Shown here one piece after another: positions 1-11,013 of a DNA stretch of 11,013 nt. The position numbers and the translations under genes are program-made. Where the stretch lies: NCBI GenBank assembly GCA_038153405.1, contig JAYOYH010000090.1, positions 1 through 11,013 of the forward strand, in the 5' to 3' direction. This DNA is from Gemmatimonadota bacterium (GTDB lineage: Bacteria > Latescibacterota > UBA2968 > UBA8231). Each line of letters starts with the position of its first letter. Positions within the stretch are counted from its first letter, which is position 1. The notes below the pieces were generated by a model. It saw nothing but the letters and a program-made list of their open reading frames with translations. It was not told the DNA's origin and ran no database searches.

Positions 1-47
1 TACAGGTGATCCAGCAGTTGGTGTGTTTGCCCTTGAGCTGTGTCCAC
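1..47 (-). CDS. possible 5' end of a divergent gene running off the left edge (GTG start, MDTAQGQTHQLLDHL...); product unknown
   Basis: Minus-strand frame is open from GTG 47-45 (or TTG 50-48) to the window edge. 'QLLDHL' loosely recalls N-termini of some ECF sigma factors, but only ~15 codons are visible and there is no clear RBS. Confidence 0.2.
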   Translation of the reverse strand, partial: MDTAQGQTHQLLDHL

Positions 48-104
48 CAAATTGCTTAGTGTACGCGGCGACGTTCAACGCATTCCCTTTTCAGGAGCCA
101 ATAG

Positions 105-935
105 ATGACCACTGCGACCCATCGCCATCTGACCGATGCAGAAGTCGAAGCGTTTTGGGAAGATGGCTTTATCGTCGTCAAAAACGTGCTCGACGAACGG
201 ACCATTGAAACGGCCAAGCGAGCCATTCTCGATATGGTGCCGAAAGATCTGGTCTTTCCCGATCATTTTGCCTCGCACAGCGGTCGCCTCAAGCCGCATC
301 AGCCCGACGGCGATCAGAGCTTTTATACTCCGGAACTGCTGCCCCTCATGTATAACGAGAAGCTCTACGGCGTAATGACGGACCTATTTGAGACAGAATA
401 TCTGCAGGTGCGCGATGGTTCTGTTGGCATCACTATTAAGGACGCTGGTCCGGCTGGACTGACGCAGAAGCTGCACTTAGATATGCGACGTCCAGCGCGC
501 GAGCAGCTAACGCGCGAATTGATTCGCTTTGACGTGGGTATGGGCGGCTGCTACTACTTGTCCGACGTCGAGGAAAACGGCGCCGGTATCCACGTGATCA
601 AGGGCGGCCACAAGATGGCGGAAGAGATCTTCTTCAACGAAGAGGACGGCCTGGAACGCTTTGAAAACTGGCGCAATATCAACGATCTGGCACCGTCGAT
701 GGAAGTAACGGCGCAGGCCGGCGATTTTGTATTGATGCACCACATGATGCCGCACGGGGCGAGCCGCAACAAAAACGCCGTGCCGCGCGTGGCGCAGTTT
801 ACGCGCTTTTATCGCTTGAGTGAAGAGCAGGCGCGGCAGGCTCCTGGACCAGATAAGCCTATGAGCGCCGATGCGGAGAATGCGCTTAACGAGCTAGGTC
901 GCAAGCTGTTTCGCTTGGATCCGTGGATTGCTTAG
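105..935 (+). CDS. phytanoyl-CoA dioxygenase (PhyH)-family Fe(II)/2-oxoglutarate dioxygenase
   Basis: 276 aa; RBS AGGAG at 93-97. N-terminal 'LTDAEVEAFWEDGFIVVKNVL' is typical of PhyH. Metal triad H-x-D (KLHLD) plus distal His (HHMMPHGASRN); 'GAGIHVIKGGH' and 'AGDFVLMH' strands; downstream Arg (PRVAQF). Confidence 0.9.
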   Translation: MTTATHRHLTDAEVEAFWEDGFIVVKNVLDERTIETAKRAILDMVPKDLVFPDHFASHSGRLKPHQPDGDQSFYTPELLPLMYNEKLYGVMTDLFETEYLQVRDGSVGITIKDAGPAGLTQKLHLDMRRPAREQLTRELIRFDVGMGGCYYLSDVEENGAGIHVIKGGHKMAEEIFFNEEDGLERFENWRNINDLAPSMEVTAQAGDFVLMHHMMPHGASRNKNAVPRVAQFTRFYRLSEEQARQAPGPDKPMSADAENALNELGRKLFRLDPWIA

Positions 936-937
936 AT

Positions 938-1798
938 ATGACAGATTGGCAACCTACAGCGCAGCAGCAGCGCGATTGGGATGAGAAGGGATATTTTATC
1001 GCGCGCAACCTGGTATCCGTCGAGGCGGCCGCGGAAATGCGCGGGGTAATAAAGAATGTCTTGCTCTCACCCGAGCCCGATGCGCGAACGGATGCCGATC
1101 CGATGGATCCCATGGGCGATACGCCGGAAGCGCGCGCTGCGCGCTTCCGCAAGCTCAACGGCTTTTGTCACACCTCGCCGCTACTTTGGCAATCGGCCTA
1201 CATTGGCGCGATGGCGCCGCTGGCCCGCCATTCCCAGGGGCCCGACGTGCTGCTGAAGTTTAGCAGCGTTTTTATCAAACCGGCGCGCACGGGTGCGGCC
1301 ACGCCCTGGCATCAGGACAACGGGCTGTGGCGCGACGGGGAGACCGAACCGTTCAGCCTGTGGATGGCGCTCGACCCCGCTACGCGTGAAAACGGCTGTC
1401 TGCAGTTTATTCCCGGTTCGCACAGGACGGAAATCGTGCCGCACGTGCTCTACGAAGACAGCATTCACGGCGAGCTGCCGCGTGCGCGCGTGCGCGAGAT
1501 GATAGATCGACACGGAATCGAGCACATTGAACTACAGCCCGGCGATGCCGTGTGCTGGCACGCTTCGCTGTGGCACTACAGTCCAATCAATCCGAGTCCC
1601 TGCGGTCGCATCGGCATAGCGGGGGTCTTCACTACACCCCAACGCGCGACGCGTTCCAAGCGCAGTTGGGGCAGTCTGCCGTGGGTGGTGCGCGACGGAC
1701 GGGTGTGTGCTGCGTTTCCGGTAGAAGAATTCGAAGTTCCGGAAGAGGGTAGAGAACCGGCACCGCCCTTCATGCGGGCCGATAGCGTCGGGGCGTAG
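938..1798 (+). CDS. PhyH-family Fe(II)/2-oxoglutarate dioxygenase
   Basis: ATG 938 lies 2 nt after the upstream TAG and is preferred over the GTG at 923. Motifs: 'WDEKGYFIARNL', 'FIKPARTGAATPWHQD' (H-x-D), 'WMALDPATRENGCLQFIPGSH', 'PGDAVCWHASLWHYSPIN' (distal His), 'GRIGI'. Confidence 0.93.
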   Translation: MTDWQPTAQQQRDWDEKGYFIARNLVSVEAAAEMRGVIKNVLLSPEPDARTDADPMDPMGDTPEARAARFRKLNGFCHTSPLLWQSAYIGAMAPLARHSQGPDVLLKFSSVFIKPARTGAATPWHQDNGLWRDGETEPFSLWMALDPATRENGCLQFIPGSHRTEIVPHVLYEDSIHGELPRARVREMIDRHGIEHIELQPGDAVCWHASLWHYSPINPSPCGRIGIAGVFTTPQRATRSKRSWGSLPWVVRDGRVCAAFPVEEFEVPEEGREPAPPFMRADSVGA

Positions 1799-1855
1799 AT
1801 GCGTGAAGGCCGTTGGAGAATGGGTTCGACGGGTGAGTGTGCGAGCCTGCGCGAC

Positions 1856-3340
1856 TTATCCGGCCGCGACGCGTTCCAACGTTTCGATTAGTAACTTTGG
1901 GTCAATTGGTTTGGATACATAATCGTCCATGCCGACGCTGAGACACGCGTCTCTGTCGCCCGTCATGGCGTGCGCGGTCATGGCGATGATGGGAATGCGA
2001 TGTGAGCCATTTTCGGATTGGCGAATGCGTCGCGTCGCTTCCATGCCATCCATCGTTGGCATCTGCACGTCCATCAGCACGATGTCGTAGCGGTTTTGAG
2101 CCACCATCTCTAGCGCGACGGCACCGTCTCCCGCGACGTCTACGCTGTGCCCTCTGCGTTCAAGCACTGTTCTGGCAACCAGTTGGTTGACGATGTTGTC
2201 TTCTACAAGGAGGACGTGAAGATTGTTCTCTGGTACGGCGTCTGCTTCGGTGGGCTCAGTCGAAGCACCGGCGCGTTCGTGCGGTAGGGGCTTTGCATTG
2301 TCGCCGGTATGCATGGCCTTTTTCATAGGTAGGACAAACCAAAACGTGCTGCCGTGACCTTCGCTGCTTTCAAAGCCGATTTCGCCGTCCATGCGCTCGA
2401 CCAGCAGATAACAGATTGCCAGGCCCAGCCCAGTCCCTTCGAACGTGCGCGTATACGACGAGTCGACCTGAGAAAAGTTTTGGAATATCAGGTGGTGCTT
2501 TTCTTCGGGAATACCAACGCCCGTATCGCGTACGCTGAAGCGAGTGAGGCGAGAGCCATTTTCATCAGTGCCCCCATCCTCTATAGAGAGCGATACAGAG
2601 CCCGATAAGGTGAACTTAATGCCGTTGCCAACGAGGTTAATCAGAATCTGGCGAATGCGTCCGGAGTCGCCATAAAAATAGTCATCAAGTTCGGTGTCTA
2701 TGGCTAAGTTTAGCTCTATGCCCCTGGTAATGGCGCGCGTCTCAAGCAGGTCTAACACGCCCTGCGCCAACTTGCGCAGGTTAAAGTCACTCGGGTAAAT
2801 ATCGAGCTTGCCCGCCTCGAGCTTTGAATAGTCGAGCACGTCGTTGATTATGGTCAACAGCGCTTCGGAGGAGTCCTGTATTGTCTCGGCAAAGTGCCGC
2901 TGCTCATCGTTTAACTGCGTATCCAATAGCACACTGACCATGCCGAGAACGCCGTTCATGGGCGTGCGTATTTCGTGGCTCATATTGGCTAGAAAAGCAG
3001 ACTTCGTCTTGCTAGCCGCTTCTGCGCGCTCCAGTGCGTCGCGCAGCTCGACTGTGCGCTCTTCGACGAGTTTTTCCAGGTTAGTGAGGGTTTCCTGCAG
3101 CTGCTGGTTGGCGTCGAAAAGCGCACGCGACCGCTCTTCTACGATCGATTCGAGTTCTTTGCGCGCAGCTCGCTCTCGCTCAAAGCGGCGCTTGTACGGG
3201 TTGTCTTCCAAAGCGGCCTGAAGTTGTTGGTTGGTCTCGAATAATTCGCGCGTGCGCGCTTCTACAACCGACTCGAACTCTTTGCGCGCCATTCGCTCTC
3301 GCTCAAAGCGGCGCATGTATGGATCGCGTTCTACCGGCAT
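1856..3340 (-). CDS. soluble hybrid sensor histidine kinase/response regulator (HisKA-HATPase-REC), H-NOX-associated (HnoK-like)
   Basis: 494 aa. H-box [11 protein letters not shown]-box [15 protein letters not shown]1 DTGVGIP, F-box [10 protein letters not shown]2 GTGLGL. REC has [20 protein letters not shown] and SKP. No TM helix; the N-terminus is coiled coil only. Starts 12 nt after the H-NOX stop. Confidence 0.96.
3077..3322 (-). repeat. in-frame tandem duplication, 2 x 123 bp (41 aa), at the kinase N-terminus
   Basis: [41 protein letters not shown] vs [41 protein letters not shown]: 27/41 identical by hand count. DNA anchor CGCTCAAAGCGGCGC occurs at 3177 and 3300 (period 123). Confidence 0.95.
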
Positions 3341-3352
3341 ATAAAAAATCGA

Positions 3353-3895
3353 CTAATTCTTGCGAATTTCAAATCGAACGTGCGCCTGATCATCGGTCGA
3401 ATTATCAGACACCTCGATCGTTGCGTCGCATTCGTAGTACGCTAACGCACCCTCGATGAGCCCTCGGGCTAACATGCCAAAGTGACGGTGAGAGCGGTAG
3501 TCGAGTACGAGGGTATTGTCGTCGACTTGGTTTGTGCTGATGCTGGGCAGTTGGGCGTTGGGATAGAGTTTCTGCACTTCTCGGTGAATGTGCTCATCGA
3601 CTGTGGCGAGAAACGAGAAGGCGTCGGAGTGGCCCGAGAAAAACTGCGGGTAGAGCGATGAAAAACGCGTCGCTAAATGCGTGCCAAAGAGGTGTACGAG
3701 CGTTTCGACAGGTACGTCGGCGCGCTTGCTGAGAGCGACGACCAAGTTGATGATCTCTTGGTGGTCGTAAGATCCCACCGCTGTATAGGCGCCGTCGTTT
3801 TCCACACCCGCGTCATCGAGGATGGCGTCTACGGTGTCAAGGTCAAACTTTTCTTCCACCAGTTCGAGAAACTCAGTGAACACGACTCCTAACAT
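3353..3895 (-). CDS. hnoX: H-NOX / heme NO-binding (HNOB) domain protein, stand-alone, proteobacterial-type
   Basis: 180 aa. 'MLGVVFTEFLELVEEKF' start, 'GAYTAVGSYDHQE', proximal His104 (HIHREVQKLYP), conserved Pro117, Y133-x-S135-x-R137 heme-binding motif, 'GLIEG'. RBS GGAG (plus-strand CTCC 3904-3907). Confidence 0.96.
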   Translation of the reverse strand: MLGVVFTEFLELVEEKFDLDTVDAILDDAGVENDGAYTAVGSYDHQEIINLVVALSKRADVPVETLVHLFGTHLATRFSSLYPQFFSGHSDAFSFLATVDEHIHREVQKLYPNAQLPSISTNQVDDNTLVLDYRSHRHFGMLARGLIEGALAYYECDATIEVSDNSTDDQAHVRFEIRKN

Positions 3896-3960
3896 GGTGC
3901 AGTCTCCGGCTTTGATCTACCGCTATGGCACGGCGGTAGCATCGGTTGTATTTAGCGTTG

Positions 3961-3989
3961 ACGTTAAGGAAAAAAATGGATAAAGACAA
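3961..3989 (-). promoter_or_regulatory. candidate sigma70-type promoter for the hnoX-kinase pair 1
   Basis: Minus strand TTGTCT (3989-3984)-N17-TAACGT (3966-3961), in an AT-rich tract ~65 nt upstream of the ATG. Confidence 0.4.
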
Positions 3990-4227
3990 GTAAATTACGA
4001 GGGCCGCGGCTCACAGCTTGAAAAGGGACAAATCGCGCAGAATAGGGACAATTTAAACGGCAAAAAATGTGGATGAGACGACCGATTGCAACACCCTGGC
4101 TCGGCGATACGCCTGTGGGGGCGGTTCTGCAAAATATGTGAAGAGTAAGCCCGCCAATGCAGGCAGCACGCGGCGGAGTCGCAGTTGGGTGCTGCGATCC
4201 GCCGCGCAGTTAAGGAGCCGCTGCTGG

Positions 4228-5445
4228 CTATTTGTCGCCGAACTTGCGCAGACCGACAAAGCCGCCGATGGCTAGCACGAGTAAGACGATGGACACAATG
4301 GGCCGTGCAAAAAACCAGGCAATGGCAATGGTCAGCAGTGCCAAGGGCAAGGCGATGAGAATGGCGATCAGCGTCGTGCCTACGCCTACGACCGTGCCAA
4401 TGTGAATGCCGACAAACGGAATGCGATCGATGACTGTTTCAAGGATTTTAAACAGCATCGTTAGCCCAATGGCCATCATGGCGATGCCAACGATGCGCAG
4501 CAGCCACGTTTCCATCGCCAGCTCTTCTTCGGCCGCATTAAACATCAGGTCTGCGCTGGCCAGACCGACTTGGAGCAGTTCTACCGTGCCTGTCTTGCTC
4601 AAATAGGGCTCAAGTCGACTGCCGTTCTGTCGCGATACGACGCTGACCTCTGTCTCCGTCGGGATGATTTCAAAGCGCACCTTTAGGTCGCCGATCTGCG
4701 GCGACGAGGGACTGTCGCCCACGTAGAGGCTGTTCCCCGTGCGGTGCACCGTGCGACCTCCTATCTGCTCAACTGCATTGGCGGGCAGGCGCATTTCTTC
4801 AAAGGCGTCGATTTTCTCTATCAGCGACGGCGACAGCTGAAAAGCGCCGACCACAATGCGGTCGGCCACGTACTCGTCGCTCTCGTAGGGAATCGCCGCC
4901 GGGTTTTCGTGTCCGGCACGCTTGCGAAACGATCCGGAGTCAATGTGGTTTTCCGACCACGTCTTGCGGTATTTGTAGCTGGTAACCGTTTTCTCTCCCC
5001 CGCCACTGGTCTTTTCTTTACGCTCTTCTTTTTCCTCGTCCCACTGGTACATTTCCGTCGTGCGCCGCAGCTTGAGCGCTCCCGTCTCTACACCGAAGTC
5101 CAAATCGGCCAGCTGCTCATCGGTCGTAGCTTCACCGCTGAAATGGATGAGCTGGCCGTTGTTGGAGGCATCTACGGCATCGGATGTTACCGGAATGACA
5201 GCCCCTTTGCCCTCTTCAAGTGCTTTGGCTACGTCGACGGCGCGTCCCTCATTCCAGAACAGCAGCGGAAAAGCGGCCAAGAACATCACAAATCCGATGA
5301 CGGATTTGGAGGCTTGCTCCTGCAGCCGCGATCCCCAGGATTGGTGCGTCACCTCGGTAAACGAATCGGAGGAATGGCCCTCTTCTTCGTACGACTCTCC
5401 TTCGTACGATTCTTCTTCGTACGACTCTTCTTCTTGGTCGGCCAT
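4228..5445 (-). CDS. TMEM43/LUMA-family (DUF1625) membrane protein
   Basis: 405 aa. 'FTEVTHQSWGSRL', TM1 ending in 'LLFWNEGRAV', 'NNGQLIHFSG', 'LRRTTEMYQWDE', 'YRKTWSENHIDSGSF...GHENP' and 'PQIGDLKVRF' match my recollection of the family. A large soluble domain is followed by three C-terminal hydrophobic helices. RBS GGAAAGGA (plus 5453-5460). Confidence 0.9.
   Translation of the reverse strand: MADQEEESYEEESYEGESYEEEGHSSDSFTEVTHQSWGSRLQEQASKSVIGFVMFLAAFPLLFWNEGRAVDVAKALEEGKGAVIPVTSDAVDASNNGQLIHFSGEATTDEQLADLDFGVETGALKLRRTTEMYQWDEEKEERKEKTSGGGEKTVTSYKYRKTWSENHIDSGSFRKRAGHENPAAIPYESDEYVADRIVVGAFQLSPSLIEKIDAFEEMRLPANAVEQIGGRTVHRTGNSLYVGDSPSSPQIGDLKVRFEIIPTETEVSVVSRQNGSRLEPYLSKTGTVELLQVGLASADLMFNAAEEELAMETWLLRIVGIAMMAIGLTMLFKILETVIDRIPFVGIHIGTVVGVGTTLIAILIALPLALLTIAIAWFFARPIVSIVLLVLAIGGFVGLRKFGDK
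5381..5433. repeat. 15-bp tandem repeat (~3.5 copies) encoding an acidic (EEESY)n N-terminal tail of the TMEM43 protein
   Basis: TCTTCTTCGTACGAC / TCTCCTTCGTACGAT / TCTTCTTCGTACGAC / TCTTCTTC, giving EEESYEEESYEGESYEEE. Confidence 0.92.
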
Positions 5446-5710
5446 GATTCGGTCCTTTCCCGTTAGGATGCGATGCTGAGCACACGGGCCCGTCCGCTAG
5501 GCGGGTGTTTGGTGCCACTCCTAGGCAACGGTACATGTTGCGGGTATCAATATAGTTCGACTCGGGCCGCTGACCAAATATAGCAAAGCCGGCTTTTTAG
5601 CTCGATTGTTTGGCATGGAAGAAGCGCAGTCGAACGTCCCGGTGTCCTCCATATGAAAGCGCGAAAAACTTATCCCTAAGCTAGTATTATTGCATAAAAG
5701 ATGGAAAATT

Positions 5711-5746
5711 GCGCGTTGAATCAATTTTTACTTGAATCCAACGCGC
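5711..5746. promoter_or_regulatory. imperfect inverted repeat overlapping the -35 element (candidate operator)
   Basis: GCGCGTTGAATCAA-TTTTTAC-TTGAATCCAACGCGC. The outer 8 bp are a perfect inverted repeat (GCGCGTTG/CAACGCGC); the inner part has one mismatch and one indel. Confidence 0.45.
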
Positions 5747-5761
5747 GTTCATTTTTATAAT
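5732..5761 (+). promoter_or_regulatory. sigma70-type promoter for the hnoX-kinase pair 2
   Basis: TTGAAT (5732-5737)-N18-TATAAT (5756-5761, perfect -10), followed by RBS AAGGAGG (5776-5782) and ATG 5791. Confidence 0.7.
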
Positions 5762-5790
5762 CGCATGTAACCTTTAAGGAGGGGCGCGCT

Positions 5791-6345
5791 ATGTACGGAC
5801 TAGTACACACGGCTATGAGGGATATGATCATCCGCGATTTTGGCGAGGATCGATGGGCAAATATTCTGCAGAAAGCCAACGTGGGAGAAGAAGCATTCAC
5901 TCCTATGGAGAGCTACGACGATGCGATTACTCTGCAACTAGTGGGGGCCGCCAGTGAGGAACTGAGTTTACCCGTGGCCGACTGTCTGCGCGCATTTGGC
6001 AAGTTCTGGGTGCTCGACACGGCTGCCAAGTATTACGGCGGTGCCATGCTGTCGGGTTACGGCGATACGGTCTGGGATCTACTGGAAAACCTCGACCACA
6101 TGCACGATCGCATGGCCAGCACGTTCCAAGGATATAACCCCCCCTCCTTCCAGCTGGAAAACACGGACGATGGCTCACACCTTCTGCACTATCGGAGCAG
6201 TCGCCAGGGCCTGGCGCCGCTAGTGGAGGGCTTGATCGATGGGTTGGCTGAGCGCTTCAACGCGGATATAAGCTATGAAATTGCTTCCAGCGAATTGGTC
6301 GATGGGGGAGACCATATCGTCTTCAACATGACAGAGGCCAAATAA
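5791..6345 (+). CDS. hnoX: H-NOX / heme NO-binding domain protein, sGC-beta1/cyanobacterial-like subtype
   Basis: 184 aa. 'MYGLVH' start, 'FGEDRWANI', 'SYDDAITLQLVGAASEEL', 'FGKFW', proximal His105 (NLDHMH), Pro118 (PPSF), Y134-x-S136-x-R138 (HYRSSRQGL), 'GLIDG'. Strong RBS. Confidence 0.97.
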   Translation: MYGLVHTAMRDMIIRDFGEDRWANILQKANVGEEAFTPMESYDDAITLQLVGAASEELSLPVADCLRAFGKFWVLDTAAKYYGGAMLSGYGDTVWDLLENLDHMHDRMASTFQGYNPPSFQLENTDDGSHLLHYRSSRQGLAPLVEGLIDGLAERFNADISYEIASSELVDGGDHIVFNMTEAK

Positions 6346-6356
6346 GCCATACGCCA

Positions 6357-7997
6357 TTGCCTGCTAATCCAAATACACTGACACCCGAACGATGCGAGCG
6401 GCTGTACCCTCTCGTGTTGGCCGTAGAGCGTAGCGGCGCGATATGTTATGTCAGCCAAAAGCTACAGGAGCGCGTGGGGAGCGAATGTTTAGGCGAGTCG
6501 TTTGATGCGTATTTTTCCATCAAAAGACCGCGCCTTGCCGCATCCATCGGGCAGGTCGATTTAGACAAACACATCAGAACACTCTTTCTTTTTACGGACC
6601 GACAGGAGCGCTTCGGCCTGCGTGGCCAGGTTGTCTCCGGCTTGTTTCAGCGCGCAGCCGATCACATTCCCGTACATATTTTCGTCGTCTCGCCGTGGCT
6701 GGCGTGGAACGAAGAAAACGTGCCAGACTACGCGGCCGACTTTACCGACTTCACCATTGCAGACCCGCAGATAGACCTGAGCCTGCAGCTAAAAGCTCAG
6801 GCCGTTTCGCTCGAGCAGCAGCGCAAACTAACCCAACAGCTGATCAAAGCGCGAGACGAAGCCCAAGAGGCAAACCACGCCAAATCGAAGTTTGTATCAC
6901 ACGTGACGCACGAGCTGCGGACACCGCTTAACGGTCTTATCGGTGCCCTTGATCTGCTGGGTGATCACCTAGATACGTCGGCCAGTCGAGAGCTGCACAA
7001 CGTGCTGCAGGACAGCGCAGACATACTGCTCAATACGGTCAACACCATCTTGGATTTCTCGCGCATCCAGAGCGGGGCGGCCACCTTGGAGCGGGCACCG
7101 TTCCGCATGAGAGAAGAGGTCCAAGGCGTCGTCCGCCTGCTGTCCGTGCAGGCCAGGGCCAAAGGCCTGAGCCTGCAGGTCGACATAGACGATCGGATCG
7201 ACGGCTTTTTTGAAGGCGATGTGGCTAAGATAAAGCAGTGTTTGATCAACCTGATTGGCAACGCAATAAAGTATTCCCAGCAGGGGAGGATTCGCGTCGG
7301 CCTGAGCGCAGAAGGCGTTGAGGAAAGCGAACAGAAGCTGCGCTTTTGCGTCGAGGACGAAGGGCCTGGAGTCTCCGAAGAAGATCGACCGTACCTGTTC
7401 GAAGAGTTCTGGGTTAAAAACCAGCAAGTCACTGGAGATGTGCGTTCTACCGGGCTGGGGCTCAGCATCACCAAGGGCATGGTCGAGCTCATGGATGGCC
7501 AAATAGGCATGCGCACGCCCGACTCGGGCGTGGGGTCGGAGTTTTGGTTCGAGTTAACCCTGCCGCGCGTCGCCGATGGCGAGGTGGAGGTGCGCGAGGA
7601 GAACGTGCCGCAAGACGCGCCGAGATTGCGATCTGCTAGGGTGCTGGTAGCGGACGACGTGCCGGTTAACCGCAAGATTGCGTCTATGATGCTGCACTCG
7701 TTCGGAATGAATGTAGACGAGGTCGATTCGGGTGAAGCGGCTCTGCGCGCCGTTGAATCGGAACAGTACGACCTCATCATAATTGACGTGCACATGCCCG
7801 GTATGGGCGGCCTTGCCGCGATTAAACACATGCACCAACAGCATAGTCATTGTCAGGGTCCCATTCTAGCCTGGTCGGCTAACGGCACCCCCGACGAGGT
7901 TAGAGAGTACCTGAACTGTGGCGCGCGCGATGCGCTGCAGAAACCGCTGCGTCGATCCCATCTAGTCGAAGTCGTTTCGCGTTACTTGTCCGCATAG
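6357..7997 (+). CDS. hybrid histidine kinase/response regulator with N-terminal H-NOBA (H-NOX-associated PAS) domain
   Basis: 546 aa; the TTG start is uncertain. The N-terminus follows the H-NOBA pattern: 'LYPLVLAV', 'FSIKRP', 'LRGQVV', 'IFVVSPWL', 'DFTIADPQIDL'. H-box THELRTPLNG, N-box NLIGNAIKYS, G1 DEGPGV, G2 STGLGL. REC has VADD, IIIDVHMPGMGG and QKP. Confidence 0.93.
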   Translation: MPANPNTLTPERCERLYPLVLAVERSGAICYVSQKLQERVGSECLGESFDAYFSIKRPRLAASIGQVDLDKHIRTLFLFTDRQERFGLRGQVVSGLFQRAADHIPVHIFVVSPWLAWNEENVPDYAADFTDFTIADPQIDLSLQLKAQAVSLEQQRKLTQQLIKARDEAQEANHAKSKFVSHVTHELRTPLNGLIGALDLLGDHLDTSASRELHNVLQDSADILLNTVNTILDFSRIQSGAATLERAPFRMREEVQGVVRLLSVQARAKGLSLQVDIDDRIDGFFEGDVAKIKQCLINLIGNAIKYSQQGRIRVGLSAEGVEESEQKLRFCVEDEGPGVSEEDRPYLFEEFWVKNQQVTGDVRSTGLGLSITKGMVELMDGQIGMRTPDSGVGSEFWFELTLPRVADGEVEVREENVPQDAPRLRSARVLVADDVPVNRKIASMMLHSFGMNVDEVDSGEAALRAVESEQYDLIIIDVHMPGMGGLAAIKHMHQQHSHCQGPILAWSANGTPDEVREYLNCGARDALQKPLRRSHLVEVVSRYLSA

Positions 7998-8102
7998 GCT
8001 ATCTTAGTACGCACAAAGCTATGATGCGTGCGTTGTCTACCGCCTGCACGGGCGTCTGGATTTGTACGTGCTTCACTGTGAACGAGCCGACCTACTCTAC
8101 TT

Positions 8103-9082
8103 ATGGGGTATTTTTCGCCTGTTGTTGCGTTGTTTATCGTTTTGTCATGCAGCGTTTCTGTGCGCGTTTCCTCTGCATCGCACGAAGACCAATCCCACGT
8201 ACGAGTTGAGGATCAAGCCGGTCTCGCACTGCAGGTTGGCGCGTTCGGTGAGACGTCTACAACGTGCGCACGGCTCAGAACCGCGTCGCCGGTCGCTACG
8301 AGGTCGGCCAGCTAGAACTAGGGCTTAGTGCCAGCGTAGACCCGCGCGTGGGCGTCGAAGCGGCTGTTGCGCGCGATGGAGATGCATTTGCTCTGGGTGT
8401 TTTTGCCGTCGACTTTCGCCTGATGAATGCGGAGGAATCCTTTTTTCAGGCGCCGCGTGCGATTGAATCGCTCGGCGTGATCGTCGGCCAATTTGACGTG
8501 CCCTTTGGCATCGACTGGCACGTATACCCATCGATTGATCGCCTGCTGGTTTCAGCGCCTCTGATCGTCGAGGAAACGCACGGTGGATGGAACGATTACG
8601 GCGTGCAGGGATACCTACAGGCGGGACGCCTAGATGCGGTGGCGTATTCGGTAAACGGAACGGCCGAATGGGCCGCGGGTGGTCGCGTTGGTCTGCGCGT
8701 TGGCGGAGGCGTTGAGGTGGGCCTTTCGCTGGCGGGTTTCTACGACAGTGAAGAGCAGCTCGACTCACAGCTGACGGGCGTGGATGCGCAATGGTCGCTA
8801 GGCTCTTTCGCAGCCAAGGGCGAGTACATACGCCACGTACCAGAAGAGACCAACGGCGCAGCGGACAACACGCGCGGTCTGTATGCACAGGGCACCTGGG
8901 ACGCCGGGCGCTATTTTGCGGTGGTGCGCTACGGAGATCTGCGGAGTGGCGCCGGCGATAGACAGCGCTTGAGCACGGGGTTGGGTTGGCGCCTGCTCGA
9001 AACCTGTCAGGTCCGTTTGGAATACCAGGCGGACACGGCGGCAGACGAAACGCTTATTTCGCAGCTAGTCGTTGAATTTTAG
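8103..9082 (+). pseudogene. frameshifted outer-membrane beta-barrel porin (OprO/P-like or related); split into ORFs 8103-8315 and 8252/8264-9082
   Basis: The upstream ORF carries a signal-peptide-like hydrophobic N-terminus. The downstream ORF lacks one but has amphipathic strands, 'VGQFDVPFG', 'WNDYGVQ' and the terminal-Phe signature 'QLVVEF'. Removing 2 nt at 8250-8251 joins them into a 325-aa protein. A sequencing or assembly error is possible. Confidence 0.75.
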
Positions 9083-9107
9083 AACGGCGCACAAAACGGC
9101 ATGCACG

Positions 9108-9141
9108 CGGAGCTCGGTTGTTGCCGGGCTCCGTTTCTTTT
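9108..9141 (+). terminator. Rho-independent terminator after the porin gene
   Basis: Stem CGGAGCTCGG / loop TTGTTG / CCGGGCTCCG (10 bp with one G-U pair), followed by TTTCTTTT, 25 nt after the stop codon. Confidence 0.8.
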
Positions 9142-9196
9142 AGCATACAGCAGTTCGGTAGCACGCACTAATTGCTATGGGGGTTTGACGAAGGCT

Positions 9197-10039
9197 ATGA
9201 ACGAGAACTGGCTTCAACACTGCGCGACCCAAGCCCAGCTAGACTTCTTTAACGAGCAGGGTTACTTGATCGTCGAAGAGGCCCTTTCGTCCGATCAGGT
9301 GCAAAGGATGACGGAGGCCATCGATCGCATCGACGCGGCCGAGCGCGCCGAGCGCGGCCTAGAGCCCCACCAGACGATGGCCAAATTCCGCACCATTGTA
9401 GAGGACGACCTCTTTTTGGATCTGCTCGACAACGAAAAAGTATTTCCGCTGGCGTGGGATATTCTCGGCTGGAACATACAGCACTACATTTCGCATCTGA
9501 TCGTCTATCCGCCGGAGCCAGAAGGAGCTGAGGTTAATCTGGGCGGTTGGCACCAGGACGGCGGCCGGCCGGTGCGCGAAATGGAGCGGCCGCATCCACG
9601 TCTGTCGTATAAAGTGAGCTATTGGTTCAGCGATACGCGCTCGCCCAACAGCGGAGCCATGCGCATTATTCCGGGTAGCCACCGCTTTGACGAGAAGCCT
9701 CCGCAAGAGGTGTTCGACCAGCCCCTGCACGTCGAAGTCGCCCCGGGCACCGCCGTGCTCTTTGACCGCCGCCTGTGGCACGCGCGCGGCTTGAACACGT
9801 CCGAGGCCACGCGCAAAGTGATTTTCATCGGCTACAGCTATCGCTGGCTGCGCGGATTGGACTACAACAATTTCCCCGAAGAGGTCTTGGCCAAGTGCGA
9901 CCCGATCCGTCGCCAGCTCATGGGCGACGGCGTCGACGTGAAGGGCTGGTGGCAGCCAACGGACGCCGACGTGCCGCTCAAGACGTGGATCGAGGCGCAT
10001 CGCGGCAAAGAACACCTGGTCGATATCTCGGGTCTATAA
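9197..10039 (+). CDS. PhyH-family Fe(II)/2-oxoglutarate dioxygenase
   Basis: ATG 9197 is preferred because the ORF-track start 9101 runs through the terminator. Motifs: 'QLDFFNEQGYLIVEEAL', 'GGWHQD' (H-x-D), 'SGAMRIIPGSH', 'PGTAVLFDRRLWHARGLN' (distal His), 'TRKVIFIGY'. Confidence 0.93.
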   Translation: MNENWLQHCATQAQLDFFNEQGYLIVEEALSSDQVQRMTEAIDRIDAAERAERGLEPHQTMAKFRTIVEDDLFLDLLDNEKVFPLAWDILGWNIQHYISHLIVYPPEPEGAEVNLGGWHQDGGRPVREMERPHPRLSYKVSYWFSDTRSPNSGAMRIIPGSHRFDEKPPQEVFDQPLHVEVAPGTAVLFDRRLWHARGLNTSEATRKVIFIGYSYRWLRGLDYNNFPEEVLAKCDPIRRQLMGDGVDVKGWWQPTDADVPLKTWIEAHRGKEHLVDISGL

Positions 10040-10069
10040 CCTCTTCTGTCTACGGACGAGAAAGCAAAT

Positions 10070-11013
10070 ATGAGCGAGCAAAAACTGAGAGTGGGCTTTT
10101 ACGGCTGCGGCCACTTTGCCCAGAGCACGCGTATCCCCAACGTGCTGGCGGCTGGGGGAGAGGTCGTTGCCCTGAGTGACGCCAGCGCCGAGGCCATGCA
10201 GGCCGCTGCCGCGCTGTGTCCCGGGGCGCGGTGCTACGCCGATGCGCACGACATGCTAGAGAGCGAGTCGCTCGATGCGCTCTACTCCATCGTGCCGGCC
10301 TTCGCGCGGACCGACGTCGAAATCATCGCCGCCGAGCGCGGCATACATCTCTTTAGCGAAAAGCCGCAGGTGCTCGACATGGCGCTGGGTTGGCGCATTG
10401 AAGGGGCCATTGCCAAAGCCGGCGTCGTATCGACGGTGGGCGTGCGCGAGCGCTACCGGCCGCTCTTTCAGGAGGCCAAAAAGTGGCTCGCGGACAAGCG
10501 CGTTGTGCACATGCGCTTTCAGAGTTTCGGCGGCCTACCGGGCAGCGCGCACGGCAGTTGGTGGGACGAGGTCGACAAGTCGGGGGGACGTGCGCTGGAC
10601 TGGGGCGTGCACGCGACGGACTACTTGCGCTTTATGACCGGTATGGAAGTGGTGCGGGCGCAGGCGTTTTATCACCAGCCCGAGCCCTATGTGCTGCCGC
10701 TGTCCTCGTCGCTGCACTACGCCTTTGACAGCGGTGCAACCGCTGTGCTGAGCTTTCTGTCATCGCGCGGAAAGACCGGGTCGCAGGGCATGCCAGGCGG
10801 CGAGCCGTGGTTTGTAATCTACTGCGAGGAGGGCATTCTCTCGCTGCACGGTTATGAGCGTATAGTCGCTGACGGCGAAGTCGTCTACGAGGCCGACGAT
10901 TACGATCCATGGCGCGAGCAAGATCGCACCTTTGTCGAAGCGGTGCGCGCAGGCGATGCTTCTCTTCTGATGAGCGACTATCGCGATGCGCTGTACTCGC
11001 TGGGGCCGGTGCT
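10070..11013 (+). CDS. Gfo/Idh/MocA-family NAD(P)-dependent oxidoreductase (3' partial)
   Basis: Manual translation: MSEQKLRVGFYGCGHFA (Rossmann GxGxxA), 'HLFSEKP' (EKP motif), 'SGGRALDWGVHATDYLRF' (D-xxx-H), 'QDRTFVEAVRAG'. The frame is open to the window end, which is why it is missing from the ORF track. Confidence 0.93.
   Translation, partial: MSEQKLRVGFYGCGHFAQSTRIPNVLAAGGEVVALSDASAEAMQAAAALCPGARCYADAHDMLESESLDALYSIVPAFARTDVEIIAAERGIHLFSEKPQVLDMALGWRIEGAIAKAGVVSTVGVRERYRPLFQEAKKWLADKRVVHMRFQSFGGLPGSAHGSWWDEVDKSGGRALDWGVHATDYLRFMTGMEVVRAQAFYHQPEPYVLPLSSSLHYAFDSGATAVLSFLSSRGKTGSQGMPGGEPWFVIYCEEGILSLHGYERIVADGEVVYEADDYDPWREQDRTFVEAVRAGDASLLMSDYRDALYSLGPV

Follow-up and report, generated by a model that had tools for sequence, protein, structure and literature searches.

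Two divergent H-NOX genes, each with its own hybrid histidine kinase, at one locus of a marine Latescibacterota bacterium

The window, by which we mean the whole 11,013-nucleotide stretch of contig JAYOYH010000090.1 that was analysed, comes from a marine Latescibacterota bacterium and carries two heme gas-sensor genes 1.9 kb apart, each with its own kinase gene. Pair 1 is read leftwards together with a TMEM43-family gene (HK1<-H-NOX1<-TMEM43) and pair 2 rightwards (H-NOX2->HK2). This layout, put forward in an initial annotation, is real: the open reading frames are in place, and Pfam matches both H-NOX proteins (HNOB), TMEM43 and the kinase domains. H-NOX1 and H-NOX2 are the only HNOB matches in the genome. 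The features are:

105..935, forward strand: PhyH dioxygenase (PhyH1; Pfam), left backbone gene, adjoining PhyH3-GFO in the relative G005
1600..5380, no strand: replaced tract (end of PhyH2, HK1, H-NOX1, TMEM43), a diverged allele in other population members
1856..3340, reverse strand: HK1, 494-aa soluble hybrid histidine kinase with HisKA, HATPase and receiver domains, His122, Asp424 (Pfam, motifs); partner of H-NOX1
3094..3331, reverse strand: N-terminal helix of HK1, present as two tandem 41-aa units; probable site of H-NOX docking, with weak support from complex prediction
3353..3895, reverse strand: H-NOX1, 180 aa; His104, Pro117, Y133-S135-R137, Gly71/Gly145, Leu142; clade of PDB 6ocv/6wqe
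4228..5445, reverse strand: TMEM43-family membrane protein (Pfam), island neighbour
5381..5433, no strand: three 15-bp repeats in TMEM43, encoding its acidic N-terminus; assemblies break and left-arm alleles merge here
5732..5761, forward strand: sigma-70-like site, 10/12 consensus matches, 30 nt 5' of H-NOX2; count at chance level
5791..6345, forward strand: H-NOX2, 184 aa; His105, Pro118, Y134-S136-R138, Trp73, Leu144; Nostoc/sGC-like clade
6357..7997, forward strand: HK2, 546-aa soluble hybrid histidine kinase with a divergent H-NOBA PAS as its N-terminal domain; His185, Asp477
8102..9082, forward strand: porin-like gene, member of the variable block; frameshift from two extra bases near 8250
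9197..11013, forward strand: PhyH dioxygenase (PhyH3) and GFO oxidoreductase, right backbone; order kept in G005 and G006

H-NOX1 and H-NOX2 match Pfam HNOB with 141.5 and 161.1 bits, respectively (cut-off 25.5), and are 27% identical to each other (49/181). H-NOX1 is Shewanella woodyi-like and H-NOX2 Nostoc/sGC-like, with Nostoc H-NOX (Alr2278) as its best PDB match (E 5e-41). Since the two proteins fall into separate deep clades, and a single clade of both was rejected (p-AU 7.4e-13, on 36 of the tree's 87 rows), the locus is not a recent duplication; here, as in calling two divergent subtypes, the initial annotation was correct. In the 87-row tree, which is unrooted, H-NOX2 falls within a clade of support 99, with Mariniblastus proteins as the sister of H-NOX2 at 98; the H-NOX2-HK2 pair is closest to marine Mariniblastus. 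This tree does not give a direction of transfer of the pair relative to Mariniblastus. No viral carriage of H-NOX2 was found.

All heme-binding residues are kept in both proteins. H104, Y133, S135 and R137 of H-NOX1 agree with S. woodyi numbering, H105, Y134, S136 and R138 of H-NOX2 align with Nostoc H-NOX, and the YxSxR motif, the proline and the glycine hinges are present in each. From their sequences both are predicted to bind heme and NO. The distal tyrosine of O2-binding H-NOX proteins is absent; its position, which we take to be Leu142 in H-NOX1 and Leu144 in H-NOX2, holds no tyrosine in 35 and 39 aligned relatives, respectively. Both proteins are stand-alone, without the chemotaxis-domain fusion of the O2-binding (anaerobe, MCP-fused) type. 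Their distal pockets differ, Trp73 being invariant across the H-NOX2 alignment, and different NO thresholds for the two are plausible.

Each H-NOX gene lies directly upstream of its kinase gene, with gaps of 12 nt (pair 1) and 11 nt (pair 2). Both kinases have the Pfam domains HisKA, HATPase_c and Response_reg, with intact H, N, G1 and G2 boxes and receiver Asp/Lys, and both are soluble; HK1 has no hydrophobic segment. They are 32% identical over 417 aa, in the C-terminal part only, and the proposal that their input regions differ was borne out. The N-terminal helix of HK1 is indeed doubled, as two 41-aa units with 27/41 residues identical and, in the DNA, as a 115-nt repeat (77%, period 123). 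An HK1-type helix follows 72 of 80 H-NOX1-type genes, as a single copy in every one, and is present in 42/50 H-NOX1-type loci left out of profile building and in none of 80 H-NOX2-type loci. A phylum search with a helix-plus-DHp profile gave mostly generic kinases; among the matches listed that cover the helix start, five of the six outside G000 and G002 adjoin an H-NOX gene. Prediction of an H-NOX1/HK1 complex gave weak support, scoring 0.34 against 0.00 for the best control, with at least 94% contact agreement between runs and a partner pLDDT of at least 80. The mark reached here is passed overall by 116/157 solved and 2/215 mismatched pairs, but in the range of 0.60 or below by only 18/157 solved pairs and by both of the mismatched pairs that pass. 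The doubled helix is probably a docking site for H-NOX.

The input region of HK2 is, by homology, a divergent H-NOBA PAS. Pfam HNOBA, one of the models suggested in the initial annotation, gives no match to HK2 itself at E 10 or 0.01, and the sole PDB matches of its N-terminus are the Nostoc H-NOXA domains 2p04 (E 1.8e-4) and 2p08 (E 1.2e-3). In the HK2 family alignment, 41/42 members match HNOBA, and the family profile matches 2p08/2p04 at 4e-33 and also sGC beta1/alpha1. The HK2 N-terminus is thus homologous to that of the Nostoc H-NOXA/H-NOBA kinase but has diverged below the Pfam threshold. Unlike the Nostoc system, this pair has a Latescibacterota host, marine Mariniblastus as nearest relatives, and a second, unrelated pair alongside. 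HK2 is 41-44% identical to the partner kinases of the Mariniblastus clade. A protein search with its N-terminus returned its own cluster only among 348 candidates, a search of low sensitivity, given that relatives at 33-40% exist.

One could suppose that one or both pairs report redox state, heme supply or CO, or that pair 2 is a recent, near-neutral passenger. Some H-NOX groups respond to oxidation, according to the available text of PMC8738867 and PMC12329717, and the former gives a 3-Cys zinc motif as a feature of the Cys/zinc redox-sensing groups; both H-NOX proteins here lack that motif, with a single cysteine each, and have a complete set of heme-binding residues. The divergence of the HK2 H-NOBA region and the frameshift in the porin-like gene after HK2 would suit a passenger, but HK2 differs from its copy on contig C226 of genome G002 by 0 non-synonymous and 3 synonymous changes and is 97.7-99.5% identical in four other population members checked. 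We regard this reading as very unlikely.

The two pairs could also have been fused in assembly at the 15-bp repeat within TMEM43, where G002 contigs end exactly, on a contig of merely 11 kb. Such a chimera is extremely improbable. A contig from another study crosses the repeat (4672-5483) with 1 difference in 812, and G002:C226 joins the TMEM43 start to H-NOX2-HK2, so the join is not a misassembly. TMEM43 itself (Pfam E 1e-74) is uninterrupted as a full 405-aa protein, like relatives at 76-78% identity, and proteins from both arms lie on contigs of matching size (83,314 and 9,971 bp). The chimera reading is already largely refuted.

The twin linkage was found inside one species-level population only. 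G002 was considered as a second twin-bearing species and rejected: eight sampled long contigs average 66-80% identity to G000, its two H-NOX contigs are 98-99% identical and an unrelated short contig 97%, and the H-NOX contigs are probably mis-binned from G000's species. In relatives the block is wholly or partly missing. PhyH1 adjoins PhyH3-GFO across a 58-bp gap in G005, TMEM43 is joined to PhyH3-GFO in G006, and a diverged contig of run X7 passes straight from TMEM43 (5295) to the porin gene (8492), without pair 2. The lack of cover over 4785-6992 in run X17 carries no weight at its depth of about 3x. Because congeners make these different joins, the block is, as far as gene order tells, a variable island that was assembled stepwise. 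No integrase, IS or target-site duplication marking pair 2 was found, and base composition at the locus is mildly low (GC 55% vs 59%, 6th percentile). The proposed arrangement around a TMEM43 gene holds as geometry; TMEM43 as a part of the system was rejected, as a bystander present in 0/160 other H-NOX loci and found without a nearby H-NOX in G006, G012 and G020.

Within the population, pair 1 comes in two alleles that have diverged deeply from each other (63% identity, dN/dS about 0.14-0.15), beside a constant pair 2. From the matching contig sizes we infer that the twin was kept with both alleles, which fits selection for both pairs and equally fits simple linkage. Elsewhere, linked H-NOX copies were found in none of 22 multi-H-NOX genomes, many of them fragmented, among 1,354 genomes from four other phyla, and the twin layout in 0/80 H-NOX1-type and 0/80 H-NOX2-type neighbourhoods, so that no second species with both subtypes linked emerged. 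In G018, in G1315 and at one locus of G100, two HNOB matches belong to a single split gene and did not count as twins. Within the phylum, any HNOB occurs in only 14/168 genomes. By a rough 2d/L estimate, chance would place two copies <=2 kb apart in about 3 of 199,900 genomes, and <=10 kb apart in about 13, both likely overestimates. These zero counts do not separate chance from a rare design, because only 0.09 linked cases are expected among 22. Of the two outcomes that the initial annotation had set against its own reading, paralogy within one clade was not found, whereas unlinked pairs in relatives largely were. No description of the layout appears in the literature searched, as had been supposed; HNOB in PMC5029188 is a name for something else. 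The layout is a rare arrangement of known parts and not a new kind of system.

The initial annotation further proposed that the two pairs were brought together as a two-channel phosphorelay. As a module this is unsupported, with linkage limited to one population and neither a shared motif nor a shared output gene. No upstream motif common to the pairs was found (p 0.65-0.94), promoter and terminator scans were at chance level (2 vs 4.1 expected and 9 vs 6.7 expected), and no local output gene links the pairs at the locus. Three RNA runs contained small shares only (0.16, 0.15 and 0.06) and carry no weight as evidence. EAL, the domain of an HnoB-type response regulator output, has no match in the 93%-complete genome; three HD_5 and three GGDEF matches exceed the cut-off genome-wide, none at the locus. 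A selected two-channel NO sensor, with differing NO affinity or kinetics and a two-threshold response through one shared Hpt, is unlikely. Both pairs are intact and under purifying selection, the twin survives the swap of pair 1 for the 63%-identical allele, the distal pockets differ, and neither HK1 nor HK2 has its own Hpt or output domain in a genome with one stand-alone Hpt (120 aa; contig C30, 3077-3439). Against this, the layout is absent from every other species searched, relatives have TMEM43 without pair 2, soluble proteins can share an Hpt without gene adjacency, and known dual systems are unlinked as listed in Table 1 of PMC8738867. The fullest version, a two-threshold sensor combining both H-NOX architectures, four H-NOX per HK1 dimer, a shared Hpt and a tunable channel 1, is quite unlikely. 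If it were true, the doubled docking helix would place four H-NOX on a kinase dimer and steepen switching, the one stand-alone Hpt would serve HK1 and HK2 alike, and channel 1 would be tuned within the population through allele swaps and a helix copy number of 1-2.

Characterised systems provide closer models for each pair taken singly. In H-NOX-HqsK-LuxU of Vibrio harveyi and V. parahaemolyticus and H-NOX-HnoK of Caulobacter, too, a soluble hybrid kinase comes after a stand-alone H-NOX, but there is a single pair per locus; here there are two, the HK1 helix is doubled and any Hpt target is putative. In Vibrio, NO-bound H-NOX inhibits kinase autophosphorylation and phosphate passes along His-Asp-Hpt, as described in the available text of PMC6759604. 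HnoX-HnoK of Shewanella oneidensis and V. cholerae also couples an H-NOX to an adjacent kinase with NO-dependent inhibition (available parts of PMC8738867 and PMC8846402), but its output is the phosphodiesterase HnoB. Two H-NOX per cell are known from Legionella pneumophila (lpg1056, lpg2459) and Saccharophagus degradans (SDE_3804, SDE_3557), as listed in Table 1 of PMC8738867. Their locus tags are far apart, in contrast to the 1.9 kb here; that table gives one Legionella H-NOX with a DGC/PDE and the other with a kinase, and lists both Saccharophagus proteins against one kinase, whereas here each has its own.

We therefore favour as probable the reading in which the two pairs were added independently to a variable island, each being an ordinary NO sensor that damps its own kinase; they would lie 1.9 kb apart because each likely entered the same gene-swapping hotspot. 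Pair 1 would be the older resident and pair 2 a later arrival, shared with marine planctomycetes. By analogy with HnoX/HnoK and HqsK (available text of PMC8738867 and PMC6759604), NO would bind the ferrous heme of each H-NOX, which would then inhibit its neighbouring kinase at the autophosphorylation step; the route of the phosphate would run from the kinase His through the internal receiver Asp to an Hpt encoded elsewhere. H-NOX1 would dock on the HK1 N-terminal helix, doubled here, and H-NOX2 on the HK2 H-NOBA PAS dimer, in an sGC-like architecture.

All parts being of known type, the layout alone changes little. A literature search for H-NOX signalling in Latescibacterota found nothing, and the locus extends such signalling to this phylum. 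It also unites in one cell the N-terminal helix and the H-NOBA PAS, the two main architectures for H-NOX docking, so that specificity, and any difference in NO response between the clades, could be tested cleanly with cognate and crossed pairs. According to a 2022 review (PMC8738867), there is no high-resolution structure of an H-NOX with its partner, and the natural one-unit and two-unit versions of the HK1 helix offer a direct route to the docking site and its stoichiometry.

ORF calls and Pfam searches placed all five genes claimed by the initial annotation where it had put them. The window is one entire 11,013-bp contig of a host genome (G000) of 4.86 Mb and 93% completeness, and runs with at least half of the locus words (7 runs, 4 studies; two runs carry a possible-source flag) came from estuary, marine, seawater and biofilm metagenomes. 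Members of the 90% clusters that contain the window's PhyH3 or relatives of HK1 bear the name Candidatus Latescibacterota.

105-935 (+), PhyH1; PhyH-family dioxygenase genes, three in all, flank the block (105-1798, 9197-10039)
1856-3340 (-), kinase HK1
3094-3331 (-), doubled helix of HK1
3353-3895 (-), H-NOX1
4228-5445 (-), bacterial TMEM43/LUMA homologue with acidic repeat N-terminus
5717-5753, 8-bp inverted repeat with 21-bp spacer, overlapping a sigma-70-like site before H-NOX2 (by eye)
5791-6345 (+), H-NOX2
6357-7997 (+), kinase HK2
8102-9082 (+), porin-like gene
9197-11013 (+), PhyH3-GFO

The initial annotation had distinguished two H-NOX subtypes and proposed a phylogeny as a check; the copies, 27% identical, fall in separate deep clades of an 87-row tree, and an AU test on 36 of its rows rejects a single clade for both (p 7.4e-13), bearing the distinction out. 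H-NOX2 and one 76% relative are sister to Mariniblastus/planctomycete proteins (support 98*). The closest solved structures are 6ocv/6wqe for H-NOX1 (E 1e-41, gapless across 178 residues) and Nostoc Alr2278 for H-NOX2 (E 5e-41); the heme residues of 6ocv/6wqe have numbering identical to the S. woodyi protein (excerpt of bioRxiv 10.1101/2020.08.21.262071). Both proteins keep the proximal His, YxSxR motif, conserved Pro and Gly hinges. Neither has a distal Tyr, with Leu142 (H-NOX1) and Leu144 (H-NOX2) at what we take to be the distal-Tyr position of O2-type H-NOX, and the multi-Cys site is absent from both sequences. Because these features are missing, NO-selective sensing would be the expected behaviour of both. 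Criteria separating NO-selective from other H-NOX proteins were taken from PMC8738867.

HK1 and HK2 retain the His, N/G boxes and receiver Asp and Lys intact, and neither has hydrophobic segments. Their input regions differ, as had been claimed: a doubled charged helix in HK1 and, judging by sequence matches, a diverged H-NOBA PAS domain in HK2. HK2 itself gives no match to Pfam HNOBA, which 41 of 42 members of its family alignment do match, and 2p04/2p08 are the sole PDB matches of its N-terminus. Over its full length HK2 is 41-44% identical to kinases adjoining planctomycete (Mariniblastus-type) H-NOXs and 28-33% to the others listed.

The charged helix, without a significant Pfam family match, follows 72 of 80 H-NOX1-type genes irrespective of output domain (L036-L115, genes downstream of H-NOX), including 42 of 50 at loci outside profile building, and 0 of 80 H-NOX2-type loci. 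It is single in all 72 of these partners and doubled in HK1 (41-aa units, 27/41 identical). Doubling recurs in representatives of eight 90% clusters (108 members altogether). By pattern, the 77 proteins compared have two units (51), one (16) or none (10, fragments or distant sequences); late start calls seem to account for four of the 16, and others among them seem truly single. Closely related kinases (P0317-P0437) carry one or two units, and P0326 has one despite 98% identity to the two-unit allele. Since the helix co-occurs with H-NOX1-type genes, H-NOX1 is predicted to dock on it, and likely does. A 2:4 model of the HK1 helix region with H-NOX1 lends weak support (score 0.34 against 0.00 for the best control; run-to-run contact agreement at least 94%, partner pLDDT at least 80; no interface returned). 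The prediction mark was passed by 116/157 solved and 2/215 mismatched pairs, although at scores of 0.60 or below by only 18/157 solved pairs plus both mismatches.

That an assembly chimera explains the layout is scarcely credible. Other assemblies do break at three 15-bp repeats within TMEM43, and no piece among those listed spans the entire locus; a contig of a separate study, however, crosses the repeats with 1 difference in 812, and G002:C226, from another genome, has the TMEM43 start on the same contig as H-NOX2-HK2. The TMEM43 join is real.

The G002 contigs matching the locus are probably mis-binned from the host's species. One of them, G002:C213, repeats the order PhyH2 end-HK1-H-NOX1-TMEM43 (protein identity 81/63/63/81%; DNA 45-83% by 200-bp bins) and converges with the window at the TMEM43 start; sequencing run X6 contains both TMEM43 versions, ending at the identical base. 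Diverged-allele proteins lie on contigs of 83,314 and 9,971 bp, sizes shared by contigs whose H-NOX2, HK2 and porin proteins have 96-99.5% identity to those of the window, from which we infer that this allele is co-located with pair 2 (H-NOX2-HK2). Between alleles of pair 1 (H-NOX1-HK1), dS is ~2 (near saturation) and dN ~0.3, falling to 0.19 in the doubled helix region. Pair 1 is thus old and maintained and was probably exchanged through homologous replacement; pair 2 shows the uniformity that a recent arrival would have. The reading we favour as probable is that the two pairs accumulated independently in an island.

The linkage is conserved only narrowly. HNOB occurs in 14 of 168 host-phylum genomes, with two genes on one contig only in the host. 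In congener G005, PhyH1 directly adjoins PhyH3-GFO and the whole 8-kb block is missing; in congener G006, TMEM43 adjoins PhyH3-GFO; a diverged contig of run X7 passes from TMEM43 to the porin, skipping the 3,196 bases holding pair 2 (the bases between are not known). Genomes G012 and G020 have TMEM43 without a nearby H-NOX, and it is at none of 160 other H-NOX loci. Of 41 relatives searched, 4 carry TMEM43, and its neighbours vary among them. PhyH2 belongs to the variable segment and sits elsewhere in G005. The porin has lost its N-terminus here (272 aa against 325 aa in relatives) to two additional bases near 8250 that are absent from G002:C226 and from each of the four runs compared; either a strain frameshift or an assembly error accounts for them.

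Outside the phylum, 174 of 1,354 genomes (Planctomycetota, Pseudomonadota, Bacteroidota, Cyanobacteriota) had an H-NOX match and 22 at least two separate loci (7, 12, 1 and 2, respectively). A gene-neighbourhood search had been proposed; the layout is seen in the host, and none of the 22 has two loci within 10 kb. A second H-NOX was found at 0 of 80 H-NOX1-type metagenome loci (26 at least 10 kb) and 0 of 80 H-NOX2-type genome loci (72 at least 10 kb; one, L116, is a short, near-identical copy of pair 2). The back-to-back layout is rare, the upper 95% bound being ~13% for genomes with several H-NOX loci and ~3% for long neighbourhoods. As chance predicts only 0.09 linked cases among the 22, and several among all genomes, the zero counts neither show nor exclude selection. 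Split H-NOX genes in two frames (frameshift or stop; G018:C69:3134-3614, G100:C118:8197-8671, G1315:C44:224378-224853) suggest decay in some lineages, and about half of the Pseudomonadota matches lie in long frames (400-570 aa) fused to another domain.

According to PMC6759604, NO-bound H-NOX inhibits autophosphorylation of V. parahaemolyticus HqsK, with His-Asp-LuxU transfer; by analogy, NO on either H-NOX would reduce phosphate flow through its own kinase. HK1 and HK2 lack an Hpt domain and the window has no regulator genes. The host genome has 6 Hpt matches, one a stand-alone 120-aa protein on which both pairs possibly converge, 71 receiver matches, 3 GGDEF over cut-off, 3 HD_5 and, at 93% completeness, no EAL match. 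A FIST-domain (NosP-type) protein (G000:C26:51225-51806) is a possible third NO sensor. A selected two-channel module, as initially proposed, seems unlikely: sharing one Hpt would need no gene adjacency, and the upstream regions of the two H-NOX operons have no common motif. A role other than in NO sensing, or as a passenger, has a slim chance. The initial observation stands; its interpretation is supported in part, for two different subtypes that are no recent duplication, and is not supported for a joint two-channel phosphorelay.

Legionella and Saccharophagus have two H-NOXs per cell with distant locus tags (PMC8738867), whereas here both genes share one contig. The literature searched yielded no report of a linked H-NOX twin, though primary papers outside the search may mention one, and nothing relevant on Latescibacterota H-NOX; earlier mention of the docking helix is possible. 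The layout is real and rare, has a narrow distribution and combines two sensor types already known. The charged helix marks H-NOX1-type partners of differing output type and could be given formal definition as a motif of H-NOX partners; its doubling is the most testable new detail of the locus.
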